Assembly: GCF_000143415.4 (NCBI RefSeq) | Contig: NW_003314265.1 | Coordinates: 1,508,446 to 1,572,445 of the forward strand | DNA length: 64,000 bases | Source of the DNA: Selaginella moellendorffii | Lineage: Eukaryota; Plantae; Lycopodiophyta | Direction: 5' to 3' | Part shown: piece by piece, positions 1-64,000 of the stretch | Layout of the letters: each line of letters starts with the position of its first letter | How positions within the stretch are numbered: position 1 is the stretch's first letter | Program-made: the position numbers and the translations under genes | The notes under the pieces: model-generated | Seen by the model: the letters and a program-made list of their open reading frames with translations, nothing else | Told to the model about the DNA's origin: nothing | Database searches by the model: none

Positions 1-820
1 TGCCTTGACTTCAGGAAGCTTTTCTTCAGCAGCAGTGAGCGCCTTTTGCCTCAGCTTGAGTAATTCCTTCTTCTTCTGGTAGAACACAAGAGCCTTCGCC
101 TTCCTCTTCTCCTCGAGTTCCTGCAAATCCAGTGTTTGAGGAGGGCAGCCGGAGTAAAGAAACGAGGACAACTCACCTTGATCGTCTCATGGTGGTGCCA
201 CCCGACTTCCTTGGACAACTGACCCAGGAGACAGAACTTGTGCCCGGGTTTCAACCGCAAGACCCTGTTTCGATCCGATCGTCAGCCATCCTTGAAAGAA
301 GAAAAAAGTGGAGGCTTACTTGAGAGCGTCTGGAACGACCATCTTCTTGGTCTTGTCATACGGAGGTGGGCATCCTTCGAAGACCTTGAGCCTCTCCAGA
401 GCAGCGGCACCGCGCTTGGTCTTATGTGGGATCATACTGGAAAACATAAAGAAAAGAGTGCTCCAGATCCAAGGCAAAAGAAATCTCTTACCCTCTGATC
501 GTCCTCCAGAGAATGCGGGCAGGAGCACGAAAATGGATCGGCCCCTTGCTGGGCTTCGTGTTCATGCGCTTCCTCAGAAACCTCAGGTACTTCATCTTCT
601 GGCGGACGAGGCCGCCCGAGAGAGCAATCTCCTCGCATCGCGTGATAACCTGGAACACAGTGGAAAGAGATCAATAGCGCATTCTAAGATCGCGAGATTT
701 TTCTACCAGGCGCTGTCCGTTGAGGAGCTCCTTGGCGGCGATCGAGGCCAGCCGGCCAAGCATGTGATGGCGCGCATCGATCACCACCACCCGCGCGCAA
801 GCTCCCGACCCGCTCACCAT
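1..820 (-). CDS. RPL13A: 60S ribosomal protein L13a (uL13); multi-exon, 3' end runs off the window start
   Basis: ATG at 820. Spliced translation [38 protein letters not shown]|[53 protein letters not shown]|[39 protein letters not shown]|..[30 protein letters not shown] introns, e.g. 706-650. Confidence 0.97.
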
Positions 821-840
821 CGCGTCGCCGCCTGATCCAA

Positions 841-872
841 AAGCCCTAGGAAAGCCCTAGAGAAGCCCTAAA
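841..872. promoter_or_regulatory. Three tandem telo-box-like AAGCCCTA elements in the 130-bp RPL13a / PPR-pseudogene divergent gap
   Basis: aagccctagg aaagccctag agaagccctaaa. Telo boxes (AAACCCTA) are typical near plant ribosomal-protein starts; these are one-mismatch variants. Confidence 0.5.
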
Positions 873-950
873 TCACGGGTTTCTATCGGACGGCTGGAAT
901 TCGTAGCATTTTAGGGCATGATATTTTCTCTAGCAGTTCGGTTCCAATCC

Positions 951-3793
951 ATGGCCGCGGCCGCGACCGCGTCGATTCTCATCCGGATTCCAGCCGAGAG
1001 ATTTCCCCGGCGCAGAAGAAATGGAATGGCCAGGCACGGCCCGATCACCAGAGCGCGAGAGACGCTCTTTCGGCGTTCGAGAGAATCCACATTTTGCGTA
1101 CAAATCCACCAGCAAGTTGCCACGAAAGGATTGGACACGTCTCCACTCCTCCTCGCGCTCTCGTGGATTTTCCTCGCGCTTCTCACATCGCCGGATCTGC
1201 GGCGCGCCTTGAGTGCCGTGAGAATCGCCCCAATGCTCGGCCTCCGGCCCTGGTGCTGGTAGCGTGGAGGAAACCAGACAGGTGTTCGAGAGCATGGAGC
1301 GGCGGACAGTGGTGTCGTGGAATTCGATCATCTCAGGCTATGCTCAAGGTGGCCAAGGCGAGATCGCTCTAGAGCTCTACTCGCGAATGGAGAGAGATGG
1401 TTGCGAGGCCGACAGCGTCACGATCTTAGCAGCACTCAAGGCCGTCAAGAACTCAAGCTCGTCCAAGAGAACAAGCTCGTGAGACTCCAGTGACTCGAGA
1501 AGGGCCGGGCGATCCATCGGCGAACCACCAAAGCTGGGAGTGACTCGGGCGGCTTTGTGGCGAATACGCTGGTCGACATGTATTCCCAAGTGTGGGGCTT
1601 GGAAGAAGCTCGCCATGTTTTCGAGAGGATTGCCCGTCCCAGCATCGTCTCGTGGAATTGCATCATTCTCGGACACGCACTGAGCGGAGAAGGAGAGCTG
1701 GCTTTCGAGTTCTACTCGCGCATGCAACACGAAGACTGTGAGCCAGATCGAGTGACTCTTCTCGCAGCGCTCATGGCTTGTTCGTGCTGGGCCGAGAACG
1801 AGGAGGTCGACCTCGTTGGTGGCAAAGTCATGACACGAAGATCTCTTGAGAAAGGCCGGGAAGTTCATACTCTAGCTGCGGCAAACTGGAACCCGATGTC
1901 ATCGTTTTGGCGACGTCGCTGGTCGATATGTATGGGAAGTGTGGGAGCTTAGAGGATGCGCGTCGTGTCTTCGAGGCCGTCCGGCACAAGGATGCCGTTC
2001 TTTGGACGGCTATAATTCTCGGCTATGCTCAAGGTGGAGAAGGTGAGGTCGCGCTTGGACTATACTCGCGAATGCAAGGGATTCTGCCAGATCGTGTTAC
2101 TTTTCTTGCCGCTCTCAAAGCTTGCTCGTGCATCGTGGACGAGGCTAACAACAACATGCTCATCGATTGCCAACCCGCAAAGTTGTGGAGTTTGAAAAGA
2201 GGAAGAGAGATCCACGCGCAGGCCAGAGGTATCAAGCTCGACCAGGCCGCTACAAACACTCTCCTGGACATGTACGTCAGGTGTGGAAGCATGGACGAAG
2301 CTCGACAGGCTTTTGAAGCTATGGAGTTTTGCGACGTTTTCTCGTGGACGTGTCTCGGATATGCTCATACCGGAGAAGGCAACTTGGCCTTGGAGTTGTT
2401 TCAAGGAATGCAAGACGAAGGCTGCGAGCCGGATGCCGTGACTTTCGTCGCTGCTTTCAAGGCCTGCTCGATCTTGGCGGAGAAAGAGGAGGGCGAGCTC
2501 GTTGATGGGACGGTGGTGAAGCTCCAGGCTCTGGAAAGAGGAAGGGCTCTTCACTCTCAATCCGGGAGGAAGAACAAGACGAACATTTTCGTGGCCAACG
2601 CGCTGCTGGACTTGTACGCGAAGTGTGGGAGCATGGTGGAAGCTTGGAAGTCTTTGAGAGCATGGCTACGCACTGGCCGGGGAGTCCGAGCGAGCACTGA
2701 GCCTCTTTGCGAGAATGCAACGAGACAAAGGCGGGTGTGTAACGAACCAAGTGACACTTCTCGCAGCCTTGAAGGCGTGCTCTACTCTGGCAGAGAAGGA
2801 AGAGAGCGGCGCCGTCGATGACCAGTTCGTCAAAGTCGAGAGCTTGGAGAGGGGCCCTCCACTTTCAGGCCGAGAAACTGCACAAGCGGGACACCTTTGT
2901 GGACAACGCGGTGATCGATATGTACGCGAAGTGCGGGAGCTTGGAGGATGCCCGCCGGGTGTTTGAGGCCATGCAGCCGCGAGGCGTGGTGTCCTGGGCG
3001 ACGATCATTCGTGGCTACGCGGACGCCGGGCAGGGAGAGGTCGCCTTGGACCTCTTCTCTCGAATGGAGGGCGAGGAACGTCATGGCTGTGTGGCCGACG
3101 GCCTCACTTACGCGGCGGTTCTCAAGGCCTGCGGTGGCATGGCGGCACTGGAAACTGGAAGAGCGATCCACGAGAAGATCCGTCGCGAAGGATTCGAGAG
3201 CGATGGAATGGTGGCGAACTCGCTGGTGGACTTCTATGGCAAATCCGGCAGCATGGACGAAGATCCCGAGCAAGAGCTTAGTGAGCTGGAGCGCTCTCAT
3301 CGCGGGCTACAGCTTCCAGGGACAAGCGCAGGCTGCGTTTGAGACGTTGGAGGGAATGCTGGAGCAGCGAGTCCGGCCGAGCGATGTCACGTACCTCTCG
3401 CTGCTTGCTGCGTGTAGCCATGCCGGATTGGTCGATCGAGGCAAGGAGTTCTTCGAGGAGATGTGTGCTAAGCACGGGATAGTTCCTGGGATCCAGCACT
3501 ACACTTGCATGGTCGACTTGCTGGGCCGAGCAAACCGGCTGAGCGAGGCTGTGGCGATGGTGGAATCCATGCCTTGTGGAGCCGATGCTGTGATCTGAAT
3601 GGCGCTGCTGGGGGCCGCACACAAGTGGAAGAACGTTGGAGTTGCGAGGCTTGCGTTTGAGGCCGTCATGAAGCTGGCCAGTGGAAACATGGGTGTATTG
3701 TCCTCGGCTTGTGTGCTTATGTCTAACGTCTATGCTGGCGTTGGAATGTGGGAAGAGTATGAAAAGCTCCAGAACAGAACGCTTCGAGGTTGA
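951..3793 (+). pseudogene. PLS-class (E-subgroup) PPR pseudogene with multiple frameshifts and stops
   Basis: Consecutive PPR pieces switch frames (1264-1482, 1557-1952, 1907-2821, 2818-3342, 2948-3598, 3599-3793): LVDMYGKCGSLEDARRVF, HYTCMVDLLGRA, E-domain. TGA at 3596-3598 replaces the usual W of DAVIWMALLGA. Confidence 0.88.
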
Positions 3794-4952
3794 TCTTCAA
3801 CTGATGTATAAAAGTTCTAGTCACTCCAATACGCGTTGTAAATTATTGAATTGATCTATTGCTACTTATTTCGGTCTGGAACAGTGAAGCTTCTTGTGCA
3901 GAGGACTTGTGCCCATGGTTAAACAGTCCAAATCAAGCAAAGGTTTTTTGTGGCATTGAGAAATGGAAATTCTTTAGCCCATCATACGTATTTTTTCCAT
4001 TAGTGATTTTGGTTTGTAGTATATTCTTTTGAATAGCTTTCCATGGAAATTTGCTTGTCTGCTGGTCGTCCTTAATGTCTTGATTTAAAATTCTGAAATT
4101 CAAAATAGTTGCTCCTACCAAAGCTTGTCTGAACTGTTGGCAGCTAATCCTTTTCTAGGTCCCATTTCCATTGATTTTTGCTCGGTGGCCTAAGTACAAA
4201 TGTTTTTAGGAAACAGTTAATAAGAACCCCTTTCGTTGTCCTATCTGGATTGTACTTTAAAGTGAGTGGTAAAAGTTTAAAGAGCAGCAATGTAGAGAGC
4301 TCGTTGGTCGGCTTCCACTTCTCAGTTGGATCCTTGTCAACACTTTACCCAGCTCGTTGGTCGGCCTCCACTTGTCCATGGTTCAGTCGGAATTTTAGGG
4401 TTCCTCGATGTCAAAGATTCTTTTGGCGTTTCTGTCGTGAAGAGCTATCTACTCTCCCAAGTGCATAAGTCAGCTGGAAGTGCAATACAAATACCACTGG
4501 CTGGGGTGGATGCTAGTACTTTGATCTTGTTCCATAAAAACTCTGTGTCTCAATTCTCTCCAAATGCACTATTATGACATGTATGTCCCATCTTCGTTCA
4601 AATTGCCTACCATGCCAGTGTGGTGCATTGACATCAACATGGAGGAAAGTCTTTAGTGTACATGCCAACACACCACACTCCATGCATATGGCAGGCAACA
4701 ACCAGGGTGGCGTAAACACTGGGAAAAACCATGTAATCTTCCCTATAAATGAAAATGTGACATATACCATCTAATAGGATTGGAGTTTAAGCCCGCTGCC
4801 CTTGCACTCCTCCTCCATGAAGGGTTACCTAGTTTAAAATGTATTCTAGGATATTTCTTAATCTAGCAGCTGTGATTTTTTGCCTCCATGCTGGCTTCAT
4901 AGTATTGAAACAAACATTAAACACTAGTTACAAATGGAATCTTTTAAGAACT

Positions 4953-5256
4953 AAAGAAAGAAAGCACCATTCCTTCTCATCTTTTATAAGAAGGTGGATA
5001 GATAACTCAAACATCATTAAGTTTCTTATAGACCATAAATATTCTTGTGATTCATTACCCGAATTTTTATGATACAAGATAAGGTCATAACTTGGTAAAA
5101 AAAGAAAGCACCATACCTTCTCATCTTCTATAAGAAGTTGGATAACTCAAATACCATTAAGTTTCTTATCGACCACAAATATTCTTGTAATACATAACTA
5201 GTATTTTTTATGATGCAAGATAAGGTCAGAACTTGGTAAAAGAAAGAAAGCACCAT
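4953..5256. repeat. Tandem duplication, ~145-bp unit, two copies plus the start of a third, in an AT-rich decayed island
   Basis: aaagaaagcaccat...cttctcatctt.tataagaag...ataactcaaa..cattaagtttcttat.gacca.aaatattcttgt...caagataaggtca.aacttggtaaaa at ~4957 and 5101; third start at ~5243. Confidence 0.9.
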
Positions 5257-6299
5257 GTAACTCACTTGTCTAACTTGTCACATTGAAACCATTGAACAAT
5301 CCTCTAAAGAGTTTCCACTGTTACTATTACAGCCTTAAATTCAACTCCAAAATTAAAGGTAACAAGACTAGACTGAATGAATGCCAAGCTTGGTATTTTA
5401 GTGATGCAAAAGAGTAAAGAGTGGTTGTTGCCATATTTTTTAGGTGATTAAAATGGTGTGAAAACCACTATGATCAAGTTTGGCCTTTGGAACCTGAGGA
5501 TATTGATATCTACACATGTTTGATCAGTAATCCATAAGAGTTCTGTGGCTTTTCTTTAGCTAAAAGAGCATGTTGTGGCTGTAAGTGATGGCTTATGACT
5601 AATGATTACTTGAAAATAGTTGATTGTAATTCACTGCTTAGCTAACTTTTTGGTTTGTTTAAACAAACCTATAATACAAAAACTAAATAACATTTACATA
5701 AAAAAGCAAACCAAGCATTGATGCAATGCTAATAAATTAACTAAAATTCATGATCTTATATATTTTAATATGGATGTGTGAAAGTATACAAATATGGACT
5801 GATTTTAATACAAACCAATTATTTTTATATATAAACTAAGTTTTTGGGCTAATTGAATATGTCTTCCATACACTCATATTAAGGGGTAGCTCTAATTGTG
5901 TATGAGGAGTTATTGGATTTGTGTTTTTGGTTTTAATAGAGGGGAAAATATTGATAGAGGTAGGTTTTTTTTAAAAAAAATAAAAATAAAAAATGTTTAA
6001 GGATTTTTTAGTGTATGATTGTATTGGGATATAGCATGTAAAACTTTCCAATCCAAATTGATACTTGGTCAACATTCGTATTCCATTCCTTAAAGGAATT
6101 AGCAACACTATGGTGGTTGTCAGGAAAAGCTTTACCATGTCATCCTGGAGGTGCAAAGTGCTCCTTTTATGCTCAGCCTGTGAAAACCAAGTGGAAGAAG
6201 TGACATAGAATGAGTGTGGAGGAAGAAAAAAGGTGAAAAGCCTCTACCTGGATTGAAGGAGCTCTTGCATGAGGCTACCATCAACCCCTAGCAGCTTGA

Positions 6300-7030
6300 G
6301 AGCTTTGCATCCTCTCTGTTGCAGAGCGTCTATTGTCGCGTAAGTCATTGCGTCAGAGCTGAGCAGCTTGAAGAGCTGCAGGGCATTTTCCAGCCTGTTT
6401 TCTTTCGAGTCTAGTGACGAGGTCCAGAGGTGGTCACACTCCAGGACTGGAGCAGCGGGAGAAATCCACACTCGTGGATCTCCTGGCCAGTGTCCTTCTT
6501 GGCAAGCTTGGTACACACTTTGAGAATGGCCATGAAGCTTCTATCATCTGGAGAGAAGCCCTGAGCTTCCATGGGCCAGAAAATTTCCATAGCCACCTCT
6601 TAGTCTTGTACTTCGGTAGCATATAACTTATCAGCATGTTCTAGTGTTAGTGATTAGGCTTTATCTATTCAAGGTTTGATGATTTTAATTTTCCAAGCAA
6701 ACAATAGAAGATTATTTGCATTTTTCATTTTCCCAAAAATTAATTTGATAAAATTTATTTTCTCTCCACTCAGAAAATGCGGTGACAGTGCTATTCCTGT
6801 TATGGGTGGTATCTCTCGCCGCCATGGAAACACTTGCCAGGCATCGTCCGTGGAGCCACAGGTACATATCAATAGTGAGGTTCGGAGATCTAGTGGCCTG
6901 AGCATCATGGATAGGCAGCCTCCTTCTCGCGTCCAAGTGCAGCAACTGGAGAATGAGATCCCTGGCTTCATCGCTCACGTTCGTCCAATCGGGCAAGCTT
7001 ATGGGCAAATCCTCCCAGTGACTCAACCTC
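6300..7030 (-). pseudogene. Mosaic of gene fragments: two inverted pieces of the adjacent PPR gene, a protein-kinase C-lobe fragment and a P-type PPR-like fragment
   Basis: 6474-6603 is the reverse complement of ~8042-8169 and 6812-6882 of ~9343-9422. 6885-7030 translates as WTNVSDEARDLILQLLHLDARRRLPIHDA (kinase subdomain XI-like). ~6320-6410 gives KENRLENALQLFKLLSSDAMTYATIDAL. Confidence 0.75.
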
Positions 7031-7299
7031 ATTCCCTCGATCTCACTCCTTTAACCCGGACAAGATCTCAATGCGTTTCTGGGAGTGGAAAGACGAAGAT
7101 TGACTCGAACAGAATCAATGGGAACTTTAAACACTGACTTCGAAAAGAATTCCAATGAAAACTCCACCCTGGCCTGTATAGAAAGAAAACAGAAAGAGAC
7201 ATCAAATCAAAGAGAACGCTGGGAACTTATTGAAACATTTGGGTTCTCTGTGAATGCAAGATTTCTCTTTTACTTAATACCTTTCAAACCCTCGAGGTA

Positions 7300-10257
7300 A
7301 TGCGGAAGATCGTCTCGGATCGCTGGAGAGCAGCAGCAAAGCGCGTGAGTGTTTCTCCATCCTTTCCACCCTTCTACCCATCACAGTGACAGTTCTCTAG
7401 GGAAGACGAGGCAGCGCTTCAAAGTCCCGGTATCTTTGTCACGGTCTCGGCGCTCAAGGCGTGCAGCAGTACCCGAGACCTCGAGGCCGGGAAGCTCATT
7501 CACGCCGCTTCCATCCGAGATGGCAGCCACACGGACGTCTTCGTGGCCAGCACCGCCATCAGCATGTTCTCGCGATGCGGGAGCCTTCCCGAGGCTCGCC
7601 TCGTCTTCAACTCCATTCTCGACTGCTGCTACGCCACTGCTGTCCCCTGGAACGCCCTCATGCTCGGCTACACGGACAGCGGCCAGGGAGAGCTCGCCCT
7701 CGAGCTCTTCTCGAAGATGGAGTCCGAATACAGCCTGCCACCTGATCCGGGAACCTTTGTGGCCGCTCTCAAAGCTTGCACCAGCGTCGCGGCTAAGGAA
7801 GACGAGCAGCCTATACTCAAGGTCGTGGTGAAGTTCAGGAGCCTCGAACGGGGCATGGAAATCCACTCCCGAGCCGTGACTTCCGGCTGTGAGTTCCTTG
7901 GCTTCGTCATGAACAGTCTCGTCGACATGTACTCCAAGTGTGGCAGCCTGCTCGATGCTCGGATGGTCTTCGACAGGATGGCTTGGCGGACTGTCGTGTC
8001 GTGGAACTCGTTGATTCTCGGCTACGCAGAGAGAGGCGCGGAAGAGTTGGCTGTGGAACTTTTCTGGTCCATGGAAGCTCAGGGCTTCTCTCCGGATGAT
8101 AGAAGCTTCATGGCCGTTCTCAAAGCATGTACCAAGCTTGCCGAGAAGGACACTGGCCAGGAGATCCACAGCAGGCTCGTCAAAGTGAAGTGTCTTGGCT
8201 GCGGCATGGCCTTGCACTTGAAAGCTACACGGAGTGGCTTCGACGGTAACTTGTTCGTTGCCAGCTCCTTGGTCGACATGTACTCCAAGTGTGGCAGCAT
8301 GCTGGACGCTCGGAGAGTCTTCGATGCTTTCGCGCAGCACGATGTAGTGTTGTGGACAGCCCTCATGCTCGGCTACGTTGAAAACGGTGACGAGAGGCTG
8401 GCTCTGGAAATCTTCGACTACTTGCAAGGCCAGGAGGCCTACTCCATCGCCAACTCCCTCACCTTCGTGGCTGCTCTCAAGGCCTGCATTGGTCTTGCGT
8501 CGAGGGAACCGGATCAAGAACTTGATGGAAGGATTGTGAAGCTGGAATCGCTGTCCAGGGGCAAACGCATCCACTCACAAGCTGTAAGCTGCCGCTGCGA
8601 CTCGGATATCATGGTGGCCAACACGCTGGTGGACATGTACGCCAAGTGTGGTAGCTTGGTCGATGCCAGGAGGGTCTTCGACTGCATGCCTTGTAGAACC
8701 GTGGTGTCCTGGAACGTCTTGTTGCTCGGCTACGCAGAGAATAACGAGGGAGAGCTTGGTCTTGACTTGTTCTCTCGGATGATGGCTGGTAGTGACGATA
8801 GAATAGCACCGGATTCTCGATCTTTTGTCGCAGCTCTCAAGGCCTGCACTCTCGTCGCGGTGAAAGAGGAAGGCCAGAAAGTCGACGGGAAGCTCGTCAA
8901 AGTGAAGGCGATGGAAGCAGGAATGGCGATCCACTCGCAGGCCAGTCTTGACACGGACGTGTTCGTAGCCAGCACGCTCGTTGACATGTACGCCAAGTGT
9001 GGAAGCTTGCTGGACTCGCGCAGGGCCTTCGATAAAATCCCAGCTCAAGCCCGGGACGTGGTTCTCTGGACGTCGCTTATCCTCGGCTACTCAGAGAATG
9101 ACGAGCCTCAGCTGACACTGGAACTCTTCTCGCAGATGCGGCACTTCCAAATCCTCCCAAACGCCCGGACTTTCATGGCTGCTCTCAAGGCGTGCACAAA
9201 GTTGGCGGCGTTGGAACAAGGCAGTGAAGTCAAGATCGATGCTGGAAAGGTGGCCGTGGTGAAGCTGAAAGCTCTAGAGATTGGCCATGACATCCACGCT
9301 CAGGCCACTAGATCTATGAGTGAATCGGAGCTCTTCGTCTTCAACCTCACGATCGATATGTACTCCAACTGTGGCTCCATGGACGATGCCCGGCGAGTGT
9401 TTGACACCATGGCGGCGAGAGACATGGTTTCCTGGACCACCCTGATACTCGGCTACACCGAGAACTCACAGCCGCAGCTAAGCCTCGAGCTCTTCTCGTC
9501 TCTCAAGCTGCAAGCGAACGAATGGTTCCCAAATGCTCGAGCGTACGTGACTGCTCTCAAATCCTGTAGCTCCGTGCTGGATGTGGAGCTTGGCCGACAG
9601 ATCCACGGCGAGCTCTCCAGGTTCGGCCTTGAAAGCGATCCAGTGGCAACGAATTCCCTCGTCGATCTCTACGGAAAGGCTGGAAGGATTCTCAATGCCC
9701 AGCTCTTGTTTGACGTTTCTTCTTCCAGCAGCATCATCACCTGGAATGCCCTCGTCACCGGCTATGGCAGGCAAGGGGATGTGGAACGCGTCTTGGATCT
9801 CTACCAAAGAATGACCAGCAGCGAGGGCCCCAACCCGGATGGAATCACCATGGTTTGTGTTCTTGCAGCTTGCAGCCACGGCGGCAATGTGTCCCTGGGC
9901 AAGAAATATTTCCAGGCGATGCTGGATTCGCCTGTGACCCCATCCATCGAGCACTACCACTGCATGATCGATCTCCTTGGCCGGGCCAACGAGCTGGCCG
10001 CCGCATTGGAGATGATCACCTCGATGCCCTTCCGGCCAAGCGCAATTACCTGGATGACCGTGCTGGGTGCCTGCCAGAAGTGGTCCAATGCCCCCGTGGG
10101 CCGCCTAGCGCTGGATGCGCTGCTGGGGATGGAGGACATCGGCGACAAGGAGGAGACGGCGCTGCTGCTGATGATCAACATCTACGCCGCGGCTGGAATG
10201 CGCGAGGAGCTGAGGGAGCTGGAGGAGATCCGCGGCCGGAGGAAACAAGGATCCTAA
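7300..10257 (+). CDS. PLS-class PPR protein with C-terminal E domain, no DYW (organellar RNA-editing specificity factor)
   Basis: Open frame 7390-10257 with repeated P-L-S triplets and HYHCMIDLLGRA...E motif. Probable ATG at 7300 (Arg-rich leader MRKIVSDRWRAAAKR), with a 48-bp phase-0 GTGAGT..CAG intron (7345-7392) removing the in-frame TGA at 7387. Confidence 0.93.
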
Positions 10258-10362
10258 AAAAGCGGTAATCCCGAAGTTCATAAGCAAACATTTGTTTTAA
10301 ATTCCTGGCATATTCTACGTGATTAATTATTAAGTAGTTCAAATTTTCTAATTACATGTTCA

Positions 10363-10435
10363 TCCGTTGTAGTCTAGCCGGTCAGGATATTCGGCTCTCA
10401 CCCGAAAGACCCGGGTTCAATTCCCGGCAACGGAA
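10363..10435 (+). tRNA. tRNA-Glu (anticodon CUC)
   Basis: TCCGTTGTAGTCTAGCCGGTCAGGATATTCGGCTCTCACCCGAAAGACCCGGGTTCAATTCCCGGCAACGGAA. Acceptor stem TCCGTTG/CAACGGA, anticodon arm TTCGG-CT-CTC-AC-CCGAA, T-loop GTTCAA. Confidence 0.98.
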
Positions 10436-10464
10436 TTAACAATAGGTGGGTGCAACAGCTAAAT

Positions 10465-11964
10465 CTACTGCATTTCAATTGCTTCTATACATTCTGAAAC
10501 ACTGGCATTTCTCTCCATTGCAGCCATGAGAGAATCAAACGCCTTGCTTTTGTTCTTTACAAGTGATCCGGCATAGAGAACCTGATGCAAAACAAAGTCC
10601 GAGAGAACATGAATGTATGTAAAATATTATAGCTTCTTACAGCCCATCGAGTGAGATTTTGCTGTTGTTCGTTACTGAGTTTGGGTTTGGATCTGTTAAT
10701 GAGCCTCTGCATTCAGAAAGCATAAGGTTGCGAAAAACCTTTTAATGTAATCAACCTGAAGGGAGAATAAATCGGCAGACTGGCCAATAACTTTGTCATA
10801 TTTTAGAGCCTCGGCAGCAAGCCCAGCCATTGAAACGACAGCCAGCCTGATACAATAGAAAGAAACTTCAAAAGAAAGAAAGGAGTTCGAGTTCAGATAC
10901 CTGTCAAGTTCGTTGCCGTCGAGAAACCCTTCGTAAATTTTCTTCTGTAGCTTTTCATCGACCAAGTTGACATGCTCTTTGCCGATGTCTAAAGAGTATC
11001 CCAGAACAGGAAGGCCGACCAGATAAGCAACTGGAAGAAACATCAGCGTATACAGTTCTTGCAGAGTTCATGTTTCTACTTACTGAGGAAATGAGCCGCT
11101 TCATGACGAAGAAGCCGCTCTTGGTAATCTGGAAACACCGATGAGAAGCTGTTGATAGCAGCTTGCAAAAGCCTGAGAAATCAGCTGTAAGAAACTCAGT
11201 GAGAAGCTTTCTCCTGGGTTGAAAATTAAATACCCCGGTGCTGTGCTTCCGATGGCCAGAACTGCTAGTGAGATTCCTCCCAGCAGATAAGGAACGAAGA
11301 ATCCCCAATCCTGTCAAACTTTGTCACAATGAAAGAGAATTAACTAGCTAGATAGATCATGTACTCCGGGGAGCTGGCCCGCTATAACTGCAAGAAAGCT
11401 CGTTGTTCCTACAACCGTCACCAAGAACGCGAGCTGCAAGAGCATCAACTTCAGCTCACAGGAAAAAACCCAAAGTAACAGTGAGAGTAACTCACATCGT
11501 TTCGGACACTCGGAATAGCGAGATTCTCCGCGTTTTTCAGTCCCAGCGAAGTTAGCTCGCGCAAGTACGTCTGAAAAAACCGAAGAGTCGATAAAGAAGC
11601 AAAAATTGTCTTTTACATTTCGACGAGAAACATTGGGCTGAGATTTCCACTGCTTTGCCCATCCCGCCTCGCTCAGCTTGTCCAGCGCCAATCTCACGCT
11701 GTCGGCATCCTTCTGCATTGTAAATCTCTAGGCTTAACCAACACATCCAAGCGCTTTGCTTACCGACGAGATCGCATCACCGAGCGATGCAACAAGATCA
11801 TTCACATCATTCACATTCGCCGATGCCACAGCACCCTCGCCATCCCCCGCCGCCGCGGCAGCACGGACGCATGAGCGCGCCCTTCCGCCGGGAAGAACCC
11901 TAGCACAATGCCTGTGAAAACCTCCTCCATACGAGGCGGGAATGCAAGGCAATGTGATAGCCAT
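10465..11964 (-). CDS. VIR3: Chloroplast FtsH-M41-like zinc metalloprotease without AAA domain (VIRESCENT3-like); multi-exon
   Basis: Transit-like N-terminus MAITLPCIPAS. HEAAHFL zinc motif, AYLVGLPVLGYSLDIGKEHVNL, MAGLAAEALKYDKVIGQSADLFSLQ; last exon VLYAGSLVKNKSKAFDSLMAAMERNASVSECIEAIEMQ*. Confidence 0.85.
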
Positions 11965-12252
11965 AGAGAACGAACGAGAACCCGCCACGTGTCTAGGGCA
12001 GGAAATCCTCGATTATCATCCATCTCAAGCGTGATCTCTACCATGATCACCTTTGAATCCAATCGTTCCAAACAATGTCACAATCAATCATGCATGACCT
12101 CTGCCATGATTGGCAATGTCACAATCAAATACATCGAGTTCTCTCCGGGAGCCGGCCAGCCTAAAATCCTCACCAAGAAAACAAAGACCGAACAAATAAA
12201 GCAAATAGGCGGGAGCGATTATTTTAAAAAAATGTTCGTTATCTCGAGTCGA

Positions 12253-13350
12253 TCATTTGTCACTCTGATCAATCGTGCTCCTTGTCTCTCCTAGCTCTAC
12301 ATCCAAAGAATTTTGATTCAACGGTTTCTTCTCCTCTTGATCCGTGTCAGTCTCCTCCTCCTCTGGATCCTGATCGTCCAGCGGTGCCGGGCGCTTCTCC
12401 AGCGACTGCTGGTACGCGATCCCCCCGCCAATGCAGGTGAGCAGCGCGATCGTCCCCGCCAGCGACGCGTGCCTGTCCCACACCACCAGATTTATCGCCA
12501 CCGTGAGCAGCTTGTTCACCACCCCGAGCACCGTGAAGCTCGTCGCGGAGATATTCTTCCGGCAGGCAAACCCAAAGAACGAAATCGACAGCCCAAACGC
12601 GCACGACAGCACCACGGGCAGCCAGGTGCCCAAGGAGCGCCACTCCACCGCCGCCACGCCCGCCACCACCGCCCCACCACGAAACGACGCCACTGCCGCG
12701 CTCCCCTCGCCAGTGACTAGCAGCTCCACCGGGTATAGCAGCAGGGCCTCAAAATTATTGTAGAGCACGAGGCCCCACGTACCCAGCCCCACGGTCATGA
12801 CCACATGCTTGATATACACAAAGTCGACGGCCATGCTGGCCAAATAGGCCATGGCCCATCCGTACGCGTGGAGCTCGAAGTGGGAGTCCGTGGTCACGTA
12901 CGCGGCGGCGCCGCCCAGGATGAGCGCCAGCGCCGCCCAGGTTCTTGGGAGCGGCCAGGGCTGGCGGAGGAAGACCGTGTCGCCCACGGCCACCAGCAGC
13001 GGCACGGCGGAGCGAAACACAATGAATGTGTCAACGTTGGCGTGGAGGAGGAGCTCGCTGTTGGTGAAGAGGGACATGTAGTAGCAGAGCGCGGCGGGGA
13101 TGAAGCGGAGAAGCGTGGCGGCGCGGAGGGGGTCGTGGTCGAGCAGTCCCGCGCCGCCGGGGCCGAGGAGGAAGACGGCAAGCGCGCTGGTGGCGTACTG
13201 GAGCGCGGTGAGCGAGCCCGGGAAGGGGAAGCGCATCACCGCCCACTTGTTGATGATGGAGAGGAGCGACGCCGAGAGGCAGTAGCCGGCGGCGGTGCCG
13301 TAGACAGCGGCGGCGTTGAGGAGGAAGGCGGGGGGCGATCCCAATTTCAT
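12253..13350 (-). CDS. GONST3: Golgi GDP-sugar transporter, GONST3/GGLT1-type; intronless
   Basis: 365-aa multi-TM ORF: YGTAAGYCLSASLLSIINKWAVMRFPFPG, ANVDTFIVFRS, GLVLYNN, ISATSFTVLGVVNKLLTV. Confidence 0.9.
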   Translation of the reverse strand: MKLGSPPAFLLNAAAVYGTAAGYCLSASLLSIINKWAVMRFPFPGSLTALQYATSALAVFLLGPGGAGLLDHDPLRAATLLRFIPAALCYYMSLFTNSELLLHANVDTFIVFRSAVPLLVAVGDTVFLRQPWPLPRTWAALALILGGAAAYVTTDSHFELHAYGWAMAYLASMAVDFVYIKHVVMTVGLGTWGLVLYNNFEALLLYPVELLVTGEGSAAVASFRGGAVVAGVAAVEWRSLGTWLPVVLSCAFGLSISFFGFACRKNISATSFTVLGVVNKLLTVAINLVVWDRHASLAGTIALLTCIGGGIAYQQSLEKRPAPLDDQDPEEEETDTDQEEKKPLNQNSLDVELGETRSTIDQSDK

Positions 13351-13619
13351 GGTTGCTGCGCGATCAATCTGGAGGGGGAGATCAAGAAGAGGGAGCGAGC
13401 GAGCGAATTGGATCGGGGAATTCGTTAGATTGAGACCATTGTGTGTGTGTGTGAGTGTGTGTGTGTACCAGAAGCCAGCGGGATTTACGTTGCTGCCGCC
13501 GCTTTCGCAGGCGCGCCTCCTCCATTCTGCGCCATTGCGTCCTCCGCTTCCCTAGAAAACTAGATACAGAGCATAGTAATCTCCGGTACGGAATTAGACA
13601 ACGTCGTACGGCAAAGATC

Positions 13620-14294
13620 TTAGATCCGGTTGGCGATGGCGAAGGCGACCTTGCAGTGCTTCTTGGCCTCCTCCAGCCGCTGGAACAGCGCCTCGCCCTT
13701 GTTCGCGGCCTTGACCAGCTTTAGCTCCGCCTCGAGCAGCTCCATTGCGCGTAGCAGCTCCAGGACGTCGAGATCCCGCACGCCCTCCTCGCCCATGAGC
13801 TTCTTGGCGTCCTTCCTCACCTTGGCGATCACCACCGCGCCCGATGCCGCGATGATCTGTCCGCTGCCGAATCCTCTGTCCAGCAGCCCGCCGTACATGA
13901 TCATCAGGTCCCCGATCGCCGCGCCCTTGCCCCGCGTCAGCACCCATCGCTTCGTCCTGTATGGCGCGCTGAATGCCTCCACCTGGCCGCGGTTCCTGGC
14001 CATGATCTTGGCCTCCTCCACCGATGGCCCTCTCTCTAGCTTGGCATTGCTCACTTCCTCCGCTGGATTGCTCGCATTCTCGACATCCGGCTCTGCAATC
14101 CCTCCATCGGTCTTTGGATCACCAATGTCCTGATCGCGAGCCACTGCGAGCCTGCTTGGTGATTCCGATTGGCCAGAGCAAGCCACAATTCGCAGATTTC
14201 CCTGCAATGCGTGCCGTGATTGACATTGCTTCCGGCCCGGGCTCCAATGCGCGGGCCGAAACAATGTGGGGGAATTCGCGGCCAGTCCCGCCAT
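13620..14294 (-). CDS. Chloroplast protein, probably senescence-associated AAF/SPA15-like
   Basis: Intronless ORF with transit-like N-terminus (MAGLAANSPTLFRP) and helical C-terminus (GAAIGDLMIM..ELLRAMELLEAELKLVKA..LFQRLEEAKKHCKVAFAIAN). Family call is from recollection only. Confidence 0.55.
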   Translation of the reverse strand: MAGLAANSPTLFRPAHWSPGRKQCQSRHALQGNLRIVACSGQSESPSRLAVARDQDIGDPKTDGGIAEPDVENASNPAEEVSNAKLERGPSVEEAKIMARNRGQVEAFSAPYRTKRWVLTRGKGAAIGDLMIMYGGLLDRGFGSGQIIAASGAVVIAKVRKDAKKLMGEEGVRDLDVLELLRAMELLEAELKLVKAANKGEALFQRLEEAKKHCKVAFAIANRI

Positions 14295-15728
14295 AGCCAG
14301 AGATGGGAGATAAGCTGGTGGAGCGAAAATGGACGGTGGAGATTTGATAAGAAAGAAATGCATTGTCTGTCATGGGAAGATTTAAAACAACAAAAAAGGG
14401 TAGCGGAGACCACACTGCTTGTTCATACTTAGTGCCTTGCACATGATCGAGAAAAGCTTGTTTCTTCTTTAAACTAGGAATCTGACCTTTCATGGTATAA
14501 ATTTAGTGTTTGCGCTCAGCTTGAGTGTGGATGTGAAAGTATTAAATGAGTTAATTTTGGTTTTCACTTTATTAACTTCACTTGAGGTATTTGATCAGGC
14601 ACTATGTTTTTATTTTTCGTTTTTCCATTTTTTTTTTACAGGATTGCAATATGTTCTCTAGATTGTATAATGATTCCACAGTCAATTTTATTGGTGTTTT
14701 ATGGCCATTTTGTTCACCATCTAAATGGTTGAGGTCTAATTTGCCTCTGGGTTCAAAGCTTGGAAATGATAATGGTGAGCTTGTTTTGGGTACAGAATTT
14801 TGGAAGACATCAATACTTTCTAGATGCTTTGGGAAGTTGCTTAAACAGCACAGGCCAATATATTCCTACAGCATTTCCCTTGGACATAATGAGAATGGTT
14901 ATCTGATATTCTGTACATAGTATATTAATAAAATAAATCTCTCCTTCTGTGTGAATATAAGAATCCTAATTAGAAAATTAATTTTGTACTTTTAAATGCT
15001 ATTTAACTTTATAAAATGACTTACAAAAACCTGAAAAACTGGGCAAGACAAAATATAATGATAAAAAAAGAAGAAATGTTAAATAGGTATTTTGGGCCCA
15101 GACCAAAATAAAAGTAAAAAAAGAAAATACTAAGAATAAGTATGTGTACAATTTGGCGATAAATGTGATTGTGCATGAGAGCATTATATATTTATATATG
15201 TGTAATTTTTTATTTTCATGAGTTGCATGAAAAAATATTATGCATACAATCACTTTTTGATTGCTATATAAGCAATTAAAACATGATTGTTATTTGAAAA
15301 AGGTTTTAGCTTTTTAAATTCTTTCTGGAAGACTATTTATAATGTCTCTCTTTGAAGATGATTAGGAAGGGAACATTTTAGGATCTGGTGGCAGATATTA
15401 CCACTATGATTAAGGCCAGTGGTCAACAAAAGCAATTCAATGTTGCATGTATAAGAGATGCACACATTTCATCTTCAATACTAGATCTGGAAGAGGTTTG
15501 TGGCATTTCTCTAGTCTCTATAGTAAAACTAGGACTCTTTTAAAGATGGGTTAGTGCATTTATCTCGTGTAGGAGGCAGGGTAACATGCTCCTGGAAAAT
15601 GTTCACACCTTGCTTGGATTTACAAATTAAAGTCATATTGTGATTGGGCATTGTTTTAGCACTAGAAGCAAGTTGGTGGTGGAATGCTTTATAGTAGCAA
15701 TTTTGCATATCATGGAACATAATAGATG

Positions 15729-15828
15729 NNNNNNNNNNNNNNNNNNNNNNNNNNNNNNNNNNNNNNNNNNNNNNNNNNNNNNNNNNNNNNNNNNNNNNNN
15801 NNNNNNNNNNNNNNNNNNNNNNNNNNNN
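15729..15828. other. Assembly gap (100 N)
   Basis: Run of N characters. Confidence 1.
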
Positions 15829-16022
15829 TGTTTGACAAGAGACTTAGCTTAGTTAATTGTGATCATCTCTCTCCTCTCATTTCTCACAGTTGTGACTTAT
15901 TTCTCATGGCTTGGAGGTGTATGTCAATCATATCATGCCCTAATATAAGCATTATGCTTCAATTAATTGATTGCATCTTTTATTTCTTGTGGCCTATTTA
16001 CAATGTGGTGCCCTAATCTAAT

Positions 16023-16134
16023 GTGGTGGCAAGTGTGATCAATTGGAGCACAATGATGAGTGTGATTAATTGGAGTGTAGTGGTGAGCATGATCAATTGG
16101 AGCATGGTGGCAAGCTTGATCTATTAGAGTGTAG
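16023..16134. repeat. Degenerate 27-bp tandem repeat, ~4 copies
   Basis: TGATCAATTGGAG-like core at 16036, 16063, 16090 and 16117 (period 27). Confidence 0.8.
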
Positions 16135-18826
16135 ATGCAAAACATTTCTTTAGGTACTTAGGGTGTTGAGTGTAGTGATTTTTGGCATTATAATGGTTAG
16201 TTGCATTGCAAATCGATAACATAAGTTTTTTCTTTTTGGGTTTTGCTCCTTAATTTAAGTTTTGTGGTTGTTGTAGTGATTGTGTTGTGGTGCATTATAA
16301 TGCAACGGTTATACATAAATAAATAACTGATTTATGCCCATTCCTCTCCAATGCATGTACTAATATGTTTCTTTCCATAGCTAAGAAGCAGAGAGTTTTG
16401 CAACAATAGGAACAATATGCACCTGGGTATATGGCTATAATGTGGCAGTTTGCTAACTTGCTAGGTCTAAACACTTGTATTATCTCATTGATGCAGACGC
16501 ACTTTTGAGCAAGCCTTTTGCTAGTATGTTTTGAATTTTAAAATGCATGTGAAGTCATTCATCTCATTTATTATGTCAAGCGTCAGGAATTAAGGCATTG
16601 TTGTGCTAATTGAGGATAGTAGGCTAGTAGAGTTTGCATGTGGGGATATTGTTTATATACCTTTGCACATCTATGTTTTTGTGTGTTTTTCAAGAGAAAA
16701 ATTTATGCTCTATTGGACCAGGCACTAGGATTTCTTAAGCATAGCTTTGGTGGCAATATTTGCTGATATACAAGCTCAAGATTGAAGACCATGTTATCCT
16801 CTTTTCTCCCAATATAGCAAGTGTGTGTGTGTGGGGGGTTTCCATGCAACCATGCAAGTTACAAAGCCAACAACACAAATAGAGGATGATGTTGTGGAGG
16901 AAGGTGAAGAGGGAGTGGCAAAAGAGCATCCCACTACCATGGAGATCCCAGAAGAAGTAGTGTTAGATCCCAAGAATGCAAAAGAAGTAGTTTTATAAGT
17001 GTAAGATGCCAAACCAGAAAAAGTTTATGTCACTATGGATGGTGTGATCATAATTTATGATATGTAAACATTACATTGAACCCTTTGCTTCTTTTTAGAT
17101 TTTTATTTCTTTGCATGGTTGCTACCACAGCTACAATGCAATTTTACATTGTGTAGTGTGAGATGGTGGACAAATGCAAGCTGGTGGTTGAATGCAAGGT
17201 TGTCAATGAACACGAAGTGGTAGAGAAGGACCTTCCTCATAATGTTATAGAGGAAGACCCTTCATGCGGGCACAAGGTGATGGTGGAGGAGACCCCATGT
17301 GGTATGGTAGTGGAGGAGGTTGGGCCTCCTCGTGAAATAGACACCCCAAGCTCACAGGTGTATGGTTCATATGATGAGGCTATATTTCATGTGAAGTAAG
17401 GAAAGAGGCTTTAGTTGAGGTTCCTTTAGCCAGCGAGCTAATGATGAGGAGGATGCTCCAGCTAACAAGGGAACACTCCTCACTGCATAGTGGTTCTTAG
17501 TGAAGAGGTGGAGGTGCCATGCAATAGCCTCCATGAAATAGAGGCTCCAAGCCTCCTTGTGAGCATGAGGATCTATGAAAGCTTCTTTATGAGTAAGAAT
17601 TGAAGGCTTATGCAAGATAAAGCTAATCCACTTTATGGTTTGTTGTTTTTAGGATAGACAAGATCACCATCTCAATGGAGTCTAAGCACAAGTCATCACC
17701 CTAATAGTTTATGTGAAATTATATAATACATTGTTAAAAGACTTGTATACTATTTATATTTAAATTCTTTTATCATAAGATTACATTACTATTATAAACT
17801 ACAAACTTGAAATTCTAAACAAGTTGGATCAAGTTAATAGTGCCTCACCTAATCATGCTCTTAAGAGTCTAGAGGTGGGAACCTTCTGTGGGAAAAAAAA
17901 TTTAACAATAATGATTACTGAATGTTACTTCTTAGATATTAAGTCAAGTTTATTATAAATTGGCTTAGCCTACATTTTCAAGCTCTTTTTTAAGATTAAG
18001 TTTTAAAAAGTGAATAAAATTATCACTCTCTATAGCCTTCTATACAATAGGGTGGAGTGGAATACTTTAGAAATTCTCTCCACTCTATTGTAATAATTCT
18101 CTGTCTTTATGATTATAGAATTAGAAAAATTAATTATATTTTCCAAGTATTAATTTGAGAATAAAATGGTATTATATAGCCCATTGTCTTTATTAATTTT
18201 CTCCAGATGTACTAATATGAAAAACTATATTTTAGTTATAGTTAATGATAGTAGACATTGGTGCTCTATATGCATCCACATATTCGTTTTTATGCATGCC
18301 TGCAACCTCCGCCTTTAGGTCAATTTAAACCTGGGTCAAGTTTTATTTTATAACTCGCCATAACCTTTATGATAGGCTTTACTAAACTCTATTCTCCACT
18401 ACGTTTTGCCCTTTACCTTTATAGCCGGAGAAGATAGGTGGAATACACTCTAAATACAGACCCATTGCTGCCCCGCGAAACTCCAAAAATTCACCCGCTA
18501 TCTATCGAGCAAGAGCAGAAATCATCTGGACTACATGTAGTGATCTGTACAGAAGGTAATCTCTTGGTATTCATGGAGCCCTGGTTCTCTGGGTGCGGCA
18601 ATTCACTAAGAAGGCGGAGAGAACTCGCCTTAAGTCTTGCTTACGCGCGTGAAGCACGCAAGGATTTATTCTTGCCGGCGAGCAAACAAACCGTGTTTTA
18701 AATAGGATTGAATTCAATGATTAAATAACTCAAGACATTAGATTGAAAACTAAACCAATATATATACCACGTGATTTGCGATTCATTTGATATTCACAGA
18801 TAACAAAGGAGGTAAGAATCGAGCCA

Positions 18827-20096
18827 TCAGAAGGCAATGAGAATCCAGCCCATGGTGCAACCAAATACCAAGCCAGCACCCGCGAGACTAACTCCCAGAG
18901 CAAATGCCAGTCCCACTGTACATCCCAGTACCATCGAGTTATCTGACTGCCTGCTGCGTTTCTTAGATCTCATGCCTTCTTGGTGCTGTTTGCTGGGATT
19001 GCTGGAGCGCTTGAGCGAGGAGCTGTGCTGCTGGTCCATCTTATCAAAAGCAGCGTCTTCATCTTGGGGCCATTGCTCTCCTAGCTCTTCTTCCTGTCGC
19101 CTAAGAATCGAGTTCTCTGCCTCTAAGTATCTGACCCAGTGCTTGTATGTTAGCGACACGGACGCCTCCCGGAAGAAGAGCTTTAGGAGCTGGTCTCTCT
19201 CCGATACCGCCTCGGCTGCCCGCTTCTCGGCCTCCCTGGCTCGTGTCTGCGACCGGCAAAGGGCCTCCCCGAGCAGCTCCGAGTCCATGTTCTTCCAAAA
19301 CATAGCGTCATTCCTGGAATTGAGAAGTATGAAACACTAGCACACGAAAAAATAGTGGGAGTGTAAGTTACCTCTCTTCTTCTGCTGTCGGTTTTTCTTG
19401 AGAGATCTCGACTGGAGTCGGGATTTTGCTCTTCAGTTTCGGATCCAAAGCTCCAAGGCTTCGAAACGCCAATGACGGTGCGGACGATGGTAGACCGGGT
19501 GTTGCGAGCTTCTCCCCCCCACCACCATGGAAAACATCCTCCTTCATGGCCGAAGGTCTCAGCAAGCCTTTTGCTGCCGGCGAGAGAGGCGGCGGCAAGT
19601 CACAGTTTCCCATATCCTCGGAAGACTTCCTCGCAATGAGAGCTGCCAGTTCGCTTTTGTTGGCGTGTCGCCACCTTTGGCCCATCACCTCGAGATTCTT
19701 GGCGGATAAGCTGCAGCTCACGCTCGTCTTCTCGGCTAGTGACCGGTCCTTGTCAAAATCTTTTGCATCGGTGGTGCACGTCGATGGCGAATCTATAGCT
19801 TGCCAGTCCGACTCGAGTGACTTAGTCCCCGCCTCTGCTTCCAGGCCCAAGCTTTTCTTAGATGGCGATCGATCACCGTCGTTTTCCATGTGAAAGTGGA
19901 AATCTAGCTTCCTGTCCGGCAAGAAGTAGTGCGAGCTGACGGCACTCCACCCATCGCTAAGCTCGTATTTCCCTCCTTGTGCCTTTGTCTTATAGGCCTC
20001 GTCGTCCGGCTTTGATGATCGCTTGGCGTCCTCGTGGAGTAAGTAGCAAGTGGCGGCTGTTCTGTGCCAGGCGGTCCTCATCTCCGCGGCGGCCAT
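18827..20096 (-). CDS. Conserved plant protein of unknown function with coiled coil and C-terminal TM; two coding exons
   Basis: MAAAEMRTAWHRTAATCYLLHEDAKR, RWRHANKSELAALIARKS..NCDLPPP, ELLGEALCRSQTRAREAEK..LFFREAS, and TM tail GLAFALGVSLAGAGLVFGCTMGWIL. Confidence 0.85.
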
Positions 20097-20705
20097 CTCC
20101 TGCAGCACGACGATAGTGTCACGTTTGGTCCTTCCAAGGAGGAAGAACAAAAAAAAAAAACTATCCAAAAGGCTGGAACTTACTTAGAACAGTGACCCGC
20201 AAGAAAGCACTGACCCCGACGAGAGTCGCTGGCACGTCAAAAAATTTCCCAAATGCTCGGGCGGTAGAGTGTCAGGGAAGGAATAATGTCATTGCCTTGG
20301 CTTGACGAGCAGAATCGCGAAGCGAAATCGCGACTACCCTACGCGAGCTAAAGAAAGAGAAAAATCGCGACACGAGATCTAAGATCAGATCTAACCTGGA
20401 AAAGGTGCGCACCACGAAATTCTAGAGGCGTGGGGCGGATAGCGCTTCATCCCCGTGCCATCGCGAGCTGATAAACCCTAAATTCGCCATGGATACTTGT
20501 CCTCCTAAATTGCCTTCTTCGCTCGTATCGCATGAGCGCGGAAAAGAAAAATCCCCAATTCCTGTCATATGACATTCGCTTACGTGTCAGATGACGTGTC
20601 TTATCATCTGAACCCTCGATAATATCCTCATTGTTTTTTATCCACTGACCAATCTCAAGGACACAGCGCAAAAGTACATTATGTTATCCTAATCTTTGGC
20701 TTTAA

Positions 20706-21782
20706 TCACGGAGCCGCTATTTTCTCCGGGTGTACTTTGTGCACTCGATTCATTAGTGTCAAAGCCTGTGTCACACACGCAAAAGAAAAAAGCGAAGGAA
20801 TCAGTCAAGGAAAATGCGAAGTTTGCAAGCTTGAGAACCTTTGTGAAGATGTGGCAAATCATGCCGATCGGGCAGAACATGAGGCACAGTATCAACGAAT
20901 GGCGAGTTTCAATGTTGTGTTCCAGCCCTTCGAGATAGATTTGTCTGGAAACAAGAGTTTAGGCGAGGTATGAAAGTGAATTCACAGAGTACCTCCCTAC
21001 GAATAGATCAGCAGCAAGAAGATGCACCCAGGCGGATGCAACGGTTACTGTGCTGGCAAACATTTGAGTAATCCCAGCGAGCTGCAAGAAGTTTTGTTAG
21101 AATTTTCCTTTTGGCTGAAAGCTGAAAGTACCTCTGGAAGGTAGTGCTTGGTTGCAAACATGTAGTGTAGAGTGTTAGGCGTCCAGGAAATGGATAGAAG
21201 ATAAGTGTACATGGCTCCGAGGACGACGTGAGGGATGTTGCTTTCAATCACACGCTTTGTCTGGAAAAGAAGATGTGAGTTAGCTAAGCTACAAAACTGA
21301 AATCTTAGATCAGCTCACCCAAGTTTTCTTTGGAGCCAGAATCATGATGGTGTAGAAGGGCATCACCAGCGTTGTCGCAAGCGTGAAGAGCGTGGATGAG
21401 AGTTGCACTGTGCTTGTAACTGCTTGGACAGGCACTGGACAACACCAAACTCTAAGAACAGTTGCAAGAGACGAGAAAGATGACTCACAGGATGCGGAGA
21501 TTTTATGGGGCCGACTTTGCCGCTTATGCTGGAACTTCGTCAGCTTGGATGAGAACAGTCCGCGACTTGGAAGTGTGGCAAGTGGAGGAGATCTAGTAGA
21601 TCGAGGTACCATCTTTGAAACACAAAAGAGAAAAGCGTTAGAAAACGTAATTAAAGCGAGGAAACATCTGTTTCTTGCCTGGATCGCTGAACAGCCATTT
21701 GCTCTGTATGGAACGAATGTTAGCAATCGAAGCTACGCAACACCAATCTTACTGACCTGTGCTGCGCTAGAACGATCTCCAT
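20706..21782 (-). CDS. ABA4: ABA DEFICIENT 4 / DUF4281 neoxanthin biosynthesis protein; multi-exon
   Basis: [24 protein letters not shown]|[37 protein letters not shown]|[30 protein letters not shown]|[27 protein letters not shown]. Start could be 21782 or 21612. Confidence 0.9.
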
Positions 21783-22157
21783 TCTTGACTATAGACGAAC
21801 CTCTGGTAGTCTCTTCCTCATGGGCTCCAAGAAAATGGAATGTAGCAAAGCCCCAGCCGCTTGAATGGCAGCGCACTGAGAGAATCTGAAGCACGATACC
21901 GCACTGTGAAATTTTTCTTGACAAATTGGAGGAATATTCGAACAAAATCGATAAGTGGAGATAAGCGTTGCCAGCTTCCCATTGGGTAGAGACTGTACTG
22001 ACAGACCACCTTGGCAACATCACTCACGATCGCTTGCGTTGCCTGAAAAAAAATTTGTCAAACATCTTCAGTCCGCGAGTGCTGTTGACAGTTACAACTG
22101 AAAAGAATCGCTTTCAAGACATTGCGTACCTTCCAGGATTGCGGGGAGACATAGAGG

Positions 22158-24249
22158 CTAAGATGGTAGAACTTGCGCCAAGTACTTGGACACGGTCTCG
22201 GCAGTTTCATACGCTCCTTCTACGCATCGACCAAGTGCAACACCCGCAACGTAGTTACCTCCCAGGAAAATTCCCTCGACTCCAGCATTCCTCAGACCAA
22301 ACCGAGCTGCTTCAACATGATCCAGGTGGCCTACTGTGAACTGCGGTATTGCTCGAGGCCACAACCGAACACCAAGAACTTTCGGTGGCTCCGCGTCTTG
22401 TTTCAAGAGCATCTTACGGAGATCTCTATCCACTGCCTCCACTATAGCATCATCTTCCTGCGACGCATATTATGTATTACGTTGTAGGCGATAATGGATC
22501 TGCGGCACAAACCTTCATTGATATTTGCATGTTGGTGGCACCTCCTATGTAGTTCAGTAAGAGAACACGGCCTTGGGGAGCACGGCCTGGAAAAAGAGAG
22601 GAACTGTAGATAGTTCCTGCAACAGCAAACAAAACATTTAGTCCTGCTCGAGAAGCCAAGAAACTCACCTAAAGTTTCTACTCCTTGGCTGCGAGGGTGA
22701 AGTTGGCCAAATCCACTCAAAACTCCATTGGACAAGCGATCTTCTCGAATGGCTGATTTAGGATACGATAAAGTTACTGCCACAACTGGAGGATAGAATA
22801 TCTCTGAGAGGGCATCAGAAACTGCAGGCTGAAACACAATCGTAAGAAACGTTAGCAAAAAAGCATTTGAAATAGCTTACGGAAACTGGTCGTAAAATCT
22901 CACTAGCAACGTAGGATGGAACTGTGAGGACGACAGATTTTGCCAAAACAGCCGTGGTTCCTTCTGGAGTATCATAAACAAGTGTATAGAGGCCCGCGGA
23001 TGTTTTCTTCACAGACAAGAGCTTCCACTTGAGCTTTATGCTATCGCCAAGCCTGAACACAACAACCGTAATTGTGTCAAAGCACACCAATTGTAATTGC
23101 TTACTTCGATGCTATAGCCTTGGGAAGCGAGATGAGACCCTTGCGAAATGATCCAACAGTTTGACCCTTTGGTTTCGGCAGTCGCCTACAACGAAAATGA
23201 AATCTCAGAGAGAACTGCTTTAATCAGACTTACTCATCACGAGGCGGAGGGGGATTCTTCTTCTTGTCCTGTATAAGCTTAATAGTTCCCCCGATGATGC
23301 TTCCACCTTGATCTTCCAGCTTCCATACTTTCCCGAATGCAGCTTTCATACTCAATTTCGAAGGATCACCAGCATAAACGCCTGAAATCCAACTAAGAGG
23401 AAAATCTACGTCAATCAAATAGTACTCACCTGAACAGAAAGGTTCGATCAGCCTCTCAAAGACTTCATCACCTAGGTTCCGACGAACAAACTGCTCTACG
23501 GATTCTTCACCACCCTGCACGAACAGAAAATAATGAATACCGTTTATTAAAAGAAAAACAAACAGAGGATACACTTGACATACCGGAGCTGGAGGCCTCA
23601 ATCCAAGAGCTCCCAGGCCAGCTCGTATCTTTCCCGCAAAGCTCATAAGATCAAAAAACGGAAGATCGCCGAGCCCCGCTGGTACTTTGCGAAGCTGTCC
23701 ACCCCACAAAACAAATCGAGGAGCATCGGGGTCCCCGAGAACAAGCTCGTCTTTCAGTCCGCTGTCAACCTGCAAGGAATATCAAAACGCGAAGAAAATC
23801 AAGAGACTACGTACCGCCATGGTGAGCATAGAATCGTTGGGCTGGAAGCTGTTCGGTCCTTCCTCCCACAAATATCCATCCGACTCCAGCGTCGTGATAT
23901 TTCCCCCTACTCTCTCCCTTGCCTCGGTCACCAGGATGGAGCTAACCGGCAGGCCGTGCTTCGTTGCTAGCGCCTGTGCTGTGCAAAGCCCCGAGATCCC
24001 AGCTCCCACTATCACGCAATCCAGGGACTTTCCCTCGGCGGAGCGCTCGGACACCGAGGGCGGGCTCACTGCTGGCTGCTTTGCGATCACTGGCACTACT
24101 GTCCTGCCGGGGGACGAGAACTTCCGGCATTGCTGCTGGAAGATTTTCTGCCTGGCCCTGGAGGTGGAGGAGGTGTGGCGCCTGCATTGGAGTACCTGGT
24201 GAGGATGAGGGATGTGGAGAGCTGTTGGAGCAACTTGAAACACCTCCAT
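22158..24249 (-). CDS. PPOX1: Plastid protoporphyrinogen oxidase 1; multi-exon
   Basis: Transit peptide, [85 protein letters not shown]. Confidence 0.97.
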
Positions 24250-24320
24250 TGCTTTGGCGATTAGGGCTCCTTGGCCCCTCTGTTCCCTATACCATAGCTT
24301 TTTAGTCTAAACGAGCGCTT

Positions 24321-26279
24321 TTATACTTCGAGGTCCTCGAGGTCGGGGAGGGGATAGCGAAGGATGGCGGCAATGCCGGTCATTTGCGCCAGTTCTGCGA
24401 GAAAACGATGGAGACAGTGAGTGAGAAGACCGAGAGGCGAAAGGGAATTTCTTACGTTCGCCGGAGACGTGCATCGAGGAGAAGACGTGGACGTTTCCAC
24501 CCTTTTCTTTCACTGACTCGACGAGCTCGACGTACCTTGTTCTCGTCGGAATGTCCGCGTTTCTGAAAGGAAAGACATCGTACGAGGAAAGAAGTTTCAC
24601 AGCTCGTTTACCTGAAGAGTGCGTCAGTGATGAGAAGCGTCTGGACGGCGAATCTGTCGTGCGCTGCTGACACATGAGCGGGGCCATAAGTCGCTCGCAG
24701 AGGGTCCTAGTGAAAAAAAAAAGTGTCGGCGTGTCGCCAATATACAGAATCATTCACTCACTGTAGATAGCATGTTGAAGAACTGCTCCAAGGCCCGGAC
24801 CTGCGTGTAAGTAGCTTACATAAGTAGCTTGCATTGGAAGTCTTAACAAGTGTACCTCTTGGGCCGCTTTTGTATCTTTGATTCGAGAAGCAACAGAGGG
24901 CGAGCTAAGGACTTCTTTAAGTGAGTGCCTGCAGCCACCAACTGAAAAAAACCAGTCTTTACAAGACGCGAAAACCTTACTTGTAGGCGGATGATGAGTG
25001 AGCTAGAATGAACTTCGATTTGTTTTCAATGATAGGCCTGATCTCCCTCCTGGTGCTCTCAAGGTTGATGTAATCAAAGAACTGGTCCTGGAGAACACAA
25101 GCAATGAGTTGCGTGATAAAACACAGAAAAGTGCAAACCTTCGTAAATCCAGGACTAGCAAGTATTATGCAGCGGATCAAAGTGAAGTCTACGCTTCTTA
25201 GTAGCGCCTGTGAGCATAATTTTTCAGGAAATGTTGAAGTTTAGAGACGCCAAACCTGAAATACGTTCTCGAAGAATTTGTTCAGCGCCTGCAGGACACG
25301 GGTATCAAACCCAAATACACTTCATGAGCAGCTAATAAAAACCTTGTCATATCCGGCAATCGCTGCACCACGTTTGCGAGGAATAGAGGCTTCCACACGT
25401 GCCTTGATTGTTGTCATGCTGTAAAAGGAAAAAACAGAGGAGTGAGCACCTGGAAGCTTAAATTTAGGAAAAGAAGCTATACTTTTGACCTACAAGGCAG
25501 ATGTGTGCTAGCCCCTCGTCAATCAGCACCGCTACTACATCGGCATTTGCAGTAGGATCTACAAACAAATCGCTTCTAAAAACGTCGCATAGTTTCAGAA
25601 GAACACTCACCGGTAGCATTTTTTAGCAGCTCCAGAGCCCAGTTGTCCCATATAGTCTTCACAACGAGGAGTTAATTTCCAACACACAGAAAAAAAAATC
25701 GTCAAGTACCTTGGTCAGCACAAAGGCTCTTTGGAGGTCGATCTCCAGAGTGTGATACGCACCGAGCTGATATAAACAAAAACAAATGTAGAATGTAATT
25801 CTGCTCGACACGAGCTTACCTTGACATGGTCGTTTTCAGTGAGATTTTTGCCACGAATGCGCAGGACCGAAGCGATATTGTCGAACTCGGTTGCCTGTTA
25901 CCAATGCGAAAAAGTCTAAAGGACATTACCAAAGTTGCAATGGTATCACCTCCACAAGAACTTCTAGTTTCAATCGGACCCTCTCTGCGTCCCTTCCACC
26001 GCTTGAATTCTCACGTTGTACCTTTCTGGTGTCAAGGATCGCAATGAGGACACAAACAGGAGATTCTACCCTCGAAATTCTACCTCATTGTGACGGCGGA
26101 GACCTGATCATCCTTTGCAATGAGATTATAGGCATTCCAGAGATCGTCGTCTTCCTCTGGAACGAGCTGCAAATCCCACAGAAGAAGGCGAATGGATTGA
26201 TCCAGCAAAGAATGCCGAGTGATCTAACCTTGACGGAGCCGGAGCCATCGGCGGCGATCCTCTTCTTGAGGAGCTTCAT
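24321..26279 (-). CDS. PELOTA: Pelota/Dom34 ribosome-rescue factor; many short exons
   Basis: [17 protein letters not shown]|[28 protein letters not shown]..., [56 protein letters not shown] (TAA 24321-24323). Confidence 0.96.
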
Positions 26280-26287
26280 CCTCCCTT

Positions 26288-26362
26288 AAACCCTAGAATA
26301 TTTTCTCACGTACGAGCATGTCATAGCGGTACACGTGGAGGAGAGGGAGAGTGCTACGTGGC
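26288..26362. promoter_or_regulatory. Telo box, G-box and ABRE in the ~220-bp PELOTA/PGK divergent promoter
   Basis: AAACCCTAG at 26288-26296, CACGTG at 26332-26337, ACGTGGC at 26356-26362. Confidence 0.5.
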
Positions 26363-26498
26363 GATGCATTGCTGTGGTGTTGGCGTGTTGCTTCCAGGAG
26401 AGTTTTCCATTTGACGGTTTAGCTATAGAGATTTTCGAGAGGACAGAGGAGCGAAGAAGCGCGACGATCGATATCGATCGATAGGTTTAGCTAGAGCA

Positions 26499-28287
26499 AT
26501 GGCGCCATACCTACCCGAGAGTGGGATGAAGGTAGGCTACAGCGTCGACGACGAGAGGGAAGCGGCGCAGCAGCTGGATCCGAGCTTGCCCTTGCTACAG
26601 GACGCGGATCTTAGGGACAAGATTGTGCTTCTTCGCGTCGATCACAACGTTGTCAAGAAAGGTGAGGACGATCGCAATCGTTTGGATGTGATTTCTAGAT
26701 TTCGATTCTTCTAGGGAGAGTCCAGGACCAGTACAGGATCGATGTTACTCTGGCGACTATGTATAACATTGTGGAACGCGGAGGAAGGTAAAGTTTAGCT
26801 TGAAGTTCCTCTTTCATTCTTCTACCCTTTTTTTCTAGGCCGATTATCATGACTCACATTGGAAGGCCTTTGGACAAAAAGACTAAAGCTATCACCGTGA
26901 ACAAGGACGATGCTGTGGATGCCGTGGTTGCCTACTTGCAACGCAAGCTCCGTATCAAGTTCGTGGTTCCGCAGTTCCACATAATCGAGCCCGAAGGAAT
27001 CGTGGATATCGACACTTCCGTGAACTGGTTGATCCACGACTTGAAGGAGGGCAAGATTGGAGGGATTTATCTCCCAAACACTCGTTGGTTTGCTGTAAGT
27101 TCTATGAGCTTCATGGTTCTTTGAGTTCATTTCTTAAGTTGTGACACAGGGCGAGGAAGATAAAGGAGACAAGCGTGAAAGATTCGTGATCCAGCTTGCT
27201 GGTCTTGCGGATGTTTATGTTAATGACGCGTTCGGTTCGTGGCAGCCTCATGCTTCCACATATCAGATTACAAAGCTACTTCCATCGTATGCTGGCCTTT
27301 GCCTACAAGTAAGCATTTCAATCGCTTCTTTCTTATCTGAACCCGTTTCTTGAATGCAGGATGAACTCTTCAACGTAAAACTAGTGCTCAATCCAGCAAG
27401 ACCCTTCGTCGCTGTGGTGGCGGGTGCAAAGTATGACACAAAGATCGGGCCCCTCAAGGAAATATACAAAAAGGTCGACAAGCTCATCTTGGGAGGTTTA
27501 ATATTCAACACATTCCTGTGTGCAAAGTATGGCTTCAAGATTGCTGGGGTGGAGGTATGGACGTCGAGCACATTCTCTTTGCTGTCCACGCTGTTGGTTT
27601 TTTCTCTTCTAAAACTTTTCGGTGCGATTGTTGTCACTGTGTAGGACTCGGACATTGAGCTCGCCAGAGAACTGGTGGAACAGGACAAGAACGAGAAGAA
27701 AATCGTTGAGCTGCCATACGTTGTTGAGTCGGACGTTACGGATGGTCGCCACGAGGGAAAGTTTCGTACCATCTCGATCAAGGTAAGTTTTCTTGCTTGC
27801 TTGTCGATCATATCCTAGTAACTGTGATCAATGAGCAGGATTCCGGCTCAAAAGAGTTCAAGTACGTGGTCGATGTGGATCCAAAGTCCTTTGAGGAAGG
27901 CGCGGTTCTGGAGGCGCTAACCTCCGCAAAGACGATCTTCGTCAATGCGGTCATGGGGCTCGTCCCTCACTTCTGGCAGGGAACCCGCAAGATGGACGAG
28001 GTGATTGATCGCAACCGAGAGGCTCAAAAGTTCTATGGAGGAGGAGACACCTTACAGGTCTTCAAGAGGTACGTTACCCGAGACGAGTTCTTACAAAGTT
28101 TCTCTAAAATTCTCTTGTTGGTTCAATGCACAGCTTGCTTCCGGGGATTTACCACGAAGCCATGGACAGTCCGAAGTACTATCTCTTCACTGGCGGTGGA
28201 ACAGTGCTCAAAGTGCTCGAAGAGGGCGATCCATTTGGCTTGGATATCGTGAAAGCTCTAGTGGAGAACAAGCGACAGCGAGCGTAG
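26499..28287 (+). CDS. Atypical (divergent, bacterial-like) phosphoglycerate kinase; multi-exon, no transit peptide
   Basis: KIVLLRVDHNV, RIDVTL, MTHIGRP, YLPNTRWF, ADVYVNDAFGSWQPHAS, VVAGAKYDTKIG, DVDPKS, AKTIFVNAVMG, GGGDT, FTGGGTVLKVLE: PGK motifs in the correct order. Confidence 0.9.
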
Positions 28288-28379
28288 AAGAATGTATCGC
28301 TTTAACCGATAGAAAATAAAAATAAAACAAAGCATTCATGTAAAAATAATTTTTTTCTTGCTTCCTTCCTACTGGAGCT

Positions 28380-29745
28380 ATGGAGTCAGTGACAAATCCT
28401 TTGCTGCCAGAGCCCTGGTACCCGCGAAGAGTAGCGGTAAAATTCCAGGCTAGAGCAGCGAAGCCTAGATTTGTAACTAGGGCAACGATGAGCAAAGATT
28501 TGCTCGTGGTCGGGCCCGGGCGGCTGGGGCGATTGATTGCCAAGCATTGGGCCGAGGTGTGGAAATTGTCGCTAGAATTTCTCCAAATCTTGTGTGTTCT
28601 CGCCAGGAAAACCGGGGTAGCGCTAGAATCGTGGGGCAGACGAGATCCAGCAAAGAACACGACGCATTGCGCGCGCTTGGGATCGAGCCGGTTGTGAGGG
28701 ACGCCGCCACGGCCGAGCGCTTCCCTTTCGTGGTGTTTTGCGCTCCTCCTGACACAGATTACGCGCTGGAAGTGAGGTAAGCTCTTGGGAGATCCTTCCT
28801 CTTGGGAGAAATTGTTCTCGACTTTGCGATGGGATGGATGATAGGAGAGCTGCGGAGAGATGGAATGGTGAGGGATCTTTGCTCTTCACTTCTAGCAGCG
28901 CGGTCTACGATTGCTTCGACAATGGTTTGTGCGTGGAGGTGAGAGAACTAAATTTCTTTTGAAGTGGATGAACTTAAGAACACTATTTTTTTTTCGATTA
29001 GTCCACTCCCACAGTTGCCAAAGGAAGAAGTCCCAGGACTGATACGATTCTAGCTGCTGAGGAGGAGATTCTCAAAGTCGGAGGGAACGCTGTGAGATTG
29101 GCAGGACTTTACATATCCTTTCTCGCAAAGTTCTTCGCGATTTTCGATTGTGTTGCCTTGACTTAGCTCGCCACAGTGCTGATCGAGGCGCTCATGCTTA
29201 CTGGCGAACTTTCCCGGTTATAAAAGAGCGACCGGATTGTTACATCAATCTCATTCACTATGAGGTATCCTTTCGCTCTCAAATTCTTAGTTTCTCGTCT
29301 TTCAAGCGTTTCTCCTTTCGCATTCTCTCGTATTCTTACTTTGTCTGTGTGTTTTTAGGACGCTGCTACTCTGTGCGTGGCCATACTTGGAAGAACGGAC
29401 TTCCGTGGTCGCGTTTTCATGGGCTGCGACGGCACTCCAATGTCAAGGTGGGATTTTTCGTGAAGCTTTTACGAGAATTCGCTCTGGAATTCCTTTGAAA
29501 CAGGCAAGAGATCATGGACGTGGTGTCCAAGAACCAAGAATGCAAGACAACTTTCACTGGTACGAACGACTCAGCTGCTTGTTCTTCCGATTTTGCTGAT
29601 CGAGTTCTTCTTGTGCTGTCAAGGATCTGATGGACCTCTGGGCAAGAAGATGGATGGATCCAAAACTCGCGAAGAACTCCACTGGCAGCCCAGATACAAA
29701 AGCTTCGAGGAATTCATGAAGCTTCACTCCGCTGTGACTGTGTAA
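28380..29745 (+). CDS. Chloroplast NAD(P)-binding Rossmann-fold (atypical SDR/epimerase-like) protein; contains a U12 intron
   Basis: Transit-like N-terminus, DLLVVGPGRLG, VVFCAPP, LLFTSSSAVY, VRLAGLY|SADRGAHAYW, INLIHYE|DAA, WQPRYKSF. Confidence 0.88.
29113..29174 (+). other. U12-type AT-AC intron (62 bp)
   Basis: 5' ATATCCTTT, branch-point-like GCCTTGAC ~12 nt before the 3' CAC. Removal joins AGLY to SADRGAH in frame. Confidence 0.93.
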
Positions 29746-30544
29746 ACATTTGCTTGCTCCGGCCGTAGATTGTTGAAATCCAACGGTCTGCGCTTGGACA
29801 CGTTGACTTTTTGTTGGCGCGAGATGGTTACAAACATCGGACGGTCTCATCAATCTTCTCGGCATCGACGGACGAGAGTGCGACCACGTGGACCTCCGCC
29901 AGCTGCAGGATTTGTGGATTGAGCGGCCGGGATGCGCCAAAAGAAATGCATGACGGGTCGCGGCGACGTGCCGGATCGCGCCGTCCGATTCGCCCCCATC
30001 CAACGGCCACGACATTCCCTGCTCTAGCAAAAATGCACAACGCAACACCCAGAACAAAGGAAGACACCACAAGAGGAGAAAGAAGAGTTTTGCGAAGGAA
30101 GCAAAGCAGCGAGGGCAAGGGGCTTGCAAGGGCGTCGCGCGGTGGCGTGCCCTGGCTATGGCGAGGGTTTAGAATCGTCTTGCGGACGATTGAGGGAGCC
30201 GCGGCGCTCATTTGCCAATCCGGATAGTTTGCTCGTCGCAGGTATGGTGGATTCAGATTCATCCGCCAGCGCTCCTCGTCTCCATCGGCGCTCCAAGCTG
30301 CATTGAAAGATCCCAAAGAAAATCTGGTTGCCAGGGAAACCATTTCTTCCCCAGGGCTTGGGATTCGCCATCGGGATCTTTGCGCGGATCGATCTTTCTT
30401 GCCCGGCCGTGCATCGCCGGGTGATGCATTCCTCGGGCGGATTGTAGGATCGAGTCGGATTCCCAGGGCCAAGACCAGCGGCAAGGCACGCACAGCCGAA
30501 ATATTCTGGCAAGGGAGGCTTTGCAATTTGGGATCGAGAGGGCG

Positions 30545-32644
30545 ATGGCCGCGGATCGCTACTACTGCTGCAGCGAGGATGTGTGCGAGGAGAAATTGGC
30601 ATTCCGGAGAGCAATGGCAAGGCGGGCGGAGAAGGTCCAATTCGACAAGCATCCTTCGTCGATCATCCAAGAACCGACGCAATCGCAGGAGGTCGCCGCG
30701 ATTCATCAAGAATCGCAGCAGCGGCAGGAGCTTTTGGAACCATCGGCGTGGAGGAGCAAATCCAGTGCCGCCGATGGGATGAATTCTTGGAAGATGGCTG
30801 CAAGACGGGCTATGGTGGTGGATCATCATCGTCCACAGCAACACCGCCAGGTCGGGGATGATCAAGAGCCGGTCATACCGATCTCCAATCCTGGGGCAGT
30901 GGCAGCGACGGTGGTACCAGCAGCGAAGCAGTACCACAGAAATCTAGCAGCGGCAGTGGTGATCCAAGATCCTCGTCCCACCGGCGTTACCGTGCCTCGC
31001 AACCCGGTAAACGCAGTGGTGCGTCACCCCGCCGCCGCGGTGGTACCGCGCGTCCACCGCGGTGTCACCGCGGTGCTTCCATCCTACGTCGCGGATATCA
31101 ACCTGGGCAGCAAGAGGTACCGCGAGAGTATGGACTACGCTCACTTGGGCTGCAGGCATTTTGTTCCTTGCGACGATCGCGACGATCTGGAGGAGGCCAA
31201 GCCGAGCGCCACGACGGTGTCGACGATGGTCTCGGTGCCCAGCTCCAATCAAAGGGCGATGGCGATCAAAGCCAAAGTCGGGGGAGCCGTTTTGGCAAGG
31301 TCGATGGTTCCGGAGGATCGGGATCAGTACAGGCAGGGGCAGGAGAGCGCGATCCAGGTTTGCGGTTTTCCGGGCAGATCGGGTGTTGGGCATTCGCAAG
31401 ATCGTCATCCAAGGGCGGATCCTTCTGGGGTTAAGAAGAGCAAGGAGGTGGAGAAGGAAGAGGATCAGAGCGCCGGCGCGATGGGAATTGATCGGCAGGG
31501 CGGTATCGCGAAGAAGGTGGATGGCTGTTCTTCGTCGGGTGAGGTGGCTATCTCCCAGGTGACAACTTGCGGCGTGGAGAGCTCCGACAGTGGCAATGGG
31601 TTGGATCAGGAGCTTGGGCAGGGGGAGGAGCATCAGCATTTGGCGAGGAAGAGCAAGAGGAAGAAGGTGATGGAGGAGAAGTTCTCGGGGGATGCGAGAG
31701 CTAGGTCGGGCGATCAGGCCCTGGCAGGGAAGTTGGAATTGGAGGGCGTGGGCGACGAGATGGATGATCCAAACCCTGCGGAGGCGATGTCCGAGGCGCT
31801 GGACGTGCTGGCGGAGGCTGCCATTCAGGCGTCGTCGTCGCCACCACCAGCAGAGGATTGCAGTGTGGAGATGGTGGAGATCTCCAGCGACGAGGAGAAG
31901 GTGGATGAATTGGGGAGGAGGATCTGGAGGAAGGCGAGGTTCGTGCATGGCGAGATCCCGTTTGTGCAGAAGAGGGTCGTGCGGAGGTGCCCGCGGCCGG
32001 GCAAGGTGGCGATGCAATTGGAGGTGGGATCGGATTGGGGATCCGGCAAAAGGCCCGGGGTGCGAGCGTCGCAGCGCAGGATTGAGCAGCAGCAGCAGCA
32101 GCAGCCGCGCAAGCTCCTCATGGCGGATGCGTTTGAGTACGGTGTGGTCCGAAAGAAATCCAGGAATGAGGATCACCAGGAGCATCGGCCGGGCGTCAAG
32201 AGGAATGCTGCTGCTGGCGAGCTCGCGAATTCGAAGAAGAAGAAGAAGGCGACGACGACGACGAAGACGAAGAAGGGCGCCGGGGTTCATCAGAGAAAGA
32301 GGGACCTGAGCACAGTGGTGAGGGAGTCCGCGACGATTCTCGATCATCGCCGCCATCTCCAGCTCGTGGGCGATGGCGATGGCGATGATCATGGAGAGCA
32401 CCTCGAGGCCGCGGCGCCGGTGCCAGTGGTGGTGGTGGAGGAGGAGGAGGAGCAAGAGGAGGAGGAGGAGGAAGAGCAAGAGGAGGAGGAGGTGCAAGAT
32501 CATGGTGGTGGCGACGACGCATTTGGTGGTGCCCTGATTCGATCCAAGCGTGGGAGAAGCCAGAATCTGCCGCTGCGGTTCCAAGGCTCGGTGCTGGGGA
32601 ATTGGAAGAAAGGGAGGAAGAGCAAGCCCTTTGGAGCAAGGTAG
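30545..32644 (+). CDS. ~700-aa low-complexity/disordered protein ending in an ATX3/4/5-type motif (gene A)
   Basis: Long ORF with purine-rich coding bias: EALDVLAEAA, polyQ, polyK/T, polyE, then LIRSKRGRSQNLPLRFQGSVLGNWKK. Start uncertain. Confidence 0.8.
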   Translation: MAADRYYCCSEDVCEEKLAFRRAMARRAEKVQFDKHPSSIIQEPTQSQEVAAIHQESQQRQELLEPSAWRSKSSAADGMNSWKMAARRAMVVDHHRPQQHRQVGDDQEPVIPISNPGAVAATVVPAAKQYHRNLAAAVVIQDPRPTGVTVPRNPVNAVVRHPAAAVVPRVHRGVTAVLPSYVADINLGSKRYRESMDYAHLGCRHFVPCDDRDDLEEAKPSATTVSTMVSVPSSNQRAMAIKAKVGGAVLARSMVPEDRDQYRQGQESAIQVCGFPGRSGVGHSQDRHPRADPSGVKKSKEVEKEEDQSAGAMGIDRQGGIAKKVDGCSSSGEVAISQVTTCGVESSDSGNGLDQELGQGEEHQHLARKSKRKKVMEEKFSGDARARSGDQALAGKLELEGVGDEMDDPNPAEAMSEALDVLAEAAIQASSSPPPAEDCSVEMVEISSDEEKVDELGRRIWRKARFVHGEIPFVQKRVVRRCPRPGKVAMQLEVGSDWGSGKRPGVRASQRRIEQQQQQQPRKLLMADAFEYGVVRKKSRNEDHQEHRPGVKRNAAAGELANSKKKKKATTTTKTKKGAGVHQRKRDLSTVVRESATILDHRRHLQLVGDGDGDDHGEHLEAAAPVPVVVVEEEEEQEEEEEEEQEEEEVQDHGGGDDAFGGALIRSKRGRSQNLPLRFQGSVLGNWKKGRKSKPFGAR

Positions 32645-32940
32645 TGGTCCATGGCATGGATGGATTTTCACGCGGATGATAGAGAGGTGGTATGTAGAAA
32701 TCGTGAAATCGTGTACAGGGAAGGAGGAGGGAGCTACGCCACCACCAACACAGGCCCGGAGAGATCAAACTTCTTCTTCTTCCTCATCTCTTTCGTTGTT
32801 TCTCGTTTGGAATTTTTGTAGCGATCATACCAACAGATTTGAAAGATACAAGTTTAAACCATTTGCAAGGAATGCTTCTCTGATCCATACACAAATCTTC
32901 CTTCTTGATCGATGTTTTTGTTTCTCTCGCTTGGTATAAT

Positions 32941-34791
32941 TCACTTGGTTTCTTTCCTCGTTGGCTTCTTCACCTTGTTTACTACCACCGAGTCTCGTAG
33001 CCTCGTCGGTAAAGCTCGGGGTCTTCCACGCTTGGATCGAACGAGTGGAGCTTTCGTGACAACGAGAGATTCGTCCTCTTCTTCTTCTTCTTCCTCCTCT
33101 TGTTCTCCATCTCCTTGCTCTTCCTGTTCGTCATCGCCTCGTCTCTCTTTTCGGCCAGCTTTGATCGCGGCTCGAGCAGCTGCTTGTTCTTGGTGGCCAT
33201 TTCGAGCTTTCGACTGGCTTCTCCTCGGCTGCTTTGGTTCCGGCTGCTGTGGCGTGCTGATCGCAGTGAGAGATCGCTTTTTCGTTGACGTTGGCCTTGT
33301 CGTCGTCGTCGTCGTCCCCACCGTCGTCCCCTGTTGAGGGTGGTGTCCATTCCTGCCCTTTGGCGGAGCTTGCCGGCGATGGCTTGCGACTGGAACGATC
33401 TGGTTCTGCTCCTCCTCCGAGCTTTTCTTCCTAAACGCGCTCTTGGTATGCCTGGAGGATTTCTTTTGTACAATCCAGACACCCGTGTGCACGAAAAACG
33501 CTCCCTTTCGTTGCTGCTGCTGCTCTTGTTGCTGTTGACGATCCTGTTCCTGCTTTTGTAAGCTTTCCTGCCTGGCCGAATTTCTCGTCGGTTTCGGAGC
33601 TCGCGAGGCCGATGAGTTCCGAGTGTTGGCGGTTTGAGCCGGACCATCCTGAGCTCCAGCCCCGGCGTCCCGCGCTGACGATGAAGTATTGAGCTGAGCT
33701 CCAGAATTAGATATCCTGGACCCAAGCCTGGTAGCCTTGGCCGGAGCATCACCCTGAAGTGCGTTCATCAGAAGATCCAAAGGCCTCGTTCGCAGTTTCC
33801 GGCCAGAAGTGCTTTTCCCTGCTTTGGCTGGAGATTCCGGTACCAAGCTCTTGCCTGCCAGGCCACTCGGTTTGAACCCTCCGTTCGATTCAGTGGCCAC
33901 GGCTGTTTTCCCAGTCTGTGAGTCAGAGCTCCCTTTCTCAGATGCCGAATTCGTGGAGCTCAAATGCTTCACGGTCGAAACTTGCGGTGGAACTTGGTCC
34001 TGGTTTGGCAGCTCTTCGTCAGAAGAGTTACGTAGAATCCTTCCAAATGCCAACGGAGGACTGTGAGCGAAAACGTTGGTCGCTGGAGGCTTGAGGAATC
34101 CGGCACCGGATCCAAAACTCACACTCCCAAGCCCAGAAAACAGTGGAGTCGGCGGCACTGCCTGCTGCTTGATAAAAGGTGACGGAAGTTTGCCACCCTG
34201 ACTATCTTCCTCTCGTCTTCCACTGCTGGAAAATGGTGACGACGAGCTCGCTTGGAAAAGCTTGGTGGGATCTGCAAAGGCCGTTCTAGGGGCCGGCATG
34301 AGTTCCTCGTCCGTCGTCGTGGAGAGATCGTTCCTTTCACTGTCCAGATGATGTGCATTGCCGGAAGAAGAATTCGTCCGTGACCCCATTAAGTTGGAAA
34401 GATCACTTGGGCTGCCCCTCCCACCATTGTGGAAATGGTTTCCCTGTACTCGCTGGCCACTGCTATCATCACTCCTCTTCTCTCCAGCGAGAAGCAAAGC
34501 GCTGGGTTCTTCTTGTTTGCACAGTTGCCACTCGTCTATCACCGGCGGAGCTAGCGGGCAATTGGGCTTCATTCCAATGGGAGGCCTCCACACCGCGGGG
34601 GCTTGCCTCTTGGAAACCATGGCTTCTTCCTCGGCACCGGAGCTGGATTGATAGCGCCCGCCGCCGTGGAGCTCCTCCAAATCGGCCGCCTGGCGCTTTC
34701 CCTCGGTGAGCAGATGCAGCAGCTCGCCGGAAGGCCGCCATAGCTGCTGCTGGTATTGCTCCTGCTGCGCGATCACGCGACTCTGCATCAT
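32941..34791 (-). CDS. ~616-aa low-complexity/disordered protein ending in an ATX3/4/5-type motif (gene B)
   Basis: Long ORF: RPLDLLMNAL, polyQ, polyT, polyE, then PLVRSKRGRPRALPTRLRDSVV. Confidence 0.8.
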   Translation of the reverse strand: MMQSRVIAQQEQYQQQLWRPSGELLHLLTEGKRQAADLEELHGGGRYQSSSGAEEEAMVSKRQAPAVWRPPIGMKPNCPLAPPVIDEWQLCKQEEPSALLLAGEKRSDDSSGQRVQGNHFHNGGRGSPSDLSNLMGSRTNSSSGNAHHLDSERNDLSTTTDEELMPAPRTAFADPTKLFQASSSSPFSSSGRREEDSQGGKLPSPFIKQQAVPPTPLFSGLGSVSFGSGAGFLKPPATNVFAHSPPLAFGRILRNSSDEELPNQDQVPPQVSTVKHLSSTNSASEKGSSDSQTGKTAVATESNGGFKPSGLAGKSLVPESPAKAGKSTSGRKLRTRPLDLLMNALQGDAPAKATRLGSRISNSGAQLNTSSSARDAGAGAQDGPAQTANTRNSSASRAPKPTRNSARQESLQKQEQDRQQQQEQQQQRKGAFFVHTGVWIVQKKSSRHTKSAFRKKSSEEEQNQIVPVASHRRQAPPKGRNGHHPQQGTTVGTTTTTTRPTSTKKRSLTAISTPQQPEPKQPRRSQSKARNGHQEQAAARAAIKAGRKERRGDDEQEEQGDGEQEEEEEEEEDESLVVTKAPLVRSKRGRPRALPTRLRDSVVVNKVKKPTRKETK

Positions 34792-35618
34792 TCTCACCGG
34801 GAATCGCAGTAGCCCTGCCCTCCCTGCCCTGGCCTCCTCTAGCGCATCGATCTGCTGCTAGACAATGTGGCTGCTATCTAAGAACCCTAGACCTGCGCCG
34901 CGCATTTGGATTTGGGAACGTACACTGGATATTTTGGATGCGATTCCCCCCCCGGATGGAGAGATTGCCGCGCCGGATCAAGGAGAAAACCTATCGCCGA
35001 TCCAGGTGCTCGGCTCAATCGCCAAGGACATCGTCGTCCCACTGCAACAAGCAACACACACATGACAAGGCCCGTTGGATGGCCGATCGAACGGCTGGGC
35101 GCTGGTGCAAATCATGGCCGTCGATCTAGACTCCCGGAGAATAAATCCGACGAACGGCGGCAACCCGCGGGCTCGCGCAGATTCAAAGGCCACGTGGCGA
35201 TCCGGGATTGGTCTCACGGCTGGGGAATCCTGTGGCCAAACGTCCATCGTCTTCCCCACAAAGAAATTTAGATAGATAGGCCATAAGCAGGAATTCGCGA
35301 GCTAGGGCGTCCGGGGAGTGCGTTCGTGCTGCTGCGAGCTGGGGCGCGGACGTAGCGGAGGCGATTGCGCAGCGGCGCGATCGAGGTGCGTGGTCGATCG
35401 ATCCAAGAGCTTCGTAAAGCCCTAACCCTAACCCTAACCATTGTTCTTCCTCTGGACGTGACGCGAAGCCTCGCCTCGCCTCGCCTCGCCTCCAGATCGG
35501 ATGATGGAATCGGGCGTCTGGATCAGCGCGTGAGGAGGAATTCGCAGGGATTTTCAAGCTGGAGACGCCATCGGCGCTTTGCTCGTCCCCGGCGTCGGAA
35601 TGCTGGCGACCCCCGGAC

Positions 35619-35651
<33 letters not shown>

Positions 35652-35678
35652 GTTCTAGGGGCAGGATTTCAGCAGGGA

Positions 35679-38600
35679 ATGGCACAGCAAGGGGCGGTGC
35701 CAGGATTCCAGCCGGGAAATTCACAGGGGATACCGCAGGGTAGTGGTGTTAGTGTCGTCTCACAGGGGATACCAGCGCCGAGTAGTGGTGTTCTACATCC
35801 AGGGCAGGGATTAGCGCCGACGCTGCGGACTCCAGCGTTCCAATTGCCTCCCTATCCTCTCCCAGCTGCGTGTCAAAGGATGACGACCCAGACGATGCTC
35901 GATAAGATCAGCGAGTGTATGCAAAAGCTACATTCCAAGCCGGTTCTAGCTCCAGCTCCAGCTCCGGGGATGCCATGGCCGGGGATTCCAGGGACGCCGG
36001 TGTTCTTCCGCCCAAACGGCCGAGTCGGGGAGACTGTTCATGTGGCGCGAAATACCATGATGCTGCCATTGGACCCCAGGTATGCTGGAATTCCCCGGGG
36101 GCCGTCCGGCCCAGTGAAGCAGGCTTTGAATGGCGTCGTGAGCGCCGGGGCTGTAGCGGCGAAGCAGCAAGTGGTGAATGGAACCAGTGTTGGTGCCATG
36201 TCTCTGGAGCGCATGAGGATGAATTGCCTCGAGGGCACTCGGATGGTGACGGTTCCAACACCGCAGAGTGGTTTGCCGAAGCCGAGAGGGAAGAAAAGGG
36301 CGAGGGAGGCGTCCTGTGGCTCGGTTTGTGTGAGCAATCAGCAGTGCCCGTTAGAGAATCCGGTGGGGAAGACGAAAATTCTGATTTTCCATCAAGACGG
36401 CAGCAAGGCGAGCAAGGTGGTGGATTTCATACCCGGCACAGGGAAGTGCACTGGTGGAATCCCTTCAACCAAGATAGGCCAAGCTCCTTCTCCGGACGGT
36501 GTTACAAAAGTTGATAGCGAGGCGTCAAGGGATGGCAAGCGGCAGAGAGTGGAGAGCAGGGAGTGCGTTCTAGCGCGGATGCTGATCAACAATTATCCAG
36601 CGGCCGAGAATTTGTTACTAAGTGCGGTCCATAGAGCAACAGGCTCAAGCGTAGCGGAAAAAGTCGCTGAAGACGACAAAAGGGCGCAGGTGCCTGGCAC
36701 CAGAGCTGCCGGTAAACTCCAGTCGAAGCGAGCCGAGGCGGCGGCGAGCAAAGCCGCTGAGGAACTGAAAGGTGGGAAGAAGCAGGAAGCAGAGTCTGTG
36801 GAGTCTTCGGTATCCAAAGAACCGGAAGGTCCCCTTATTCAAACGAAGAGAGGCAGGACTCAAACCCGTCCAGTGTGGCTTCGAGATTCGGTAGTGGAGC
36901 CTTTGAAGAAGCCAAAAGACGAAGCTAAGACGGCCAAGCGGGAAATGACCCCGAAGTGTAAGAAACCAACGAAGGCACGCGCGGATGCAAAAGCTACTCA
37001 GCCTGTGAAGCGAGCAAAGGACGTGGAGAGTGACTCAGAAGACGATGAGATATCAGCTCGTAAGACGCAGAAGATGAACTGCTTGTTATCGACAAACCAA
37101 GAATTTGACGAGCCGGAGGCCCAAGATTATGACAGTGATGCAAGCGACATGTCTGTGGCAACAATAATGGCTCAGCATCTAGCAGAGAAATTTGAGGAGG
37201 GTGTCATTGTGTGGGCAAAGTCTGGAAAAAGAGCCGATCTCTTTTGGCCGGCAAAGGTTGTGAAGTATCCACCAGCGGCAGTTCAAAGTTCTCGTGTCCC
37301 AAGCTCCGTCTGCGTGATGTTCTTCGGGACTGGAAAGCAGCGGGTAAGCATTTACTTTTTCCAGTCTCCAGTCCAGATTCTGACGTGTTTTATTTTCTAA
37401 AAGGAGTTTTCGTGGGTTCAAGGGAGCATGATATTTCCATTCATGGATGAGCTCGAAAGGTGTGTCCTATCCTTTGCAAGTCTTCTCAATTCAATTGATC
37501 ATGTGCCAGGTATCAAAATCAAACTTTGCAAGAAGATGAAGAAAAAGCCTTCGGCTCTGCAATGGAGGAGGCTATACTTGCGGAATCTGGTTTTGAGCAA
37601 GAAGAAGTTGAGAAGCAGCTGGTTGTCTGTGAAGCTAAACCCGAAACATCAACTAGTGATACCGATCAGCCTCTTCTTGAAGACGTTAATAATTTTGCAG
37701 AAGAAGATCAGGTACGTCTTGAATATTCACTTTGTCGTGCCTAAGAACGGATACCTGAACAGCACTGCAGCGTGTGTACAGAACCCCGATCCTTGTTCGA
37801 ACAAGTTTCTTGGGTAAGAAGTTTCTGTCTTCCTGGATTCCTTTTCTAATTAACTTTTTTTTTTCAGGTCCGTTGTGGTGCTTGTCAAGTCTGGATGCAT
37901 GCAGCCTGCGTAAAAGTTAGCAAGGTGCTATCGAAGGTATCTTGTGATATTTATTTTTGTCAATCTCACTTTGTCAATCCGGCAGACTGCTTCTTCTTAC
38001 ACTTGTAACATATGCAAAAGTAAAACACGGCAAGGGTAACAGATTTTTCTCGTCTTTCACATATTGCATTGCTAACCGGAGTTCAGGATGCTGGCGGAGT
38101 GGAACACCTATCTCATCCCTGAATGTTTAATTGTTTACTGCGGAACAAAAGAAGCTGAGTATCGACCAAAACGCCACGAGTAAGCTGGAATAACTCTGTT
38201 TATTGTGCTTGATTTTCTCAGTTTTCTTATGTCCAACAGGGTCTTTTGTCAATGTGAACTATGTGGAGATGGTAAATTCATGCCCCCATCAGAGTGGGAA
38301 CGGCACGCAGGCTGTAAAAGCAGACGGTGGAAATCAACTATTAAGATAAAAACCACACAGCAGTCTCTTTACTTATGGGTGAGTGTAAGGGGCTTGGAAA
38401 CATATAATTCTGAAAGAGCATACACTTGCAGCTTCAAAGAATGATTGAGAGTGGCGCACCAGGCATCGGCTACAACTCGCACAATGTTCGGAAGCTTGCG
38501 ATGAAGGATTTCACCGCTTGCCTACAGGGTAAGATATTGCGTTTCAATTTTACTCCAGTCTTCATACTTTTTCTTCCTTTGTTAGAGCCGTACACACCGG

Positions 38601-40677
38601 TAATAGTCAACTGGACGTCAGAAAGATGTGCCGTGTGTCGTTGGGTTGAAGATTATGAATATAACAAGATCATCATTTGTAACAGGTATGACACATTTTC
38701 TCACTGTTCTATTCTTAAACTCGCGAGCAGGTGCCAACTAGCTGTGCACGAGGAGTGTTATGGGGTCAAAGCATCCGAAATAAGTAGTTCCTGGGTGTGC
38801 CGAGTCTGTCAAACTCCTGACATAGAACGAGAATGCTGCCTTTGTCCAGTAAAAGGTACTTCGTCATGCCTAGACTCTACCGCGATAAAACGTTCGTGAT
38901 TTTGCCACAGGTGGTGCGCTCAAACCTTCTGATATTCCTGGATTTTGGGTCCACGTTACTTGCGCCTGGTTCACGCCAGAAGTAGCGTTCAAGGATATAA
39001 ATAAGATGGAACCGGCGGTTGGTCTGCAAGGGGTGGACACCACCCGTTTTTCTCAGGTGTGTTCTCGTTCTGTTTGAACCAGAACAATGCCAAACCTTGT
39101 GTGTGTGACAGGCATGTGTAGTTTGTGAACAAGTGCACGGAGCCTGCATACAATGCACCAAATGTCGCACCACATACCATCCTATGTGTGCCTCAAGGGC
39201 GGGATATCATATGGAGGTAAAAGCGCTCAGCAAGAGATGGCCGATAACTAACGGGACTTGTTTCAGCTGCAAATATCCAAGAAGAAAAATGTACCGTCTA
39301 CGAGGATGCTATCATATTGCGCTGCACACAAGTTAAGCTGCCTCCGAATCAATTTTACTTCGCTAAGCACATTTAACTCTTGCAGAACTCCAAGCCCTGA
39401 TGCATTTCTCCAGTACAATATTACGCAAAAGAAGCCTCCAGCAACCAAATTTCCACTGGTCCCTGTCCCCACAGAAGAAGTTCCCTGCGTTGAGACGGAA
39501 AGGCTAGGATGCCTTCTCGCTGCCAACGAACTGTCTCGGAGTCTTGAGATCTCGTTTGAAAAATTCAAGCGCTGGAGGATGCTTCCTGCTGCCAGATGCC
39601 AAGCATACAACCCTGATGATACATCTCACAAGGTACGACAGAATTGACATTGGTCGTGTGTTTCTAATATGTGTTTGTGGTGGGATTCTAGAAACCGACT
39701 GGAGCTGGGATAGCTTACAGGGTGATGGGATACACCAAGAACTCCCTAGACTGGATCAGCTCACTGAGGGTTTGAGAATTTTTCAGACCTGTCCTCTAAA
39801 TTCTGATGGTGTACAATGCACAGGACTACCTAGAACCAGATCATGGCGAAGTAATGTCTATGAAGGAGCGTCTGTCGTTTCTACAGGTTCGAACACGTCT
39901 AAATTTCCAGGATATATATGTGGCCGTGCCTGGTGCAGAAAACTGAGAAAACGAGAGTTTGCTTTGGTAAATCAGGCATCCATGGATGGGGACTGTTTGC
40001 GAGGCGATACATCAAAGAAGGAGAGATGGTAAATCATCGCCCTGCGTACTATTACTTCGAGTTGATTGCTAAATGTCGTTCGCGATGCCAGGTGGTGGAA
40101 TACAGAGGGGAAAGGATTCGCCGTAGCGTGGCAGACTTGCGGGAAAAGCGTTATTGCTTGGAAGGCAAGCACTGCTATGTAAGTGTACAACCTCAGCCTT
40201 CGACTTTTGCTCCCACTCTAACTTTGCATAGACTTGGATTTATAAAACCAGCTGTTCAAGATAAGCGAAGAAGTCGTCATTGATGCAACGGAGAACGGCA
40301 ACATTGGACGGCTGATCAACCACTCGGTATGTCACTCTTTCTTCCAATGATCATCACGATGTTTATCTTTGTTTTGTTTCCACAGTGCGAACCAAACTGC
40401 TATGCGAGGATTGTGAGCGTAGAAGGCGAAGGCGAGAGCCACATTGTGCTGATTGCACGTAAAGACGTCTCAGTCGGCGAGGAACTTACGTGAGTGAGAG
40501 AAGATCCAGTTGGCAGAAAAAAGAGAGAATTAGATCTCTCTTCTCTTCTCGTCTCGTGGTTTTCTAATCGATTCTCTTTGGTGTGGCCTGTGTAGGTACG
40601 ATTATCAATTCGACAAGGAAGACAAGAAGGTCCTGTGCCTGTGCGGCTCGTCACGGTGCCGACGATTCATGAACTAG
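35679..40677 (+). CDS. Trithorax-family H3K4 methyltransferase, ATX3/ATX4/ATX5 clade (PWWP, PHD, SAND-like, PHD/ePHD, SET, post-SET)
   Basis: [62 protein letters not shown], Win-like [52 protein letters not shown]. Confidence 0.95.
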
Positions 40678-40750
40678 AAGAACAAGAACAAGAACCAAGA
40701 AAAAAAAAATCACACAACGATTCTTTCCACAATTCTTGCCGAGCTGTAAA

Positions 40751-40984
40751 TACACGTGTTTTAACGCCGCCACGTGGCCTGCCAGCGGTCCCGCCCAGGT
40801 GTCCTGTATAGTACGGTCCTGCCGTCACCCCGCATGCGCCGGAATATGCCCGTCTCCGGAGTTAATGACCGACACGCCACGTGTCGGTTGTACGGCTCTC
40901 ATTCAATGGACCGCGAAGTCTGGCAGCTCCAGGCAGCGCAAAACGCAATGAGAGAGAGAGACTGGATGGAGGCGATTATAAAAT
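40751..40984 (+). promoter_or_regulatory. ABRE/G-box cluster, DRE-ABRE-DRE palindrome and TATA box upstream of the LTP
   Basis: CACGTG at 40753, GCCACGTGGC at 40769-40778, ACCGACACGCCACGTGTCGGT at 40868-40888, TATAAAA at ~40977. Confidence 0.65.
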
Positions 40985-41083
40985 CCCAGTGCTGGATCAC
41001 CGCTCTTTACTCCACTGCCTCGTTTGGATCCATCCATCGTCTCCAGTTCGAGCGCGCTGGTCATTGCTGATCGGAGGAAGAAG

Positions 41084-41508
41084 ATGGCGTCGATGAAGAT
41101 CGGGGTGGTCTTGGCTGTGGCGGCGCTGCTGGCGGCCATTGCTGGGCGCGTGGAGGCGGCGCAGTGCAATGGCAGCCCGGCGATGCTGGCCAGCTGCCTG
41201 CCCGCGACGCAGAGTAGCACCTCGTTCCCGGGCGCGCAGTGCTGCTCCTCCCTCACGCGCTTCCGCGGCAACCCCGACTGCCTGTGCTCCACCATGCTCA
41301 CCGCGCGCCAGCAGTTCACCTTCTCCGTCCCCAACGCCTTCACCATCCCCGAGCGCTGCGGCTACGCCAATGAGATCCCGCCGCACTACAAGTGTGGAAG
41401 TAAGCTTCCACCTCCACCTCCTTTCTCTTTCTTTCACTTCGACCTTCTTCTACTTGTGTGCTAAAGTCTCTTGCTTTTTTGTTTCCAGACTACGTTGTGG
41501 GGCACTGA
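41084..41508 (+). CDS. Non-specific lipid transfer protein, type D
   Basis: Signal peptide and 8-Cys motif C..C..CC..CxC..C..C. Intron 41400-41488 starts 4 nt after the C8 codon (type-D position); no GPI tail. Confidence 0.92.
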
Positions 41509-41942
41509 GCGAGCGAGGAGAGCACTGTTCTATGTACGCTGATCAATGTTTACAATATATATATATACTCTGGTTTCCTGTCATCGCGATCTAGATAGGC
41601 ACTAGATCTTCACTCATGATCCATGGATTCGCTTTCTTTCTTGAGAGCCGGAGGATGATTGGAATTTGGAGGGCGGCAAGGAATGTTGAAATGTTGAACG
41701 AGCGAGCCGTTCAACGAGCGCTCTACACAGCATTCAATGTTTCTGAAAAAGTTGCGTAGTCTTTGCTTTCATGTACACAACACAGTTCTGGAAAGTGGAT
41801 CTTTTTTTCTCACCAAAGCGCTTGTCAGAAAATTGCCAGCAACCAGGCAGGCAGGCTGAAGCGAAAAACACAATACTACCAGTACCAAGACTCATAGCTA
41901 GCTTTTTTAGCGTTAAACCTTTGGTTTGCATTGCCAAGAGAT

Positions 41943-42767
41943 TCAAACGCTCAGGGGCCTGGACGAGGAACGGCCTTGCCGGATCAATGGTTCGCTTCTA
42001 ACTTTGCGGCTCAAGCTCTGGAACATCGGGAGGAAGGCTGCATACAGCCCGCAGAAGATGAAGGGCGAGGCAACGATCCATCCCAGCACCTTTTCACCAA
42101 ACAAGGAATCAATAAACAGATAGTTACAGCAAGAGAACGAGCAAAAAACACGTACTGCGTACAAAAGGCCAAAGATCACTTGTCGAGGCAAATGGCCAGA
42201 GAAGGCTTCTTTGAATGTGCTTGTTGTCAGAGCGATGTGCTCCGCTCCAAGAACGTACTCTCCAACTCGCAAAAACGGGATAATCAAGCTGTGCACGAGA
42301 AAGTAAAGTTGAGAATATATGAAAGTAGCGGAATTGAGACTTTCAAAGAAGACGAAGCTTCAAAGCGGGCAGTGGATGGCCTACCTCAGTTCTATCGGTG
42401 TAGCTACGAGATTTGCCAGCATTAGCAACGGGACATGGCACTTAGATCGAAGGACCAGAGCAGCAAGAGCACACAGCAACGCAGTAGCACCTACAAGAAG
42501 GTAGCAAAGATTAAAAACGAGCTCTCTAGATAGCTTAGAAAACTTGCCATAAACTGGGAATACTCCGAGCGTGATCCCGAGAGCACCGGACAAGGCGAGC
42601 TGTTTGGGTTCCGTTCCCCTGATGTTCAAAGACCCAATCAATTCGAGAACGAAACAAAAGAAGAACGAGAGAAGAGCTTACCTCCGGACGAAGCCGAGCA
42701 CGGGATCCACAATGCGGCGTCTCATCCAACGAACCAACCAGTTGTTCCGCAAGCCCATCTTTCCCAT
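41943..42767 (-). CDS. DUF2062-like membrane protein; multi-exon
   Basis: RIVDPVLGFVRR|GTEPKQLALSGALGITLGVFPVY|GATALLC..LMLANLVATPIEL|SLIIPFLRVGE. Confidence 0.8.
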
Positions 42768-42912
42768 CTCTCGTCTCTCTCACCCCTCAGATCCTTAGGT
42801 CACTCCCACCGCAATTTCTCGCTTTTGACTCTCCTAAGTTCATGGAAAGCTCGCAAAACATGTCTGTCCTACTCTTCCCACCCCTGCTGAAAGAAAAAAA
42901 ACCAAGGCTGTC

Positions 42913-44109
42913 TCAGTACAAGTAAGGTACGTACTTCTTGGTCACACTCCTCTTGTAACTCCCATACTCCTCGCCAAAATGCTTGAGCAGCAGCTCCTCC
43001 TCGCGCTGGACCAGCTGCTCGTAGTAGAAGAGGCAGCCGGCGAGGATGAGCGCCATACTTCCGTAGGCTCGCAGCGCCAGGCAAAACGCCGAGAAGAGGA
43101 GAATGCTGCTGCCATAGATGGGATGCCTCACCCAGCGGTAAGGCCCGAACGGCACCACGATGTTTGGGCTGTCCACCTTCTTGGAGAACTTGAGAAGGAA
43201 GTAAGTCCCATAGTACTTGAGCGCCAGCGCCGCCAGCACCATCACCGCCGCCACCTTTGTCTGCCACCCGAGGTTCCAGCTCTCCACCAGCGGCGGCGAC
43301 TCAAACGCCGCCAGCCAGTGCCCCACCACCACCGATCCCACGAACCCAATCCAAGTCGCGCGGCTCACCGGAAGAGCCCAGTCCTTGTCCTCTGGGCTGG
43401 TATCAGTCTTGCCATAGACTCTCATCCGGATCATCCTCTCAAACATGGAGAAGGCGCAGTAGACGCCATAGAAAATCGCCGGGAAGCCTTCGACGTAGCC
43501 TTGGAAGTGGCCGAGAGGGACGAGGATGAGCCATAGCAGCGCCCCCGCGATGATTATCAGCGCATCTCTGTCGCGAGCTCTTGTCCGGTACTTTCGATCG
43601 TCCCACCGAGTGTAGCGCTTGTGAGCCAGGAAGCACGCGCCAGCGCCGACGAGCAGCGCAGCCTGCCATGGCCAGAAGATGAGCGCCCAGCTCGCGTACA
43701 TCCACAAGCTTGAGTTGAAAACCACCGCGCCAAGGAACCACTGCGCGGCCGTCCAGACCAGCGCCGCCAGCGTCGCGATCTTGACGGCCTTGAGCGGGGT
43801 GATCTTCTCCAGCTCGTCCGCGGCCTTCTCGAGCAGCGTCCTGTCGTCCACGGGATTGAACTGGTTGCTGAAAGGATACCTGGGATGGATGTAATCCTGC
43901 TCCTCCTGGACGTAGTATCCCTCCTCGTCGAGAGCCCTAGCCGGATCGAGCGGCCTCCTGCTGAGAAATCCGGAGAAATACCTCGTTTTCTTCCAGCGAC
44001 AGCATCCGATCGTCGCGGGGCCGGGAGAAGAGCATCTTGCGGGCACAATGCGCGGCCTGGAACGCTGGAGACGGACGAGACAAGAGTAAGGCACTGCTGC
44101 CATCGCCAT
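42913..44109 (-). CDS. Isoprenylcysteine carboxyl methyltransferase (ICMT/PEMT)-family membrane protein, probably plastid-targeted; intronless
   Basis: 398-aa ORF with transit-like N-terminus and VVPFGPYRWVRHPIY..REEELLLKHFGEEYGSYKRSV. Confidence 0.85.
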   Translation of the reverse strand: MAMAAVPYSCLVRLQRSRPRIVPARCSSPGPATIGCCRWKKTRYFSGFLSRRPLDPARALDEEGYYVQEEQDYIHPRYPFSNQFNPVDDRTLLEKAADELEKITPLKAVKIATLAALVWTAAQWFLGAVVFNSSLWMYASWALIFWPWQAALLVGAGACFLAHKRYTRWDDRKYRTRARDRDALIIIAGALLWLILVPLGHFQGYVEGFPAIFYGVYCAFSMFERMIRMRVYGKTDTSPEDKDWALPVSRATWIGFVGSVVVGHWLAAFESPPLVESWNLGWQTKVAAVMVLAALALKYYGTYFLLKFSKKVDSPNIVVPFGPYRWVRHPIYGSSILLFSAFCLALRAYGSMALILAGCLFYYEQLVQREEELLLKHFGEEYGSYKRSVTKKYVPYLY

Positions 44110-44514
44110 AGCCGAATAAGAACCCTAAACCCTATCCCATCATGGAATCCAACGGCCCAAATTCAAACTACACGAATATGCTAGATCCAGCGGCTCACGT
44201 TTAAATGTCTGAGGAATGAGCCGATCCAACGGCGGCCACGGCCCGCGCCTTGAGAGACTAGAACCATGTGCGAAAGATTGAATTTTCAAGTGGCTGCTTT
44301 TTCCTCACTGTCTCTGCTTTTCTTTTCGCCTTGCTTTTGCTACGGAGGGAACCCACTACCAAGCAAGTGCTCGCTTTTCATCCCCTTGTTTAGACGCATT
44401 GGTGAGAAATCGTCGCGTTGGCAGCACGACAAGATCCTACTAAAACCGAAAGGAAAAATCCAGAAGAGCTGAGCTGAAATGATACCTGGAGGAAGATCCG
44501 CTTGAGTTCCCGCA

Positions 44515-46883
44515 ATGCGAAGTAGAGCTTCCTCGCTGGGCTGGCTGCTGACGCTCGCCATCGTCTCCTCCACCATCGCCGTCTTCCACTCGCCAAGATG
44601 TAAGTGAAAGCTCTCCAGCTTTTCGCGAGTTCTTTTCGTCTCTCGCTCTTCCCAAGCCTGTGAGTTTGCAATCACTGCTCCGTCGCTGTTGCGAACTTTT
44701 CGCAAGTTCTTCTCGTCTCTCTACCTTCCCAAGCCTGTAAGTTTGTGACCACTGCTCCGTCGATGTTGCGAACTTTTCACAAGTTCTTCTCGTCTCTCTA
44801 CCTTCCCAAGCCTGTGAGTTTGTGACCACTGCTCCGTCAATGTGCGTCAGAAGGCTTCCATCTTCTCATTCCTGGGAAACCTCCATCTTCTCATTCCTGA
44901 GAAAGCTTCCATATTCTCATTCCATTCCTGTGCTTGGTAACCCGGTTTCCGCTTTCTGATACAGTCCTGCTCTTCCACCAGGTGCTCAGGCCGCCACCAG
45001 CGCCAACATTGGCATCAACTACGGCCAAGTCGCAAACAACCTCCCATCTCCGCAGCGAGTCGTGCAGCTCATCCGCTCCACCACCATCCGCAAAGTCAAG
45101 CTCTACGATGCCAATCCCCTCGTCCTCAGTGCCTTTGCCGGCAGTAGCGTCGAGTTCATCGTCACGGTCAAGAACGAGGACATCACCAGCCTCCTCGACT
45201 ACCAAGTCGCGCTCAAATGGGCCAGCGAGAACGTCGCCCTCTACATGCAGTCCTCCCCCATCAAGATCATCTCCGTCGGCAACCAGGTGCTCACCGAGGC
45301 CAACGTCTCCTCCTCCGTCCACACGCAGCTCGTCACTGTCATGACCAACTTGCACACGGCCCTCGACGACCTCAAGCTCAGCCACCGGGTCTTCGTCTCC
45401 ACTTCCCACTCCATGGCCATCCTAGGCAAGAGCTTCCCTCCTTCCGATGGAGAGTTCAAGGACTCCATCACCAAGCCGGTCATGCTGCCGCTTCTCCGCT
45501 TCCTCAACCAGACCGGCGCCCCGTTCATGGTGAACATCTATCCTTACTTCTCCTACAAGGCCAAGCCGCTCGACATTTCCCTGGCGTACGCGCTCTTCCT
45601 CACCAACAACGGCGTCACCGATTCAAAGTCGAAGCTCCACTACGACAACCTCTTCGATGCACAAGTCGACGCTGTCTACTCGGCCATGAGCAAGCTGGGC
45701 TTCACCAACATCCCTGTCCTCGTCTCCGAGACGGGCTGGCCGTCAAACGGCTCTCCCATCGAGCTGGCGGCGAGCGTCTCCAACGCGATGACTTACAACC
45801 GGAACCTCGTCAAGCACATACAATCGGGGGCCGGAACACCGATGCGACCAAAGCAGGAGCTCCAAGTCTTCATCTTTGCTCTCTTCAACGAGAACAAGAA
45901 GCCCGGCCCGACCTCGCAGAGAAACTTCGGACTCTTCAGGCCGGGTGATCTCTCCACCGTCTACGACATTGGAATTCTCCAGGGCCATTCCACATCTCCT
46001 TCCGGCAATCCTCCACCACCTTTGCAAATTCCCATCCAGCAGCCCCCTCCATCACCATTTACCATTCCAATACCACGACCACCTTCACCAATGACGACTA
46101 GAAGACCGCCACCGCCACCAAGACCGCCTCCATCTCCATACAGACCAGTTTATCCACCGCCATCGCGCTCTCCTTCACCACCACCTCCACACATAACGAA
46201 ACCACCACCATCGCCACCGCCTCTTCCCACTTGTCCTCCATCAAGACCAATGCCACCACCACCATCTTACTCCCCTCCTCCAGTCATCTCAAGACCTCCT
46301 CCACATCCTCCTGTGGTTCCATGGCCGCCCGTCTATCGTCCACCGCCTGTCTATCCTCCCTCACCATCCTATCCTCCAGTTTATCCTTCTCCAATGCTGC
46401 CACCTCCAACACCTGTTTACGTTCCATCACCCCGGCCTCCATACTACTATCCTCCGGTGAATCCTGCTCCTGTTGTCATGCTGCCACCACCTCCATCGGC
46501 TCCGACGACTCCATCTCCAGGCCAAGGCGGAGGAACTCACATCTGGTGCGTAGCAAAACCGGGAGGTGATACTGCGACGCTCATGTCGGCTCTCAACTAC
46601 GCCTGTGGTGAAGGAGGAGCAGACTGCTCGGCAATTCAACCCGGTGGAAGCTGCTTCCAGCCAAATACCGTCGATGCCCATGCTTCGTATGCCTTTAACA
46701 GCTACTACCAGAAACACGGTCGGAATTACTGGAACTGCTACTTCGATGGGAATGCACTGGTCACAGTATCGGATCCAAGTAAGTTGAAAATGAAAAAGGA
46801 AGAGAAAATAAAAACTTTTCGCGACTTACCCCGTCGTTGTTGGTTTTGCAGGCTCTGGTTCGTGCATCTATCCGTCTCAGTAA
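44515..46883 (+). CDS. GH17 beta-1,3-glucanase-like protein with Pro-rich extensin-like linker and X8/CBM43; acid/base Glu replaced by Gln
   Basis: Signal exon 44515-44599. Exon 2 from 44982: IGINYGQVANNLP, VKLYD, SVGNQV, PFMVNIYPYF, VSETGWPS, FALFNEN; X8 WCVAKP..LNYACG..HASYAFNSYYQ. Last exon ends SGSCIYPSQ*. Confidence 0.95.
44624..44930. repeat. Intronic tandem repeats: ~77-bp unit x3, then ~25-bp unit x3
   Basis: agttcttctcgtctctctaccttcccaagcctgt(a/g)agtttgtgaccactgctccgtc at ~44627, 44705 and 44782; ccatcttctcattcctg-like units at ~44858-44930. Confidence 0.92.
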
Positions 46884-47037
46884 GGTTTTCGCGGTGTGTA
46901 AATCGTGCAGTCTTTTGTATAATTGTGAGGCTCTACAAATCCAAAATGGTGAAGCTGTTGTTGATGATGATCTCGGAAATAAATTCGAGGGTTCGAGACT
47001 GGTCTTTGGCTTTTAATTCTCTCGCCACAGGTTTAGC

Positions 47038-47830
47038 ATGGCGACTGGCTTGCATAGCTATGGTTGCATCGGCGCAAGTACCAGGGCTCCAAGCCTGCAA
47101 GCTCGAACCGTAAGTATCCCCATCGTATCCTCTATCGTCTGTGTGTTCACCCATTGCTTTAAATCCAGCAGCTCCAATCACCAGCAATTCAGAGTGTCGT
47201 ATCACAAAAGACTGCAAAAACTCTTTGCCGGTCAGCAGCAACATCGAGTTCTGCAATCTCACCTAAGGATTCGTCCTCGAAAAGCGGTTGATTAATAGCT
47301 AGCTTGTTCTGACTCTTGCCATCTCCTTGTCTCTGTGTAGCAATTGAGTACATAGACTTGCATCATGTTGGGTTCCTTTGCAGCAATCTGGAAAAGTCGC
47401 TGGAATTCTACTGCGGTGTCTTAGGTGAGTGTTCAATTATTTCCCAGTATGTGCTCTGGAAAAAAAAAGAGTTTCAGGATTAGAGCTGAATCCAGAGAGA
47501 CCCGAAAAGAAGTTACCGTATCGTGGAGCATGGTTGTGGGTTGGTCCTGGTATGATTCATCTCATGGAGCTTCCAAACCCGGATCCTTTAACTGGTCGAC
47601 CGGAGCATGGTGGACGAGATCGTCACGCGTGCGTCACCATTAAAGACGTCTCTAAACTTCAGGCTGCGTTAGACAGCGCAGGTATCTCTTGAATTTCCCT
47701 GATTCCTGACATGATCTCTTTCTTGCTGTGACGGCAAGGCATTGTTTACACTGCAAGCAAATCCGGAAGACCTGCTCTTTTCACCCGTGATCCAGACGGC
47801 AACGCGCTTGAGTTCGCAGAGCCTATGTAA
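47038..47830 (+). CDS. Glyoxalase I-like / VOC superfamily protein; multi-exon
   Basis: LHHVGFLCSNLEKSLEFYCGVL|GLELNPERPEKKLPYRGAWLWVG..IHLMELPNPDP..GGRDRHAC..|KSGRPALFTRDPDGNALEF. Confidence 0.92.
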
Positions 47831-47966
47831 GCTTTTAAGTTAGATCGAAAGGGGAAAAGAAAAACGAAGATAACTTACTTTGCATATCCCACATTGTTTG
47901 TCACTCCGTGCTGTTAAAGAAAAAACCATCTAGCAGTTCCTGAAGAAGAGACTTCGTTTAGAACTT

Positions 47967-50711
47967 TCATTGCCGATCGTGGTTAGAGCTGTGCCTGGAA
48001 ATAGCAATCGCCTCCTCGAAAGCATCCATAAGCTGTGCGGCAAGACCAACCGGATCGTCAATCATGGACTGAATGTAGATGCTCACGACACGCCTTTGCT
48101 GATCACTGGCCTTCAGCCCCAGCCAAGTGAAGAAACGCATCCGGAACTCGGGTTTTATGTGGCCCTGGCACTCGAGCCACCGCACCATCTTCACACAGTG
48201 CTCGAATATCTTGTCCGTCCACCTCCACGCACTCTTATAGCTCGTGTTGTCCCTGTCCCCGGCGTGAACTATTTTCGTCGCCGCAGGCTCGTCAGCTTTT
48301 CGTTTCTTGGACGCTGAATCGTCGTCCGCATTCCTTGGTCCAGTTACGAAAGGATGCTCAACAGCCGACTTTGACTTGCACGTCTGCGAACTAGCGCTCG
48401 AGTTCTTTGCAGCTGTAGTCAAGCCTGTCAAATTCGTCGTCTCTGTCTCTGAGTCTCTCCCCCTTGTCTCCAAGTCCAAGTCAGTACTTAAGTTCTTCGC
48501 TGTGGAGTTTGTAATGGCGCTTGAGTTCTTCGCCGTTGTCTCCGAGGCCAGGCTTGAATTCTTCGGAGTTCCCATCCTTACTGCTTCGGAAATCCTCATC
48601 AAGTTGTTAAATTGCAAGCTGACTGGTTGAACCCCTGAAGCAGCTTCCAAGCCTGTAGTTGAAGGAACTACACTATCTTGCAGCGCCGTCGTCACGGTTT
48701 GAAGAGGCACGTCATCCTTCCGTTGCACACTATCTATTAAGTTCTCATGCTGTGCAGTATGCTTGACATCCATCGATGGCAAACTCGCAGGTTCTGCAAC
48801 CGTCGATGGACAATTCAGCTCGGCGTCCACCACACCTGAATCTGATGATGGTGTCGCCAAGTTAGTACTTAAGTTCTTCGCTGTTGTGTTCGGTACATCA
48901 GAAATGGCGCTTGAGTTCCTCGCTGTTGTTGGATTCTTTGGAGTTGCCATCCTTACTGCTTCGGAAATCTTCATCAAGTTGTGAAATTGCAACCTGACTG
49001 GTTGAACCCCTGGCGCAGCTTCCAAGCCTGTAGTTGAAGGAACTTCTCGAGATACACTATCTTCCGGCGCCGTCGTAGTCACTGTTTGAAAAGGCACATC
49101 ATCCTTCCGTTGCGCACAATCTATTAAGTTCTCCTGCTGTGCAGTATGCTTGACATTCATCGATGGCAAGCTCGCTGGTTCTGCAGCTGTCGAAGGACAA
49201 TTGGCGTCCACCACACCTGAAGCTGATGATGTAGCACTAGCCTTCTCCTCGGAGCAGGCACTGATCCCAGTTTCCAATGCCGTCTGCGTTTCTGGAAGAA
49301 GAGTCTCAGGCTTGCAGCTTTCCATGCACTTGATCGAACAAATTTCTTGGACATGGGCTTGGTCGTCCACCACTTCAGCCTTCGGGTTGAGCAGCACTGC
49401 TCCCTCTTTAGCTATCTGGCCCGAGCTCATGCCACAGTTTATTAAAGGATCGGCACAAGCTTCCTCCTTTTGTTTCGTGTAGCACCTGGACTCGCAAAAC
49501 CCTTCGTCACCCTTGGCCGAAAAAGCTACGGCCTTGAACATGTAGCCTGTACCCGGCTTTAAGTCGGTTACCAGGGCCTTCTGCAAGACCGAAATGGTTG
49601 TCGTTGGCACAGAGCGGTATGTACCCCGATTCTTTCTATGCCAGAGCTTGAAGCCCAGTATACTCTCCCCGGAACTTCCAGGCGTTTTCTGGATCACCGC
49701 GAGCAGCACAGAATTCATAGAGACCTCCATAAATTCGAACTGAAACACCGGAGGCTCTGCGAAAGAAAAGCGTCAATACCACCAAACACAAAAACTCTGT
49801 TACCTGGAAGCCGAGGCTTCACGTCGAAAACGTCCAAGGACTCAAGAGCTTGCCTTATGGAATCCAAAATCACAGTAGCTGACGAGAGGCGGCTCACAAG
49901 TCCTCTAGCCGAGAAAGGGCCGATATCTAGCAAGAGTTTGTCGAGAGCACTCTGGGCATTCTCACCACATTGTCTATACTTCTCACTTCCACTCACAAGC
50001 TTGGTAGCGATCGTCAGACGCTCGTAGAGAACATCCACGCGACGAGCTTCCTTTGCCCGTAAGAACTGCTTCTGCAAGGTCCTACAAGAGAAGGAAGTTA
50101 TAATCGTCTTCGTGGAGAACAGAGATCTCTGTGACGTACCCGAGCAGGCCAGTGATTGCTCCACAACTCAAGCACCGGTAGCTCGCGTCGACGACGGCAT
50201 CGCTGCTGGATTTGAGGACGCACTGAATGTGGCAGCTCAAGGCGCAGGACGCGACGACAACGCCATCGCCGTCGCCACACACGAACCACAAGCTGGGATC
50301 TTTGTTGTCGTCGTATTTCCTGCAAATCCAGCACGAGCACCTCTTGCAGAAGCCGCCGGCTTGGTGGAGGACCGCGCGGCACGAAGGATTCGCACAGCGC
50401 ATCGTCGGCGCCGCGCTCGCACTGCGGGCGGGATTAGGGCTGCTGCAGCCAGTAGATTGCGCGCCTGCCGCTTCGAGCTTCTTCCTGCGCCTGGCCGGGA
50501 GAGGGAGAGAGGGAGAAATGCAAGGAGCTAGAGGAGGAGGAGGAGGAGGAGGAGGGGGAGGATGGGGAGAAGCGGAAGGAGGAGGAGCATTGAATCCACG
50601 AACGCAATCGATGAGCATTTCGTTGGTGTAGCCAATGAATCGCCTGTTGTCGCCAGTCTCGCTGTTGATGCGATTGATGAGCTGAGCGCGCGTGAGACCC
50701 TCGAGGGCCAT
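47967..50711 (-). CDS. VIN3-like (VIL/VEL) protein: atypical PHD, FNIII, C-terminal VEL/VID domain, with an internal duplication
   Basis: CANPSCRA..FCKRCSCWICRKYDDNKDPSLWFVC..SCHIQC; AKEARRVDVL; FNIII (GFKLWHR, LKPGTGYMFKAVAF); FEHCVKMVRWLECQGHIKPEFRMRFFTW..DDPVGLAAQLMDAF. Confidence 0.93.
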
Positions 50712-52192
50712 CTTCAAACTAAAAACTAGGGTTCATCCACCACTTATAACTAGATTACATGTTTATAGTCACCTTTAGCCTGTGAGATCTTTGTACTTTT
50801 ACTCAAATCCAATGCGAGTGAGCTTGTGGTGATGGTGTTGTTTATTATTTGCTAGCTTCTGTGGCGGCATTTTCAAAGGAAGTTCACTTCCGCGGGACAC
50901 ATTGGTTAGTCAACTTTTAACTGATTTTTATCATTTATCAAACGAAAAATTAAGATTTTTCTAAGCACACATGTGCTCATGACGTAAAATATTTGATTAT
51001 GTGCTCCAATTTGTAATACAAATAGGCTTCATGGCTCTTGCACAAGCACAGAAAACGTCCATCAATGTTTGCAAAATTGAATTTCGTTTCCTTCCAGTAT
51101 GCATGCTATCTGAGAAAGCAGAGGTAAAATTCTATATTCCTGCATAGATATCTGACGATGTGCTTGATTTCAATGACCAGGTGTGCGATTATATGCTGCC
51201 GATTACGACAGGAAAATGGGGAACTGACGGAACAGTGGAGATATCAGTTTTCAACAACACATCTAGAAGTGGCCCACAATTTCTAGATCTGGACAATCCA
51301 GGGGATGATTTCAAGGCTGATACCCAAGAAAAGTCCATGCTTGAGAAATATCTGTGGTTTTAAGCTCACCCTTAGGGACATTTGGCCAAGACAATGGGAG
51401 CATCGTGGTGCATCTATTGTTTGCAAGAGCAGTGGTGAAGAGATATCAAGTTATCGATGTAGCTGTGGCAGCTTTGGAGAATACCTGTCGACTCAACTGA
51501 TCGGACGAAAGTCAGATAGTGTGTGGGTGAGTGATTGTGAACGGATGGCATGCAGGACAACATATGAGAATCCCAAGTGAGACCAATGGTATCTTGAGTG
51601 AATGTGTGCAAGCTTAAATAATCACTGTTTGAAAATAAAGTTCAGCATATGCACCTCAGACCAGGGACTTGTGCATAATGCATTTGCCATTATGCATCTG
51701 TTCGAGGCTGTGAGTAGAAGCTCCGGATGAAGCTCCCTTGCACATGGAGCATAGCATGAAGCGAGGAAGACCGCCTCGCATGAGGTATGTTTCTAAGTCA
51801 AGCTTGTGGGCGGGCTAACTGCACTCCAGGCGAAGCTGCCGGGTGGTTGGTGGGTGTGGGCTGGGTGCGAGGTGGGGAATCGTCCCCCACATCGTCCAAA
51901 TTTGAGGCAATCTCGATCCAAGACCCACAGCCACAGCAAGTGGAAGTGGGACAAACAAATTAGAGAGATGCAAAACAAAGGAGGGAGCAACTAAAGGCAA
52001 AGGAGTTTGTTTATATATTTACTTCAAAATTATATCAAGAAAACTAGTTTTTTAAAAGTAATTTCAAATTATGGATGGGCTTCCTAGCAAAGTATTATAG
52101 AAGTCTGCAAAATATATAAAATAAAAACATGTGTGCTTGAATATATGTGTGACTCACAAAAATATTCCAAATACTACTAAACCTAAAGACTA

Positions 52193-53885
52193 TTAATCCC
52201 AAGTATTCTAAAACTATTAACCAATTGAGAAAAAAGGGTACATTCTTATTTATGACCCTTTGTTCTTTATATTTGAACTTTTATGAATTATCTTTTGAGT
52301 CATTTTCTTTGATTGTTTACAACATGATATTTTTTAGTATAAAAGCTGAATTTTGACTTTTGGATCTCATGGGAAACATGGTGGATTGTTAACAATAAAA
52401 AACAATGACTTAAGAAATAATCCTTGTGGGTTTAAATATAAAAGGAAAAAGCCCATACATAAGAATAAAAATGCATCCCTTTTTTCAATTGATTAAAGGT
52501 TTTAAAATACTTGGGATTAAGTATCATTGAGTTTGAATAGCATTAAAACTTATATAAATGTTGATTCCTTAAAGCTTAAATGCACTTCAAAATCCCAAAA
52601 GGATCAAATTGATCTCCAAATCAATCCCTTATCTTCACTAAAAGAAAATTTGCCCAATTATTTGAATGATTGTTTTATTAGACAAATGGACTTGTAGGGA
52701 CCACTTTATTGCTTTAGAGACTTGTAATTTACTTTGGCATTAGTTCTTAAATAGTGCTTTTTTGGTTGCAAAGAAACTTGTGGTGGCATCCATTAGCAAT
52801 TTTATAATATAAATTATACTTAAGGAAGATTTCCCTTTTTGTTTCTTAAATTTCTCCTTTTGTATAGTAAACAAATATTCTAAATGATCTAAACTCTCAA
52901 TCTTTCAAGTTTGAGCAAAATATAATTATGACTATTTAAATGCTATTTAGGGCTTAGGGATTTATGTGTTACAACTCCACCACCCATATACTAAGTTTAA
53001 TATCTTTATGTATTGTTTGCTATAATGATGCTTTGTGGACTGCAATAGCTTTTGATATTTGGTACTTTAATTTAAAGTTATGGCTTTATGGTTGATTCAA
53101 ACATTTGGCAATTGTATATAAAGTTGTAGCTAGCTTATTAAATTTTGTAATTGATTGACACTTGGGTTTTTAGTTTAGTTATGATTATTAACAAATATGT
53201 TGGTGGTTCTATAAATGCTTCAAGTTTTTATGGCAATATATAATCACTTAGTAGAAGCTCCAAAATGTTCAATTTGACTTATTGTTATCACTTTTTTATC
53301 TTTTAAAGAGGAGGAAAATGTTGTGTGTGTGTGTGTGTCTATATATATATATATATTACCCATAAGTTCTTAAATTGGATTTCCAGAAGGTTATTTAGCC
53401 TAATATTACTCAAAATCAATGACAGTTAACCCTAAATATCTTAAAAGCCTTAACCAATTAGAAAAAAAAATGCACTTTTGTTTATGGGACCATTTTTCTT
53501 TATATTTAAACCCTTATAAATCCTTTGCAAACTCAAATTATTATAAATAAAAGTTGAGAGTTACAACTCTTTTGAAAGCTTTGCTCTTTTGATACTTTAC
53601 CCCTCAAATCGAGCCTAGTCATAGGCAAATTAGTATGCTTGCCAAATGTCAATCTCAACATGTAGTGTAATTATGAATTGGTAGAGTTGCTAGATGTTAA
53701 CCTCAACATATAGTATGATTCCCTTAACCAACTAATAAAGTTAAACTAGAGGTCACATAATCTAATATTAAAGAACAGTTAACCTTAAGTATCTTCACAC
53801 TTTAATCAATTAAAAAAAGAAGTGCACTTTTATTCATAAACCTTTTCCTTTTATATTTGAACCCTTATAAATTGTCTTTTGAGTT
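52193..53885. repeat. ~115-bp AT-rich element, four copies; the first two are inverted (foldback/MITE-like)
   Basis: ttaatcccaagtatt.taaaac..ttaa.caattga..aaaaggg..catt...tt.ctttatattt.aac at 52193-52308 (+), 52401-52520 (-), ~53422-53520 (+) and ~53774-53885 (+). Confidence 0.75.
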
Positions 53886-54729
53886 TTTTTTTAGTTACTT
53901 ACATTACCCTAAGTAATATGTTAACTTTAGTATTATAATATATAGACTATCCATTTGGGATTGCATCTACTCTATCTATTCTTGTATATAATTGTAATCA
54001 TATCAATATTCTTTATGCTATTGAGTAAATCAAATTCTAGATCATCACCATCTATTAATGACGAAACTAATATAATGAAATAGTTTATAGTAATATATTT
54101 AGCCATATATTTTAAAAGAAATTGAAGGCTAAGTTGTACTACTTATATTACTAGGTTGTGATAGTAAATATCTCATTAAAATTTATTACTATTATATAAT
54201 AAGATATTTAAGAGATGAATTTTATTGTTATTGCAAAATAATATTTTCCTTTTATCAAGTTTTATGCTTCTCTACACTTTTTGAATGAACTTTTTTAAGA
54301 ATATGTATTAAGAAAAATATAAATTGAAATAACAAGTTTTTTTATAATACTTATATTTGATATATTTTTTCTGAATATGCATTAATTAATATAAATTAAA
54401 TAATTAAATCATATAGCCACTCTCTCCTTTAAGCTACTCATATTAATGGCTATAGCATATTTTTAATATCCATTTCATTACAAATTTAGGAATTCCACTC
54501 TTCATACTTGGAGCTGAGATGGCGAGATCTTACCTCATGACTGAGGTCCAATATCTGCAATCCCACCAAAAAAATGACCTTTGACTTAATCCCAGCCAAA
54601 ATCAATTTGTTAAGCATGCAAATAAAATTGGTTCTGTTATCAATTATTAATTACATTAATGCTTGTAAATTAGGGTTCACGAGGGTTTTGATTTCCAATT
54701 GAGGCGCCGGTGCTAGATCCGGGATCGTC

Positions 54730-57562
54730 ATGGCTTCCTGGCTGCGTGCAGCGGAAGGTAAATTCTTTGTCTATCTGCCAGCTGCATTGCGGCCTCACTC
54801 TCCAAAACAAAATATCGTCAGAGCTTCTAGAGGTCGTGGATCGCACTGCCAAGCAAGCGGTACCGGTCACAGGTGAGTCTTAGCTCATGTTTTAGATGGT
54901 AACTTCTCGGTCCTTGTTTGCTTAGTGTCCGATGGGGGGCAACGAAAGGCTCTTACTTCCACACATTTGAGAGAGGTACTTAAATTCTTGGCATTGGAAG
55001 TTTTGAGTTTGTTTTCTTTTGCTCTTGTTCGTGTTATTCCAGAAAACAAGCTCCGGCTTGGCAGAGGCACTAGTGAAGGGTGATGGAGGAGTCGAGAATG
55101 GTTTTTTCTCGGCGAGAGATGTTGCTGAGCCTCGGAAGTCAAGTGGAGCAGCCGATGAAACAACCGTCTCGAGCAGTGACGAGCGTGTCAACTGTGATAT
55201 GACGACGGAGAATGGGACTGTTAGTGTGAATCTGTCGACTATTGCGGAATCAGCAAAAGAGAAACAACAGCCGAACACCAACGAAGGCAAGTTTGGAACG
55301 CTTGATTCTCAGGTGGAAGAGGTGAGATTCATGTGTATTTTAGATGGGGAGCGAGTTTGAATACCATTCTTGCAGGCTAACCGGCTGTTGCAATCTTCTG
55401 CCACATCCGGAAAATCAAAAGAAGCTCGTCTCGCGAAGGTGGCTTTGTCTTTTTCTCGTCTAAATTTTGAAGTTTTTTCTTTGTAGGTGTGCGCTGGACT
55501 TTCGACAAGGCTTCAGGAACTCAAGTCTGAAAATGCTCAGCTGGAGGAATTACTTCGACTAGAGGTAACTAAGTTGTCTAGATGAGAATACGACTGACAC
55601 TCATTCTGTAGAAAGAAGCGAAAAGTTCTATTAGCGCTACCTTACATCTACTTCAAGGAGAGCTAGCTCTTGCAAGGTCAGGGACAAATGCGGCGGAATC
55701 AGAAATGGTGGCTGCTTTGGCTTCAAAAAATTCAGAGATTGAAGCACTCTCAATCAGCTTGGAGACTGCCAATCGGCAAGCTCAGGCCGCCGAAGAAAAA
55801 CTGGCGCTGGTTCAGGTTTGTCGTCCTATATCAAATCTAGCGTGCTTTATATCGTGTTATTCAGGCAGGAATGGAGTCCATAATGAAGAACCGGGAAATA
55901 ACTGAAACAAGAATGATACAGGTGGGTGTCTTCCTATTTCCGTGGACTACTAGAGACGTTTTGAACAGACTCTTCGTCTCGATCTTGCCTCGGCGGAGCG
56001 GAGGGTAGAGGAAGAACGCGCTGCTCATAGTGCCAGTCGAATGGTTTGTTCCGGTTTTCGTTTTTTGTTTCGCCGACATGTATTTTCCTCGATAGGCTGC
56101 AGTCCAGAGGGAGGCAGAGCTTGAGCAGCAAATGGCAGAATCAACAACCGCAGTTACCAGAATGCAGGTGTATATCTATGTTGTTTTCAGATACTCACAC
56201 TTATGCGCAGAGAATAGTGGATGAAAGATCTCAAAAAGCATTTGAGCTTGAGCAGAAGGCAGCGATGCTTGAAGTAAGCAAATTTAATTTTGACATCTGT
56301 TTTGACATTGCATTGCAGGTGGAATGTGCTACTCTGAATCAAGAGCTACAGAAAATGGAATTGCGAGCGCGACGAGAACAAAAGAAGCCATCTGAAGAAT
56401 TTAGTCAAAGCGTAAATGAGTTCATAGCCAGTTTGGAAACGTATGCCGTAACACTGCCCGATCCTGCAGGCCTGGAGAGAAGAGGCGGAGCGTGCAAGAG
56501 TTGCTCAAAGAGAAGCAGAAACCAAACTATCCATTTTGGAGGTGAGCTACTGCAAGGACTTGGCAAGATGTTGACTGGTGCGTTTTCTGTTTCAGGCGGA
56601 GTGTCAAAAGCTGCGAGTGGACCTTGCCAGTGCTAAGCAGGACTTTGATGTCAGCTCAACTCAGGTGCAGATTTTGTAAGTCATGTGGTGTGTGAAAATG
56701 CAGCTTGGTGTTGAAACATATGTCCCCGTCATATCTCTGAAGTTTCTGATGGACTCTGGCTTACAGGCACATATCGAGCTGCAGAAGCAGTACAAGGAAG
56801 TGATGGAGCTTTTGGTATGGCCGAAGTAAATGTTCTTTTTGCGTTCCAACTTGTTTGTTTCAGTTTTTGAAGCAGGCACAACTCGAGAAAGTGTCTTCCG
56901 AGAAGGCAGCCATGCAATTTCAGCTGGAGAAGGAGTCGAAGAAATTCAGAGACGCGAACGTAAGATGCGGCCGGATGCGATTCTTACTGATAGCACCTCT
57001 ATTTGCAGGCCGAGGTGGAAAGAAGCAGACGCCAATTCTCTGCGATCGGAGTTGACGATGACAACGAATTGAAATCTTTTGAGTACGTTTTCTTTGTTTT
57101 TTTTTTTTTTGGCCCTTTGAGCAAATGGTGTTTCCCCAGGACTTTGGGCCTTCACCAACGTCGGATGGTACCAAGTTTACAGCGTTTTGTTGGACCGAGC
57201 ATTCAGGTTCGTCTCTAGTGCCGACCTGGTTTCAGATTTTCTCTTTTCTTTGCGTTCATTTCAGGCAGCTGCTAAGTTCCTTGACTCTGGAGCTGTCACT
57301 GCTGGTCGATACCTGTGGCGTCGACCCCTTGCAAGGCTTTTTGTAGTGTGCTACTTGGTAAGATCAAACATCTTGTTTCTGCGCTGTCGGGCTGACAGTT
57401 TGGTTGCAGGTGTTTGTTCACTTCTGCTTGATGTACTTGCTTCATCGTCTCCAGGTAAGATTTGTTTAGCCAGTTTGCTGCATTGGACACGGTTTCTTTG
57501 ATGGGCAGGCAAAAACTATAGAAGAAATTGAGGCAGCAGCAGGCTTGATGAAGAATGGGTGA
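54730..57562 (+). CDS. GC1: Golgin-84 / golgin candidate 1; many short exons, C-terminal TM
   Basis: MASWLRAAE|ELLEVVDRTAKQ, GKSKEARLAKVCAGLSTRLQELKSENAQLEELL, VEEERAAH, KFLDSGAVTAGRYLWRRPLARLFVVCYL|VFVHFCLMYLLHRLQ. Confidence 0.93.
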
Positions 57563-57905
57563 AAGAAAACTCTAAAGAAAAATCTTTCATATATAACCTC
57601 TGGCGCTACGGTTTTGAGGGATTTCCAGGAAAAAGAGCGATTCCTTCAAGTAGTTTCTTATATGTTCTTAATATAAAAACGTATATACAAACACGGAAAG
57701 CTGGCTCGGCAAAGAGCAAATAAAGAACATAGTAAAAGAGATGATGGACTTGATCTTCAAGCTCAACATCACAGCTGGGAGTTTCCAGAAGTCCCAAAGT
57801 ATCAGCTCTCAACATCAGAAGTAAAATGCATTGCATGTATCTAAGAATAGGGTCCTTTGTTCCTTAGTTGGGATTGTAAACACTTCATATAAAATAAGAA
57901 AATAT

Positions 57906-57909
<4 letters not shown>

Positions 57910-57938
<29 letters not shown>
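57910..57938. repeat. (CT)n microsatellite
   Basis: Direct reading. Other SSRs: (GT)n ~13440, (TG)n(TA)n ~53323-53356, (GATT)n ~60152, (CA)n ~60255, (CT)n ~61731 and ~61911. Confidence 0.95.
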
Positions 57939-57940
<2 letters not shown>

Positions 57941-59938
57941 GTTCATGACCTGCAAAAGCATGCAGAAAGGGATGGGAGTGTGCTGGTAATTCGTTCTATC
58001 CTTTCCCAACTCTACAACTCTTGCTCCTAAAAGAACTGTAGAAAGGAGTGAGAAACAAGCACAAGTATCCAAAAGGTTGGTAGAGAGGAGAGGGACCAAC
58101 ACAAATCACACACATTGTTTGTCTGTCACCAAACTCGCAGCTGCAGCAGGAAGAAGTGGAGGAGCCTTTTTCTGCGCCTTTTCTTTCATTGTCGCTCTTG
58201 GGGGCATAGTCTTCGTCAAAAATGCGATTTCAAGGCAACAAACAAGCGGTTGTTGGCATCATCCAGTTGTGGCATTACGAGGCTGACATCCCCATCCTGT
58301 TCCCTTGGAGAAATCGTGGAATCTTTTCTCTCCAAGCCAGTGCGCTCTCCAGATCCAAGCTTGTTTTCATTACTATACGTTCATTTCATCGTTTGAAGTG
58401 CGGACGAAGCCTCACACAGCGAATGGCCCAAACTCACACGGAACCCTTCGGTCTCATGTTTCATGGGCTTTGTAAAAACTGATTTCTACTTGTTACTCCA
58501 AATTAGAGATTTAAGTCTTTGCTTTTTTTTTTTTCTTTGTTTTCACCCTCTTTGCTGCTGCTGCCCAGGGACCAATGAACACAGGTATGCAGCTCAGCGA
58601 GTCAGAGGCAGCAAAGCAAGGCCCCTGCTCATCGTTTTGTCGCTTTGGGGACGATTTACGATATAACCTGAAAGCTGCAAAGTCCGCGTCAATCCACAGC
58701 GAGGGGAGAAAAATGTGCACTCCCTCCAATTCAACTACGAGACAGCCTTTTGCTTGGCTCTTTCTTCTCCCAAAATTACAAAAGCCAAAAGGATTTCAGG
58801 CAAACAATTCTTTCCCCAACCTACCTTTCCATTGAATTCCTCGAGTTACCTTTACTAGCAAAGAGACGATATTATGGAATGGCCGGGTCAAAGCGGCCAA
58901 ATTGTCGTCTTTGCGTCCCTCCCGGAAAAAAAGTTGGCGGCCCGGGAAGTGAAACCAACCTATGGTCAAACAATCTCTGTTTTTCTTTTAGAGTTTCTGG
59001 GTGGTGGTAGGTGAAGGGATGATGAATGTGATTCCATTACTGTTTCTATATGTGATCCTTGTCACAATCCTCGTAATCCACATTATGAGCCACCGCCGCC
59101 TCCTCGCATTCATTCGTATTTTGTTTCGTGGTCATGCTTTGAAATCAAATGTGCATGGCTCTCCGGAGCCGGTCCCATGCCCAAACGGGCGCTGTGGTGA
59201 TTGTAAGGACATCTATCTATCCATCTCGGTACAAATTTACAAAGGTGGCGGAGAACGAAGAAAGAGATAACTTACAAAGGTGGTGGAGAACAATTTTTTT
59301 TTTCTTTTCTTTTTTTCCAAAGATCCCCTTTTCTCTCTCTCTCTTTTGTGTGAGAATATATGGAAGGGTCTAAAGTGTTTGCTCCACTTGTGAGCCCAAA
59401 ATCCCATTTCTTCCCTCTTGCTCGTGATTGTCTGGCTTTTGGGCCACGCGCTGCTGCAAAGCAGCGAGCCGATCGATCCCCTGCTCGATTCCTGCCGGCT
59501 CAGGCCCTAGATATTTCTGGCGGGGAAGCGAGTCGAAACCCAAACCCCACCATTGTCTGTCGGCGTCAACGCCATGTGCCCTCCATCAAGGTCTCCCTGG
59601 CATATCCATTCAATATTCCACCTCCAGTGTTCCATGAGCTCCGGCAAAACATAAATACTCTATGCGAACTTGGGAGCATCGCTTTGGCCCACATCCATAT
59701 TGTCTCCATCCTTCTGGTTGTTTAGTATTTTTTCTTCTTATTTTTCCTTGATCATGTAGCTTGGGAGATTTGGAAAGTATGAGGAAAGAGGAGGAATTTC
59801 TAGAGAGATCAAGCGAGATCACACAAATCTCTCCAGATTTTCAATCCACAAAGAGGAAGGCTTGTTGTCGCTCTCGCAAATAATACCGGTGTGGCTCTTT
59901 GACCACAAAAGAGTGGCTTCTATCTTAGATCTTAAAAC

Positions 59939-60036
59939 ACCACCATAGCCGCCACCATCACCACTACCACCACCATAGCCGCCACCATCACCACTACCAC
60001 CACCATAGCCGCCACCATCACCACTACCACCACCAT
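59939..60036. repeat. 27-bp tandem repeat x3 (ACC-rich)
   Basis: accaccatagccgccaccatcaccact repeated essentially perfectly three times. Confidence 0.92.
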
Positions 60037-61907
60037 CTCACCGCCACACCAAGAAAGCAAGCAATCCATAGACAATGACAACAATCCCTTCGCTTTATCA
60101 TCTTTCCAGCCCAGAATTCCGCAAAGCCATGCCCGTCCATTCTGGAGCCTTGATTGATTGATTGATTGATTGATTGAATGGCTTCCATTAGAAGAAGAAT
60201 CACGGGCGAAACAAGGGCAAGCATGGTGGCACACTTTAGAAGCTCTTTAGAAGAACACACACACACACACACACAAAGAAAAACTGTGTGACACTGTCGT
60301 GTGGATTGATGAATCCATTGACCGGATGGAATGAATTCCCGCAAACCACCCCAGCTGTGGCGGTCAACGTCACACAGCCTTCTTTAAATGGCTAGTCCAC
60401 GCTTCTGGCTTCGTTAAATGGCTTCCCTTTTTGCCCTTGCAAAATGGCGGGAAAATGCGAAGGCATATCCTATGTACGGAAAAGATTCCCTCTCCCAGCA
60501 TATAGTGAAGTGATAGATTGATCCAAGGTGCTCTTTTAGATGCCATATTGGGGGATCATTCGACCATGGAGCATTACCTAGATCGAAGACAAATCAAACA
60601 GGGGAAATTCTCTCTTTTTTTTTCCGTATATACTGATTTTGCAAAGAATGATCACATGCACTCCGAACACTTTTTTTCTTGCTCTCTTTTTTTTCCCTTG
60701 TTGGAAACACACTTCGCCGACATGAGTACAGACAGCTACGGCGAATGCGCCGTGCAATAGAATTTTGCCCTAACTCAAAGGTGGCATTGTTCCTCGTCCT
60801 GTGCACTTTGGCCATTTAGAACATTGATACTTACCGTGTCACATGCTTGGGTCGTGAGCGAGAACTATAAGCTATCTATATCTATACATTAAAGTTTCTT
60901 GCGGTGAAAGGAAGAGTGGATCGGATCTGGGGCGATTGGGCTGGCGGGTGGCGGCCCCCCTTGCGCGAGAAATTTTCCCCCCATTCAATCCGGGGGGACG
61001 ATGGTCATGATCGCTTCCGGCGTGGCCTGGTTTTTAGGGTTCTTAAAAGCCTCTGTTTCTAGGGCTGCCGTGGCCGTTATCTTTCTTCCGTTGGGTGGGG
61101 TTCGAATCGCGGGGAATAAATACCGCCCCCACACGCCCTTGCGTTTCCACCGCGCCTCTGCTAAGGACACCGGCCTCTAGAAACACGAGGCTCCACTTCT
61201 CCACACGACTCTAAAAACGAAGAGAAATCCACAGACCTACAGTACACTGTTACTTCCTCCTACCTCGCTCCTGCCCTGTCTCGATCTCTCGGGAGGGGGA
61301 GAGAGGGAGAGAAAGAAAGCGAGCGAGCGATCGATAAACAAGGGGAAACAGGGGAGAGGAGAGGAGAGGAGGGCGGGGCTCGAGCTAGAGATCCTGGGTG
61401 TCTGGGCCCAAATTTTGGCAGCTGGAGCGCGGAATTCGGAGGAGGCGATCGAGGATAAGCAACCCTCTTGCGGGATGGATCAAATTTGATCGACGGGCAG
61501 CGGATTGACCGCTGGATCCAGCGCCAGGCTCCCTCCCCTGTTCTTGCCCTTCCTCGTTGTTGTTGTTGGTGCATTGCTGCTTCCGCCAGGTCCCTCGGCA
61601 GATCAGAGACAGGCCCATGCCTTTCCTTGGTCGTCGAATTGCGTGCCCGCAAATCTCTCCCCTCTCCTCCATCTTCTGCTAATGCTTCGCCGCGCCCCCG
61701 CTAGCGCTTCCACACTGTAGAGTCTCCTCCCTCCTCTCTCTCTCTCTCTCTCTCCTTCCTAGATAGATAGAGTGAGCGAAGAGAGCGCCAGCCAATGCTT
61801 TGATAGGAGAAAGGAAAGGATAGCTTACGCGAAGAAGCTATCGCTATGGCCGCCGCGTCAATGCGTTTGTCGCCCATTCACGCTTAGCAGCGCAGAGCTT
61901 TGGTGGG

Positions 61908-61938
<31 letters not shown>

Positions 61939-62119
61939 GATCTCGATCTCTCGGGGCGGATTCGGGGATCGGATTTTGGGCGGTTTAAAAAATCTATCGC
62001 TGCTCTTCGTTCTTGTGTTCTTCCGTTGCTCTCCATCCCCACGAATTCTACAGTGATGCTGCTCCGGTGAGCAGCGAAGGAAGAGAAATCGGTGGCAGTG
62101 GAATGCGGAGGAGATCAAA

Positions 62120-63496
62120 ATGGGTGGCGTCTCCAACACCATCACCACCACTGCCACCATCACCACCACCACCAACAACAAGTGCTTCTCCTCCGATTCC
62201 ACGCTCGTGAATCCTCCTCCTCCCCCACCACCTCCGCCACCACCGTCCTCCGCCGCCGCGCTGGATCTCAACAGCCCGCCGCCCAGCCGCCTCAGCAGCC
62301 GCGCGAGCAGCAGCAGCAGCAGCAGCAGCAGTCCCCCGCGGAGTATCGGCGGCGGCGGCGGCGTAGTGGCGGAGGCCGAGCCTAGCACCGCCAACGGTGG
62401 CGGCGCTGCCAGTGGCGGTACCTGTCAGGCCGCGAAGAAGCCCGCCTCGCCGGTGGCTGCCGAGGCGGAGGCCATCAAGCAGCAGCTCGCCGCCACCACT
62501 TTCATCCAGGCGGACGTTCTCACGTTCCGCGAGGTCGTCCAGAAGCACACGGGCGCCGCGGAGGATGCCCAGGACAAGATGCCCGTCACCGTCCCCGCGA
62601 GGCAATCCGGCGGATCCAAAAACCACCACCAACACCAGCAGCACCAGCAGCAGCAGCAGCAGCAAATCGCTTCCCAGCCCGCGGATCCGCCGGGCAATGC
62701 GGTAGCAACGTCGGCGGCGGGACCGGGAGCGGTACCGCACGGTACCGCCGGCGGCATGCCGCTGCGGCGCCACATGTCGCGGCTGCACGAGCGCAAGCAG
62801 AACAACCTGCGCAACCTGGATATCAACCGCGGGTCGCCCTTCAAGCGCACCGGCTGCTCGCCCCGCGGCTCCGACGTGTCGCCCAAGCTCGTCTACAGCG
62901 ACGCGCTGCACACCGCCGCCGCCGCCGCGGGCGGGCTCCTCCCCAGCCCCGTCACGCCGCTCTCCTCCGAGGCCTCGTTCGAGACGAGCAATCCCCAGCG
63001 GCCGCACCACCACTTGCAGCCGCCGCTCACGCCCACCGAGCTCCTCCGCCAGAGCTTCGATCGGAGCTTGCATTGCAGCGATGATCTCAAGTCTCCACCG
63101 CCGCCGCCACCCCCGCCGCCGCCGGTCCACCACCAGCCAAACGGGATCGTGGCGTCGCCAGCGGCCAACGGTGGCGGCGTTTTCGAGCGCTTCCCATTCC
63201 ACCACCACGGTATGATTCTCCATACCCAGCAGCAGCAGCAGCCGCAAGCGGTGGTGGCGACTCATCTCCAGCTCGGAAATCCTCACCACCTCCACCACCA
63301 CCCCGCGGCCGCCGCTCACCATCTCCACCACCACCACGTCGCCGCCACCAATCAACACTTTGTCTACGAGCACCACCACCAGCAGTTCCAGGAGATCCAG
63401 CACCACCAACAGTTCCAGCACCACCATCTCCAGCGGGAGCCCGAGCTCTTGGATCTCTTCCCGGTCCACGCCACAAGCTTCAAGGATCGATCATAG
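62120..63496 (+). CDS. VQ-motif protein (VQ4/MVQ1-like, MAPK-substrate type); intronless, His/Gln/Pro-rich
   Basis: TTFIQADVLTFREVVQKHTG, LHERK, LLPSPVTPL and C-terminal PELLDLFPV. Confidence 0.88.
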   Translation: MGGVSNTITTTATITTTTNNKCFSSDSTLVNPPPPPPPPPPPSSAAALDLNSPPPSRLSSRASSSSSSSSSPPRSIGGGGGVVAEAEPSTANGGGAASGGTCQAAKKPASPVAAEAEAIKQQLAATTFIQADVLTFREVVQKHTGAAEDAQDKMPVTVPARQSGGSKNHHQHQQHQQQQQQQIASQPADPPGNAVATSAAGPGAVPHGTAGGMPLRRHMSRLHERKQNNLRNLDINRGSPFKRTGCSPRGSDVSPKLVYSDALHTAAAAAGGLLPSPVTPLSSEASFETSNPQRPHHHLQPPLTPTELLRQSFDRSLHCSDDLKSPPPPPPPPPPVHHQPNGIVASPAANGGGVFERFPFHHHGMILHTQQQQQPQAVVATHLQLGNPHHLHHHPAAAAHHLHHHHVAATNQHFVYEHHHQQFQEIQHHQQFQHHHLQREPELLDLFPVHATSFKDRS

Positions 63497-64000
63497 CAGA
63501 GCGTCAAATTCTTATTTTTGTTTTGGAAGAACTTTGGTCTCAGGAGAAGCAAAGGGAGGGTTTCGATCTTCCAAGAGGAAGTTAGAAAGCATATGCCGCT
63601 TGTGGGCATCTTTGAAATATTTTACCACCATCAATTTCACTCACAACTCGCTTCTTTGCTTTCGTTTTTTTGTCATTGTTTTCGTTTCCTTTTGTCTCCC
63701 TTCGAAAGGTTCTGGGTTTTATGGTCTTCTCGTTGAATTGGTTTCGTCTTTTTTTCCTTCGTCCAAAAATTCATTGGCCACTCCTCTAGAAGCTCCCAAA
63801 ACTTCCACTGGCATTTGGACCAGCGCGGAGTAAGCTTGTCAACTTGGTCTTGTTTTTGTTGCTTGCTTGGCGTGTTTGCTTCTTCTTTTCCACCTCGTTG
63901 CTGTCCCTCGTTTGCTCGCTTCGCATTGCCTTCTCCAGTGTATTCCCTTGTTTGATCGTTTTGCATTGCCTTCTCCGCTGGATCGAGCAGAGACTTTTCT

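Follow-up and report, generated by a model that had tools for sequence, protein, structure and literature searches.

A conserved N-terminal module of ATX3/4/5-type methyltransferases recurs in SET-less proteins, two of them encoded beside ATX in Selaginella

In a 64-kb window of the Selaginella moellendorffii genome (the whole stretch of DNA that was analysed), an ATX3/4/5-type H3K4 methyltransferase gene is adjoined by two genes, A and B, whose products are, judged by sequence, old, divergent, expressed SET-less paralogues of the N-terminal module of such enzymes. In ATX3/4/5-clade enzymes, the N-terminal region contains conserved short blocks within otherwise disordered sequence, with a basic block in early-diverging lineages. 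The same module without PWWP, PHD, or SET domains constitutes a separate, unnamed vascular-plant protein family, of which A and B are two members. This family probably shares, or competes for, the ATX docking site. The explanation as a whole (a conserved ATX3/4/5 module, a SET-less family that includes A and B, and a putative common docking site) has slightly better than even chances of being correct.

Gene A (30545..32644, + strand) is an intron-less coding sequence of 699 aa, and gene B (32941..34791, - strand) is one of 616 aa (protein P0001); both encode disordered SET-less carriers of three blocks. The ATX gene (35679..40677, + strand; 1262 aa) was delimited from annotation with Pfam, tblastn, and a reading of the stop codon. 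All three genes have the limits and protein lengths that the public annotation gives for this DNA. A and B lie tail-to-tail and B and ATX head-to-head, as the first-pass annotation had described. The start codons of B and ATX are separated by a divergent spacer of 887 bp (34792..35678) that is probably a bidirectional promoter. Gene order is unchanged on the second haplotype, and A and B are intact open reading frames (616-699 aa) on both. No Pfam family matches either A or B, and PWWP, PHD, and SET are missing from both even at E<=1.

The ATX product carries PWWP, PHD, extended PHD (zf-HC5HC2H), and C-terminal SET domains in this order, which is the ATX3/4/5 architecture. Neither FYRN nor FYRC (the DAST domains that mark ATX1/2) was found on this product or on the 15 ATX-type matches scanned. 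The gene aligns collinearly with Physcomitrium ATX5 by tblastn, which also matches it to a second ATX-type protein. The start of the PWWP domain lies at 37203..37490 (+ strand; Pfam PWWP at exon-1 aa 509-554, and tblastn), with exon 1 ending at 37343 and a donor GT at 37344. The SET region lies at 39930..40671 (+ strand), where tblastn aligns it with the SET parts of P0030 and P0129; Pfam SET also matches the annotated product.

The third block is a motif of 28 residues (consensus PxVR[ST][KS]RGRxQxLPxR[FY]xDSVxxPWKK). It is C-terminal in A (ALIRSKRGRSQNLPLRFQGSVLGNWKKG; 32531..32614, + strand) and in B (PLVRSKRGRPRALPTRLRDSVVVNKVKK; 32965..33048, - strand; containing an RGRP core), in both cases by regular-expression match, hhalign, and tblastn. 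In ATX exon 1 it was found by regular expression about 120 aa upstream of PWWP (28 aa; 36831..36914, + strand). The A protein terminates in ALIRSKRGRSQNLPLRFQGSVLGNWKKGRKSKPFGAR and the B protein in PLVRSKRGRPRALPTRLRDSVVVNKVKKPTRKETK, each followed directly by the stop; these and the exon-1 sequence (27 aa, 36831-36911) all occur at the positions first reported for them. Over all six frames of the window, the pattern [PA]L[IV][RQ][ST]KRGRxxxxPxxxxxSV matches exactly three times, at these three sites, all inside 4.4 kb. The motif is the sole significant local BLASTP match in each pair of proteins (A/B 7e-4, B/ATX 4e-5, A/ATX 1e-3). The 16-nt identity between A and B noticed earlier, TTCGATCCAAGCGTGG, is confirmed (2 matches against 0.01 expected) and falls within an inverted repeat of 56 nt with 71% complementarity. 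The ATX3/4/5 motif quoted in the first-pass annotation agrees with angiosperm proteins that have the ATX3/4/5 architecture (consensus PPLVRTSRGRVQVLPSRFNDSVLDNWKKE); NCBI names one of these ATX5.

More distant comparisons reach the same segments. Aligned by hhalign to the angiosperm SET-less family, the A motif scores a probability of 96% (E 5e-9) and the B motif an E of 2e-7, and moss ATX5 reaches the two by tblastn at E 8e-4 (A) and 5e-4 (B). The Selaginella ATX motif shares 19-20 of 28 residues with liverwort ATX motifs. The A and B motifs are identical at 14/28 positions and are no closer to each other than to those of other phyla, and A and B are therefore read as old paralogues. The predicted AlphaFold2 fold of the motif is alike in both protein contexts (a small hairpin and a short helix, pLDDT ~70-78). 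Pfam found nothing on the motif segments, whose ESM Atlas neighbours are 'hypothetical protein' clusters of Streptophyta only.

Upstream of the motif, in the ATX group and the SET-less group alike, is an amphipathic helix of the form LDLLxxAx (block 1), with invariant L and A when the SET-less family is aligned with A and B. A PSSM derived from 10 ATX helices from outside the angiosperms, with significance taken from shuffled sequences, finds its best sites in A at aa 416-433 (SEALDVLAEAAIQASSSP; 31790..31843, + strand; 28/5000 shuffles scoring equally), in B at aa 335-352 (TRPLDLLMNALQGDAPAK; 33736..33789, - strand; 37/5000), and in ATX at exon-1 aa 307-324 (18 aa; 36597..36650, + strand; 17/5000), or P ~0.003-0.007 for each of the three proteins. 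The helix of A is also picked by the angiosperm SET-less PSSM (7/2000 shuffles), which matches many ATX proteins, mainly non-angiosperm (0-2/1000 shuffles as high). Block 1, LDLLIEAAxxI, may also fit the pattern of a Sin3-interaction helix. The consensus of Mad1-type SIDs is an amphipathic helix (hydrophobic-x-x-hydrophobic-hydrophobic-x-A-A-x-x-hydrophobic) that binds a PAH domain. This resemblance is a lead only, and no chain of a Mad/Sin3 partner was matched in solved structures at E<=10, where most peptides of this kind are shorter than 20 residues.

Between helix and motif lies a basic block 2 (FFxH..KKRVxRRAKSAF), of the fern and gymnosperm type. A PSSM built from fern and gymnosperm SET-less proteins places it at aa 463-487 of A (KARFVHGEIPFVQKRVVRRCPRPGK; 31931..32005, + strand) and at aa 430-454 of B (GAFFVHTGVWIVQKKSSRHTKSAFR; 33430..33504, - strand; score 30.6), with 0/2000 shuffles reaching either. 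By BLASTP the block of A matches Ginkgo P0042 (E 0.027) and that of B matches P0042, P0065, and P0050. Besides A and B, block 2 occurs in SET-less proteins of ferns and gymnosperms and in the ATX proteins of liverworts; its PSSM found it in neither Selaginella ATX nor angiosperm ATX. A, B, and liverwort ATX hold all three blocks in collinear order, and because Selaginella ATX has helix and motif without block 2, the three Selaginella proteins do not bear an identical module. The layout proposed at first pass, with an LDxL helix and a VQK[RK] block ahead of the motif, outscores shuffled controls and is conserved in other species; the polyQ, polyT, and polyE runs of A and B are low-complexity stretches peculiar to the species. 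Blocks 2 and 3 are basic, which would also be in keeping with a simple nuclear import signal.

A profile of the three Selaginella peptides, searched exhaustively against 1.84 billion proteins at a cut-off of E<=1e-3, matched 148 proteins (best E 1e-17), with A and B among the top matches. The matches form two coherent classes. The first comprises enzymes of the ATX3/4/5 type, from liverworts, mosses, and angiosperms, in which the motif precedes PWWP; all long matches examined (among the named ones, Physcomitrium ATX5 and Prosopis ATX5) have the PWWP-PHD-ePHD-SET architecture or are truncated fragments of it. The second comprises short, unnamed proteins that lack any Pfam match and terminate just past the motif; a motif at most about 45 residues from the C-terminus was taken to define this SET-less family, and A and B conform. 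The carriers belong to ferns, gymnosperms (Ginkgo and Welwitschia), monocots, and eudicots. Stand-alone carriers, for which the first-pass annotation had suggested a search, thus reach well beyond lycophytes, and its view of the motif as a portable element is borne out by deep conservation across ATX3/4/5-type methyltransferases and SET-less proteins. A further profile search for the range of the family added only fern proteins. The family was not among the Brassicaceae protein names looked up, a result that does not establish its absence there, and a whole-protein word search with B returned B only, low-complexity words having dominated, and is uninformative about relatives. A similarity that arises by chance, or from the composition of basic low-complexity tails, is suggested by a short Arg/Lys-rich motif with modest pairwise E-values, but is next to impossible given 148 matches in two coherent classes down to E 1e-17, three collinear blocks that beat shuffle controls, and a pattern found nowhere else in the window.

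Both genes are transcribed without introns and are under purifying selection, although the counts are small. Contigs without joints cover A, and one unspliced contig spans B, in 4/4 runs from four studies; the runs were taken as RNA by guess, and no spliced joint is visible in them because the covered stretch has no introns. Contigs of B end at ~34929-35049 and those of ATX start at ~35356-35503, and read depth between these ends is zero or lowest in all four runs. Between haplotypes, B shows 10 synonymous and 4 non-synonymous differences (dN/dS 0.12, small counts) and A shows 5 and 6 (dN/dS 0.35, not significant for A alone). No motif is changed between haplotypes. The SET-less relatives foreseen in the first-pass annotation are real and expressed, and have three collinear blocks in common with the ancestral ATX N-terminus rather than one, from which it follows that they are old SET-less paralogues of this module. 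That A and B are instead functionless, decaying remnants of duplicated pieces of ATX exon 1 might be supposed from their position beside ATX, their mostly low-complexity sequence, and their lack of domain matches. This is very improbable for genes with intact reading frames of 616-699 aa on both haplotypes, contig coverage of A and B, an excess of synonymous change in B, and motifs that differ from each other as much as from motifs of other phyla. Both also keep block 2, which is missing from the neighbouring ATX and present in fern, gymnosperm, and liverwort proteins.

The EAR motif gives an indirect hint of what the carriers may do. It occurs in 83/156 C-terminal carriers, compared with 8% of shuffles, and precedes the helix in 50 cases versus 5; the EAR-bearing SET-less carriers are about half of all and mostly seed-plant proteins. 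A regular expression for EAR (LxLxL or DLNxxP) matches neither A nor B, and the angiosperm N-terminal helix SKAQxCLxKILxxIS scores no better in A and B than in shuffles. The first-pass proposal of a linked ATX control module does not generalize: no ATX gene was seen within 10 kb of SET-less carriers in seven genomes (Gossypium, Bauhinia, Coptis, Musa, and Protea among the angiosperms, and the ferns Adiantum and Ceratopteris), with one carrier in each, or seven carriers in all.

Unlinked carriers of this kind also bear on a reading in which the shared blocks are a nuclear-import and general chromatin-tethering signal, and the SET-less proteins act in pathways apart from ATX3/4/5, with common descent and no common site. 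The resemblance of KRGR and KKRVxRRAK to classical basic import signals, the lack of ATX linkage in the seven genomes outside Selaginella, and the extra parts that SET-less proteins own (N-terminal helix and EAR motif) speak for this reading, which is nevertheless unlikely. Against it, the helix and the non-basic motif positions (Q, LP, [FY], DSV, and PW), all conserved in both families, liverworts through eudicots, exceed the needs of an import signal. A module that regulates intramolecularly, by acting on the PWWP, PHD, or SET domain of its own enzyme while SET-less proteins switch the enzyme on or off in trans, is more doubtful still. The motif lies roughly 110 to 210 aa upstream of PWWP in the ATX proteins measured, and the reported undetectability of ATX3/4/5 activity in vitro (PMC13084085) would fit autoinhibition, but AlphaFold2 confidence between motif and PWWP is low.

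In the preferred reading, the module would dock its carriers, ATX3/4/5 among them, onto a nuclear surface or partner. SET-less proteins would take the same site without methylating and so act as competitors, and those with EAR motifs would be adaptors that draw TOPLESS-type corepressors to the site. In Selaginella, B and ATX are probably driven by one divergent promoter, and enzyme and putative competitor could therefore be co-produced. A fuller version is tentative and somewhat improbable: that a three-block, land-plant-wide module targets ATX3/4/5; that the vascular-plant SET-less carriers, about half of them (mostly from seed plants) with EAR, antagonize H3K4 methylation at the same site via TOPLESS-type corepressors; and that the Selaginella A-B-ATX cluster is a surviving picture of the origin of the family beside its parent gene. 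If EAR-bearing members do compete at the same site, they would be a dedicated brake on H3K4 methylation in plants, possibly unnoticed because the family has neither a Pfam entry nor a name. The module and its catalytically empty carriers offer two concrete handles on how ATX3/4/5 find their targets, for which recent work implicates DNA motifs and transcription factors (PMC13084085). The N-terminal module was not found described in PMC3457860, PMC13084085, or PMC9824250; literal motif strings led to no relevant publication, and no paper or database family for the module was found.

Two other resemblances were considered and rejected. B reads KRGRPR, with the literal R-G-R-P core that, between basic residues, makes an AT-hook, but A has RGRS and ATX RGRT, and no proline stands in the consensus of the family (KRGR[SNA]Q or SRGRVQ). 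For mimicry of histone tails or nucleosome binders (H4 basic patch, CENP-C, HMGN, or LANA-type arginine anchors), the motif profile matched neither a histone nor any such chain in solved structures at E<=10.

One of the closest known systems is the ATX3/ATX4/ATX5 (SDG14/16/29) clade of plant Trithorax-type H3K4 methyltransferases: the ATX of the window has its full PWWP-PHD-ePHD-SET architecture and N-terminal motif, whereas A and B share the N-terminal blocks, lack PWWP, PHD, and SET, and end just past the motif. In the unnamed plant family, whose members are labelled 'hypothetical' or 'uncharacterized', Gossypium TYH70058.1, Bauhinia KAI4322372.1, Adiantum KAI5067743.1, Ceratopteris KAH7388032.1, and Ginkgo Gb_14384 agree with A and B in having the helix followed by the C-terminal motif, and its fern and gymnosperm members also have block 2, like A and B. 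Angiosperm members are 200-350 aa long with an N-terminal helix and an EAR motif; A and B lack both, are longer, and are rich in polyQ, polyT, and polyE. Plant microProteins are a looser parallel (e.g., miP1a/b, CONSTANS-binding proteins that recruit TOPLESS, and LITTLE ZIPPER for HD-ZIPIII). As an analogy, the earlier term 'microProtein-like' stands for derivation from the ATX N-terminus, to which the helix and block 2 PSSMs point, and falls for small size (A 699 aa, B 616 aa). A and B keep short linear blocks rather than a folded dimerization domain, and a dominant-negative action like that of microProteins, which enter non-productive complexes with their larger relative or in its stead, would be by analogy only. 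Like microProteins, the SET-less carriers are truncated relatives of a large regulator that keep a putative interaction element, and many of them bear a corepressor-recruiting EAR motif, comparable to the recruitment of TOPLESS.

The window lies on scaffold GL377569.1 (assembly GCA_000143415.2). Public annotation places the three genes exactly where the first-pass annotation had put them: gene A at 30545-32644 on the forward strand (699 amino acids), gene B at 34791-32941 on the reverse strand (616 amino acids), and the ATX gene at 35679-40677 on the forward strand. The 1262-amino-acid ATX product contains PWWP, PHD, extended PHD, and SET domains and is typical of the ATX3/4/5 clade. Neither A nor B has a Pfam match, even at E<=1. 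The second-haplotype annotation gives B 674 amino acids and an additional upstream exon (L003:12385-14688); the 616-amino-acid reading frame is otherwise unchanged there, and thus the start is wrong in one of the two gene models.

The three motif peptides read exactly as the first-pass annotation gave them. In each pairwise BLASTP comparison of the proteins, the motif peptide is the sole significant match (7e-4, 4e-5, and 1e-3), and a regular expression for the motif, run over the 64 kb in six frames, matches at these three sites and at no other. The claimed run of 16 nucleotides identical between A and B is also present (two occurrences versus 0.01 expected) and sits within an inverted repeat of 56 nt with 71% complementarity.

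A profile of the three window peptides (A1), searched against 1.84 billion representative proteins, matches 148 proteins at E<=1e-3, which fall into two classes. The first is the ATX type: every long match scanned has the PWWP-PHD-ePHD-SET architecture or is a truncated fragment of it, with the motif roughly 110-210 amino acids ahead of the PWWP domain. This class includes a liverwort protein (Calypogeia), Physcomitrium ATX5, and Prosopis ATX5; its angiosperm consensus, PPLVRTSRGRVQVLPSRFNDSVLDNWKKE, agrees with the motif given for Arabidopsis in the first-pass annotation. The second class comprises SET-less carriers of about 130-610 amino acids from eudicots, monocots, Ginkgo, Welwitschia, and ferns. 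In these proteins, all named “hypothetical” or “uncharacterized,” the chain stops just past the motif and has no Pfam match. The idea of a shared portable element with SET-less paralogues holds, and more broadly than was proposed. The motif profile matches no Pfam family or solved structure, and the literal motif strings turned up in no relevant paper of the collection searched.

Two side observations concern individual database proteins. P0003 (Papaver somniferum, 571 amino acids) has the C-terminal motif twice, at residues 250 and 533, with nearly identical flanks; this looks like either a tandem duplication or two neighboring genes fused in the gene model. Weak, below-threshold matches to the Pfam family TDBD (Tify domain binding domain) occur in P0004, P0010, P0015, P0061, and P0084, at the same relative place between the PHD and the extended PHD in several non-angiosperm ATX proteins.

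The motif is the third block of a longer module. Angiosperm SET-less proteins (alignment A2) begin with an N-terminal helix, followed by DLNLRLG, an EAR motif of the LxLxL type; an acidic stretch then leads to the helix LDLLIEAAxxISG (block 1), and the C-terminal motif comes last. A position-specific scoring matrix (PSSM) for block 1, built solely from these angiosperm proteins, finds SLDLLVEAASG, SLDLLVDAVQVA, and similar sites in the ATX enzymes of non-flowering plants, 100-160 amino acids upstream of the motif (0-2 of 1000 shuffles score as high), as well as YYPLHLLGEVAAG in several angiosperm ATX proteins. A second helix PSSM, built from ten helices of non-flowering-plant ATX enzymes, scores highest at a site upstream of the motif in each of the Selaginella proteins: SEALDVLAEAAIQASSSP in A (28 of 5000 shuffles as high), TRPLDLLMNALQGDAPAK in B (37 of 5000), and a site in ATX exon 1 (17 of 5000).

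Block 2 is the basic VQK[RK] element noted in the first-pass annotation, and it recurs in other plants. Queried with A and B by BLASTP, the collected proteins yield FFxH..QKRVxRRAK in SET-less members from Ginkgo and ferns, and alignment A5 places these sequences in register with both queries. When the block 2 PSSM is built without A and B, none of 2000 shuffles scores as high as either protein. It also matches two liverwort-type ATX proteins (P0004 and P0005) and P0017, a 388-amino-acid protein that may be an ATX N-terminal fragment; it finds no block 2 in Selaginella ATX or angiosperm ATX. A and B thus carry all three blocks of the module of an early ATX3/4/5 N-terminus, of which Selaginella ATX keeps two.

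In AlphaFold2 models of the angiosperm SET-less family, the chain is mostly disordered, with a confident N-terminal helix, an LDLL helix at a pLDDT of about 70, and the motif as a small hairpin plus a short helix (pLDDT also about 70). The motif is drawn alike in the Prosopis ATX5 N-terminus (pLDDT 57-78), beside a confident PWWP domain. From these models, the module looks like several short linear elements that would become folded when bound. The EAR pattern occurs in 83 of 156 C-terminal carriers, versus 8% of shuffles, and lies nearly always on the N-terminal side of the helix; both A and B lack it. EAR motifs are established as marks of TOPLESS-type repression (for example PMC4646777, PMC6283911), which would link many SET-less carriers to this pathway.

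Across the 28 residues of the motif, A and B share 14 identities, B and Selaginella ATX 14, and A and Selaginella ATX 12. Motifs from other phyla match each of them better, with up to 18-20/28 identities, and the Selaginella ATX motif is closest to that of liverwort ATX. A, B, and ATX are therefore old paralogues and not the product of recent local copying. Linkage of stand-alone carriers to ATX genes was not seen in seven other genomes: the 10 kb around the SET-less genes examined there contain no ATX gene (Gossypium, Bauhinia, Coptis, Musa, Protea, Adiantum, and Ceratopteris), 10 kb being a narrow view in ferns because their genomes are large. The two SET-less genes of the window stand side by side, adjoining ATX. 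With roughly twenty thousand genes in the genome, such adjacency is very unlikely by chance (an estimate); the simplest reading is that it is left over from an origin through partial tandem duplication. The order A-B-ATX is kept on the second haplotype (GL377592.1, same assembly).

A different neighbor is seen in two rosids. In Gossypium tomentosum (L002:10001-20738) and Bauhinia variegata (L004:10001-19485), the SET-less gene stands tail-to-tail with a DEMETER-like DNA glycosylase gene (RRM_DME, Perm-CXXC) at a distance of 0.7-2.7 kb, which probably explains the UniRef name “HhH-GPD base excision DNA repair family protein” on some small proteins. No such neighbor was seen in Coptis, Musa, or Protea.

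Contigs from four small assemblies (four studies) were placed on 30000-35999; the assembly sizes of 24-57 Mb resemble transcriptomes, the RNA label being only a guess. B is covered in all four runs by one unspliced contig per run (roughly 32883-35049). Coverage of A is piecewise, and continuous over 30000-32402 in one run. There are no joints in contigs anywhere across 30000-35999, and between B and ATX, at about 35050-35200, depth falls to zero or to its minimum. The ATX contigs (3857 and 4009 nt) begin at about 35480-35620; set against a coding sequence of 3789 nt, these lengths suggest a spliced message more than unspliced DNA. The contigs differ from A at 5 synonymous and 7 non-synonymous sites and from B at 10 and 5, respectively, with no difference within either motif. 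Compared with the second haplotype, a data set that is not independent of the contig differences, A has a dN/dS of 0.35 and B one of 0.12, on small counts. B has a clear excess of silent change.

Several features of these contigs were recorded in passing. The stop codons of the convergent genes A and B are separated by 296 bp (window 32505-33066), and one B-covering contig extends to 32505, beyond the stop codon of A; the two transcripts may be natural antisense partners with overlapping 3' ends, or they may have been fused in assembly. The GAG/GAA-rich part of A has four points (31665, 31920, 32234, and 32370) at which the match to contigs from several runs starts or stops, with unrelated sequence beyond; these contigs could come from other loci with common low-complexity repeats or from alternative forms of A. 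A 3387-nt contig that reaches from 32402 through A to 30000 extends about 960 nt beyond this in the upstream direction, toward the end of the neighboring 302-amino-acid gene, which has no Pfam match (28380-29745). This upstream run could be a long 5' UTR of A, read-through, or a merged assembly.

In the proposed decoy or adaptor mechanism, the module would dock on a site also used by ATX3/4/5, SET-less proteins would occupy that site without methylating, and EAR-bearing forms would additionally recruit corepressors there; the A-B-ATX cluster would be at most a putative control module. Candidate partners are the nucleosome surface or DNA, which the Arg/Lys-rich character of blocks 2 and 3 would suit; the JMJ24/26/28 proteins, reported as co-purifying with ATX enzymes (PMC9824250, PMC13084085); and the enzyme's own reader domains. 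No description of the ATX3/4/5 N-terminal module, or of the SET-less family that carries it, was found in Pfam, solved structures, source names, the ESM Atlas, or the literature examined, although a published account may exist elsewhere. The idea of a truncated competitor is not new in kind, since plant microProteins likewise are shortened versions of larger regulators with which they compete.
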